The notes under the pieces are model-generated. The model was given only the letters and a program-made list of their open reading frames with translations, had not been told where the DNA came from and searched no databases. Made by a program: the position numbers and the translations under genes. From Basidiobolus ranarum (Eukaryota): a stretch of 57,851 bases of DNA. Location: positions 1 through 57,851 of the forward strand of contig JASJQH010006885.1 in the NCBI GenBank assembly GCA_040143965.1, read 5' to 3'. This document shows positions 1 to 57,851 of this stretch, piece after piece (positions within the stretch are counted from its first letter, which is position 1; every line of letters begins with the position of its first letter).

Positions 1-999
1 ATTCACTGATAAATTGACTGATTAATTTTATTTCGATTGTGCTATTTTTATAGGGTTGATCAGGGGAAAATCGAGTGGCATTCCTGCCGGATTTGGGAGT
101 GTGCTAATTTCGAAACATGTATATAACACTGACGGCCCGTTTCCGATGTCTTGTAACTTTTGTCTCCGCTGTCGGTTCGTTTTAAAATTTATACCTAGAG
201 TAGAACAATAATTGGGAATTGTCTCCCTAAAGTTTAGTAATGATTTGTTTAGTATTTCTGGAGATATTTGCAATTCTTTTCTTGTTTCGGTGATTGCGAG
301 ACGTGTGGGAAAGGTGTAGATATGAAGCTGAGTGAAGGTCAAGGTTTGCTTATGCATTATATGTGTACGAAATATTGAGTTGATTAAGACATTATGTTGT
401 CTCTAAAGTTGCCATTGCTTTTGTCTGATAATCCTATTTCATAACATTCTATTTCTTAGGATTCTTTTGAGTGTCTACTTTCGACTATATGATTTCGTTA
501 TAAAATACTTCTCTACAAATTATCAATGAAGCAATCATAATACGCTTAATATTGTTGCATCCAACTTAAGTTTGTTCTGTGTTCTTAGGATTGTCACATT
601 CGTAGCGTGTCCAGCAAGGTTCTTCAGAAGAAAATTGGAGTTATCTTCTATCGAAACATTAGCATAAACTATTCCTTGAGTATTACCTATCCAGAGGTAT
701 TTCAGAAGCAGTTTTCAAATGTTGAATTCTATCGGTTGGATTTGCCTCATTATCTTTGCTGATTTTGTGTATTATATACCATTTGAAATCTAGATTCACT
801 CTTACAAACTACATATTTATACTTTTTTAATGTGCTGATTTAGTGAATTCAAATAATAGTATTCAAGTATGATATATAGAACAACGAAATTCGGTGTCAT
901 AAACATTTTTATACAGAATGAAGCAAGAAACAGGATAAAGGCAAAAGTATCAATAATGTATAGGTAGAGTACTCGGAAACCTCAAGCTGAGTGAGTGTT

Positions 1000-3531
1000 C
1001 TAGGCCTGTATAGCTCTCTGTTCGGACACTTGATTGAATTCATAAACTTCATCATCACTAATATCAATTTCGTGACGAAGATTACTTATACTTGGCTGGT
1101 AAGCTAACCTAGATATTTCGGCCACTAAAGTAGGAGTTGAGGGCCGGGAATTCTCATGTCGATTTATTGGGTGCTCACGTTCTAACAGAACAATTCGCTG
1201 TTCCATAGCTGCTACATAGCGACAAGCATTCTCCATCTCTGCTTCCTTAAGGGATATGGATTTGCGAAACTCTTGTTCTTTCACCTTGATACATTCTTCT
1301 TGTTGATGAAGTGTCTGCGTTAATGTGGAGATCTGGGAAGAGAGTGCAGTAAATTCCCCTTTTGTGACAACCAGAGTCCTTACTAAAGAAGTATTTTCCT
1401 CTTGTAATGCCAACACTAGATTGATCAAATCAGTTTGACCAAGTGAATCAAGATCTTGACGTGAGGTGTTAGTAACAGTCTTAGTCAATGCTCCGTTAGT
1501 CATTTCAGGTAAAGCAAGAGTTGCTCTAGCTGTTTTGATGGATTCTTCAGTATTTATCTGGGTCTTAATATCAATAGGAGTATGTGGCATAGAGTCTGCA
1601 CTGGCATTTGACACGGTTTCTGTATCAATATCAACCACTAAAGCAGGAACATTCATGACTGGACTAGTGGCGACTACTTGGGCAAAGTTGACTTCAAACT
1701 TTGGTACTTTTTCATCAATAGGACTAGTGTTTTCAGGACCGGACTTTTTGTTCTTCTTAGCCTTCTTTTTATTTTCTATCGGATCTGAAGGTTCATCATC
1801 AATTTGCTCTAATAGCCATTTCTCTTTATGAGCAGCCACACGATCTTCTATCTGTCGCAAGCCTTCCCTAAGGAAAAGTTTTCCAAGAACTGACCCAAGA
1901 ACATATCTCCCAATACTGACTCCTCGTACGAAGTCTTGCCATATGTGTTCCCGACGGGAAGTCACCTCTTCGATAGTAGACTCGTGCTTTTTCATTATAT
2001 TCTCAACAGCGATCACCTCGCAGAATTCCGTATCCATCATCTGTACCTCTAGAACAGGTAATAGTAGGGTAGCAAGATCATTTGAAGTCATCAATGTTTT
2101 CAGATGAGAGATAGACCATGATCGGGTAGACGAAGATAGTGACTCAAGGCGCTTAATTCGTCTTTTGAACTCCTTATTCGATGCTTTTTCGAAACGACCT
2201 TGGGTAGTAGGCTGAGATTCAGTTTTCCAAATCGTTTTAATTGCACCAATTTCAGACACAATTTCAGCTACTCGAGCCTCAAATTCGGCCTCTAACTTAC
2301 CCAACCCGGCCTCTACACTAGCAGAAAAAGCTTTCAGTTGGACAGGAATATGATTAAGCTTTTCTTCAAGTACTTTGCTCTCTTTATCAGCGAGTCGTAT
2401 ATGTTCTCTAGCGATATTGATACGCTCGTGGCAAGTGTTGGAAAGCCTTTCGATAAGATTACGAATGGCAACTATCTGAGATTTCAAAAACTCATTGTAC
2501 CATAAGGTACAACATGTACTTAGATGATCAAGGAAAGAGTAGAAAGAGGCATCCACTTGATCAGAGCTCGGTGTTTTTGAGAAAAGCTTTTTACTTCTTT
2601 TCTTGTGATTATCAACCACTGCAGTCCAGAACTCGTTAAATCCAACCAGTGTATCTTGATGCTTTTGATTGAACTGAGTGATTCTGTTGACGCAACCGTC
2701 ACCTACTGCCTGGACACGAGCTTCTTCATATTGTTTCATTTCTTGAAGAAATATTACGGTTGATTGCCATAAAGAATCTACCACCTTCTCAAAGTCATGA
2801 ACACACTCCTTGAAAACCTTTTCAAGAATATCATTTATCGAGCGACGTGATAATTCAAGATCAGCAAGGGAGATATCATCCGGTCGAGTATGAAAGCAGT
2901 CAGGAGTGGTCTGAGACGCGATGATATTTTGAGTGATCGATCGAAGAAGAGGGAAATCTTTCTCATTAAGTGTTAAATGAAACTTATCTGTTGCAACACT
3001 ATTCAGAATATGAGTTGGATCATTGGTGATGTCGGCCAAAGGCACATTATCAGGTGAGGTATCAAAGCTGATGGGAGAGAAGGTGCGATTGAGTGTCTCA
3101 AATGTAGATGGAGTTTTTTGAAGCCATTCATTGACTGAGTCAGCTACGTGAGAGAGTATAGAGCTGTCAGAGTTGGTATCTTTAGATAATGTTGCTTGAG
3201 TGAGTTGTTGTAACGTTGTACAAAAGGCATTCACTTCTTCGCGAGGAATCGGCTGAGCGAAAGCAACCGCAAGTATAGACTCTTTTCGTATTCGAGAGGC
3301 AGAAGGGAAGTGCTTGCGTTGCAAGAGCTGAGCCCATTCACGACAGTAAAAGCAAGTATATCCATCGCACGCACGAAATTTGTTCACATCCTTAGTAACA
3401 TTCGAGGTTTCAACTCGGAGACTAGTAATTGGCTTGTGAGTCTCATTCTGAGGAGCATTGAGCTTAGGACGAAGGGCTAGCAATTTATTCACAATAGCCG
3501 CAGATTTCAAGGGAACCTCATTAGTGGTCAT
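1000..3531 (-). CDS. Hypothetical 843-aa coiled-coil protein (intronless), weak resemblance to fungal Nst1-type proteins
   Basis: Long uninterrupted ORF with an N-terminal CxxxxCxxC motif (CDGYTCFYC), long helical stretches, a basic KKKAKKNKK patch and a C-terminal coiled coil. No family recognised with confidence. Confidence 0.75.
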   Translation of the reverse strand: MTTNEVPLKSAAIVNKLLALRPKLNAPQNETHKPITSLRVETSNVTKDVNKFRACDGYTCFYCREWAQLLQRKHFPSASRIRKESILAVAFAQPIPREEVNAFCTTLQQLTQATLSKDTNSDSSILSHVADSVNEWLQKTPSTFETLNRTFSPISFDTSPDNVPLADITNDPTHILNSVATDKFHLTLNEKDFPLLRSITQNIIASQTTPDCFHTRPDDISLADLELSRRSINDILEKVFKECVHDFEKVVDSLWQSTVIFLQEMKQYEEARVQAVGDGCVNRITQFNQKHQDTLVGFNEFWTAVVDNHKKRSKKLFSKTPSSDQVDASFYSFLDHLSTCCTLWYNEFLKSQIVAIRNLIERLSNTCHERINIAREHIRLADKESKVLEEKLNHIPVQLKAFSASVEAGLGKLEAEFEARVAEIVSEIGAIKTIWKTESQPTTQGRFEKASNKEFKRRIKRLESLSSSTRSWSISHLKTLMTSNDLATLLLPVLEVQMMDTEFCEVIAVENIMKKHESTIEEVTSRREHIWQDFVRGVSIGRYVLGSVLGKLFLREGLRQIEDRVAAHKEKWLLEQIDDEPSDPIENKKKAKKNKKSGPENTSPIDEKVPKFEVNFAQVVATSPVMNVPALVVDIDTETVSNASADSMPHTPIDIKTQINTEESIKTARATLALPEMTNGALTKTVTNTSRQDLDSLGQTDLINLVLALQEENTSLVRTLVVTKGEFTALSSQISTLTQTLHQQEECIKVKEQEFRKSISLKEAEMENACRYVAAMEQRIVLLEREHPINRHENSRPSTPTLVAEISRLAYQPSISNLRHEIDISDDEVYEFNQVSEQRAIQA

Positions 3532-4433
3532 AGTGTATGTCCTTTAATTAGTGAGCGATGAGGTGATTTTAAAGTGGATGTGAAGGTATCAAGGCGCAAA
3601 ATCAGTACAATGAGTGACTCAATTTAAAGGGAAAATAAAGAAATGGGTAGCAAAAGGAAGCTGGTAGGCAAGTTTAGATCCTGGTGATAAAGCTAATTAA
3701 AAAAGCTGGGCGTACTCCGTCCAATCTTGTCTGCTTTTTATACAGAAAGCCTCAATCAGATCATGATGAGCTAATTTGAAGATATTTCCAGTACGAAGTA
3801 ATTCACTTGAAGTTTGAAGCGTGTAAAATCGATCATATGGATCAATTACTGCTATCTTTGTGAGGAATTGTGTCGTTTGCATTGCAGAAGAACGACATAT
3901 CAATGAAGTTTGATCAAGAAAGTTATGTATACATTATATATATATATATCTAACATTGAAGTATATTTCGATGCCAATTTTGTGGGTAAAATTAACAATA
4001 ATCTAGTTGAATATGTGCTCTCTGTCCTCCGCAAACAAATCAACTCATATATTTTCAAAGTTTGAATCGGCCAAGTTCGTGAACATTGAATCACGTTCTT
4101 TGTTAATAATATCCCCTATTATTCCCCCTACATTAGAGATCCGTTTCATTCTAATTTCACAAACATCGGGGTCGTGAAGCCAAGTGGTTCTGAACAAGTG
4201 TATGTAACAAAAATGTGATTATTTGACTATTACTGTTTGTCTTGATATTACATTATGCACATCTAACCCACGAAGCCAGTTCGAATACTTTAGATATAAA
4301 GTATACAATCTGGAGAGTGCTTAGACAGTACGAAGAGTACAACATGTAGTAATGGTAGTAACTAAAGAAAATTAACATCAACCAGCTGGTAAAGGTAATC
4401 CAGAATCCAAACAGAATACTCTTTTAGTCGTAA

Positions 4434-4506
4434 GGGGTGTTGGCCTAATGGATAAGGCATCAGACTTCGGATCTGGGGATTGCGGGTTCGAGTCCCGTGC
4501 ACCTCG
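4434..4506 (+). tRNA. tRNA-Arg (anticodon UCG), copy 1
   Basis: 73-nt cloverleaf: acceptor GGGGTGT/GCACCTC, D arm GCCT-AATGGATA-AGGC, anticodon arm TCAGA-CTTCGGA-TCTGG, T arm GCGGG-TTCGAGT-CCCGT, followed by a T-run. Confidence 0.96.
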
Positions 4507-4949
4507 CTTTTGCTTCAACACATGACATTTACAAAATTATGCATTTAATTGTATTGAAACTATCAGCTTGAACATCGCAAAAGTTGAATATATCATATGG
4601 AATTTGAGTGGCGATATCTCATTACGAGAATCAAGTACATGACTGTCATCCCCCCGGTTTAATTATGGGACTACCATTATGGCATTTTACAACTTTGACT
4701 AAAACTATACAATCTTAGAATACAAATACTGTACCTCTCCCCTAACGTGATTTAACCACTTGTGAATAAGCATCTTGGTTTTACCATTGATACGTCACAC
4801 CTGTCTTAATTGACTACAAAATTCAAAAAAATATGGACACCGTTGCAGAGTACATTGAAGATAATGGGATCAATCGCCATGAACAAGTAAAGAGTGCAGC
4901 TATGTGAAGGTATACGCTAGAGTAGAGCTCACTAATTGGATATTTATGT

Positions 4950-5022
4950 GGGGTGTTGGCCTAATGGATAAGGCATCAGACTTCGGATCTGGGGATTGCG
5001 GGTTCGAGTCCCGTGCACCTCG
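4950..5022 (+). tRNA. tRNA-Arg (UCG), copy 2
   Basis: Identical to copy 1, followed by a TTTTT Pol III terminator. Confidence 0.96.
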
Positions 5023-5328
5023 TTTTTACTTCAAGCTATCACATGTATGAGTTCTAACCTCACCTTATTATTCCATGCTATTGATGTGTTTAGCTTCCAA
5101 GGATTAAAGTCGCTCCTGCTAGAGCTTACGTACTCATCGTTAGTTTAATGAATGATCTGACTCCTGGTCAATTCTCTAACAGATGCGATGTTGTGTCTGG
5201 CAATTTGGATGCCACAATATTGAGCGTATTACGACTCCTTCATTGATAAGTCAGGGAAGAATTTTAGAACGAAATACAATAACCGAAAGTAAACACTCAA
5301 AACAATCCTAAGTAATAGAATGTCATGT

Positions 5329-5401
5329 GGGGCGTTGGCCTAATGGATAAGGCATCAGACTTCGGATCTGGGGATTGCGGGTTCGAGTCCCGTGCGCCTC
5401 G
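5329..5401 (+). tRNA. tRNA-Arg (UCG), copy 3 (C5-G68 variant)
   Basis: Same cloverleaf with a compensatory acceptor-stem change, GGGGCGT/GCGCCTC. Confidence 0.96.
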
Positions 5402-5919
5402 CTTTTGCCCCAATACATGAAATATATGAAACTATTCACCTCTGAATCTTGTAATTCTAATGGAATTATCAACTTGTACATTGCTTGAAGTTGAGTATAT
5501 TATATAGAGTTCGAGTGGCAATGTCCCATTCAGAGAGATTAAGTACAAAGCTGGGGATTTTGACTGGAGATATCTTATTACGAGACCACAAAAACTAATT
5601 CTACTTGTAGATTACATTGAGGATGAAGGGAGCAAATTCCAGAAAAGTATGAATTTATGTGAAAGTTAATCGAAGAGAAAACCTTGATGTTACGCAACTA
5701 AGTAAACAAAGAAATATGAAAACTACTTAAGAACAAAGAAACATTCTAAGGCAAATTATTGGAAGGATGTATATTTATAAATGTATCAACAAAGTTAACG
5801 AATAAAATGAGCTCAATTAATAAGAATACTTCATTCTTTCGCTTCCTATGCTTACATTATTTTTGTAATCCTATAATTTACAACAGGCTCAACCAACCTC
5901 ACTAATTGGAAACTCGTAT

Positions 5920-5992
5920 GGGGTGTTGGCCTAATGGATAAGGCATCAGACTTCGGATCTGGGGATTGCGGGTTCGAGTCCCGTGCACCTCG
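5920..5992 (+). tRNA. tRNA-Arg (UCG), copy 4
   Basis: Identical to copies 1 and 2, followed by TTTTT. Confidence 0.96.
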
Positions 5993-6628
5993 TTTTTGCT
6001 TCAACATGAGATTTCCTATAGATAAATATAAAGTTGGGTTTTCAATATACCTCATTGTTTGTACTTCGTTAAAAAGTCATGTTTAGAAACGACTCCAGAC
6101 CAGATGAGAAATACTTAGCAAATTTCCTCAATGATATGAGTATACATGCAAGGTATGGAATTAGCTAACCGCCTGCCAGCTAGTCGTTTCAATAATAAAT
6201 TTCTCTAGAATACATAAACATATAGTGGCCGAGTGATGTGATTTCTTTAATGTAACAAATACCCCGAGTTTGAATTGATAATTGAACGATTGGATCTTAT
6301 ATCGTGCTGATTCAAAATTCAAAACGTGATGATCAGCTATCAAACACAAAGAAATCGTTCACCAGAATCTTGCTACACGAAACAAATGAAATTTCCTGGT
6401 TTTCATGTCCTACGACTAGTCCGGTCGGAATATATTCCTTTTTTCTAACAATGATTAGTCAGGTATAAAAGACATAGTTTAGCTTTCGTGAAAGTCAAAG
6501 ATAACGTACCATCCACATCTCTACTAAACCTCCTAGAACCAGAAGTTGCGACGAAATCAACGATAGATTCCCTACACTTTGGATTCCCGATATTTTAAAG
6601 CACGGTAACAGGTTGAATAATTCTAGAT

Positions 6629-8066
6629 ATGGTAAGGAGAATAATGAATATTACATCTTTATATTGAAAGTAAAGCACTCTTTACTCATCCTTCAACATA
6701 TAATTTCAAGCGGTTTGGAACGGATTGTATAGCTTCACTCTTAGTGTTGGTGAATATCGCCTCCGGTTTAGGTGGCATTTGCAAAAACTTTGGATCACCA
6801 TGTCCTCAGAGTGCTCCCTGTTGTTTAGACGGATGGTGTAGTAGTGATCTAAAATACTGTGCCACTGGATGTCAGCCCGAAAATAGTTTTACACCCGAAT
6901 CGTGTTTTCCTAAGCCACCTTGTGTTAGTTTTAGAGAAGATTTTGACTCGCCTAGACTCGTGCAACTAGCCAATTTTACAGGAGATCCAATGATTGCTGA
7001 CTGGACTTCAGACTTTACGCCGGATAATACAGAGATTGAAAATGGAAATCTAGTACTAAGTATGAAGCTTTCACAAAACAAGAATGAGTTTGGAAGATTG
7101 CAGGGATTCGGCGCAACTATATCTTCAGTGAGGTATGAGAGATATCGGAGAGAACTGTACGAGCAAAGCCATATTGACTAACTATTAATCTATTTAGGTG
7201 GATCGAGTATGGCACTATCACAGCTCGTATAAAAACCGCATCGACTTCTGTAGGAGTGGTCTCTTCATTTATTGTAAGTCGATGTCTTACTACATCTAAC
7301 TGTGCTGCATACATTGCTAACGTTCTTACTTGCAGACGCGAAATCTTTTTGGTGATGAGATTGACTTTGAGTGGGTTGGGAAAAACCCTAACGAGGTTCA
7401 ACAAAATTTTTACTACGATAATATATTGAATTATACAAATGCTCGATTTACTGTGGTCGACTCGAATACCTCAGAAGATTATCATGTCTATACAATTGAT
7501 TGGCAGCCCGACTATTTGAGGTAAGAACATTTTCTGTCATTGTTGGGTAATACTTTAATATGCTAATCTGCATACGAATCAATACTAGATGGTTAATTGA
7601 TGGGCAGGAACTTCGTGTTCTCAAACGTAATGATACCTGGGATCCTAAGCTCCAAAAGTTCAAGTATCCTAACAGAGCTCAACGGGTGCAATTCAGTTTA
7701 TGGGATGGAGGGCAAGGCCCTGAGGGGACTATGCTATGGGCAGGTGGACGAACCAATTGGTCAGATCCGAAAACGGCATACAAAATGTATATCGATTGGG
7801 TAGACATTCAGTGTAAATACAATGGAAATGAAACGACACCGTGGCCCGGTGTGGGCGTGGGTGTAGGTGTAGCGAATCCAACGAATAGCGGAAATGCTAC
7901 ACCCACTCCATCTATCGGAATTGCGATGTTGCCGACAAGTGCAAATCGTACTTCAAGCACTACTTCAGCGAACTTACCAAACACCAATTTCTCATCAAAA
8001 AATACCATCGATTTGCTATTTTTAGGTCTTGTTTTGGTTCCTCTTTTCATCGTTTGTAACATCTAA
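6629..8066 (+). CDS. GH16 Crh/Utr2-like chitin-glucan transglycosylase with N-terminal Cys-rich chitin-binding domain and probable GPI anchor (multi-exon)
   Basis: ATG at 6629 is followed by an intron to about 6710, giving a signal-peptide-like MRFGTDCIASLLVLVNIASG. Also Cys-rich CPQSAPCCLDGWC, GH16 catalytic GDEIDFEWVG, YHVYTIDW, a S/T-rich stalk and a hydrophobic C-terminal tail. Confidence 0.9.
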
Positions 8067-8414
8067 ATTAACTATAGCTTTAGATATTCCACTCTTTTCC
8101 TTAACTATTCCTTCCCGGATTTCCTTTCACTAATTTATAATTGAAAAGAGGCTGCCATGCTGTTCTGCAGATTCTATTAAAATGTAAATGAGCCAGCCAT
8201 GTGATATATTTGCAAAAAGATACGATATTATATAGTGAGACGGTGAAATTTATTGCTATTCAAAAGTTTTCTTGATGAAATATGCCCGTTTTTGAGATCG
8301 CAATATGCTTATTGTGAAGTTTTAAAGAAACGTGAATTCAAATAGAATTATGATTGATAGAGGTACTCTTTATGCAGTTTTATGTTTAGGGAACCTCATG
8401 GAATCTGCATGCTA

Positions 8415-10219
8415 CTAGTTCATTGTTGGCATGTTAACACTGTTCAATCCAGCCTCAGCATCTTCAGAGCGCCACAATGAAGTGACAGTTTTGGTGGATG
8501 TGTAGAATTGAATACCACTCTTACCATAGAAATTCAAATCGCCAATAATCGATCCACGTGATCCGGTGAAAGAGAACATGGGCAATGGGACAGGAATAGG
8601 TACATTAATACCAACTTGGCCAATATCAACTTCTTCCTGGAATTTACGTGCAACAGAGCCTGATCTGGTGAAGATAGCGGTACCGTTACCATAACGATTG
8701 TTGTTAATGATATCGATGGCTTCCTCCATGGTATCTACATTCAAGCATACCAGAACTGGTCCGAAGATTTCCTCTTGATAGCATTTCATATTGGTTTTAA
8801 CATCGGACAAGATCGTAGGTCCTACGAAGTTACCGTTCTCGTACTTTGGTACCTTGATACCGCGACCGTCAAGTACTAAGCTAGCACCTTCATCTACACC
8901 GGATTGAATCAAGGATTCGACGCGCTCCTTAGCTTGTACGGTTATAAGTGGTCCAAGATCAGTATCAGGTTCGAAGCCACTAGAGACCTTTAGATTTTTG
9001 GCACGCTCAATCAACTCTGGTAACCACTCTTTGGATTTACCTACGAATATAGCAGTAGAGAGTGCCATACAACGCTGACCAGCAGCACCAAATGCGGCAC
9101 CGGTAAGCTGGTTTAATACATGATTTTTGTCAGCATCAGGCATAATCACTCCATGATTTTTGGCACCCAAGTTGGCCTGTACACGTTTTCCATTAGCACT
9201 ACCACGATTGTGAATGTACTTTCCAGCATGATCAGAACCAACGAAACTGATAGCCTTAATGTTTGGGTCATCACACATGAAGTTTACGGTATCAACACCA
9301 CCATGGACAACATTGAGAACACCTTTTGGAATTCCAACTTGTTCAGCCAACTCAGCTAAGATCATCATGGCTCCAGGATCACGTTCTGATGGTTTAATGA
9401 TACAAGTGTTACCACAAGCGATAGAAAGTGGGAACATCCAGAGGGGAATCATAGCTGGGAAATTGAATGGAGCGATACCAGCTGTTACTCCCAAAGGCTC
9501 CTTGATAGTGTAAGTGTCCATATCCTTGGAAACACTTAACAACTCTCCCTTCAGATAGTCAGTAATGCCACAAGCATGCTCAACGACCTCTACAAATTTG
9601 AAATACCGATGTCAATATGAGTGAATATATAGCAGATACTGGTATTCGTGAATTAGATACTTACGTAAGCCTCGGAGAACGTCACCCTGGGCATCCTTGA
9701 AGGTTTTTCCTTGCTCGGTGACAATAGAGTTAGCAATACGATCCTGTATATGAAGAAATTGATCAGTTATAGACATGAGGAATGAAAGAATGAACCTTTG
9801 AGAATCATACCATATTCTCTCGAATAGCCAATTGAAGATCCAAAATCTTCCTTTGTCTTGAAAGAAGAGAAGTTTTCTTCCAGGTTTTGAAAGTATCTTG
9901 AGCAACACGAGATGCTTCCTTTAGTTCTTCTGGTGTTGATTGTGGTACTCTAGAAACAATCTCTTGAGTAGCAGGGTTTCTTAATTCAATCCAGTCTTTA
10001 GTTTGAGATTCGATGAATTCACCATTGATATACAACTTGGTGGTAGGATCCGTTGCTGTAGATAACTTCCTCAAGATACTTATCGCAGAGAGTTTCTTCA
10101 CACCATTTGTCTGGCGTAAACTTTGAGAATGATTTAGAATATGCATCAACTTCAAATAAAATATATATATTTGAATAGAATACTCACCCAAAGGATGCAG
10201 TTTTTGTCAAAAGAGTCAT
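8415..10219 (-). CDS. ALDH6A1: Methylmalonate-semialdehyde dehydrogenase (acylating), mitochondrial, ALDH6A1/MmsA family (multi-exon)
   Basis: Motifs [37 protein letters not shown] and EEIFGPV. The basic N-terminal presequence starts at ATG 10219. Confidence 0.95.
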
Positions 10220-11568
10220 TTTCGATAGGTATGAGAGAGAAGAGCGTACTCAGGGGAAATACTTTAATAAGTTACAAGTAGTAACTGAAGAAGATTACTT
10301 GTTTATTTGGATTTGCGCGAAGCCTCAATATATATGTCAAAAAGGAGATGAAGGGCATGGGAAAACTCAACGTGACTGTGTATTAAGTATTGGAGGATAA
10401 CTGAATAAGAAATCCATACAATATGAAGGGGTTATTACCGTGCCAACATTCTATTCGTTCGGGACTACGACTGTTTGACCAGGAATGGATGTTACAACCA
10501 AATACTATTTGAAGTCAATCAAGAATTGATCGGTGTCCATGATATGCCACCATTTGCAGTGGAATTGTATTAGCAACCTTCACATCAATTCATAACCAAC
10601 AAAACCCATCCATTTGAAGCCTCAGGCATCACTATTTTGCCAACAGAATTTCATCGATTTGAACCAATGAATGCATGCCTTTTCTTAAACTTGCTCATAA
10701 TATTACCAATGGTTGACAGTGTGAGTTTCAGGAGTATAAGCTTGTCAATCATTAATTCATCCACCTGGGAAAGCCTTTACTCCCATAGTGAACTCCGACC
10801 CGACATAGTAAAACCCATGATTTAAGCCGACAAAGTATGCTCTCATGACAAGGATAATCTGATTGATGATACGCTAACCAAGCCACATCATACGTTATAC
10901 GTCCAACAGTCGTGGGAAAATTCCAATGCCAGTACTTATTCCACTTGGACTAACTATTTTTAACAAAAAACCTTGGGGTGAACAGCAAGCTGTGCATAAA
11001 GCATGTTCATAGTATCAAAGTTTGGAATATGTAAGCAATCATGTAAACCTGGTCAGTTCCACAAATTATATACATTAGCACTCTACTCCTCTTTACACAG
11101 CATACTCATGACTTATAGGATCCAAACTGATGACGACAGTGTGAATTTTTTTTAGTGTGAATTTTTAGATATCTTTCTCAGTCGAGTATAGTTCTTCCAT
11201 GGTGGCGTAATACACTACTAGGGTCATTACTGAGCTTGATGGAAATGTTTGTTTCAAAATATTCCCGGTGGGATTTGATTTTGACAGCACAGATGTCGGT
11301 ATATATTCATCATGAAAAATGAATGCATAAATTTTTAACTTGTATTATATTTAAGCTATTGCTATCAATTGGAAAGTTCTAGGTAGAGGAAGTCGGGTAG
11401 GGAAGAGTGTAATATTGGTGATTATTAGATAAATTTTCATACATAAACAGGGTCGATAGGAAATGGATGGTGTGAAGGATACTTGGTGCGAATAATGTAT
11501 TCAAAGAGAGGCAAAGCTAATTGAAATGGAAGGAATATAGAAAACACAATGTGTAATAATAATATGCT

Positions 11569-14500
11569 TTACAAGTAACCCATATCGTTCAATGCCTTTC
11601 TCTTCTGAACATCGATCGAATTCCACAAATTATTTCTGACTTCATCGCTTAATCCACCAAGAATTGCCTTGAGTGAGTTCACCATACGGGCAGCGAGTTC
11701 AGCTGAAAGAATGGCGGCAACTAAAGTATCGGTAAAGATAGTGACCAATTTGGGAATGTTTTCATTGTTGGCACCCAATATAGCAGGATGATGGGCATCC
11801 AACAAGTCCAAAAGATAAATATAAACATGAGGTGCTTCCTCTTCATCATTTTCAATTGGCAAAGAAGCGAACCAAGCAGGGAGAACAGTGTTTACATCGA
11901 ATTTACTGCTATTGTACTTGCAGACCTTTGCAACAGCAGAGATAGCATTTTCAGCAACATAAATGTTTTCAGCATCACGAGCATTGGGTGCATTAATCAA
12001 CTGGAACAGGGGATTAATAGCAGCAAAACAAGCGTCAGCATAGTCTGGGCCACCAAATTGGGCACACATACCAATGCCATATGCAGCAGCTTGTCTAACA
12101 TCGGGAGTAGAATCCAACAGAGATTGAACCATAGCTTGCAAGAAATGTCCTTGATATCTGAATGAAGTAGGTCCAGTGAATTCAACCAAATCGTCGAAGA
12201 TGCAAATAGCCCATTGTTTGGTACCAGGATGGTTAAGGGACAAGAATTGAGTGGTAAGTGGCAAAAGCTGATCGAAATAAGGCAAATAGGCAGCACCGTG
12301 TGTCTTAAGAACGGTATGGATAGCTTTAGATAATTCACCAAGCATAGCTTCCTCAGTGGCCTCTTCCTCTAGGATAATTTCTTCGTCTTCAGGATCATAA
12401 TCTTCACCATGCTTACTTTGCTCTCTTGCTTCCAAACGGTTCTTGTATTCTTCAAGCTGTGAGACAGTAGCCTTGGTGAAAGATTCCATTTGAGATGCAT
12501 CCATAGAATTATCACCAACAGCCTCAAGTGATTCATAGTAAGCTATGTAAAGCTGAATAAGATAACTAGGATCACTCTCATTCATGATAGCTTCAATGAT
12601 TTTTTGAGAGACTAATTGCCACATCTTGGTAAGATACTCAGAATTAGGTTGAGCCAATTTGGCGCAGTTCAAAAGTTGAGGAATAGTGGCAGCGGCAGCA
12701 TGACGGACACCATCATGGAAATAGAATCTAAGCAGAGGCAAAACGATCTCCAAAACTTTTTCGGTGTAAGGAGAAAAGCCGGCCCCAAGTTCACGAGAAT
12801 AGCAAATAAACATCTCAACGGCGGTGCACTTCTCCTCAAGAACGGTGGTCTTGATACCAATTTGTTGACCGTTTACGCCAACAAATTCCCAACCGTCTTC
12901 GGGGGAATATTGAGACTCAATATCCTCTTCCATATCCAATACAGCAAAATCAGGCTTGAGTTGAGCAGATTGAAGAAGAGGGGGCATAACGACAGGCAAA
13001 TAAGGAATAAAGTCTTGACCAAGAACCTTACAGACTCTGGCCCAAGCAGCGAGTAGATAGGAAACCTGAGGATCGTCGGCTTCAGTAACGGACTCTTGAG
13101 TTTTGACTAAAAGGTCAATAAATTCAGGTGCGTTAGGAGCGAAAGATTCTTTGCCAACAGCCAAAGCAATTAAACTAGCACATTCCATAGCTTTTCCTCT
13201 GAGAAGTCTGTATTCTTTCTGGTTAGCCTGACGGAGAACGTTGATAAGGAGGGGCATAATGGCCGAGTAATATTTGACAAATCTGTCTTCAGCACTATCA
13301 GCTACGGTAGCAATAGTTGTGATAGCTTGTTCTTGGACGTAAGTCTTGCTAGAGTGAAGGAGAGTCAAAAGTCTTTCAAAGATAGTATCAAGATAGGGCT
13401 CCAAGACTTTCTTAGTGGCTGCCTCACAGAAATTAACCATAGCAGCAGCGGCATGAGCTTGAACTCTAGGACAAGAGGTATCATCCATTACAGGCACTAA
13501 ATTGGTCAAGATAGGCTCATGGTATTTCTTCTGAAGAGTGTTGGCAAAATCAGTGGACATTTGGCCAATAGCATTACAAGCGGCATAACGAACTCTGGCG
13601 TGCTGATCGCGTAGATAAGGAATAACAAGGCTGATGACTTTCTCTAATTCAGCTTCCATAATCTTAGCACAACCTTCGCCGATAGCGGAAATAGCCATCA
13701 AAGCAGCATGACGTTGCTCCCATTTGTCAGATCCGAGCATTGAAGGGATGAACTGGAAAGAGACTGGAAGAACTTGCTTACCGCCAAGGTAACGGGCCAA
13801 TCTATCCATAGCGTGCTCGCCAATAACATAATTTTCATCATTGTCCTCATCATCCAAATCATCAGTATTATACCAATCTTGGTCATCTTCAAGGTCGGTC
13901 ATCATCTCCAAAGCAACTGGGATAATCATATTGCAGAAGTTTGGTGTCTTTCTAACCATACCGGGGGCAGTCTCTGCAAGAGTAAGCAACAATTCAAGAG
14001 CAGTCTGGCGAGTACTGTCTTCCAAAGTGCTATCTTTCATAATTTGAACCATGAAATTTAATAATTGAGGCATCACAGGTCTGAAAGGTTTAGTAAGACT
14101 CTCGCCTAACTCAATAAGAACACTAATAGCATCAGTCAAGTTAGTTTCATCTTTTTGAGTGTATAAGGGCTCGAGAACAGAGAGCATCTGAGGCATAAGA
14201 GATGCTAAGGCATTCTTGGATTGTGTGTCAGCTTCAAGCATATAGGCTACTGAAGCCTTTAAAGCGGCAACACGAACTCCAACACTTTGAGGATCTTGAA
14301 GACCGGTAGTAAAAGCACCCTTAAGGCCATCGGTATGTTGATCAGCAATCAAGTATGGAACAGCAGCAAAGATACGGAAAGCCGCTTCTCTGTGGTCAGG
14401 AGAAGAAGATTTGCTGCATTCAAAGAGTGCTGGTAAAATTTCATTCCACTGCTCTCCTCTGGAAAGAGCACCTTTAACAACCTCAGAAATTGTATCGCAA

Positions 14501-14951
14501 AGTTTATGGCGTACGGTGACATCAGATTCAGAAGATAATGATTGAAGAAGCTCCGTTTTAACGATGTTTCGGGTTTCAGGTTGAACTATATCCCAAGGAG
14601 AAACCATGTTATCGCTGGACTTCTGATTGGGAAGAGGCTTGAAAGAAAGACGACGAAGTAACACAGCAGAAAAAGAACGAAGCTATTATATGTTTTTAAA
14701 TGAGATAAAGGGAGGTGAGTCTACAATTCTGCAGGGTGAAAATGGCTGGACTTCATTAAACATACGTGAACATCTTCACTGGTACGGATTAATTGAACAA
14801 GAGCTTGTAAAAGCATATCAGGTTGCTGAACAGCCCAAAAAGTGTTCAAATGATCTTCGGCGTGAGAGCGTAACATGTTATCATTAGAGACCAGACTCTT
14901 CAGTAGCTCGACTAGCTGGCTGATGACGTCGGGGGTTACGCTAGTGGTCAT
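11569..14951 (-). CDS. PSE1: Importin subunit beta-3 (Pse1/Kap121, importin-5 family); exons 14951-14766 and 14682-11569
   Basis: HEAT-repeat protein with RHAALMAISAIGEGC, RVRYAACNAIGQMSTDF, RVQAHAAAAMVNF and LLRGKAMECASLIALAVGKE. One GT-AG intron. Confidence 0.95.
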
Positions 14952-15847
14952 TATGAACTTTGATAAAATAATAAATAACCGGAATTTAGTAAAATGCTTC
15001 TAGAGCAAATTGACCTAAACCTCTATGTCTAGAGGTAAATTTTTGTACTACTTACCTATTAATAAATATATAAAGAATGGGAAAATTGAGAAAAAGACAA
15101 GACCGGTGTTCAGTAGATTATTTGAAATGTGTTAAAGTGACCGGTCAGTGCTGTAAGGCAAGATGGATTCCGACGAAAAAAAAGAATTTAACACCAAGGT
15201 CATTAGTTATCAACCAATCATCACTATTGCAATGTCCACAAGAGAAAAAAAACAATATAGTACTACAACAAATTAGAAAAAAAGAAAAAGGAATGGAAGA
15301 TAATATCAATTATGCGTAATGATTAGTTCTGAATTATATCTAGTCCCCAGATAAAATAAACAAGCCTTATGTTTATTTGGATTTTTAGTTGATTCTCTAG
15401 TTGAAATTCCAGGGAGAGATAAGAAACACGTGCAATGGTGAGGGGTAGGATACTAGGTTTGCGTAAAATCCACTACGATCAACCGAGTATGAGTATGCCC
15501 TCCAAGATTTCCCTCAATAGAATCGAAGTAATCTTTACAGTACAACCTCGCCTGAAATAAGTGAATCTTCGAGTTATTTAGCTACACTACATCTGATGTT
15601 GGTTAATGATAATCGCTGCTAAAATTGGAATATAATCTCATTCCAGAATGAAGAAATGGCGAAGCGGTTTCAATTATGATTTACTAATCCAATGTCTGAA
15701 GCCAAGTCAATAACTTAGTCAGCATTGTAACCCTAATGCTTGAAAGTTGTTGGATTTTTTTCAATTATAAACAAACAATACAATAAACACAAACAGCCTC
15801 AATGGTAATGAGCATAAACTCTATCTCATCCTCAATAGCACTGTACA

Positions 15848-16587
15848 ATGATGACAGCTACTGCTTCAGAACAAGATAAAAAACCCGAACCAGATCTTAT
15901 GGAAGTAGACGATAACTCTGAAAACAAACCTTCTGGCGAGGTCAAGGCAGCAAATGTCGAGATTTCCAGCGAGCTTCTTGAACGTCAAGAATGGATTAAA
16001 AACATGAGATTAAAGTTTTGCGTTCGCCCCGAGTTTGAAGTAACAAAGAATATTATTCATGAAGATGGAATGTTAAATCAAGAGTACCTATATTTTACTA
16101 TACCTCTTCAAGTTTCAATTCTCATGTTACATCGCTAGGTATTTTCTACCCCCTAAGGGTGTTAAGTTGGAAGCAGAACCTGAACGGAAGTGGACAGAGG
16201 CCGAACGTGCCCTACTCATCCAAGGAATACAACAATATGGTATCGGCCATTTTCGCGAAATTTCAGAAGCTTTGCTCCCTCAATGGGTATGTCTCTATTG
16301 TATCTGATCGGATAATTTCAATGCGACATAGTTTCTAACTGAGGAAATATCATGTTATATTGTTATAGAGTGGAAACGATTTGCGTGTGAAAAGTATGCG
16401 TTTGGTAGGTCGACAAAACCTTCAATTATACAAAGATTGGAAAGGCAGCCCAGAGGATATTGAACGAGAATACGAGCGTAACAAAGCAATTGGATTAAAG
16501 TATAACACCTGGAAGAATAGTACACTGGTTTATGACGATGCTGGACTGGTGCTTAAAGCCATCGAGGAGTCAGAGCCAAAGCTGTAG
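15848..16587 (+). CDS. Myb/homeodomain-like small protein, probable p2 subunit of the MTA1c DNA N6-adenine methyltransferase complex; exons 15848-16083, 16139-16286, 16369-16587
   Basis: Spliced product contains WIKNMRLKF..IIHEDGMLNQEYFLPPKG..KWTEAERALLIQGIQQYGIGHFREI..LRVKSMRLVGRQNLQLYKDWKG..NKAIG. This matches my recollection of the motif order in ciliate p2. Confidence 0.75.
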
Positions 16588-17019
16588 CATCTTCAATCGT
16601 ATATTACTCTTTATAAGTCTTGAATTTGTGTTGTTGTATAAATAGTCTATGTAAGCGCTTGAATGTTTCCTAGCTACCCATTCTAGTAAATAAAATTCTA
16701 TAGTATATGGGTGTTTTGTGACTTCAGGGCCAGTGCAATTACAACCATCAAGTCTCTTGTTTCGTTCGATTCCATGGCCAAAGTAATCACACCGTATAAC
16801 ATATGTTTTTATGTTAAGCTCATATTTACTTAATACTATCAAATTTGCTCGAAAATTTATTATAACCTACCAGTGAGGTTCAAAAAATTAAAATACTCGT
16901 TACAAGGTTTAGGACAATCCATGATTATATAGTGAAAGAAAGCTACGGAGATGATGTGTGATATTTATGTATAAATGTGCTCTCGTGACTATATAATCGA
17001 AAGTTAATTTGTCGTTTGT

Positions 17020-18378
17020 TTACTTCTGTTTAGTAGAAGCAACCATGGCAATTAGAGCAGCACCAACACAACCACCGTCTCTGGCTAATTCAAGTTTGAT
17101 ACGATCACTACGCTCTTTGCCAAGAGTGATTTCCATGGCACGACGAATACGATGAGAGAAGTAAGGATAAAATTCGTAGACGGAACCATCAATACCAACG
17201 GTGGTGACTTCGTCCTTATCGAGGAAGACGGTAGAGCCGTTTGCTTGCAAAAGAAGAGCACTAATGGCTGCACCTATGATATTAGCGGAGCGACTAGCAA
17301 CCAGCTTGCAGATCTTGTGAACAGTCTTGCGTTCTTCAACGGAAACTGGCTCTACAGTAGGGAAATGTTTTTCGAAAATACTGCTTACGGCGTCCAAAGT
17401 ATCGCTATTGTCTGCTTCAATGGTAGACATGAATAGAGTCTTGAACTCGTAGGGCTTTTCCAAATTCTCGGGCATCTTACCCTCGAACAATGCACCCTCG
17501 TTGACACAGTCAACCAAGATACGACGAACAATCTCACCCATATACATACCAGAGGTCATTTTTTCTAATTTTTGGAATTCTGGAATAGTGCTCACGGCAT
17601 CTAACTCTAAATCGTATTTTGTACGAGGGAGTCTCTTGCCGAAGACGGAATACTCGGTGTTAAGGATCATTTGGTCAACAGCAGGACCCTTGTATTTACC
17701 AAGTTTATCACCAGACTCAAGATAAGCAGCATTGGTGCCGGTGGCCAAAATCAAACCGACCCTGGTTGAGGGAGAGACATATGCGTGAGAGACCAAAGTA
17801 CCGACGGTATCATTGATGATAGCAGCAATTTCAATCTTGAGATTTTTACGCTGGAAACCATCTTCAAGCATATCTTTAAGATCGTTACCAATAACGCCTT
17901 CAAGATCGAAGCCCTTGCCCATCTTAATGACGATACCACGGTTGACAGCAGTTTGATCAAGAGCAAAAGAGAAAGTAACACCCATATGCATGTTAGCTGT
18001 GCCAGCACTGATAGTGGTGTCCTCAAGAAGCTCGGCAGTACAGTCAGCAATCCAATCGAACAGTTTAGTGGCGGTACCTACTCGGATATCATCGGGAATG
18101 GAGTATTTGCGCATGTTAACACCAACCTCACCATCACCATGAAGGGTGACAGCAGCGGTACGCAAGTTAGTACCACCCAAGTCAATTGCGAGGTAAGTGC
18201 CAACTTCCTTGCCGGAAGGAAGAGCAGTAACATAAGAAGGAATTTGACCGATGTAGTTGGGGTCCTCGTTAGTCAAACCGTCCTCAAGATCCTCCATCAA
18301 ATCTTTAGTGATATCTTTGATTTGCTCTTCAGAAAGAGTAAACTTGGATTCAACTTCGTTTAAAATGGTTACAGTCAT
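17020..18378 (-). CDS. Hexokinase/glucokinase (intronless)
   Basis: Motifs LAIDLGGTNLR, MGVTFSF, INDTVGT, GTNAAY, LEKMTSGMYMGE and GIDGSVYE. Confidence 0.96.
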   Translation of the reverse strand: MTVTILNEVESKFTLSEEQIKDITKDLMEDLEDGLTNEDPNYIGQIPSYVTALPSGKEVGTYLAIDLGGTNLRTAAVTLHGDGEVGVNMRKYSIPDDIRVGTATKLFDWIADCTAELLEDTTISAGTANMHMGVTFSFALDQTAVNRGIVIKMGKGFDLEGVIGNDLKDMLEDGFQRKNLKIEIAAIINDTVGTLVSHAYVSPSTRVGLILATGTNAAYLESGDKLGKYKGPAVDQMILNTEYSVFGKRLPRTKYDLELDAVSTIPEFQKLEKMTSGMYMGEIVRRILVDCVNEGALFEGKMPENLEKPYEFKTLFMSTIEADNSDTLDAVSSIFEKHFPTVEPVSVEERKTVHKICKLVASRSANIIGAAISALLLQANGSTVFLDKDEVTTVGIDGSVYEFYPYFSHRIRRAMEITLGKERSDRIKLELARDGGCVGAALIAMVASTKQK

Positions 18379-19929
18379 TTCGAGTTGGTATAGTTATTAA
18401 AGAGTGGATTCAATGAAGTGAAAATGATAATGATTGAGAAGAACGGTGAGGTAGATATATATAGACCTTTCAAATACTTGAACAAGTGCACCAATCTGAC
18501 AGTGTATCGAGCCCGACCTATTTGGATAGATTTAACGCTTAAATGGGTAAGTTACACGGCTTCAATTATTCATCATTGGTCTTCTTTCTATTCCACAGAA
18601 ACTCAGCAAGTAGCCGAATATACCAATTCATAACTGATAAAAACTATCGTATTATTGGCAAAACTGCTTTTCGGCTGGCAAGTCGCGACTCCAATAAGCA
18701 CAACAACTCTAAAATACCAGTTTCTCCACTGACGCATTCCGAACTTAGTACTGCAGGCTCTTACAAACTGACGAGCAGGTTAGTATGTGTACGAATCCAT
18801 TAGAATCTATTGACTCTATATTGTCAAATATGTGCTCGTCAACTATTTGCTCTAGACCAACTTCAAGTGGCACTTCTACATGTTCGATATCAAGCTAGAT
18901 CCACGTATTCGAAAGTCACTTGGGCGTACTTGGGTTGTGTATTAAGAGTCTAGGATTGAATTCACACCTTGTTAATACTTCTAGTAAACCATTGGAGATG
19001 AAATGTCAAGAGAAATCTTAACATAGCATCATATATACTAATTAGTATGATGAGGTTACTTGGGTGACATTTAGGAGTACAGGATCAAATCGGACCTCGA
19101 ATTTACCTACCAAATACAGCCCAGTTCTATGGAGATTTAAAATAGAGAAACAAATGGACACCAACAATTAAATGTTGATCTCCCCGGATTTGATGGAAGA
19201 TTAACTGACCGTAGTGGGAAAATACTTCTTTTATTATACTCGGCCCTATTAAAGAAGTATTTATACATATCCATGTGTATCGATATCCGGATACAGAGAT
19301 CAAGCCGAGCCGCGAACGTTACCTTTTGAAATTCAATTTATCACCAGTTGTAAAGGAACACTTAATGAAATTTAGAATGACAAGGGCATTCGAAAAGATG
19401 ACACAAAAATATTGTTACGCCACGTTTCCTCATAATCTTTTAAACTGAAATGTATCGTTTCCTTTAATCACTAGAGATTAGTCTCTTTACATAAATATGG
19501 AAATATTACTGCTATAGCAGCCTACTTACTAGATTTTGTACCCTTGAAAGCTCCCTCTTACCACCCGTTTTTTTATTGTCGAAACATGAGAAAACGTTGG
19601 AGACTGAATTTCTGGAATATATATCACTAGCTTACTGGTTTTCATGCAAGATTAGAACCAGATGTGTGGTTACATATTTTAACAATGGTTTGAATAACTA
19701 CTAGCAAAGGTGACTCAAACCTACTTTCAAATCAATAACTATGTAAAGTTAATTCTGGATATTTTTTGACCAATGAATGTCCCGTAAACTAAGGTAAATC
19801 TCATCATGGTAGTGAAGAAGTAAAAGCAATTAGAGATGTAAATAAAATGAGTGGAAATAAACCACGCGTTCTGACGACTTTCGTTTCTTGTTAAGTAAAA
19901 ATAATCATACAATAATTAATAGTCTTGAT

Positions 19930-22018
19930 ATGAGTTTTCCAAACATAACTCCGGCAAATATCACTCCTTCACAGTTGCTTCTATTACGACAACAACTGGC
20001 TCAACAGAGTTCAGCTGCTAATAGTCAGAATTCTACTACTTCACAAAATGTATGTGGGTTTTACTATTTTCCGTATTGAATCTCAAAAGCTAAATTCCGA
20101 TTACCATAGACATATGCCTCCCCATCAAGCATTTCAAGTCCTATGGGACGCCCAGAGCGTTCAACACCCGAAAGTATACACAAATCGAAGTAAGTTTTTC
20201 ATGTTAGTAATTCAGATGTACCTTTCGCTGAAACAAATTCAAGCTTGAATAAGAGACGAAAAATAGGAGAGCGTGGAAATATCAAAGTAAACAATTTTAT
20301 TCATTTCAAATGAGAATTCATCGACTAAAACGGTCCTTTATTCAGACTGAATTAGTGATCCCAGAATCAGCCATGTTCGAAGAGTTGCAAGGATTTGAGA
20401 AGCAGATCGACGCAATACTGAGTGATCGTAAACAATTGATACAGGAAAATACCATTCGACAGACACCTGTACGTATTCTTGTTAGTTTAAATCTACTTCT
20501 TGTACGAATAACGGTTGCTAAATTTCGCGTGAACCTATTCGAGTCGATAGGCAAAAAAAACTGTACGCGTATTTATATCGAATCTATCTAGCGAACAACC
20601 AGAGCAGGGTTATGAAATAGATGATGAAGATGACGAGATAGCACCCGCTCCTTCTTGGACTCTTCGTATCGAAGGACGGCTACTTGATGTTAGTATATAA
20701 AATGAATACAATATTTGGCATCCACTAATTTCCTAGTTCTTTTCATACCTGTAGGTTCCCGCCTCTACCAAAAGTAGGCAAGCAGCTCGCAAATTTTCAT
20801 CGTTTCTTCGGTCTGTGATCGTTGAACTGGATCATGATCCAGAAAACTACCCAGAGGGAGAACTGATCGAGGTAGGTCTCTACGCGCTTTGATAGCTAAG
20901 TCTTGCCTTTAACTCTATATGTTTTAGTGGCACAAATCCTATTCTAGTCAAGATTTTGATGGCTTTGAAATTAAAAGACGTGGTGATCAGAATGTCAGAG
21001 CCAAGATTATATTAACTCTTGATAATCCAAGTGAAAAATACAAGTTTTCGCAAGACTTGATAGAAGTCATACAAACGGAACGCGGCACTCAATCGTTCGC
21101 TATTTTGGCTTTGTGGGATTACATCAAAGTATAAATTTTCGATTGAAGTGGCACTTTTTCTTCCAATGCCTTTAACTGATTGAACTGGTTTAGGTGCACG
21201 GACTTCGGGATGAAGAGCAACGAGACATAGTCAATAATGACGAACCACTTCGAAAGGTGATTTTACTCTCTGACGTTTGCTCATGTAAAGAAGCTGATGT
21301 CTAACATTATCTGAATGGGGAACAGTTATTTGGTACAGAACGCATGAATCTTTCCCAGGTTCCAGAGCTACTCTGGACACATTTCTTCCCACCTGACCCT
21401 GTCATTATTGAATACACTATTCGAGCGGATAAAGAATATCACATATCACGGTATGCATACGATATGTTGGTAGATGGTGATGAAATCAACAAAGGGAAAT
21501 CTTCTAGCAACAGTAATTCTCATGGATACCCTAAGGAGATAGTGAATCTTGATGAAAAGGTACTCATTCTATGTTGTGTATTTTCATAGTAACCCACCTA
21601 ACGGAGCTTACATAGATAATGCAATGTATTCAATCGATGGGCAACTCTAAATCTAAACGAGATTTCTTACTTGACTTCTCAAAACACCCTGTTCGCTTTA
21701 TAGATAAATATCTAACAAATCACTGTCAAGAAAGCGAGGTAAGAGATTGATTCTAGTGCTACTGTAGCTCATGTGACTTACGATACACTCATTTATTTAG
21801 GTTGCCGTTGGAGAGTCGGTAGTAAATTTGGAAGATCAACGCAACTCTGAATTCTATAAGCAACCCTGGGTAGATACCTCTGTGGTTCACTACTTGAGTG
21901 CGAAGGTAAACACATCTAAGATATCCAAACTTTCTTTTCTATGCTCATTATGATATTGTTGTAGACACAGCAGAGGATGCAGGAGTTGATGAAAATGGTG
22001 GGAAAAGCCAATACATGA
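19930..22018 (+). CDS. SWI/SNF/RSC subunit BAF60/SMARCD (Snf12/Rsc6) family with SWIB/MDM2 domain; about 12 exons
   Basis: Spliced motifs IPESAMFEELQGFEKQIDA, PSWTLRIEGRLLD, RKFSSFLRSVIVELD, FDGFEIKRRGD, ALWDYIK, PPDPVIIEYTI and KSKRDFLLDFSKHP. Confidence 0.9.
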
Positions 22019-23030
22019 GCAAATGACTGTCTTGAAACGGTTATTTACATATTTAACTGTATAATAACCTAGTCTATTACATGTTTTGATAAATGGCTAA
22101 TAAATAGAATCTATATGTAATATATTCCCTGAATCAGACTGGTTAGGGAACAAGTTAGAGTGCATAAGCTTGAGAGGCTTATGGTATAAGATCAGTAAAC
22201 CTGAATTAGGGTGAGACCTCAGTGTTAGTCATGCATGGAGATATGCAACACATTCATGGTACATGCTTCACTCACAGTTGGAAAAATCTGCGTCTATCGT
22301 TACGCGAAATAACCATGGTGAGACTTGAAGAGAGGTACAGGTACGACCTATCGAGAGAATCAGGACTTTCTGCAATATTGCTCCATCTATACATGGTCAA
22401 AGTGCCTGATATGGATTGTATTCCCCTGCCGTGTCTAGTTCTATTCCTGGAACTCTCCTCTCTTTGGCTTTCGTTTGAATGAATTGTAAATGTAGCAAAA
22501 GAACCGATCCTACACAGGCTGTTTTAGCTAGATGTAGTAGTCTGAAGGGAATGTATGAGGTGAGATTGCTACAAGATACCTCCTAGTAGCTATGCAGCCA
22601 AAGTTTCTCCACACTGAGAACAAGGAACGCTATACATGACGTTTTGGAGTTGTTCATTCGAGGATGAGATGTTGAGTATCCTAAATTCGTGTACGCCAAA
22701 TAAGACTGGTTGTACTTGCATGCAGTATTTTGCGATATGGTCACTAAACTCGTATATTAATTTTTAAATAAGCCAATGGGAGGCTGATGAATCTCTGGGC
22801 ACTGATATATGAAATCAATATATTAACTTAAACTTCAATAATTAAATGTGATGATGCATTCTAACCTGCACTAATCAACCGTCAAACCTGTGCCAGTTTT
22901 TATAAATACTTGGTGCAGCTTAGAAACTAGTTAAAGTTGCTTCTTAACAAATAACTCCGTCTTTATAAACCGTCCTTCCTCTCATTTAGTTTCTTCCAAA
23001 TTTTGACATTCTTCAGTTCTCAACGAAATA

Positions 23031-23276
23031 ATGGGTCTTATCGATAAAATTCAAAACTCCTACATTTACACGCACTGGAAAGTTGGAAAGTATACCAAGA
23101 GACGTGGTGGCTGTCCAGACCTTGATAGAAGAGATTCCCGTTACTATGAGCGCAACTATGTGGATGGTGTCTACCTTGATGGTAGTGAGCGCCCTCCTCT
23201 ATCCAAAAGCAAAAGCTTCCTTAAGCGCAAAGATTCCCAAGTTGTGCGTTCGAGTGAGACCTACAATGACATGTAG
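23031..23276 (+). CDS. 81-aa small basic protein of unknown function
   Basis: Good start context (AAATAATG), upstream TATAAA-like elements at about 22901 and 22964, pyrimidine-rich 5' leader. The KYTKRR...YVDGVY pattern resembles a family of small fungal hypothetical proteins (from memory). Confidence 0.7.
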   Translation: MGLIDKIQNSYIYTHWKVGKYTKRRGGCPDLDRRDSRYYERNYVDGVYLDGSERPPLSKSKSFLKRKDSQVVRSSETYNDM

Positions 23277-24104
23277 CTATCTTACGCAGAGACTGACATA
23301 ACCTATTTCAGTTCAAGGTCGCTTGCACATTTTCTACCCCAATTCGTTCTTTTCAGTTTCTTTAAAGCTTTTCCAAACATAACAGTACGTTGCTTTACCT
23401 TTTCACAAGCTAAAGTGTTTTCCGTATCTTATTATTAAGGAATAAGGTATCATAGAAAATCCGTACGGTTTTCTAGCAATATATTTTCACCCATTTTCGT
23501 AGTAACCTTGTTGTTTGAAGGTTGATATTTACCCTTTAATATTTGCCGTACGCTCTATTTGAACTTTTTAATTGTAACATAGCCATCTCCCGCATATCTT
23601 GAGCCTTTAAAACTATCATTTATTTCTCTCTTAACTATTCATACAGTCTGGTTACTTTTCTTCGGGTATTCTTGATTCTCTCTAAAGATTTATTGAACGA
23701 AAGAAGCGTTCTTATTTTCTAATAAACTATTCCACGCATTATCGATATATGAATCACCCAAGTATGTATCCAATATACACAAGCTCAATTTCCCCACGAG
23801 TTCCTATTATATTATTGATGACATTTAAGTTTAAAAATACCTCTGCCAAGCCATGCTGACCACTTTATATTCCAGAACAAAGTATACAGTAATCCTCTAT
23901 CGTGTAAATTATTATAAAATAGAAATTGAAAAGTATACTAATTGTATTTTAATAGGAATCAATAAACAAATCTTGAGTGCTTTTTGCTTTGTGTTGATTG
24001 ATACTCAAAACAAACCAGAAAATTCACCACCGGTGTATTAGCTAAATCTAATCAACACCTCTCTGTACTCTAAAGTCCAATTTTATTATTACCATTTGAA
24101 AAGC

Positions 24105-26660
24105 ATGGCAACAACCGTAGGGGAGTTCATTGATTTCTTACAACAGGCTGGTTATCCAGATGCTGCTGGAATTGACTCCAAACAAATCGAGTGGGCATTT
24201 CAAGCCAAGGAAACAGCACCGTTCATGGAGTGGCTACATAAAAATATAGATATAGAGACCAATGTACTATTGCCTGAAGAGCTTGAAGAGTAGTTATCTT
24301 ATTAACTTACGGAGCCAGTTAAATAGGAACTAATTTCATTTTGTTCTTTATTCTTTCTGTTAGGTATCAAGCACTGGAACAAGCAGGGAAAATTCCTCAA
24401 GTAAGTTATATTTGTGCTATTCATACAACTACCATCTTTCTAATGTTTATTTTCGTATGTAAGTTCTCGGATGACTATACCCCAGAGGAGATAGAGCCAC
24501 CCATTAGAAGTCTAATGAGTCACCTTTCTCAAGAATGTAGCAAAAGTGTTACTCGTCAACAAAATCATTCTCATCAACTGGACAAACGTAGTGCTTTGTT
24601 GAGGTAAGTGAAGAAACATGGTAGCGAACTTATTCCCAGTGTTTTTGACAGCTGTTCATTGGTAGCTCTAATTTGGAAGAATTAGAGAGCAGATTAGATT
24701 CTATGTTACAACTTGAGTCGGAAATGGATCAGAAACTGGAACAACAAGAGACAATCCTAAAAAATGAATCATCTAAGGTAGGTATATCTGTGTCCTCATT
24801 CCCTTAGATACACCACTAACGCATATGCGCGTTAATAGATGAATCATACGCTAAATGATATCGAGAAGTCAGTCAACAGCTTGATCTCGGATATCAGTCA
24901 TGAGAGGAGTGATGGTCAGTTAATCTCAGTTTTACTACTGGACAATCGGATGAATTATATATTAAATATGTTCTATAAACAGAGCCTCATACCTTCTTAT
25001 CTCAGGAGATTGGAAGTGCAAGAAAAATGACCAAACAATGCAAGTCGTTCGACACTGAGTTTATCAAACTTGTTGGTCAACTATTCAACAAGGTGCGGGT
25101 CTATGTGATTGAGATGTAGAAATCATGAGTTTAACCATCCCATCTTTACAGTCAGAAGGGATCTCTTACTATGGCCAGAACCTAGAGGAAGTTTTGGACA
25201 TTATAGATACACTGACGGAGGAGTTTGTGCAAGGTGATATACATGTGTATCTTACTTCTGATTGTTGAGTTATTGTTGACCCACTTTCAATAGGTGACAA
25301 ATCTCAGATGGAGCACGTCCTTGCGGAAGCTGAGAGACTAGTTTCGATGTAGATTGTCGTTCGTGTTGGATTTCAAATTTTTGCCTTTTACGCTCCTAAC
25401 CTATACATTCAATAGATATCCTAGTATCGATAAGAGGTACCTGGACTGTCAAGTTGAGCATGAAAAATGCCGAGAAACTCTACGTACACTGGAGGAAGAG
25501 AGCCTCCGTCTGGAAGTATATGGCACTGATATGTTGATGTTAAAGTGAGTGTTGTCTCATCTATTCAATGTATCCGTCTATTGATCCTTATTGATTAATC
25601 AACATTAGGCATGAGATTGAAAATTTCAAAGACGCTACCATCCAAATTGAATCTTCTTTATATGACGATCATGCTGAAATCTCTGACCTGTATGATGAGC
25701 TAGCCTCGTCTAAAGTCAAGTTTCCATTACTCAGTACACACTATCAGTCAATAAGCACTAGGCAAAAGTTCATTGCGCCCAAGTTGGAAAAGGTCTCTAT
25801 TTAATGTGACTTCTTTTAGAGAGACTGTTTACTAATTACTTCTTTCATAAAGATGGTTGAATTACTTGTTGACCAGAACTCACGTGAGCAGCTTATGTCT
25901 TTAATCAGTGAGTTCGAAATGGATCAGTTCATGCTGCGTTATAACGCACTTGTAGCACTTTCAGATGAATTGGATGACAAATTACAAGAGGTTCAAGCTA
26001 GACAGGTACATGACAATTTTGATGCTATATATTATGCATAATCTGAGCTCATATCAATCCTTTAACAGCACGCCAGAGCAGAGAAGGATTCACAGATTGT
26101 CACAAAAGCGGATATCATGGATAGTCGTGACTCCTACCTTCACCTTCTCAATCGCATGCTTGAAAACCAAACAGGTATGTTATCAATGCCTTTCAAACCT
26201 AGATCTCCATTACCAACTCACTTTCTTTGAAGTCGTGGAGGGTGATGAGAACGCCACTACTGCACTGTTTACTTCCTACAATACTCTAAAGACGAAATCC
26301 GAGGCGTTTGTTGCGCAAATCAACTCTTTGAGATCGGAGCTTTCCCGCTGTAAAGATGAAATAGATCAAACAGTAGCGAACAGTGAGCGTGCGGAAACGC
26401 TACTTCGACAAACTGTCTACAGGGATTCTTGTACAGAACAAATTCTATTGGATTCCAAGAAAGTATTTGACTTGCAAAATGAGTTTAAAAGCCAAATTAT
26501 GGAGCTCAAGACTCATTACAAGAAATGCAAAGAGGCAACACATATGGACGACATGCTATTCAACCAAAAAGGAATCTTCGAGTGGTTCTACTTGAAGCCT
26601 CATAAACTTGAGAAATACATTGAATTACTGAGAAAGCAAAAGAATGAAAGCAAAAATTAA
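24105..26660 (+). CDS. HAUS3: HAUS augmin-like complex subunit 3 (multi-exon)
   Basis: N-terminus EFIDFLQQAGYPDAAGIDSKQIEWAF..FMEWLHKNI..NVLLPEELEEYQALEQAGKI matches the HAUS3 N-terminal domain pattern. Coiled-coil body, with C-terminal FEWFYLKPHKL. Confidence 0.82.
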
Positions 26661-27061
26661 CTCTGAATTCGATATTTATCTATTCTTGTTTGAATATACT
26701 CCCTGTACACATCGCTTTGGAGGTAACACTCTGCAACTGTATTAAATATCGTGATCAGCCACTGTCAACTCAGATAATACCAATTTCTAATCATTTGGAC
26801 ACTGGTTCACTAGTAAATAAATGATGTACACAAATTCGAATTTCTATATGAGTGGTGCCGAGTCAAATTTTGTTCAAAGAAAATCAGAAACATATGTTGG
26901 GTGTTTTACGAGTCAGTATAAGGCACTTTTTTTCACTGATTTAAGGTAAAAACTCTGTGGACTGGCTCCATATTAGCATCAATTTTTGTAGGGAAAGTTA
27001 GTCACGTCATATATATTCTCTGAAGTGACAACAAACCATTTCCCTAACACCTACCGTCACA

Positions 27062-30046
27062 ATGGAAGTTGATGGTGAGTAACCGTGGAACAATATGCTA
27101 CCACTACAACCACGGGTCTCGTATTTTATCTGTTTAGAAAGCTTTTCCCACGCGTCTTAATCTTAGATAAGAAGAGGGATTTTCACGCGTTACGAGACTC
27201 GAAAAGAATAACAATCAACTTCACTTTTATTTATCTTTTTCTTTTTAAAATTTTCATTTTAGAAACCCCTAGAACCACTCGGTCTCGTAAACGGAAACTT
27301 GATTCGGCAGAAAAAGAAAACTCGAGTCATAAAGATGAGATATCAGAAACTAAGAAAATAAGTCCACCTAATTTCGATCCACCAGTATCCCCTTCGCCTG
27401 TTCCAAGAAGAAGAGGAAGACCACCAAAACATAGAAAAGTATTGGATGTTCTAAACGCCAAAGAATTACTCGATGTAAAGGAGTATCCCAAAAGTCCCTC
27501 AAGCACCACTTCTGGCCCGCCTGAAATTGATAGCGAATACATCCGACCTGAAATAGATGAGAAAGGAGAGATGAAAATCACCCCAGATGGAGAGTTGCTT
27601 GGTGGTCAGTAAGAATACCCATTTTAAGAGTGATTTGCTAAAAACTGAAGTTATTATATTTCACGTATTTAGGCCGAAAATATAAAACTGCTGTTTTTCA
27701 ACTTCCTGAACGACACCCAACTTGCTATTACATGTTCTCTATGGAGGTGGCAAAGTTACTAGGATATCGTGATAGTCACTCGTTTTTCAACAAAAATCCC
27801 AACCTAGTGAGATTATGGGCCACTGAAACGGAGCGACATTATTTGGTGGAGCAAGGACTACTAGCATCTATGCTGAAAAGTAGACCCATTGCCCTGCTTA
27901 CTGCTCATTCTGCATTCAAAAATTTCGGCGCTAAAGTAGTTAAGAATGGTAAGAGAGGAATAGATGATTATTACGAGGCGGAGGCTATAGCAATGGGATT
28001 TTACGAGGACTCTAACAGAGAAGAAGAACCGAGAACTGTCCCACCTAATATCCCATCTGTTTCGACACCAAGCCACTCTGCTTCAGGACTGCCTGAGAGT
28101 CTCAGCTCTCTTGGCCAAGTGAACCCAATCAACTGGATGTACATATGTGCTTCATCTACTCGAAGCTTCAACTCGGTGCTAACACACCGTCGCAAGGCTA
28201 ACCCCAACTTTTTTGATATACATACCAATTTGGACCAGGTGCCCAGTGCCACTCAGCCTCAAGAAGTATGGGTGGAGAAGCTGAATGATGTCAAAGCAAG
28301 GGCAGGTGCGCAAATCGATCCAGATATGAAATTCCAAGTGAAGAACATGGTTAATTATGTTGGCAAATTGCCTAACAAAGAGCTATTGGATTTAATTCCA
28401 CCCGATATGGCAAAGGAGGCAATTGAGCTAATTCAAGTTCGAGAAGAACAGGAAATTGAAGATGGTTCACTCAAATATCCCATCGCTATAGTGAATGGAC
28501 AATATCAGGAAGCATATCCAATGTAGGTTTATTGTGGATTATTTTGGGTGATAGTTTCAGAATGTTGATCGCGCTTTTTTATGTAGTCATCGCACACGCT
28601 TGAACCAAGTGTTACCCAAGAACTCTTCGCAAAGTAGCCCGTACGCCGTGCAAGCAATGTATCCCTCTTTGTTTGCCGCTTCACAGAACCCGCCTCAAAA
28701 TAAGGCGCTAGGTACACCTACTCCCCAACAAATACAGCAAACAATGATGAGCCCCTCAGTTCATTTAGTTTCTAAGCAGAGTCCAGCGCCAGAAGCATCA
28801 GTATGTATTAAATGGACAGAGATGTTGATATAAATTCCTAGGTTGATGAGTGTTTATTTTTAAACAGGGTAGTTCTATGAAGCCTACAGCCGCTTTTACC
28901 TGTGGTATTATTGCTAGTAGTACTGGACAACCATGTAGACGACTAGTAACTTTTGATGGCGAGCGTTGTCTCTATCATAAGAGTATTTTAGCGTTGAATA
29001 TGGCCAATGGCTCACGGGCGACCAGTGAAGTCTCACAGCCACAGACTCCTTCCAGAACGAGCAAAGAAGATGATGAAGAGGAAGTAGGGTCTGAAGGAAG
29101 TGTAAGTTAATCTAACGATTTATAGCTCTACGCTGCCCATTACCATCTTTTTGCTAACATCAATATAAATATCTAGCCTAGACAAAACATTTCCACAGTT
29201 CCTCCTAATGCGTGCGTCCACTGCCACTCGTTACTCACTCCTTCTGCTTTAGTGACCAAGGAAAATACTCCACCCTTCTCTCTGTTAGAGATGCTAACTT
29301 GTGCTCGTTGTGATGGCAAACACCATCCACTCTGCATTCATCTCAATACAACTAGGCTAATAAATGCCTGTGAGAGCTATCCATGGGAATGTAACGATTG
29401 TAAGATGTGCGTCGTTTGTGAAAGTACTGGTGACGAAGAGACATTGTTAATCTGCGATGATTGTGATCGTGCTTGGCATATGACTTGTTGTGTGCCATCG
29501 GTGAGCGAATTACCTAAAGGTAAGTTGGTAAAACATTTTCTAGTTGACATTGACCATTGAAATTTACTCGTTCTATTAGATAAATGGCTTTGTCCCCTAT
29601 GCGCCAAATGCCAGACATGTGGACCTAAACCTGATTTGCCACCTTCCGAATTTCAACATGCTCTCGCACCTCCATCTGGTGATAAGAAGTATCCCACATA
29701 TTTGGCTACATATTGTATGAATTGTTATCGCGACTTTCAAGCAAATAGGTATTGTCCATGTTGTATGCGTACATTTACAGAAGACGCTGAGGAAGAGATG
29801 GTTTGCTGTGATCAATGCGACAGATGGATTCATCGAATATGCGATTCTTCGTTAACGAAAGAAAAGTATCAAAGACTGGCTGAAGATGAAACCATGAAAT
29901 ATCTGTGTCCATTTTGTGAGAAAAACCCACCAGAAGATGTTGCTGAAATCGTTAAGCTTGACCATAACCCAGTAGCTGTTCCCTATATTGCCGGAGCTGG
30001 TAAAGAGTATTTCTATGGAGATGGAACACCCAAGAACGACTCATAA
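27062..30046 (+). CDS. Chromatin-remodelling subunit: AT-hook + Rsc7/Swp82 (CRC) domain + multiple PHD fingers (PHF10/BAF45-like)
   Basis: AT-hook RRRGRPPK; IDEKGEMKITPDGELLGGRKY..MFSMEVAKLLGYRDSHSFFNKNPNL (Rsc7/Swp82 signature); tandem PHD WECNDCKMCVVC..LLICDDCDRAWHMTC; a further PHD MVCCDQCDRWIHRIC..YLCPFC. Confidence 0.85.
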
Positions 30047-31136
30047 TTTATTTTTTACTTGAATATTACAAATCCTCAATCTTCTTGTAAATGATTTCTC
30101 GTAATTCTCTCGCTACTCTTGTCATCTTTTGCCAGCCAGCTTCACCTCGGTAGCATTCTTCCTGAGCTTATAAGCTTCCACATTTTTATTTACATTCTCG
30201 TCGATATTCCGACATTCATAAGCTTGGATGTTTATTTTCCCTTTTAATTATCTACATGATTCCGAATGTATTTTTTTCGTTTGTCTCCTTTCAAGTCTGT
30301 AGACCTCCTCCACACCCCGCTTCGAATCACGCATTTTTTTGATAGCCATAGTTGACATATTACTCGAAAAGCTCCACCTGTTCTGCTTAGCCACCCAAAC
30401 CAGCTTTTTGAATCACCAATTTTCTACTTTAAAAATATAGAAATATAAAGTTTATCTCTTAAATAGCAGGTCTGCCCTCTTTTTACACATCCCGCTTCAA
30501 CAACCGAGCTATGATGATTATCTGATTATTTATCGAAGTCAGCATTTCAGTATCACCACATTGCATCGCATTGCCATAAAGATAATCACGAATTGTCAGT
30601 TGATTATATTCATCTGGTATCTGGTGCTTACCTAGTCCTGTGATCAAGATTATATTAACACTTGTGGAACCGGCATCGTGTTAACGGATGGAAGCCTAAG
30701 TAAAGCCTTAGAGTTCGTTTGCCAGCGCGGAATTATATGTACCTATTCTACAGATGGTTGTTTTGGATAGAGCCCATGAATGTAATTGAAGGAAAGAACC
30801 CTGCATCCAGTACATATCCATAGATTAGCATGTTATTTTATACCGCCTTCCGGATTGAAACGGAGTAGAGTAAGATGTACGGGCAAATTCCGGTACCCCA
30901 TAAATTCACTCTGATGATCAAATTGTGAAGATAGCCCAGATAAGGATGACCACTACAAGTCATAGAAGTTTGAATGAATAAAAGCGTGGAGATTCGACCG
31001 AATCAACCATCCACTTAGAGGATTTCGTAGGCCGTACATATAATACCCCAGAGTTCGCCTAATCCCTTTTATTAGGCTACTGATTGATTTTTAATTCTTT
31101 ACTTGGCCATTCACCTTTCTTCAGTCAATAGTAACT

Positions 31137-31610
31137 ATGTCTTCTTCTGCTGTTATTCGTTTCTGGAACCATCCTGCTGGTCCTAAGACTGTACACTTTT
31201 GGGCTCCTGCTGTTAAATGGGTATACTTTTCACACGTTGCAATAATATTATTATCCCCAGGACTCAAGCATATGAATATATTTTAGGGATTGGTCTTTGC
31301 CGGTATTGGTGATTTGAGTCGTTCCCCCGAACAACTTTCACTTTCTCAACAAACAGGTAGAATAAAAAGGAGTTTAGTAATAATCTACGAAGTAAATTTC
31401 ACTAACATGGCCCAATTTTTTTTCATTTCAACTTGGATAGCTTTGGCCTGTACCGGACTTATTTGGTGTCGTTACTCTACTCAAATCATCCCCAAGAATT
31501 GGTCACTTTTCTCAGTGAACTTATTCGTTGCTGGTACTTCACTTTACCAATTGTATCGTATTTATGACTACAGAAGTAAGCAAGAAGCTGACAAGAAAAT
31601 TGCTGCTTGA
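31137..31610 (+). CDS. MPC2: Mitochondrial pyruvate carrier 2 (3 exons)
   Basis: FWNHPAGPKTVHFWAPAVKWGLVFAGIGD..ALACTGLIWCRYSTQIIPKNWSLFSVNLFV. Confidence 0.95.
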
Positions 31611-32603
31611 AAACACTTAAGAGTGTTTTTCTTTACCTATCACTTCTCCTTCCCCTTTTTCTTCCTCTTTTCATTTCATACATATGCACCCATAAAAATG
31701 ACAATATAATTTCCCTATTCTTGAGTATTGAAATAATTCTTCTATATATCTTGAATATGATTTCATAGGAACTATGTTCTCAAAATAAAGATGTGATTGA
31801 TGACTATGAATGATTCAGTGATTTCTTGTTATTTAATCCACTCCATCCAACGTACCCTAGTTGCTTAACCCTAACCCTAACATACCCTCAGGAACCACTT
31901 CAAACCCAATCCCTTAAACACGCGAAATGAAATGGTTGGGAAAGAATCCCATGAGAACTCACCAAAGATGATTCGATAAAAATCCAAGGGGATTATTTAT
32001 TATAATGACCAAAAAAAATCATGCTAAACACTCCCCCAACCACCCAGAAATATATGTAAGATAATAAAATTGGGTAATTTAAAATAGCCTCTTATCACCC
32101 AACGCTCCCCCAATTATCCGATGTTCATAATAGAAATTATATACTAAAATAAAAGAAAAAAACCAGGTTTGAAATTCAACTACAAAAACCAACATGACTA
32201 ACTAAAACTAAAAAAAAATACTATCAACTCGATTAAACTATGGAAAATGACCAATCCCCTAAATTAATAAACGCCACGCCACTTGATTAATGTTGTAAGT
32301 CACAGAGAAAGGATAACTCAAGTATATCCCGTTACAAACAGTACATCTTGAAGTTCTTCACTACAAAAATCCTCCGCTGTAAACATGTCGATAAATTGTA
32401 TATATATACTCCATCTACTGAAATTTTGCAAATTATTAATAAAATATTTCCTTGACTGACGAATGCTGATCCAATAGGTCATGCGAGCACAGAGTGGGTG
32501 CATCTCATCTCCGGCGACGCCTCTAACTCTTCATCTTGATTAAGTTATGGGAAGATCAATGAAATAAAGATACGGATGATGAAGCATCCCATAGGAATGA
32601 ACT

Positions 32604-35344
32604 TCATCTGTTCTCACGAGCGTTTCCGGAAGAGCTTGGTAAACTTGAGGGTATGTGAACTGGGCGTGAATATGATGAATGAGAAACGGAGTATTGGTGA
32701 GCTGAGGATCGTTCAATAAGAGTACCAGATTTGGGAGTGGGTTGGCTCATGGCATTTGGTCGTAAGTGGGATGTCGAGGATACTGGGAAATTAGTGATGG
32801 AACGGGTGATATTCGAATTCGATGTTGGTGTTGTGGTGTTCGTTTTTTGCTGTTGCTTTCCGGCTCGGGCTATGGATCTTGAATACCTCAGACCACATGC
32901 ATTGCATAGCCTATAATGATCAATTGTTAATATTACTCGTCAGTTTGTTAACCATCCACTCATGAATAGTTACTTACGTCTTGTGTCCAGTCGGGCCACG
33001 TCTCCATTCAGGACTTTGACTCGTGTTGCAGCTTTCACACCTTTTTTGTACAGTTGTGGTGCTATGAAGAAATGATATCGGTACTCCACCTCGAGTCATT
33101 GCATATCCTTGAACTAAAGGAGGAATATGATGCCCAGGATTTGACGATCTAAATTGATTTACTGTTTGAGAGCGGACACCCACTGGTGTGGACATAACAT
33201 GGGGAAGAGGCGACTGCGAGTATGCCAGTCCAGAAGTGGGGTGATGAGGCTGAGGCTCTACTAGCTGTGATATTGGAGGCAATGATGCATTGGATAGAGT
33301 AGAATCTCTGTGGGGTACTGGCGATGAATGACGACGATTGATTCCAGGATGATCCATTGGCATAAAAATATCACTTTCTGAATGGTTACGACCTAAAACA
33401 CGAACTCTAAGATCTTCTTGCTCCGACCGAAATTTCTTTCCAAGAGTTAGACAAGCCCCACTACTCTGCTCATTCGATATTCGCTTATTAGGGGACAATG
33501 GAGAAGATACTTGATTCTCTGGGATTTGAGAAAGTGAGCTACTCATTGTTATATTCATTTTGTCTCTTGGTCGAGCAAAAGTAGTGTGAGGCTCAGATGC
33601 GCGGCGGTTAGCGTTGAAATTGGGATCGGATATATCATCTCTCAAGGTAGGTAAGGACGGAAGACTTGCTCGGTTATGAGAATTTCGGGGATAGTACGGA
33701 TACATACGAAAAAATTCGCCAGATGTGCTTCCATCGGGCGACATCTGAGGGCCACCATGAACTGATGGAGAGCAAGGGGTCAAAGGCATTTCAGATGTGG
33801 TGGTTTGAGGATGATTTAGCAGATGAGACATGCTAGGCATACTTGTAGGTGGCGCATATGAGATGGCAGGCTTGGTATCTAAGTAAAAATATTTAGTTTA
33901 CACCGATTAATACTGACGTCATAAAACAATATACCTAGAACTTTCTCGTTCAACGGCGAATAATGTCGCTTACCAGGAGGAAGAGTTAACTGCAACGGCT
34001 GTTGAGCAGCAAAATTAGACAGCAGCGGCGCTACAGACTGAAAGCATGCAAACGTGACTGAACCATATGGGATGACTATACATTGAATGTATTGTAATGA
34101 TCCATCCATATGAGTCATACTATGTTTACCAGAGTATCTTTGTATGCACAAACAGCCGTCGGTTGGTGGTGCTTTTCCTAAATGCTCCTTGATTTTGTAT
34201 AAATCCTCTGGTTTAAGATGATGCTCTAGGACACCTCTCGACCCGGGGGGAGGAACTTGCTGAGCACCGGTCAGCTTGCAGAAAGTTTCCTCTGGCCAGC
34301 AGAGCAATGGCGAAAGAGCCTTGGAGTCCAAGATAAAAAATATTCTACCGCAGCTAGATGCAGAGTTGGTAGAGATAGAAGTAACAAATGAATTGGGCGT
34401 GGCAGCTTTGTAAGATGGGCTTTGAGGAGTATTTGGTGTCAGCGGAACATCAGATATGTGTCTGGAATGTCCCAACTGTCTATCCTGCTCGCTAAGATAC
34501 CGAACACACTGTGCCCAATTATCAATGTCCTATTGTGGGAAAAAAAACAGCAAAGTAAAGAAAAATATTAAAACATGAACTGTAAGAAAAGAAGTAAAAA
34601 ATAATATGCTAACCTGAGCGTCGTAGTTTTGCTGACCGCATACATGATTTTGCTGCTCATCTATTTTGGGATATACTAGAATTAATGTCTTTCTTATGCA
34701 CAATTTAGAGTTTGGTTATAAGATTTACCCTCAATTGGATGGAAAATTCCAAGAACTACACCGTCACAAACAACATTAAGAGTGATGTCCATTACAAGAT
34801 ATCCCTCCTGTTCCTCTTCGTCGTCTAAATCAATAACATCTTTTGGTTCGTTGTTATGGTGGGTTGGAATACTCGAACCGAAGTAGGAACGTGGAGAACG
34901 TGTTTGCACCGGAAATGTAGGACTCGGTGGCAAAGAAGGCTTTCGAGAATTGTGATACTTGTTTTCTGGTTGTGAAGATACTGCAATTGAAGCTTTACGA
35001 CCAGGTCTCGCTAAGGGATGAGACAAGAAAATATTTCGAAACTGACATCTAAGAACAAGAGTATGTTAGAACAATGATTCAGACAACAATGGCTCGAACG
35101 TTCAAAGAAGGCTTATATGTAAGTACCTAGTAACTGAGCCAAGTAAGTCCCGTTGCTCTATAGACCGTGAAATGTCTCTCTTGGCTGGTGCATACTCCGA
35201 TGGATGCAGGTAATCATAAAAGCAAGTACCCAATATGGTGTTGTCATTTTGTAAGGTGTCTCTCAAACTAGATGAAATATACACGAAGGCGAGATTGGAA
35301 GTAGAAAGAAGCGCCCAAAAGCACGTTCTTTGGGTTGCTGACAT
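32604..35344 (-). CDS. GATA zinc-finger transcription factor (CX2CX18CX2C) with N-terminal PAS-like domain; about 6 exons
   Basis: Zinc finger CESCNTSQSPEWRRGPTGHKT|LCNACGLRY (split by an intron). PAS-like FWALLS..FVYISSSLRDTL..LGTCFYDYLHPSE, plus a second degenerate PAS-like segment at 34000-34350. The start codon is uncertain. Confidence 0.88.
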
Positions 35345-35820
35345 TTGTTCCCTTAAGATTCTGTTTGTCCGTCTTCGCGAATGCACGCCAAATGATTCGT
35401 TCAGTGTATACACAAGTACTGTGGAGAATCCGTAATATAAACTATAGTTAGGGGTGAATTTAGGATTCGTTTATACGAATCGGGAGGATAAAGGCAAAAC
35501 AACGCAACTACACGTTTTGTACAGTAAGTGGGGTGTCAATACATAGGGTAACCCCACGTTCGTATTATGCCTAGGAAAGCAAAAACTCGATGAAATATAG
35601 AGGAAGAAACTAGGCTCAGGTCGTCCGAAATATGGACCGAAAGAAAGTTAAGATAACAAGAGTTTTGAACAGTTGAAAGGTTAGCAGGAAGAAAAGAATA
35701 AACAGATGATGTGTAGAGAGTCGGGAGTATTTGAGTCAGTGCAACACGGTTAATTTTGGTTGGAGGAGATTAAATCTACCCACTATTCTCCAATTTTTTT
35801 CCCTCCACCCTCTGGCCTAT

Positions 35821-37065
35821 GATCTCATCTAGCACAAGCATTGTATTAAACTGTTATATTACTCGATCGATTTAAATGAGATAATGTGAAGCCAACAATA
35901 AAGTTATATAATTATTATCCTCACCAAGGCCATGTCGATGATCACACTTTGTACACCTTTCATGCGCCTACCAATTGATCATTTGAAGCGATTGTGATCT
36001 TATAGAGTCCTGATCGGGAACCATGCTAGGAGATGGACAGTAAAAGTGATAAATTTGCACCAAACAGGGGAGGCCGCACCATAATGATAATTAACCCTAA
36101 ATGCTTAATCGATGCCTAGAATGTTTCATTTGTTACAGACAACCTCCCTTCTTCATTGACCCCAACCCTCTACAATGATCAACCACGTTTCCCCTCGATG
36201 GATAGCCCACCACGTTTCCCCTATTTCCTGCATTTTCTCATCGCCAGGATTGAGGAGAAGCCATTTGCAACAATCCTCCCTGAATTTACGCTTCGATTAT
36301 GCTTGATGCCGACCCTAACCAAAGGCCCTACAGATCGATTTGTAATACGCTTACAATCCCAGGTGTTTCGCATTATCTAGATTCTATTGGAGATGCCATA
36401 ACAACGGAGATTTGGATTTAAGGTGTATGCGCCATAGTCAACCCTCCTCCCCCCTATTTCCTCAATTGGACTAGACTCTAGTCATAACATCTCAACCTTT
36501 CAAGGAGTCGCAATCGATGCTATACTCATAAGAGGAAAGCCCAGATCCACCATGCTGGCAAGTCTAGGTTTGGAAGCGAGCAGTGATTTGCTTTTGTTGC
36601 GAGGGCACTTTGGGGTATACATTCGATCTATATTAGTCCCCACCCACGTGACGTCGCCCCCATTTCTTAGACCCATGTTGTAACTCCAGGGTAGGGTGAC
36701 TTTATAGTTAGGGTGGTTTCGTAAGGCAAGTGTAGCAATCAGCGGATTGTTATGATCGTACTCGATCATTTACCATTTTAGATCTGCCAATAAGAGTCAT
36801 GATTTGATCGCCTGTAGTGAGCACATATATATATACTAAGTATTGTTGGTTTCAAGCCAAATGATGATTCAAGGGACGATCCCATAGAGACTCGACGGTT
36901 CAAGCAACAGTAGCATACACGCAATATATACACACATACGCGACCTCAGACATAGCTGATCACCATTAAAATTAATTATGAGAATGCTGATCATGCCAGC
37001 ACTTTTCATAACAACCGTCATGCCATAGCCCTAGCCCTAGCCTATGCTATTGTTGAGGCAGGATC
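35821..37065. promoter_or_regulatory. GATC-motif-dense upstream region of the GATA factor gene
   Basis: 18 GATC tetramers counted by eye in about 1.25 kb, against roughly 4-5 expected from base composition. Confidence 0.45.
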
Positions 37066-37703
37066 TCTAATCCGTAAAACTATCCGATTGGTTGTAGACC
37101 TCGTAATCACATGAGAGTGGTTACCAATCGATAGTTATTTCAGGATTTCTGTCTTCCCGTTTCCATTGGTCACTCTATTGTTAATAAAGGTTAGGCAACA
37201 TTTCAAGGCTCGTACAATCAAAGGTTCTTGGACAATCTGAAATTCTTGTGGCTTTCCCAAAGAATAATCTTCAAATCAATCATTGAGAACAGAAACCTGT
37301 TGCTGCGATCTGGTCAGTTACATGCCCTCTTTGAAGATACTCTGCATTTAGGTTTACGTCATCATATCTACTTTTATTCTTGTATCGATTATTTTGCATA
37401 CAGCCCAAATGAATCGAATCCCAGATCATCTCTGAGCGACGCTATCTACTAATGACAGGATTCAAACCAGAAAAGGTTGTTTGAATTTATAATACATGAG
37501 AGTCTTTTTTGAACTAAAAGTGTCTTGAGCTCGGGTAGATTACCAATTACTTCTAACCAGTATCCATAGCAAGGCGATCTAATTCAGTCGTTTGGTTGTG
37601 GCTGTTAATATATGTTAGCTTTTGATTAATTGTACAATAATGTGTTAGAAGTATTAATACTGACATTCGGTAGAGTTCTATGATAATCCGCAAGGATCAA
37701 CAT

Positions 37704-37768
37704 GGGATGTTGGCCTAATGGATAAGGCATCAGACCTGGGATTGCGGGTTCGAGTCTCGTGCGCCTCG
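37704..37768 (+). pseudogene. tRNA-Arg(UCG) pseudogene lacking the anticodon loop
   Basis: GGGATGTTGGCCTAATGGATAAGGCATCAGAC-CTGGGATTGCGGGTTCGAGTCTCGTGCGCCTCG is 8 nt shorter than the intact copies. TTCGGAT is deleted and there are extra stem substitutions. Confidence 0.9.
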
Positions 37769-38465
37769 TTTTTACTTTAGCTGATGATATATATAATGCT
37801 TGTAAACTACATTTAAGACGCATTATCATTATATTCAGGATAATCTTTACATATGCACAGCCCTATTCCATTATTTGTAGATGAAATCATTCACATCTCA
37901 AATGGGAGATCCGAATCCTGAGGCTGAATACATTATTTGAAGTATGAGAGCATTTAGAGTAATAAAGCAATTGGCGCTTCACGATTGTTGTATTCTTGCG
38001 CTTCAGCAGAGTAAGTACTGCTAGTAATCCTATTTCCAACATAAAGTTGAAACGTCACAAATATTTGAGGGTTGATATTCCATTCATTCTTGGAATGCAA
38101 ATAGGCACTCCATGCTATTGAAATTCATTAATAATCCAATACCGAATGTAATGAAATGAACATATTTACCTGATAGGCCTTTCAGCACATAATATGATCA
38201 TTGACATGACAGAAACCAAGTTATAATGTATATTGGGACTAGGCCCTAGTATTGCTATAAAATTAAACCATGCTTCAAAAACAACGGCACTATTGATCAA
38301 TATGAATTTTCATACGCTGATACTTTATTAACTAACCTCGACCTCCACTAACGTACGCTTCTTACAAGGCTCGCAATCGCTATATTTTACAACATGCTGC
38401 ACATGTTGAAATGTTTCGTCCAATTATAAATACTGGAAACAAACTAAACAAAAGTAGTATCGTAT

Positions 38466-38538
38466 GGGGCGTTGGCCTAATGGATAAGGCATCAGACTTC
38501 GGATCTGGGGATTGCGGGTTCGAGTCCCGTGCGCCTCG
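38466..38538 (+). tRNA. tRNA-Arg (UCG), copy 5 (C5-G68 variant)
   Basis: Identical to copy 3, followed by a T-run. Confidence 0.96.
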
Positions 38539-39453
38539 CTTTTGGGTTCTTTATATGAAATTCCAACGAGTTAATACGTAACAACTCAATGGAATGTCAT
38601 TGGGTACTTTAATATTGTCTCACAACAACGAGTGGATTGTTTTCAAGTCTTTACTCGTCTATAAAGTATATGTATCTATTCTAATTCGGTAGAATGTTCT
38701 ACGAATGCCCAAAATTACTTCGTGTGATTCTGAAGTTGGGAAAGATTGAATTACAGACTGTTGATGTTTGACTTTGGGACAGAATAGGATGGTAAGAGAG
38801 TGAAAGATCGAAGCCGAGTTAGACATCTGTGCCCATATTGAGTATTCTTAAAAGTCAATAGAGAATCGCCATGACTATATTTATCATCCTAAGTGAAGAT
38901 CTTAATATCCTCTACCTGTTGGGAGCAAATCATATCAAAATCCTCAACCATTTGGATGATCAATTCTTGAATAGACACACACTCAGACAGTACAGTTAGT
39001 CTAGATTCTACATATAATAATCCACCCTTCAATGGGTGATGTAATACTAAATTAATTGAACATCATCATCTCATTTGACGCGTAGTATACGTTTCCCACC
39101 AGAATCAGCAAGCCAGCCAGCCAGCCAACCATCCCTAAACATTGACACATTAGTTTTATCATCTCGTTAGCCTTAATTTTAAATGCTATTTCTTCACAAT
39201 CGATTGAACCCTAGCCCTGGGTGTACCTCGTCACCTACCGTAGCCTATTAGCATCGTTTAAGCTGTTCTGCAGAAATAATGCAGCTGTGACTGACTGGCA
39301 AAGTGCAAGTAAATTAACTGAAGCAATGGTTATTATCGATATCTAATAATAATGATTAGTCTCCGTTCGAATGCTTTAAAAGGAGTGATTTCCTAAAGAT
39401 ACGTTGACAAATCTTTGGAGTATATTACATCTCATTTATTCTACTAGCTAGCC

Positions 39454-40986
39454 ATGGTCCAAGCAAAGGAGAAGGTCTGCCTTGTGGTAATTGACGGTTG
39501 GGGTATCTCTCCCGAAAAATCAGCTGAAGGTGATGCTATCCGTAATGCAAACACTCCTGTTATGTCTCACTTTGAGAAAGATTATCCTTGGACTCCCATA
39601 GCCGCTCATGGACTATCCGTCGGTCTCCCTGAAGGATTGATGGGCAACTCTGAGGTTGGCCATTTGAATATTGGGGCTGGTCGAGTTGTTTACCAAGATA
39701 TTGTTAGAATAGATTTAGCGTTGGAGCGTAAAGAATTCATCAAGACTCCGAATATTGTCAAATCCTTCGAAACTGCCAAGAAAGGCAACGGTAGACTTCA
39801 TCTTTTAGGTCTGGTTTCGGACGGTGGGGTTCATTCTCATATCAAACATCTATTTGGTTTGGTTGAGGCTGCAAAGGAATTCGGTGTTCCTGATGTTTTC
39901 ATTCACTTCTTTGGCGATGGCCGTGATACTGCCCCAAAGTCGGCAGTCAAGTACATGAAGGAGCTTCTTGACTTCCTAACCAAATTAAACTACGGTTCCG
40001 TTGCCACTGTTTGCGGTCGTTACTACGCTATGGACCGTGACAAGCGTTGGGAGCGTATTCAACTTGCTTTTGATGGTCTTGTCAGTGGTAAGGGTGAGAA
40101 GTCAGACGATGCCATCAAGGCTATTGAAGAAAGATACAAGCAAAATGATACTGACGAGTTTCTCAAGCCCATTATTGTCAATCAGAATGGGATCATTAAG
40201 GATGATGATACTTTATTTTTCTTTGATTATCGTTCAGATCGTATGCGCGAGATTACTCAATCATTTGGTATTCAACCCACCCCGTTTGATTCCAAGGTTC
40301 CTAAAAACCTTCACATCTTCACCATGACTCAGTACAAAGCAGATTTTCCTTTTGAAGTGGCTTTCCCTGCCCAAACCATGGATAATGTTTTGGCTGAATG
40401 GTTAGCTACGAACAAGATTTCTCAATGCCATGTCGCTGAAACCGAAAAGTATGCCCATGTGACATTCTTTTTTAATGGCGGTTGTGAGAAACAGTTCGAC
40501 CTTGAAGAGCGTCGTTTGATTCCTTCCCCTCGAGTTGCAACTTATGATTTGAAACCAGAGATGAGCGCCCAGTCAGTTGGTGAAAAGGTTGCTGAAGAGA
40601 TCGCTTCAGGACAGTTTCCATTTATTATGTGTAATTTTGCTCCTCCTGATATGGTTGGGCATACTGGTGTTTATGAAGCAGCTATCAAGGGAGTAGAAGC
40701 TACCGATAAAGCGATTGGGGTTATTTATGAAGCTTGTAAGAAGAATGATTACATTCTATTCGTTACATCTGATCACGGGAACGCTGAAAAGATGATTTCG
40801 GAACATGGTGGGCCTCATACCGCTCATACGTGTGCGCCTGTACCATTTACCATGACCAGCAATAAGTACAGGTTTGTAAAAGGCCAAGGGGCTCTTTGTG
40901 ATGTTGCACCTACCATACTTCGTGTTATGGGGCTGGATGTTCCTGCCCAAATGACGGGTAAATCCTTGCTTGACGAAGCCGCCTAA
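39454..40986 (+). CDS. gpmI: 2,3-bisphosphoglycerate-independent phosphoglycerate mutase (iPGM), intronless
   Basis: Motifs LVVIDGWG, MGNSEVGHLNIGAGR, SDGGVHSH, GRYYAMDRD, AETEKYAHVTFFFNGG, PDMVGHTG and TSDHGNAE. Confidence 0.97.
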   Translation: MVQAKEKVCLVVIDGWGISPEKSAEGDAIRNANTPVMSHFEKDYPWTPIAAHGLSVGLPEGLMGNSEVGHLNIGAGRVVYQDIVRIDLALERKEFIKTPNIVKSFETAKKGNGRLHLLGLVSDGGVHSHIKHLFGLVEAAKEFGVPDVFIHFFGDGRDTAPKSAVKYMKELLDFLTKLNYGSVATVCGRYYAMDRDKRWERIQLAFDGLVSGKGEKSDDAIKAIEERYKQNDTDEFLKPIIVNQNGIIKDDDTLFFFDYRSDRMREITQSFGIQPTPFDSKVPKNLHIFTMTQYKADFPFEVAFPAQTMDNVLAEWLATNKISQCHVAETEKYAHVTFFFNGGCEKQFDLEERRLIPSPRVATYDLKPEMSAQSVGEKVAEEIASGQFPFIMCNFAPPDMVGHTGVYEAAIKGVEATDKAIGVIYEACKKNDYILFVTSDHGNAEKMISEHGGPHTAHTCAPVPFTMTSNKYRFVKGQGALCDVAPTILRVMGLDVPAQMTGKSLLDEAA

Positions 40987-41596
40987 ATCCCTATTCCTAC
41001 CAAAGTACTTCCTAGACCCTTCTGTGATTCAATGTAAATGTAAACCGCTCTGAGGCGAATATTGATATTCAAATTTCTAAATTAACCAATATTTCCCAGC
41101 TTCACTGTATATACTATACAAGTGTTCATAGCACCAGTTGGAGTGAGTAAAGTTTGAGAAGATGTTTCTGAAACAAGGATACCAATAACGTGTAATATCT
41201 GCTTTTACTTATCGTAGATAAGATAAACAATGTGCCATGATACAACTGTCTTATCAATTGATCTCTTGAATATGGGTTTTGTGTGTGACATCTCGGGTGT
41301 GTAGATAAGATCATTGAATGCATTTACCACTACTTTTACTATCGCTTTTGTCACTTTCACCAATCCAAAAATTCAATACTGATCTGACTAAATTCGGAAA
41401 CGTCATCTGACAGATAAGGCTGCTGGTGGAGGAAAGAATGAGGGGGTAGCCTAGCTCTAGTACGTGGAGGAAATAGGAAAAGAGGACTGGGTTTTCCTAA
41501 ACGGTTTTCTCAATTATTATAAAACTAGTTTCACCATATTATCTACTACTAATTATATTAGTTGTTGGTTAATTGAGAGAAAGTCTCTTGAATAGT

Positions 41597-43611
41597 ATGG
41601 CTGCTCAATTATACAAAACAGAATCAGGCAGATTATTTCATGCTGGTGCTATAGCACTTGTACTTGTGGGGTAATGACGGTTATATATAGACTTCTCTCT
41701 CATCTAGTGCAAAGACTAACTCTCAGTTACATAGTCTTCCAGCTAGAGGAAAAACACATGTTAGTAGATCTTTGAGACGATACTTACGGTGGCTTGGTGT
41801 CCAGACTCAAGTGTTTCACGTGGGAAACTATCGAAGAAAGATGGTTTCGAAGAGTTTAGGTCACGACTTTTTTAATCCAGGTATTCCCTTTTTCGTAGAC
41901 CTCCCTTTTTCTGGTGAAGGTGAGTTAACGGTTAGAGAATAGGCAATGCTGAAACGGCAGAACTTCGTAATCACGTTGCAAATGCTGCATTAGAAGATAT
42001 GATTTCCTGGCTGCGTAGTGTCGGTCAAGTTGGTATTTATGATGCCTCTAATATTACGGAACACAGAAGAAGGCAAGTCTTGGAGAAGTTAGAAGCGAAT
42101 AATATCCATGTAAGTTAGTTTCGTAACGGGTGACAATAGTTCATTTTCTAACTTAGAATGTATGTTACAGGTGATTTTTATTGGTAAGTGTTTGGAGTAG
42201 GTTAAGAAAGAATCTAAAGGCTGACACTCTTCCCCTTCAGAATCCATTTGTGATGATCCAAAGATTATTGAGGAGAACGTTAGGAATGTTAAAATCTCTT
42301 CACCAGATGTAAGCGTAGCAATTTCTCGTAAACTGATCTATTATGGCTAACTCTCTAATAGTATACCAATTGGGACCCCGATCAGGCAGTCAAAGATTTT
42401 GTGGTTAGTGTTATGCTACGAAAAGATATTAGTCACTGACTGACGAATGTACTTGTTAACAGCGTCGAATTAACAACCACGTCCCATACTATGAAACCAT
42501 TACCGACCGCAGCTTAAGCTTTGTCAAACTACTAAATGCTGGGGACCAGATTATATTGAATAACATCCAGGGATACTTGCAGGTACTTTTCCACTGCTTC
42601 ACACACATTACCCAACAAATCTAATCCCCTTCTTAGACACGATTGGTGTTCTTTTTGATGAATCTTCACATCAATGACCGAACAATTTACTTTGCCAGAG
42701 TTAGTATTGATTATGTAATGGATGAGATGACCATCGATTGATCGTTACATCCATTTAGAGTGGCGAGTCTATAGTCAACTCTTACAAAGGGGATTCTGCT
42801 TTAAATGCTCGTGGCGTACGCTATGCTGAAAACCTCAAGAATGTGTTGCTCTCACATCGACAAAAGAAAAAAATCGCGGGTGAAGAGCTGCGCCCATTTG
42901 GGGTATTTGACTTTGTTATCTCACCGTGGTGACTATTTCACTAATGATTGCTTTGATAGATATGGACCAGTACGCGTCAACGCAGTGTGAACACAGCTCA
43001 GTTCTTCCCTGCCGAAGTGCCGGTTAGACAGGTTGCGGGTTTATTGGAGCTGAATCCAGGCGAGGTGGATGAACTCACGAGTGCGGAAATTCTGGTACAT
43101 CATCAGCAATTCTATTCCCGTTCCTTGGGTTGGGATGTTAATATTGAGCGGACATTTATTATAGGCCAAGTTCCCTGAAGAGTATGAAAAGCATCAGAAA
43201 GATCCTTACAATCACCGGTATCCTCGTGGTGAGGTGAGAACTTCTAGATTATTCCAATTCTAAAGGTGAAACTCATTCCTTCTCTCAGTCCTATCACGAA
43301 TTAGCTATTCGTCTTGAGGAGATAATCTTGCAGTTAGAACGTGAACAGAATGATATTCTAATCATCGCACAGGAGACTGTTCTGAGAACTCTCTATGCGT
43401 ACTACTTTGGAAGACCCGCAGATGTAAGTGAATTGGGTTTGTTTGGTGTCTTCGTCATGCTAAATATGTTGATTTGTAGGAAATTCCCAACATCAATATT
43501 CCACGGGACACGTTGATTGAGGTTATTCCTTCTTCCTATGGTTGTCAAGAACATCGAATCTATATTGAAGATGAAATAGAATCCACCGATTTCGCTGGGG
43601 ATTTCGATTGA
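41597..43611 (+). CDS. 6-phosphofructo-2-kinase/fructose-2,6-bisphosphatase-like protein (YLR345W-like), about 13 exons
   Basis: [32 protein letters not shown] (P-loop), LRRYLRWLG, FHVGNYRR, IYFAR|SGES and YPRGE|SYHELAIRLE. Confidence 0.9.
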
Positions 43612-43735
43612 TTCACTGGTGCATGAAGGGCAGGGTAGTTGGCAGGTAGTTCCATACCACCAAATGTCTTTGATTTTATCGTTGATTGAAAATAATTCTC
43701 TCCGATGCAACATTGCGGTATAAATATGAAAGTAA

Positions 43736-43765
43736 GGGGTGAGGGTGGGGGTGAGGGTGAGGGTG
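43736..43765 (+). repeat. G-rich (GGGTGA)n-like repeat, potential G-quadruplex
   Basis: GGGGTGAGGGTGGGGGTGAGGGTGAGGGTG contains five G-runs of 3 or more. Confidence 0.6.
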
Positions 43766-43792
43766 AAGGAGTAACTGACATGAAGTTTACTT

Positions 43793-43853
43793 ATTTATCT
43801 ACTTTGCATGTATTTGATATTTATCTACTTTGCATGTATTTGATATTTATCTA
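43793..43853. repeat. Perfect 26-bp tandem duplication (about 2.3 copies)
   Basis: ATTTATCTACTTTGCATGTATTTGAT x2 followed by ATTTATCTA. Confidence 0.85.
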
Positions 43854-43900
43854 ATTATAAATAATTCCAAAATACCCATCTTATCGCCATTACATTAAAT

Positions 43901-45755
43901 CTAGCGTCCCTTGTAAGGTTCACACAATTTCTTAAGCACATTATCTGAATTGTAGCGGTTCAGAATGTAGAGAGCACGTTTGAATTCCTGTCGAATTAGA
44001 TACCGACTATTTCAAAGGATAATTTGGTGGATAATTTAGTGATCGATAGAAAGGGTGTAGAGCTGGTAGAGGAGTGACTTACCCAGGTTTACTAACTACT
44101 CTTCCTACGTTGTTATCGACCTGGAAAGGGTCTTCGATACAAATCCTATCAGAGCAATTAGACAAGAGTATCGTTTCAACAAAGAATAGACGAGCTTACC
44201 AGTATCCTCCATTATAGAGCATCCTACCGTGCTTTCGTGTCTAGAAGAATGTTCAAGTTAGAATCATAGGATTCATGCATTTCATGGATAAGTCATGCTC
44301 ACATAAGTACGCCAGCCCTTATCTGCACGATCTATCAATTCTCCAGTTCGAATACTAAATTAAAAAGTGTCAGAAAATCCAACTCTCGCTCATATTGCAA
44401 CGGTGACATCTACCTGATAACGGAATGATCCAGGTCCATTTCGTGAGCGTAAAAATTGAAGAAGTTATAAAGTAATTCACCAATCTGTTGAGTATCCGCT
44501 TCAGGGGACCAGTGGTGTGGTAGATTCTTTAAATCATCAAAAAAATAAGTGTTGCATCCATTGACAATCTCTTGCGGTGGGGGTTTGGAATGGTCGGTAC
44601 GAATTTGTTGCAGTACGGGCAAATGACCTTGCTCTTGCATTAAGAAGATTGACATGAGTACGTAGCCGTAGCTATTCATCGTCCCGGTAAAAGGCTCGTT
44701 AATCCGACGAGATTTGGCCCAATGCTTCACGACTGTCACCAGTTGACGGAGTTGTGGATTAATCTGAGATTAGGTTGAGATTTGTTTAGCATCGCATTCG
44801 CTCGAGGTCATTGATAATCTCATTTCACCTGTGAATATGTCTTTAATAGCAGAGCATTGTAAACACCTATGATGTTGTTGAAACCAATGTCACAGCTTAG
44901 TCCACTATTTACATGGATGATGTAAGCATTGGTTCTCTTCATGCGAATGCTTTACTAGATACATACCTAACTCGATCCTAAGAGAACAAAGTTAGCAGAG
45001 CTGTCGAGTAATATCCACAGATTAACACAAACTCATACTTGAAGCTTTATGATGGGGACTTTTGCCTGAGGTATGGTGGTCACATATCCTAAATCATCTG
45101 TGACAGTGTCGGTTTTTTAAACGAATCCTCTCTAATATCCGCCTAGTATTTTCAACTTACGTGAATGTAAAATTCTTCCGAACTCTGTGACGAAGCTTCT
45201 TGGGTTCATAGAGCTACGACCTCTTGTGCATACACAGAAATCCACATCTTAATTGAGGGGTGATATTAGCTTTCAAATCACGATATTCAAGTAGCGCTAA
45301 TGAGGTCTTACCCGAATTTCTCAAACCGAAACCGGAAACCGTACTTCCAAAAGGAAAAAGTCTAGTATCTAATTCATGACCATGTAAGTGTCGACTCTTT
45401 GCTAATACTTTTAAACCATACTATTACCAGGTGCCCATTTTGTCAAAACTTTGTTCACTCTTTCATACAATAATTCCCGCTTCCTTTCGTCTTCTTTGGT
45501 ACTTGCCACAGTGGAACATAGTTTATTCACTTGTTCACTTACTGCCGAAAAGAACTCCTCTTTTTCGAACTCGGAAGTCTCTCCCTCTTCTTCGTATCCT
45601 CTTGAATGGGCGAGTTTCTTGGCCAAGTTACGTTTACGTTTAGGGGAGTGTTTGTAAGCACTTAACGCAGTGTCCAAGTGAAAACTTCGTAAGGTAAGTA
45701 GTCTACCTAAAGTGAAGTTGGCTCGTATTGTACTCGTATTTAACTGAAGCATCAT
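43901..45755 (-). CDS. Cid1/GLD2-family non-canonical RNA nucleotidyltransferase (poly(A)/poly(U) polymerase), multi-exon
   Basis: LFPFGSTVSGFGLRNS|DVDFCV (GS...DxD), KVPIIKL, CDIGFNN, VKHWAKSRRINEPFTGTMNSYGYVLM, and PAP-associated domain ICIEDPFQVDNNVGR. Confidence 0.88.
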
Positions 45756-46000
45756 ATCATATCATATATGCCGGACTTTGGCTATCATATGAATTTCCAT
45801 TTCGACAAGAAATTTTCGTACCATTCCCACTCACATTCAGCTAAATCTTTCATATGATCAATCTTTGATCGGGGTTAATCGATGAAGGAATTATTTGGGG
45901 TTTATTGTTTAGATATACAAGACTAACAAGACAAGTAACGAATTACAATAAAATTACAATCAAATAGAATACACTGGAAATATGTGTTCAATATGAGTTA

Positions 46001-48470
46001 TTATTCGACTTCACCAGAACGAACATGAAAATTCACCACTGTAGGTTGCATTAAAGTATGTTGCAAGGAAATCATAAAAGGTTGATCTGGATGGACGATA
46101 AAGGTTGCATATCTCCTACAAATAACTGATGAATGGATGCATTTAGATGGTATGCTGGTCAAGTGGACTTACTTGGAGACCCGACTTCCACCTCGATTGG
46201 GAACGTTCGTGTTAATTTTGAATTTAAGTTCACCGGTACTTCGTAGATAGAATTTGATGGGGAAATCTTGACATGGTTTAGGCCTAGAAAGACATGAGTT
46301 GACTTGGTAAACTTTTACGAATGAATCCTACCGAATTTACCTGTCCGAGGCAGAGATGGCTTTTTCATCGTAGCTGAACAGACTTGGATCAAAGTAAGGA
46401 CTCTCACTAAATGATTGAGGACTGTAGGGCAAGGCAGCCAGCACCCTTTTTACTGCCTGCGATGGTCTAAAGGAGAATACTTTTAGTATAGAGCAGCTTA
46501 ACGTTCATCGAATGATCACTTCTACCCTCCATTCCTAGCATTGCGGACCGCATATTGTTGTTTCTTTAAGATCAATCTAGCGAAAGCATTATTAGACCAA
46601 GTCCAATTCAAATTCGCTGGTTCATTATAATTAGGTCCTCGAAAGGATTCTGAATGATGCTCGAATAAACTGAGGAGTTCTTCGGAAGTATTTTCATAAA
46701 GGGCAATGATCATCGTTGTGTCGATATTATATACCACAAAGAATGCCGTTTGATTCGTTCCCTCAGTATTCTGAATGAATGATGAAAGGATTCGTTAGCC
46801 AAGTGATTTTCAGATAGTGAATTGGTAAATAAATGTGATATTACCCGGCCAGTGACACATTCAACACTACTCAGCTTTACCAGGAGATGTGTTTCATCTA
46901 GAAACTGAGCTTTCCAAAGAACCAACGATTCAAATTGTGAAAAAGTGAGGTAAAAGTTTTGTAGGGCCATTCCGCTGGGAGGGGGAGGGGTGAAGTTAGT
47001 CGATCTCTCTTTCATGTTACAAATACATGAGATGAACTAACTTATCGTCCACTGATTTGGCTTTCTTGTAAAGGTATGCCAACAGTCTATGCTTGAATCC
47101 ACTAAGGGGAGGCTGAGTCTACAAAGCGAACCTTGGTTTAGTTTCCCGTTTAACATCAATGGATCTTTTCTGTCTTAGAACTAACATGCTTGAAATCATC
47201 AAATAGAATACTCTGCTCATCGGGATTATCAACTAGAGATGGGTCCCGGTGTGATAACGAAGGAACCTCCAAGCGGGTGCTGGAACCGAGTGATAAAGTT
47301 CTTGACAGATCTATGCCTGCTCTTCCATGCCATTCCGCGTCTGGTGGTGCTGAATGGCTACGTTGACGTGTCTCAAATTGTTCATTGAATTCCTCGTATT
47401 TGGCCAGTTCCAATTCATCATCATCGTAGTTGTACCAGCCGATAGTTCTTAATCCAACGAATGTTCCATTTTCCTACAAACAACATCAACATCAGTTTTC
47501 AGGTTAACATTCCCACTTGTTCGTCTAAAGCGATTACCTTGATCTGAAATACATGTATACATTGATTTTGAAGTGATGTGATAGCGAAGAATTGACCATA
47601 CAAACTAACTCCAGAATGATGGGATAAATAAATGAAATCACTTTTAAAAGTCTTTCGGTCACATATCTAAGTTTCATGGGGAATAGATTGGTTAAGAGGG
47701 GGAGATAGATTGAACTATTCAACTTCTCAGTACCTTTCCACTTTCAATTTCCATCACATAAAACGTAATATCATCCAGGTTGGCCATACAATTCAACGAA
47801 GAAGGATATCTGCACGCTTCGGCCGAGGAAGCTGTGGAGGGACAGGCAGAGGCCAGGATAAGCTATTCAACGTATAAACTCCATTATACAAGAGTGCAAT
47901 TAAGCATTTGAACGAAGGAGAGCTTACATGTTTTTGATTGGATGTTACCAGGCAAAAGTCCTTACATAAGAGTTCAGCGGGATCAAAGGTGAGGATTTTC
48001 TCATACTTTAACGAGAAAAATTGTTGAAAAGTAGCGTGGAGTTAAAAAAGATACTCGAATCAAAGGAGGGACAATACAATAAAAGAAAAATCGCTAAAAA
48101 GGATATATAGCTCCACTTTCTGCTTCTGGTGACTCATTGTCCGGTTTCTTAGGACTACATGGTCCAAGAAACGTGTAAAGTTGAAGTGCATGTTGATTGC
48201 GAGAGAAGCAAACTAGGTGCTAAGCAGGGAATTAGAACCATTGAGTAACAAAATCAACAAGGAAATGGGACTAAATACCTTTCCGTCTGGAGTGAATCGT
48301 TTAAGAAATATACATGTAGATATGGCAATGTTGTATAGAGTATGGTTAGGATAAACGTGCTGATAGAGTTGACGTTTCTTCAAGTAGGTTGTGTTTGGCT
48401 TCTGAAAATTCAACTCTCGATTTCTAAGTATATTGACCAAGTTTCCAGGTGAGACGTAGGCTTTGTCCAT
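46001..48470 (-). CDS. DET1: DET1 (de-etiolated 1) homolog, CRL4-DDB1 adaptor, multi-exon
   Basis: RQLYQHVYPNHTLYNI..FLKRFTPDGK|HLVCFS, ELLCKDF, LWKAQFLDETHLLVK, YENTSEELLSLFE, LAALPYSPQSFSESPYFDPSLFSYDEK and HPDQPFMIS..VVNFHVR, all in DET1 order. Confidence 0.9.
48031..48106 (-). other. U12-type (minor spliceosome) AT-AC intron in DET1
   Basis: Minus strand reads /ATATCCTTTTT...TCTTTTTTAACTCCACGCTAC/. Removing these 76 nt restores the frame (ESGA I FQQFFSLKYE). Confidence 0.88.
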
Positions 48471-48920
48471 AATGTAAGTAGAAAAGGTAAGTATAGATTG
48501 GCAGCTTAGAATCTAAAGCTCGTATGCTAATTTGGGGTATGATATTTCGGTCCAATAACTAGATCAAGTGATATACTTCGTTGGTGCCGATTTAAGCAAA
48601 GTTTGGAAACTAATCAGAAATACAAGAGAAGGGTTAGGTGAAAAAGCATCACTTAGGGTCAGAGAGCGGCACTAGCGACTCCATGCGATTGCTTATATTA
48701 CGTATTTAACAATTCAGTAATCTTGGTGTTATTTTACCCTGATTGCTTGAATGAACTTAAATACAGATGACTATTTGAACATTGCACAGATATCATCTAT
48801 GTGCTACCGTGACTCATACTGTGGAATTATATAAACGGGCGTTTGGACTCATATTCACAACTTACAATCTCCCACAGACTAGTACGTGTGTGTTCCCTTA
48901 TTAACTCTCTACACACGATA

Positions 48921-50189
48921 ATGACGAACGATACAGTAGTCGACATTACAGCCAAGGATTCCTTAGAATTTTCTCCTACGAACACAGTGGTTCGGGACCG
49001 AAATGGTTCTAGCCTGGGGGCCTATTTCAATGTAATTTGTGTTGTCGCTGGGACAGGTACGTTGCAACTTCCTCTTACCTTAGAGCAGGGTGGATGGGCC
49101 TCGATTTTCCTGATGATGATATGTGGAACGATAGCCGTCTACACAGGGAATCTATTAATCAAATGCCTTTATTACAATGGAAGAAGTCGATTGCCTGATT
49201 ATCCCTCGGTGGGTTATGCTGCCTACGGACGTTTTGGCCAGAATTTCATTCGGTTCTTTCATTACACAATTCTTCTTGGAGCATCATGTATATATATAAT
49301 CTTGGCTGGAGTAAATCTTCACGATTTACTGTTGAGAGCTGGAGTAAACTTGGATCCAAAGATATGGATTCTAATCTCTGCTGTGATTGTTTGGATTCCC
49401 TTTGTAGCTCTAAAGTCACTTAAAGAGTTTGTCTGGCTGTCAGTATTTGGTGTGTTGACCACATTTATAGTGATTATGGTGGCTGTTGTTGAGGGGTTTC
49501 TAGATTTACCCAATCAACAGGAAAATACACATCAATTCATTGTTCCTTCTGGAATCCCGATAGCGTTAACCTCGATCGCTTTCTCTTTCGGTGGCAATGC
49601 TATATATCCGCATGTGGAGGTGGCCATGAAGAATCGTCATTCTTGGAACAAAACCTTGGCCTTATCTATATTCACGATATTCTTGATGTATCTGTTGGTT
49701 AGCGTGTCTGGCTATTACGTCTATGGAAATACCACACTGTCCCCTATCTACGCCAATCTTCCACAAGGTGCGGCTACAATAGTTGCCATAGCGATGATTA
49801 CTGTGCATGTCGTGTTAGCAGCGCCATTAAATTTGATCAGTTTCTCCAATGAGATAGAGATTATATGGAATATCAATGATACATGCTACACTCCTTTGAA
49901 GGCATTTGCCCTTCGTTTTGTACTCCGTAGTTTTATCATGGTGTTACTGACCGTAGTGGGAGTATTTCTTCCATACTTTGGACCATTGATGTCCTTAATT
50001 GGTGGCCTTGGATATCCTATCATTCTCTTCCTTGCACCAATTGCACTTTATTTGAAATTATTTGGGGTCCGTTCTATGGGCTGGCCAGAACGTATATGGT
50101 GTCTTTTTATCACTTTTATTGCCATTATTGGTTTGGTTCTTGGAACCAAAGATGCTATCATTCAATTAATAAAAATCAAAAATCAGTAA
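48921..50189 (+). CDS. Amino acid/auxin permease (Aa_trans, AVT1-like) transporter, intronless
   Basis: GAYFNVICVVAGTGTLQLP and SIAFSFGGNAIYPHVE, with about 11 hydrophobic segments. First ATG is at 48921. Confidence 0.93.
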   Translation: MTNDTVVDITAKDSLEFSPTNTVVRDRNGSSLGAYFNVICVVAGTGTLQLPLTLEQGGWASIFLMMICGTIAVYTGNLLIKCLYYNGRSRLPDYPSVGYAAYGRFGQNFIRFFHYTILLGASCIYIILAGVNLHDLLLRAGVNLDPKIWILISAVIVWIPFVALKSLKEFVWLSVFGVLTTFIVIMVAVVEGFLDLPNQQENTHQFIVPSGIPIALTSIAFSFGGNAIYPHVEVAMKNRHSWNKTLALSIFTIFLMYLLVSVSGYYVYGNTTLSPIYANLPQGAATIVAIAMITVHVVLAAPLNLISFSNEIEIIWNINDTCYTPLKAFALRFVLRSFIMVLLTVVGVFLPYFGPLMSLIGGLGYPIILFLAPIALYLKLFGVRSMGWPERIWCLFITFIAIIGLVLGTKDAIIQLIKIKNQ

Positions 50190-50801
50190 ACACATATATG
50201 AGTCACCCATTCCCAGGTTCAGTGATAAGGAAATTCTTGAAGCGTGGAAAAAGTGCTCTCATTAGCTATTCTTATGAATTATTGCTTCTTCCCCACATCA
50301 CTTGGTTATCACTCAAGGTGACCAATGTTGTACCAAGTGTCCGGATTTGGTAGAATCTTTTAACATCAGTAACATATGCTCCAAAAAGCTCTTTTCAAAT
50401 GGTCCAAAATGTATATTCACCGCATGCTCATATACAAATCAAGAAATGCAAACTTTAACTTCGTGGGAATATCCCCGTTCGGTTAAATTCGGTGTCATGT
50501 GAGTTAGGTGAGGGTTAAGTTACGTAATATTCATTTGGAATCCAAGTTTAGTACGGACCAGGGCGGGAATAGCCATCCTAAATCTAATAGAGAATAATGG
50601 TTCCTCGTCAATCCTATTTATTGGGATGGTCAAAAATAATTTAAGGGTATACTCTACACTCAATACTGGAATCCAGTCGAGTGACATCAAAATGGAATTT
50701 AGTGGGGAGAACGGACATTTAGGAACAAACATTTAAATAATCGGCTAATTCAAAAACAAGGTAATCTAAGGGGTTTATCATCTGGATTTCTCATCTGGAT
50801 A

Positions 50802-52265
50802 TTAATGCTTGACATGAATTTCACAAGCACTGCCGCATTGAATATGTGCTATGAGTGAGGTGATGGCATCCTTGGTTCCTAGCACACAACCAACTGCAGC
50901 AATCACCAAAATCACTCCACACCATAGAAGTTCCAGCTTTGACATGGATCTCCAGCCGAAGAGTTTCCAATACAGTACGATAGGGGCAATGAATACAATC
51001 ACTGTATTGGACAAGGCACCAAAGAGTGACATGAAATCACTGATGTAGGGTAGGAACATGGCAGTCACAGTAATTGCTGCCAGAATTCCAGTTCTTAAAG
51101 CGAAGCGTAAGCCTATTTCCTTGTACTTACTATAGTATGTGGAATCAATCCGAAAGATGGTTTCAATTTCAGTAGCAAAGCTTGTCAAATAAATTGGACA
51201 GGCCAAAAGCACGTGAATCGTGATCATAATGATTGCCAAAGTGGTAGCAGGACCGGAAGGGAGATTGTCATAGATAGGTGACTTGGTGGAGTTTCCATAC
51301 ACGTAGTATCCAGAAACACTTACAAGCAAATAAAGAATACCAATAGTGAGCATTGCTGAGGTTAATACTTTGTTCCAAGATTTTGGTTTAGCCATAACTT
51401 GCTCGACATGCGGATAGACAACATTCCCTCCAAAAGAAAAGCAAATGGAGGCTAGAGCAATTGGGAATCCGGTGATGTTGATTGTTTGATGTGTTTGTTG
51501 GAGGTTATTGGGCAGATCAATGATACTAACGATAACAGCTACGAACACTAAGACCAAAGTAGTCAGTACTCCTATGACCGAAAGGACTGCCACTTCTTTC
51601 AACGTTTTGAGAAGAATGTAAGGAACCCAAACTATCAGACCGGCAATTAGGACCCATACTTTTTGATCGAGACTAATGCCCACCATTTCAAAGAGTTGAT
51701 GAGCATTTAAGCCAGTAATCAATATGTACACTATAGCACTACCAATTTGAATGGAATAATGAAAGACACGAATGAATATCATTCCCGGCTTTCCATACGC
51801 CGCCTTACCAATGGAGGAGTAATCAGAGAGACGATTGATCCTAGAAACGAGTCAACATTTAATAAAGGAAAAGGCCCATACAGAAAATGGAACTCACCGA
51901 TCGTAGTAGAGACATTTGATCAATAATGACCCCGTGTAGACTGATATACCAGTAGACAGAAGAATGAGTCCAATTCCGACCCATCCACTTTGGCTTAGTG
52001 CGAAGGGGAGTTGAAGCGTACCTGTCCCAGCGATTGCACATACGATGTTAAAATAGGCTCCGAAGCTAGATCCATTTCGCTCATGGCCAATGGCATGGGA
52101 TTCATACTCCATTTGGCTGAATCCTTCTTTGCTTGCCACGATCTTATCTTCAATCTCTTTGACCACATTAGCGTTGTCATCTCGTTCCACTGTAAAATCA
52201 GGTTAGTTTGGTAAAGAAGTTAGAGTGAGACAAAGTCACTACACACCTTTGGCGAGGCCACTCAT
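50802..52265 (-). CDS. Amino acid transporter (Aa_trans, AVT1-like), paralog of the neighbouring gene; 3 exons
   Basis: GAYFNIVCAIAGTGTLQLP and SICFSFGGNVVYPHVE. Introns at about 52246-52190 and 51897-51842. Confidence 0.93.
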
Positions 52266-52791
52266 TTAGAAGCTACCAAAATGAGTTTAGTATAGTTACA
52301 GAGGTAAAGAGTAGTTATTTAAAGAAGTCAACTACAGTGAGAAGTAATGAGAAGGTTATTTATTTAGTCGATTGCATGAAGTGACTTGAGATAAACGTCA
52401 TTATTGCACTACCAAGGTGTCTTTATAGTTACTAAAATCCTGCATCGCCTTCTTGCCTAGGCTCTTCCGATGCATAGTGTTTGTATGAAAACAAGAATTA
52501 GCTCAAGGGATAGTGAGTGATGCACAGCTAGCAAATGCATCAAACCACGTTGTGGCTTTTAGCAGATTTAGCGAAACCAATCTATCAGATATCCGCAAAC
52601 AAACAGCATCACCTTAAAAACGAAGCACTAATTCTGATTGGCTGCTGTAGGAGCTATATGCTTAATAATATTCATGTGAGGCAATGCGTTAGATCCAGAA
52701 ATGGCTTTTATGGTGGCATACTCATCAACAGCGTATCGAGGTTCTCAAACTTTGTGGGGAGTAGTGTTATGGTATGTGCTATGATGGATAC

Positions 52792-52827
52792 CTATTGTAT
52801 TGTATTGTGTTGTGTTGTATTGTATTG
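52792..52827. repeat. Pentanucleotide microsatellite (TATTG/TGTTG)n
   Basis: TATTGTATTGTATTGTGTTGTGTTGTATTGTATTG. Confidence 0.8.
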
Positions 52828-53515
52828 CTTCTTTATTAGCTAAGAGATATCACTGATCTGTCAGGATTGTAGAGTTTATACGGGTTATAGCACTAGTACG
52901 GATTGACATTAATAAGGTTCTAATAAGGCGAATGTTTCAAGCCAAATAATATCTACTATTTATGCTACAGCCATAGCCATAGCCATAGTCCCAGAACCTG
53001 TCTTAATCCTAATCTTAAGTATTGAGTGAGTTACCATACAAACAATCGCCGCTCTGTGGTTTAGGATTAATAATCTGCCATTAAAGATTGATGAACTTTC
53101 CTTAAATCGGTCAGATCTACCCGATTTTGATTAAACATGGTGAGTGACGTTCTTGCCCTTATTTGCGAGGCGTCCATCTTATACTATTCATAGTAACTTA
53201 GATAGGCAAAGCTAATGAATATGTGTTTATATAGACATTGCTAAGAGTGAAAGTTAATTACCTAACAGTTGAAGGCTAAAGATGCTCATAAAATTCATAT
53301 AACTACCACTAAATTGGACAACGTCAAGTCCGATCAGTAGTCAACTGACCAAAGTTAGTAAACCAAGAGTAAGGTGGAGTTTAACAACACATCCAAAGCT
53401 TATCTCGTTTAATTTAATCTGGTCTCATGAAAAACCTTTAGCAACCACAGCAGTTGAAGTATAAAAGGCTTTACCATCGATCCTTCAACGATATACAACA
53501 CATTAGTTCTCTAAA

Positions 53516-55466
53516 ATGGTAGCCTCCCACTTGCTTTCTATTTGCGCTATTTTCACCGGGTTAAGACTGGTCTTAGCTTTTGATGAGAAGTGTGACACGA
53601 ACTTTGTCACTTATTGGGGCCAAAACTCTTACGGAATAACTAATCCAGATCATGCTAAATGGGAGAAGCCCTTGCGAGGATACTGTGAAGATGATACTGT
53701 GGACGTAATAAATCTCAGTTTTATGAATGTATTTAACGCTGGGACTCAATTACCTCCTCAAATCAACCTTTCATTTCACTGCGCCAGCACTCATCCCGGG
53801 ACTTCTGTCTTAAATTGCCCTGACATTGGTAAAGACATTGAGTATTGCCAGTCAAAAGGCAAAAAAATAATCATGTCTCTTGGAGGTGCTACCGGCTCTT
53901 ATGGGTTCAGCAACGATGCTGATGCTGGCAGCTTTGCTCAGACTCTCTGGGATTCCCTCCTTGGTGGTTCCTCCGATAAAAGACCTTTCGGTACCGCCAA
54001 GCTAGATGGTATCGACCTTGACATTGAAGGTGGTAGTAGCAATGGCTATAGTAGCTTCATTAAGGCACTTCGTGAATTGTATGCTAAGGATAGCAGTAAG
54101 AAGTATTATATAACTGGTGCTCCGCAATGCCCATTCCCGGATATTTTCTTAGGGCAAGCTCTAAGTAATTCCTGGTTTGATATGGTATTTGTTCAATTCT
54201 ATAATAATTACTGTTCTGCAAGTAATCCCGCTCAATTCAATTTTGAAGTTTGGAATACTTGGGCCACTACTCAATCTGTCAATAAGGACGTGAAAATCTA
54301 TCTCGGTGTTCCTGGTTCGGGTCCATCTGCTGGCAGCGGATACATACCCGCTACTCAAATTAATCAAATTATCGATGATATAAGGAAAAAGTATTCTTCA
54401 TTTGGCGGCGTTATGGCTTGGGATGCCTCTTCGTCTGATATGAATATTGAGGGTGGGATTAGCTTTGCGGCATCAGTCAAAAACAAATTGAAGGCATCAC
54501 CAGTTTGTGGTGCTCAGAAAAATCCTAGTCCTCCACAGAGTCCCACCATACCCACTATACCCGCAATACCCACTATACCTACTATATCTGCTATACCCGC
54601 ACTATCCTCATTCAGCTCTCCCGTCGTTCCGGTATCTAGTTCATCTATTTCTGTGTCGTCAAGCCTTGCAGGCGGATCAAGCACTGGAGTTTCTAAAGAG
54701 TTACCTTCATCAAGTGCTCCAGCTCCAACATTAGCTACAAGTACTCCAAGTATCCCTCTAAGCTCTACTTCTAGCACTACATTGCCTAATCTACACAAGG
54801 TCACATGTCCTGTTGAAGGGTCTCCATGTGTAGGGAATGAAGTTGGCTGCAGTGGGTATAATTATGCAGTATGCTTAAACGGTAAGTGATTTTACTTCTA
54901 TAAGAACTAAGAATAGACCAATTCTAACCTATATATTGTTAATTACATACTAAAAAGGTCGCTGGCTATTGCGTCCTTGCAGTACCGACCAGTTGCTTCT
55001 TTGCGCCAAGGGAAGTTCTGGAATATATTGTGACTGGGCAGCAGGGAAATCCATTGAAACATGTGGCGCTCCAAATTCCTTGTATCGAAGGAAAATAGTT
55101 GCTGAAGAAGTAAAAGAGAAGGGAAATAAGGATATCATGATAGATATTGTAAAGCAAACAGGCGAACAAGAGACTCAAGACTTCACAGCATTAGTTAGAA
55201 TTCGTACTACCTTAAGCTCATCTATCTCTAACAACTGGCAGGTCCAATTCTCTGTCCCGGATAATAGTAATATTACTCAAGTTAGTCGCGGTCAGTTTAA
55301 ACAAGATGGTTCGATGGTTACTGTGAAAAGTAATCCTAATGATGAGCCCAAGCAAAATATGGTCATTATATTTGAGATCAAAGGAATTACAATGGGACAA
55401 CCTCGACCGATACTTACTTCTAAAAGACCTCTAAGGGCTCTATTCGAAGATTTGGGTTCATCTTAA
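53516..55466 (+). CDS. Secreted GH18 class III chitinase (Cts1-like) with P/S/T linker, Cys-rich CBM19-like module and C-terminal CBM2-like domain; intron 54882-54957
   Basis: Signal peptide, VTYWGQNS, SLGGA, catalytic LDGIDLDIE, APQCPFPD, VQFYNNYC and GGVMAWDAS. Linker with PTIP repeats, then C..EGSPC..CSGYNYAVCLNGRWLLRPC..C..YCDW. TATAAAA at 53460. Confidence 0.93.
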
Positions 55467-55724
55467 TTATCAGTACACCACTTTATAGAGATATTGTCCT
55501 GAATTATTATCTCCATACCCTGCTTTATAGTTCCAAATATCAGCTAGAAGTTATTTGCTATCTATTAAAATAAACTCCACTGTCGATTAACTATAGCAAT
55601 CATACTAATTCTGGTTTATTCAACGTGTTGTATAACATCGGTTCACTTATTAGTTTCAAGCGCAAGTTATAGCTTAGTTACATTTCAGCTGTTCGAGCTC
55701 TAGTTAAATTCGATATCTCTAATG

Positions 55725-57242
55725 CTATTCTTTGGAGTCCGTGATTCCTCCATCCGTTATCGCATATGCTATTCATATTAGTAAAGCTCTTATTAGTGGT
55801 CATTCTCTTTACTAATCCTTACCAGCCTCTGCCTCAGGCATATCAGGGGAATCAGCAATTTTTGCAATACGCTGCTCTCCTCGGCCTTTCCGCAAGCTCA
55901 GCCTTGTAGTTGAACTATATGTTGAATAGATATTCAATGGTTACATGAAAATAGAAACAAAAATCAATTGTAAATTAAAGTACGCGTGAGCAAGAATATG
56001 CCCTCCAATTGGTTTTTTATCCGGCGCAAAAGACATAGCCCCAGGATCGGCGGAAACCTGAAAAGAAGCTAAGTAATTGTACCGTAAAAAAACAATAGAG
56101 ATCTTGAATACTTGATTGGTAAGAAAAACTGCTACATTATACTCTTCCGAAATCTTCAATAGTCTTGAGAGCATAATGTTCAACTTCTGCTGTCTTTCAC
56201 TGAGCTCACCTCTTCCACAATAGTCAGTTCGAAACAACGCCATAATGGAGTCAATTACCTGATTAATATTAGCATCCGAACCCTCATCACAGGTAATAAT
56301 TTCCATTACCAGAATTCGGAATACTCCACGTTCTTCAGCAAACCTTGCAGTCAACTCCGTAATCAAATCCATTTGATGCTCAGAATTATAGGCACGCGCG
56401 AATATCACGTTATCAAGCACGGTTTCAGGGTCAATTGAAAATCGTTCTGCGATTGCTTTGATTCGATCAGGACGAAATGTTCCTTCAGTGTCGACATAAG
56501 CTGCCTACATTATATTAGATCTTTGGCTCTCTACTAAAATTCGAAGATAAAATATGTTACTTTTCCGTTTCCTCCCCCCATACTAACAGGTAATTGGCAG
56601 GATACACATAAAGTGTGAGCCAGCTGTGTTTTTCCGGTTCGAAATTCGCCATAAACTTCAGTTATGGCCATGGTTTGAATACCACCTAGGAATTTGAATT
56701 AACACTACATCTAAATTATAGGGATTTATACTACCTCCTATAAGTTTATCTAGCTCCTCACTTCCGGTGGTTACTTTTACTACTTGTTGACGTTGGATGA
56801 AATATTCGGTGGCCGAAATGAAGCCACAAGCCTGAAAATGTTGTTAGCCTACACGCATCGTGGTACTCTTTCCTGGAAGATATCTATACTGTAATCTTGT
56901 TAGCGGCTTCTTTGATTTTGTCAACTTTTGCTTCTGATAATCCTTTGATTTTGCAAAGATTTTTCCTAGTGGTCATTTGAATAGCCTCGAAGCAAACACT
57001 TAAAAACCATAGCGATATGATGATTAATAGACACACGTTACTTTGACGGTGCATAAACCCGAGCCCTTTAACTTTTGTATATCCCCAGCATTAATACCTT
57101 GCTTTTGAAGCTCGTCTATATCTACAAAGAATATCTCCTACATCTATTGTTAGTTCCAAACTTAAATACGAGTAAATATAAGACAATGTACTTCCTCCTC
57201 CTCTAGGATTTCATCAGCATCTTGAACAACTTGCTCACTCAT
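55725..57242 (-). CDS. DMC1: Meiotic recombinase DMC1 (multi-exon)
   Basis: [87 protein letters not shown] and [16 protein letters not shown]. These follow the DMC1 pattern rather than RAD51. Confidence 0.93.
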
Positions 57243-57579
57243 GTTGTAATAATAAGTACTCAATATAGATTAAAACACTTCTATTTATAGGATAGTTTAC
57301 TGGTGATTAAATGCTTATATGCTTCAAGTGTCGTGTTGACAAATCAATCTATTCAAGAGGATGCTCTAGAGTAAGAATGAATCATTCGCCAGGGATTATA
57401 TTACATTCAAGAGAAAATCAATGCTAATGATACTATTTGAGTAATATGCTGACGATATGCATGGATGTTTGAGAAGTTCCTGCATTTTGGCCATGCTGAC
57501 TGTTGAGAAAACATGACTACCCTAACCCTAACCCATTAAACATCTCTGTTGAATCATTCATGGAAAAACATTAGTATTT

Positions 57580-57851
57580 GTAAAACTGGTTTAAGACACT
57601 CAAAACTGACATAAACAAGAAGGTTTATATGGGAGATGACCAGCCACTAGAAGCTCTGGGAGTGGGAGAAATTCAAGTGGATCTTGGGGACATGTGTTTG
57701 ACACTGAAAAATGTACTATATGTGCCTGGGATAGCAAAAGATTTGTTATCAGTGAGTAAAGCTACATCTGAGGGATATAGCTTTAATTTTGATCAAAATG
57801 GCTGTACAATCAGGGATCAAAAAGGGAATTATGTAGCTTCTGGAGCTAAGC
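57580..57851 (+). mobile_element. Ty1/copia LTR retrotransposon Pol fragment (post-protease beta-barrel region), 5'-truncated, runs off the window
   Basis: Translation WFKTLK..KVYMGDDQPLEALGVGEIQV..LTLKNVLYVPGIAKDLLSVSKATSEGYSFNFDQNGCTI matches the copia L.NVLYVP....NLLSV signature. No gag or DSGA motif is visible upstream. Confidence 0.85.

Follow-up and report, generated by a model that had tools for sequence, protein, structure and literature searches.

U12-type introns, the substrates of the minor spliceosome, are defined by a conserved 5′ splice site together with a conserved branch site and by the lack of a pyrimidine tract (Turunen et al. 2013, PMC3584512). According to the same source, the distance from the branch site to the 3′ splice site has its optimum at 11 to 13 nt, and either A of the branch motif can be used as the branch point. 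Minor introns are also biased away from phase 0 (Larue & Roy 2023, PMC10639083). Among fungi, the highest content was reported for Basidiobolus meristosporus, with 249 minor introns, or 0.554%; the accessible part of that survey gives no convincing minor introns for Ascomycota and Basidiomycota (PMC10639083). A second survey (Olthof et al. 2024, PMC11347168) counted 237 minor introns in B. meristosporus, where it also describes a divergent gene as a putative U4atac; for zoopagomycote lineages it reports genes for U11, U12, and U6atac. Going by what the available portions of these two articles report for the sister species, Basidiobolus ranarum probably has a working minor spliceosome as well.

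We analyzed a stretch of B. ranarum DNA of 57,851 nt (assembly GCA_040143965.1, contig JASJQH010006885.1), referred to below as the window, in which the DET1 gene is interrupted by a candidate intron of this kind. An earlier note on this DNA had proposed the intron from the sequence and had implied that it was a surprise. Because the literature already places Basidiobolus first among fungi in minor introns (PMC10639083), that surprise is unjustified; the intron is an ordinary further example in a genus known to be rich in minor introns, and it is already implicit in the public annotation. Relative to the B. meristosporus set, as far as the available portions of PMC10639083 and PMC11347168 describe it, the genus and the kind of intron are the same and the host, B. 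ranarum, is different. In the accessible main text of these two articles, DET1 occurs 0 times, and our literature search found no paper joining DET1 with U12-type introns. The Rfam matches in the window consisted of five tRNAs only, with no minor snRNA gene among them. All five are tRNA-Arg genes (anticodon TCG): four form a same-strand array at 4434-5993 on the plus strand, with starts 380 to 590 nt apart, and the fifth (38466-38539, plus strand) lies 32 kb from that array.

DET1 (De-etiolated 1) is a substrate-receptor-like subunit of CRL4 ubiquitin-ligase complexes. The coding sequence of the B. ranarum orthologue, stop codon included, extends over 46001..48470 on the minus strand and comprises 12 exons and 11 introns, with a predicted product of 585 aa. 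This product matches the Pfam Det1 family (PF09737) with 397.9 bits and an E value of 7.3e-119, against a curated cut-off of 25 bits; residues 125-580 cover positions 1-411 of the 412 in the profile, and single DET1 exons pass the cut-off alone (60.3 and 38 bits). The reading of the gene as the DET1 gene of an early-diverging fungus is supported. The protein is like known DET1, and there is nothing unusual in the protein itself. Ten of its introns are GT-AG introns of 57 to 74 nt, none of which has TATCC at positions 2 to 6. The upstream neighbor on the opposite strand is a seemingly intronless amino-acid transporter open reading frame (ORF) (48921-50186, plus strand; Pfam Aa_trans, E 4e-56), and a nucleotidyltransferase is located downstream, at about 45400-45800 of the window on the minus strand.

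The remaining intron, intron 2, occupies 48031..48106 on the minus strand and measures 76 nt, with 67% A+T and phase 2. Read on the minus strand from 48106, its first bases are ATATCCTTTTT. The 5′ splice site, ATATCCTT (48099..48106, minus strand), starts at the first intron base and is a full match to the U12-type consensus, [A/G]TATCCTT. Toward the other end lies a branch-site-like motif, TTTTTTAAC, at 48041..48049 on the minus strand, whose two As, at 48043 and 48042, precede the final intron base by 12 and 11 nt, respectively; the branch-to-3′ distance is thus 12 or 11 nt, depending on which A serves. From this motif to the end of the intron there are only the ten bases TCCACGCTAC, without pyrimidine-tract character, and hence there is no distinct polypyrimidine tract before the exon. 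The intron closes with a terminal AC (48031..48032, minus strand), so that its termini are AT-AC, unmixed with those of the GT-AG class.

Removal of intron 2 joins ...ESGA in frame to FQQFFSLKYEK... through an Ile codon split as AT/T. Exon 2 (48107..48219, minus strand, 113 nt) ends with ...GAA AGT GGA GCT AT, the last two bases belonging to the Ile codon, and the first base of exon 3 (47928..48030, minus strand, 103 nt) completes that codon and is followed by the conserved F..FF.L.YE block. The frame entering the intron contains stops. On retention, the in-frame TAG at 48094..48096 (minus strand) is met, which ends the product after 105 aa with ...ESGAIYPF. The features attributed to this intron beforehand, namely, the perfect 5′ site, a branch-like motif about 11 to 12 nt from the end, no polypyrimidine tract, the AC end, the length of 76 nt, and phase 2, were all found in place, and the in-frame joining of ESGA-I-FQQFF with conserved DET1 sequence was reproduced.

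Set beside U12-type AT-AC introns as described in the accessible part of PMC3584512, intron 2 is alike in its rigid ATATCCTT, in a branch motif ending in TTAAC at 11 to 12 nt from the 3′ end, in the lack of a pyrimidine tract, in its AT-AC termini, and in a phase other than 0. Phase 2 is also in keeping with the under-representation of phase 0 among minor introns (PMC10639083). At 76 nt, it is short compared with animal and plant U12-type introns and near the size of the other introns of the gene. The branch motif is the weaker match and sets intron 2 apart: the U12-type branch-point consensus is TCCTTAAC-like and contains C-C, and TTTTTTAAC matches this consensus, which is not species-specific, at 6 of 8 positions, with T-T in place of C-C. 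Opposite the pairing region of U12 snRNA, the T-T would presumably form G-U wobbles.

Motif counts near expectation indicate that these signals by themselves are not beyond chance. The 8-mer ATATCCTT is not enriched, with 5 sites on both strands of the window against 3.55 expected, a number reached in 29 of 100 shuffles, and for GTATCCTT the window has 2 sites where 1.74 are expected. The composite signal, a loose one that we defined as ATATCCTT followed by a branch-like motif and then by AC 10 to 15 nt on, all within at most 200 nt, is present once in the window; its mean over 300 first-order Markov simulations was 0.48, and 117 of the 300 contained at least one. A second exact ATATCCTT, at 47802-47809 on the minus strand, falls in exon 4 of DET1 as ordinary coding sequence (...CRYPSS...) and shows that the 8-mer alone proves nothing. 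What does go beyond chance is that the single composite site coincides with a break in the conserved DET1 frame and restores that frame. A scan of the window for U12-like sites yielded 7 donors, which paired with acceptors in 12 combinations; stop-free joined frames were obtained only for the DET1 site and for a donor at 16460 (15974-16460, minus strand). The latter has ATATCCTC with branch-like motifs and would, in its two combinations, give introns 477 and 487 nt long; because it is antisense to a plus-strand gene, we rejected it as a chance occurrence.

Exons 2 and 3 could be joined in frame and without stops in 22 ways, comprising 9 GC-AG candidates, 13 AT-AC candidates, and 0 GT-AG candidates. 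All nine GC-AG candidates yield products that lose the conserved F..FF block, and their donors depart from what we take to be the usual GC donor consensus. Only 48106..48031 among the 22 has the U12 register and retains the F..FF block. The earlier note named reads showing a GT-AG junction nearby as one result that would speak against its reading; in the sequence, there is no in-frame GT-AG solution between exons 2 and 3.

Judged by homology, both exons flanking intron 2 are true DET1. Exons 1 to 3 align lengthwise with the N-termini of full-length DET1 homologues recovered in a representative protein search, and an alignment of 11 sequences shows no variation at F107 and almost none at F103, right after the junction. 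The site corresponds to residue 102, upstream of the Pfam Det1 domain. Since the junction lies on the margin of a variable loop, its exact base is set by the splice signals and the frame and cannot be set by homology.

Searching proteins with a single exon as the query retrieved two products of locus tag K7432_000538 (B. ranarum) and one B. meristosporus model. We then compared the deposited B. ranarum proteins with an exhaustive search of exon chains, in which GT-AG, GC-AG, and AT-AC introns of 35 to 299 nt were allowed. The deposited protein of 585 aa (P0153) results from exactly one chain, which combines the AT-AC intron 48106..48031 with 10 GT-AG introns; the public record therefore already contains the junction. 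P0153 fixes it at the residue level only, given that a shifted TA..CT junction (48105..48030) encodes the same residues. The second deposited product (P0001, 424 aa) starts at the ATG of Met162 in exon 4 (47785..47787, minus strand) and is the longest ORF of a transcript retaining intron 2, which suggests that the depositors saw an intron-retaining or 5′-shortened transcript. Our literature search found no paper describing the B. ranarum annotation. We also looked for Basidiobolus proteins, derived from transcripts or otherwise, that cross the junction; the “shorter” length class yielded none, and the “near” class yielded only the B. meristosporus model. The prediction that gene predictors would mis-annotate this gene is consequently right in part: the 585-aa record has the junction, against that prediction, while the truncated 424-aa product beside it and a B. 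meristosporus model that is wrong at the site agree with it.

The published U12-type features are thus present, save for the T-T in the branch motif, and on this basis we read intron 2 as a minor-spliceosome intron recognized by the U11/U12 di-snRNP. We assign a probability of roughly 0.88 to the conclusion that intron 2 of B. ranarum DET1 truly belongs to the U12 type (AT-AC subtype) and is excised by the minor spliceosome. For the earlier note, this means that its U12-type reading stands on the sequence features and on the lack of a GT-AG alternative, with a qualification for the branch motif at 6 of 8 consensus positions. In the mechanism that we propose, the U11/U12 di-snRNP would bind ATATCCTT (through U11, later replaced by U6atac) jointly with the branch site TTTTTTAAC (through U12), and the 3′ site would be the AC located 11 to 12 nt downstream, chosen with neither a pyrimidine tract nor U2AF. 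Splicing would then join exons 2 and 3 in phase 2 and give full-length DET1 of 585 aa. If intron 2 were retained, translation would stop after 105 aa, and the longest remaining ORF would encode the N-terminally truncated 424-aa product.

One alternative is that the intron 2 stretch is never removed, in which case the real product would be the 424-aa protein from Met162 and exons 1 to 3 would be a decaying or untranslated leader. The 424-aa product does stand in the public record, where it equals the longest ORF on retention of intron 2, yet the depositors also give the 585-aa product. Moreover, exons 1 to 3 are open and align with distant full-length DET1 N-termini, including nearly invariant residues, and conservation is seen where the B. 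meristosporus model P0002 covers exons 2 and 3 (73% identity over 36% of residues 1-140; exon 1 lies outside P0002). We consider this scenario very unlikely.

Splicing of the AT-AC intron by the major (U2-dependent) spliceosome would have to accommodate a 5′ site that is the full U12-type ATATCCTT and a branch-like motif 11 to 12 nt from the 3′ end with no pyrimidine tract after it, which is the U12 layout and is unlike that of the gene's 10 U2-type introns. We find this explanation barely credible, even allowing for the two positions at which TTTTTTAAC departs from the U12 branch consensus. A further point in its favor is that introns outside the U12 type can also have AT-AC termini (PMC3584512). 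Finally, we give a negligible chance to an error of sequencing or assembly that would have broken a continuous exon. The site is uninterrupted in 25 of 25 other DET1 loci that cover it, but the interruption is 76 nt long rather than a one-base frameshift, the incoming frame meets stops within it, each of its ends bears consensus splice signals, the window is free of N, and the B. meristosporus model, too, shows a disturbance at this site.

This B. meristosporus DET1 model (P0002, 856 aa; gene K493DRAFT_405593) starts within exon 2, carries 14 residues that are unexplained precisely where ...ESG should meet FQRFF..., and is fused to a downstream Cid1/TUTase-like nucleotidyltransferase (Pfam PF22600, PF03828, PF19088, and PF01909). 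We considered whether the 14 extra residues are a translated homologous intron and obtained no signal for it: they bear no significant likeness to any frame of intron 2, their score being equaled or exceeded by 1540 of 2000 shuffled peptides. Another DET1 model from a congener (P0155, 592 aa) is full length. As the B. meristosporus DET1 model P0002 is annotated without the intron, annotation-based surveys may have missed it, and counts of minor introns that rely on annotation will miss cases of this sort. Reading intron 2 of B. ranarum DET1 as a minor intron adds one well-supported case to the Basidiobolus catalogue and leaves the known distribution and mechanism of minor splicing unchanged. 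It also gives concrete instances of the damage that such introns do to gene models, namely, a truncated second product in B. ranarum and a B. meristosporus model that reads through, lacks its N-terminal part, and is fused, to which truncated DET1 models in several early-diverging fungi can be added as a lead only.

With regard to these other fungi, eight homologue models start at projected residues 83-100, near the intron 2 site. They include the models of Diversispora epigaea (P0003), Gaertneriomyces sp. (P0017), Borealophlyctis nickersoniae (P0009), and Siphonaria sp. (P0071), whose starts are within about 20 residues of the site, as well as that of B. meristosporus. The same intron may have defeated predictors in those early-diverging fungi too. 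Truncated model starts also cluster near other exon borders, and for this reason the idea of a shared intron is a lead only. It is unlikely, in our estimate, that the DET1 minor intron is an old feature common to early-diverging fungi and works as a switch. Such a switch would consist of slow or regulated minor splicing that toggles between full-length DET1 and either a 105-aa stub or the truncated 424-aa form, and it would, if real, tie light or CRL4 signaling to minor-spliceosome activity.

We also compared the position of intron 2 with DET1 loci from one metagenome scan, which returned 40 loci, 25 of them covering the homologous site. All 25 read through the site in one frame, and 19 of the 25 are on contigs of at least 5 kb. 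Sixteen metagenome loci (L014-L024, L029, L032, and L036-L038) show a gap of about 90 to 120 nt with a change of frame near residues 171-175; a gap of intron size combined with a frame change indicates that these are unspliced genomic DNA. The uninterrupted reading of all 25 covering loci means that intron 2 is not a general DET1 feature; none of these loci shares its position. The gap near residues 171-175 in the 16 loci is close to intron 4 of B. ranarum, which lies between residues 179 and 180, and the position of intron 4 may be common to B. ranarum and these metagenome loci.
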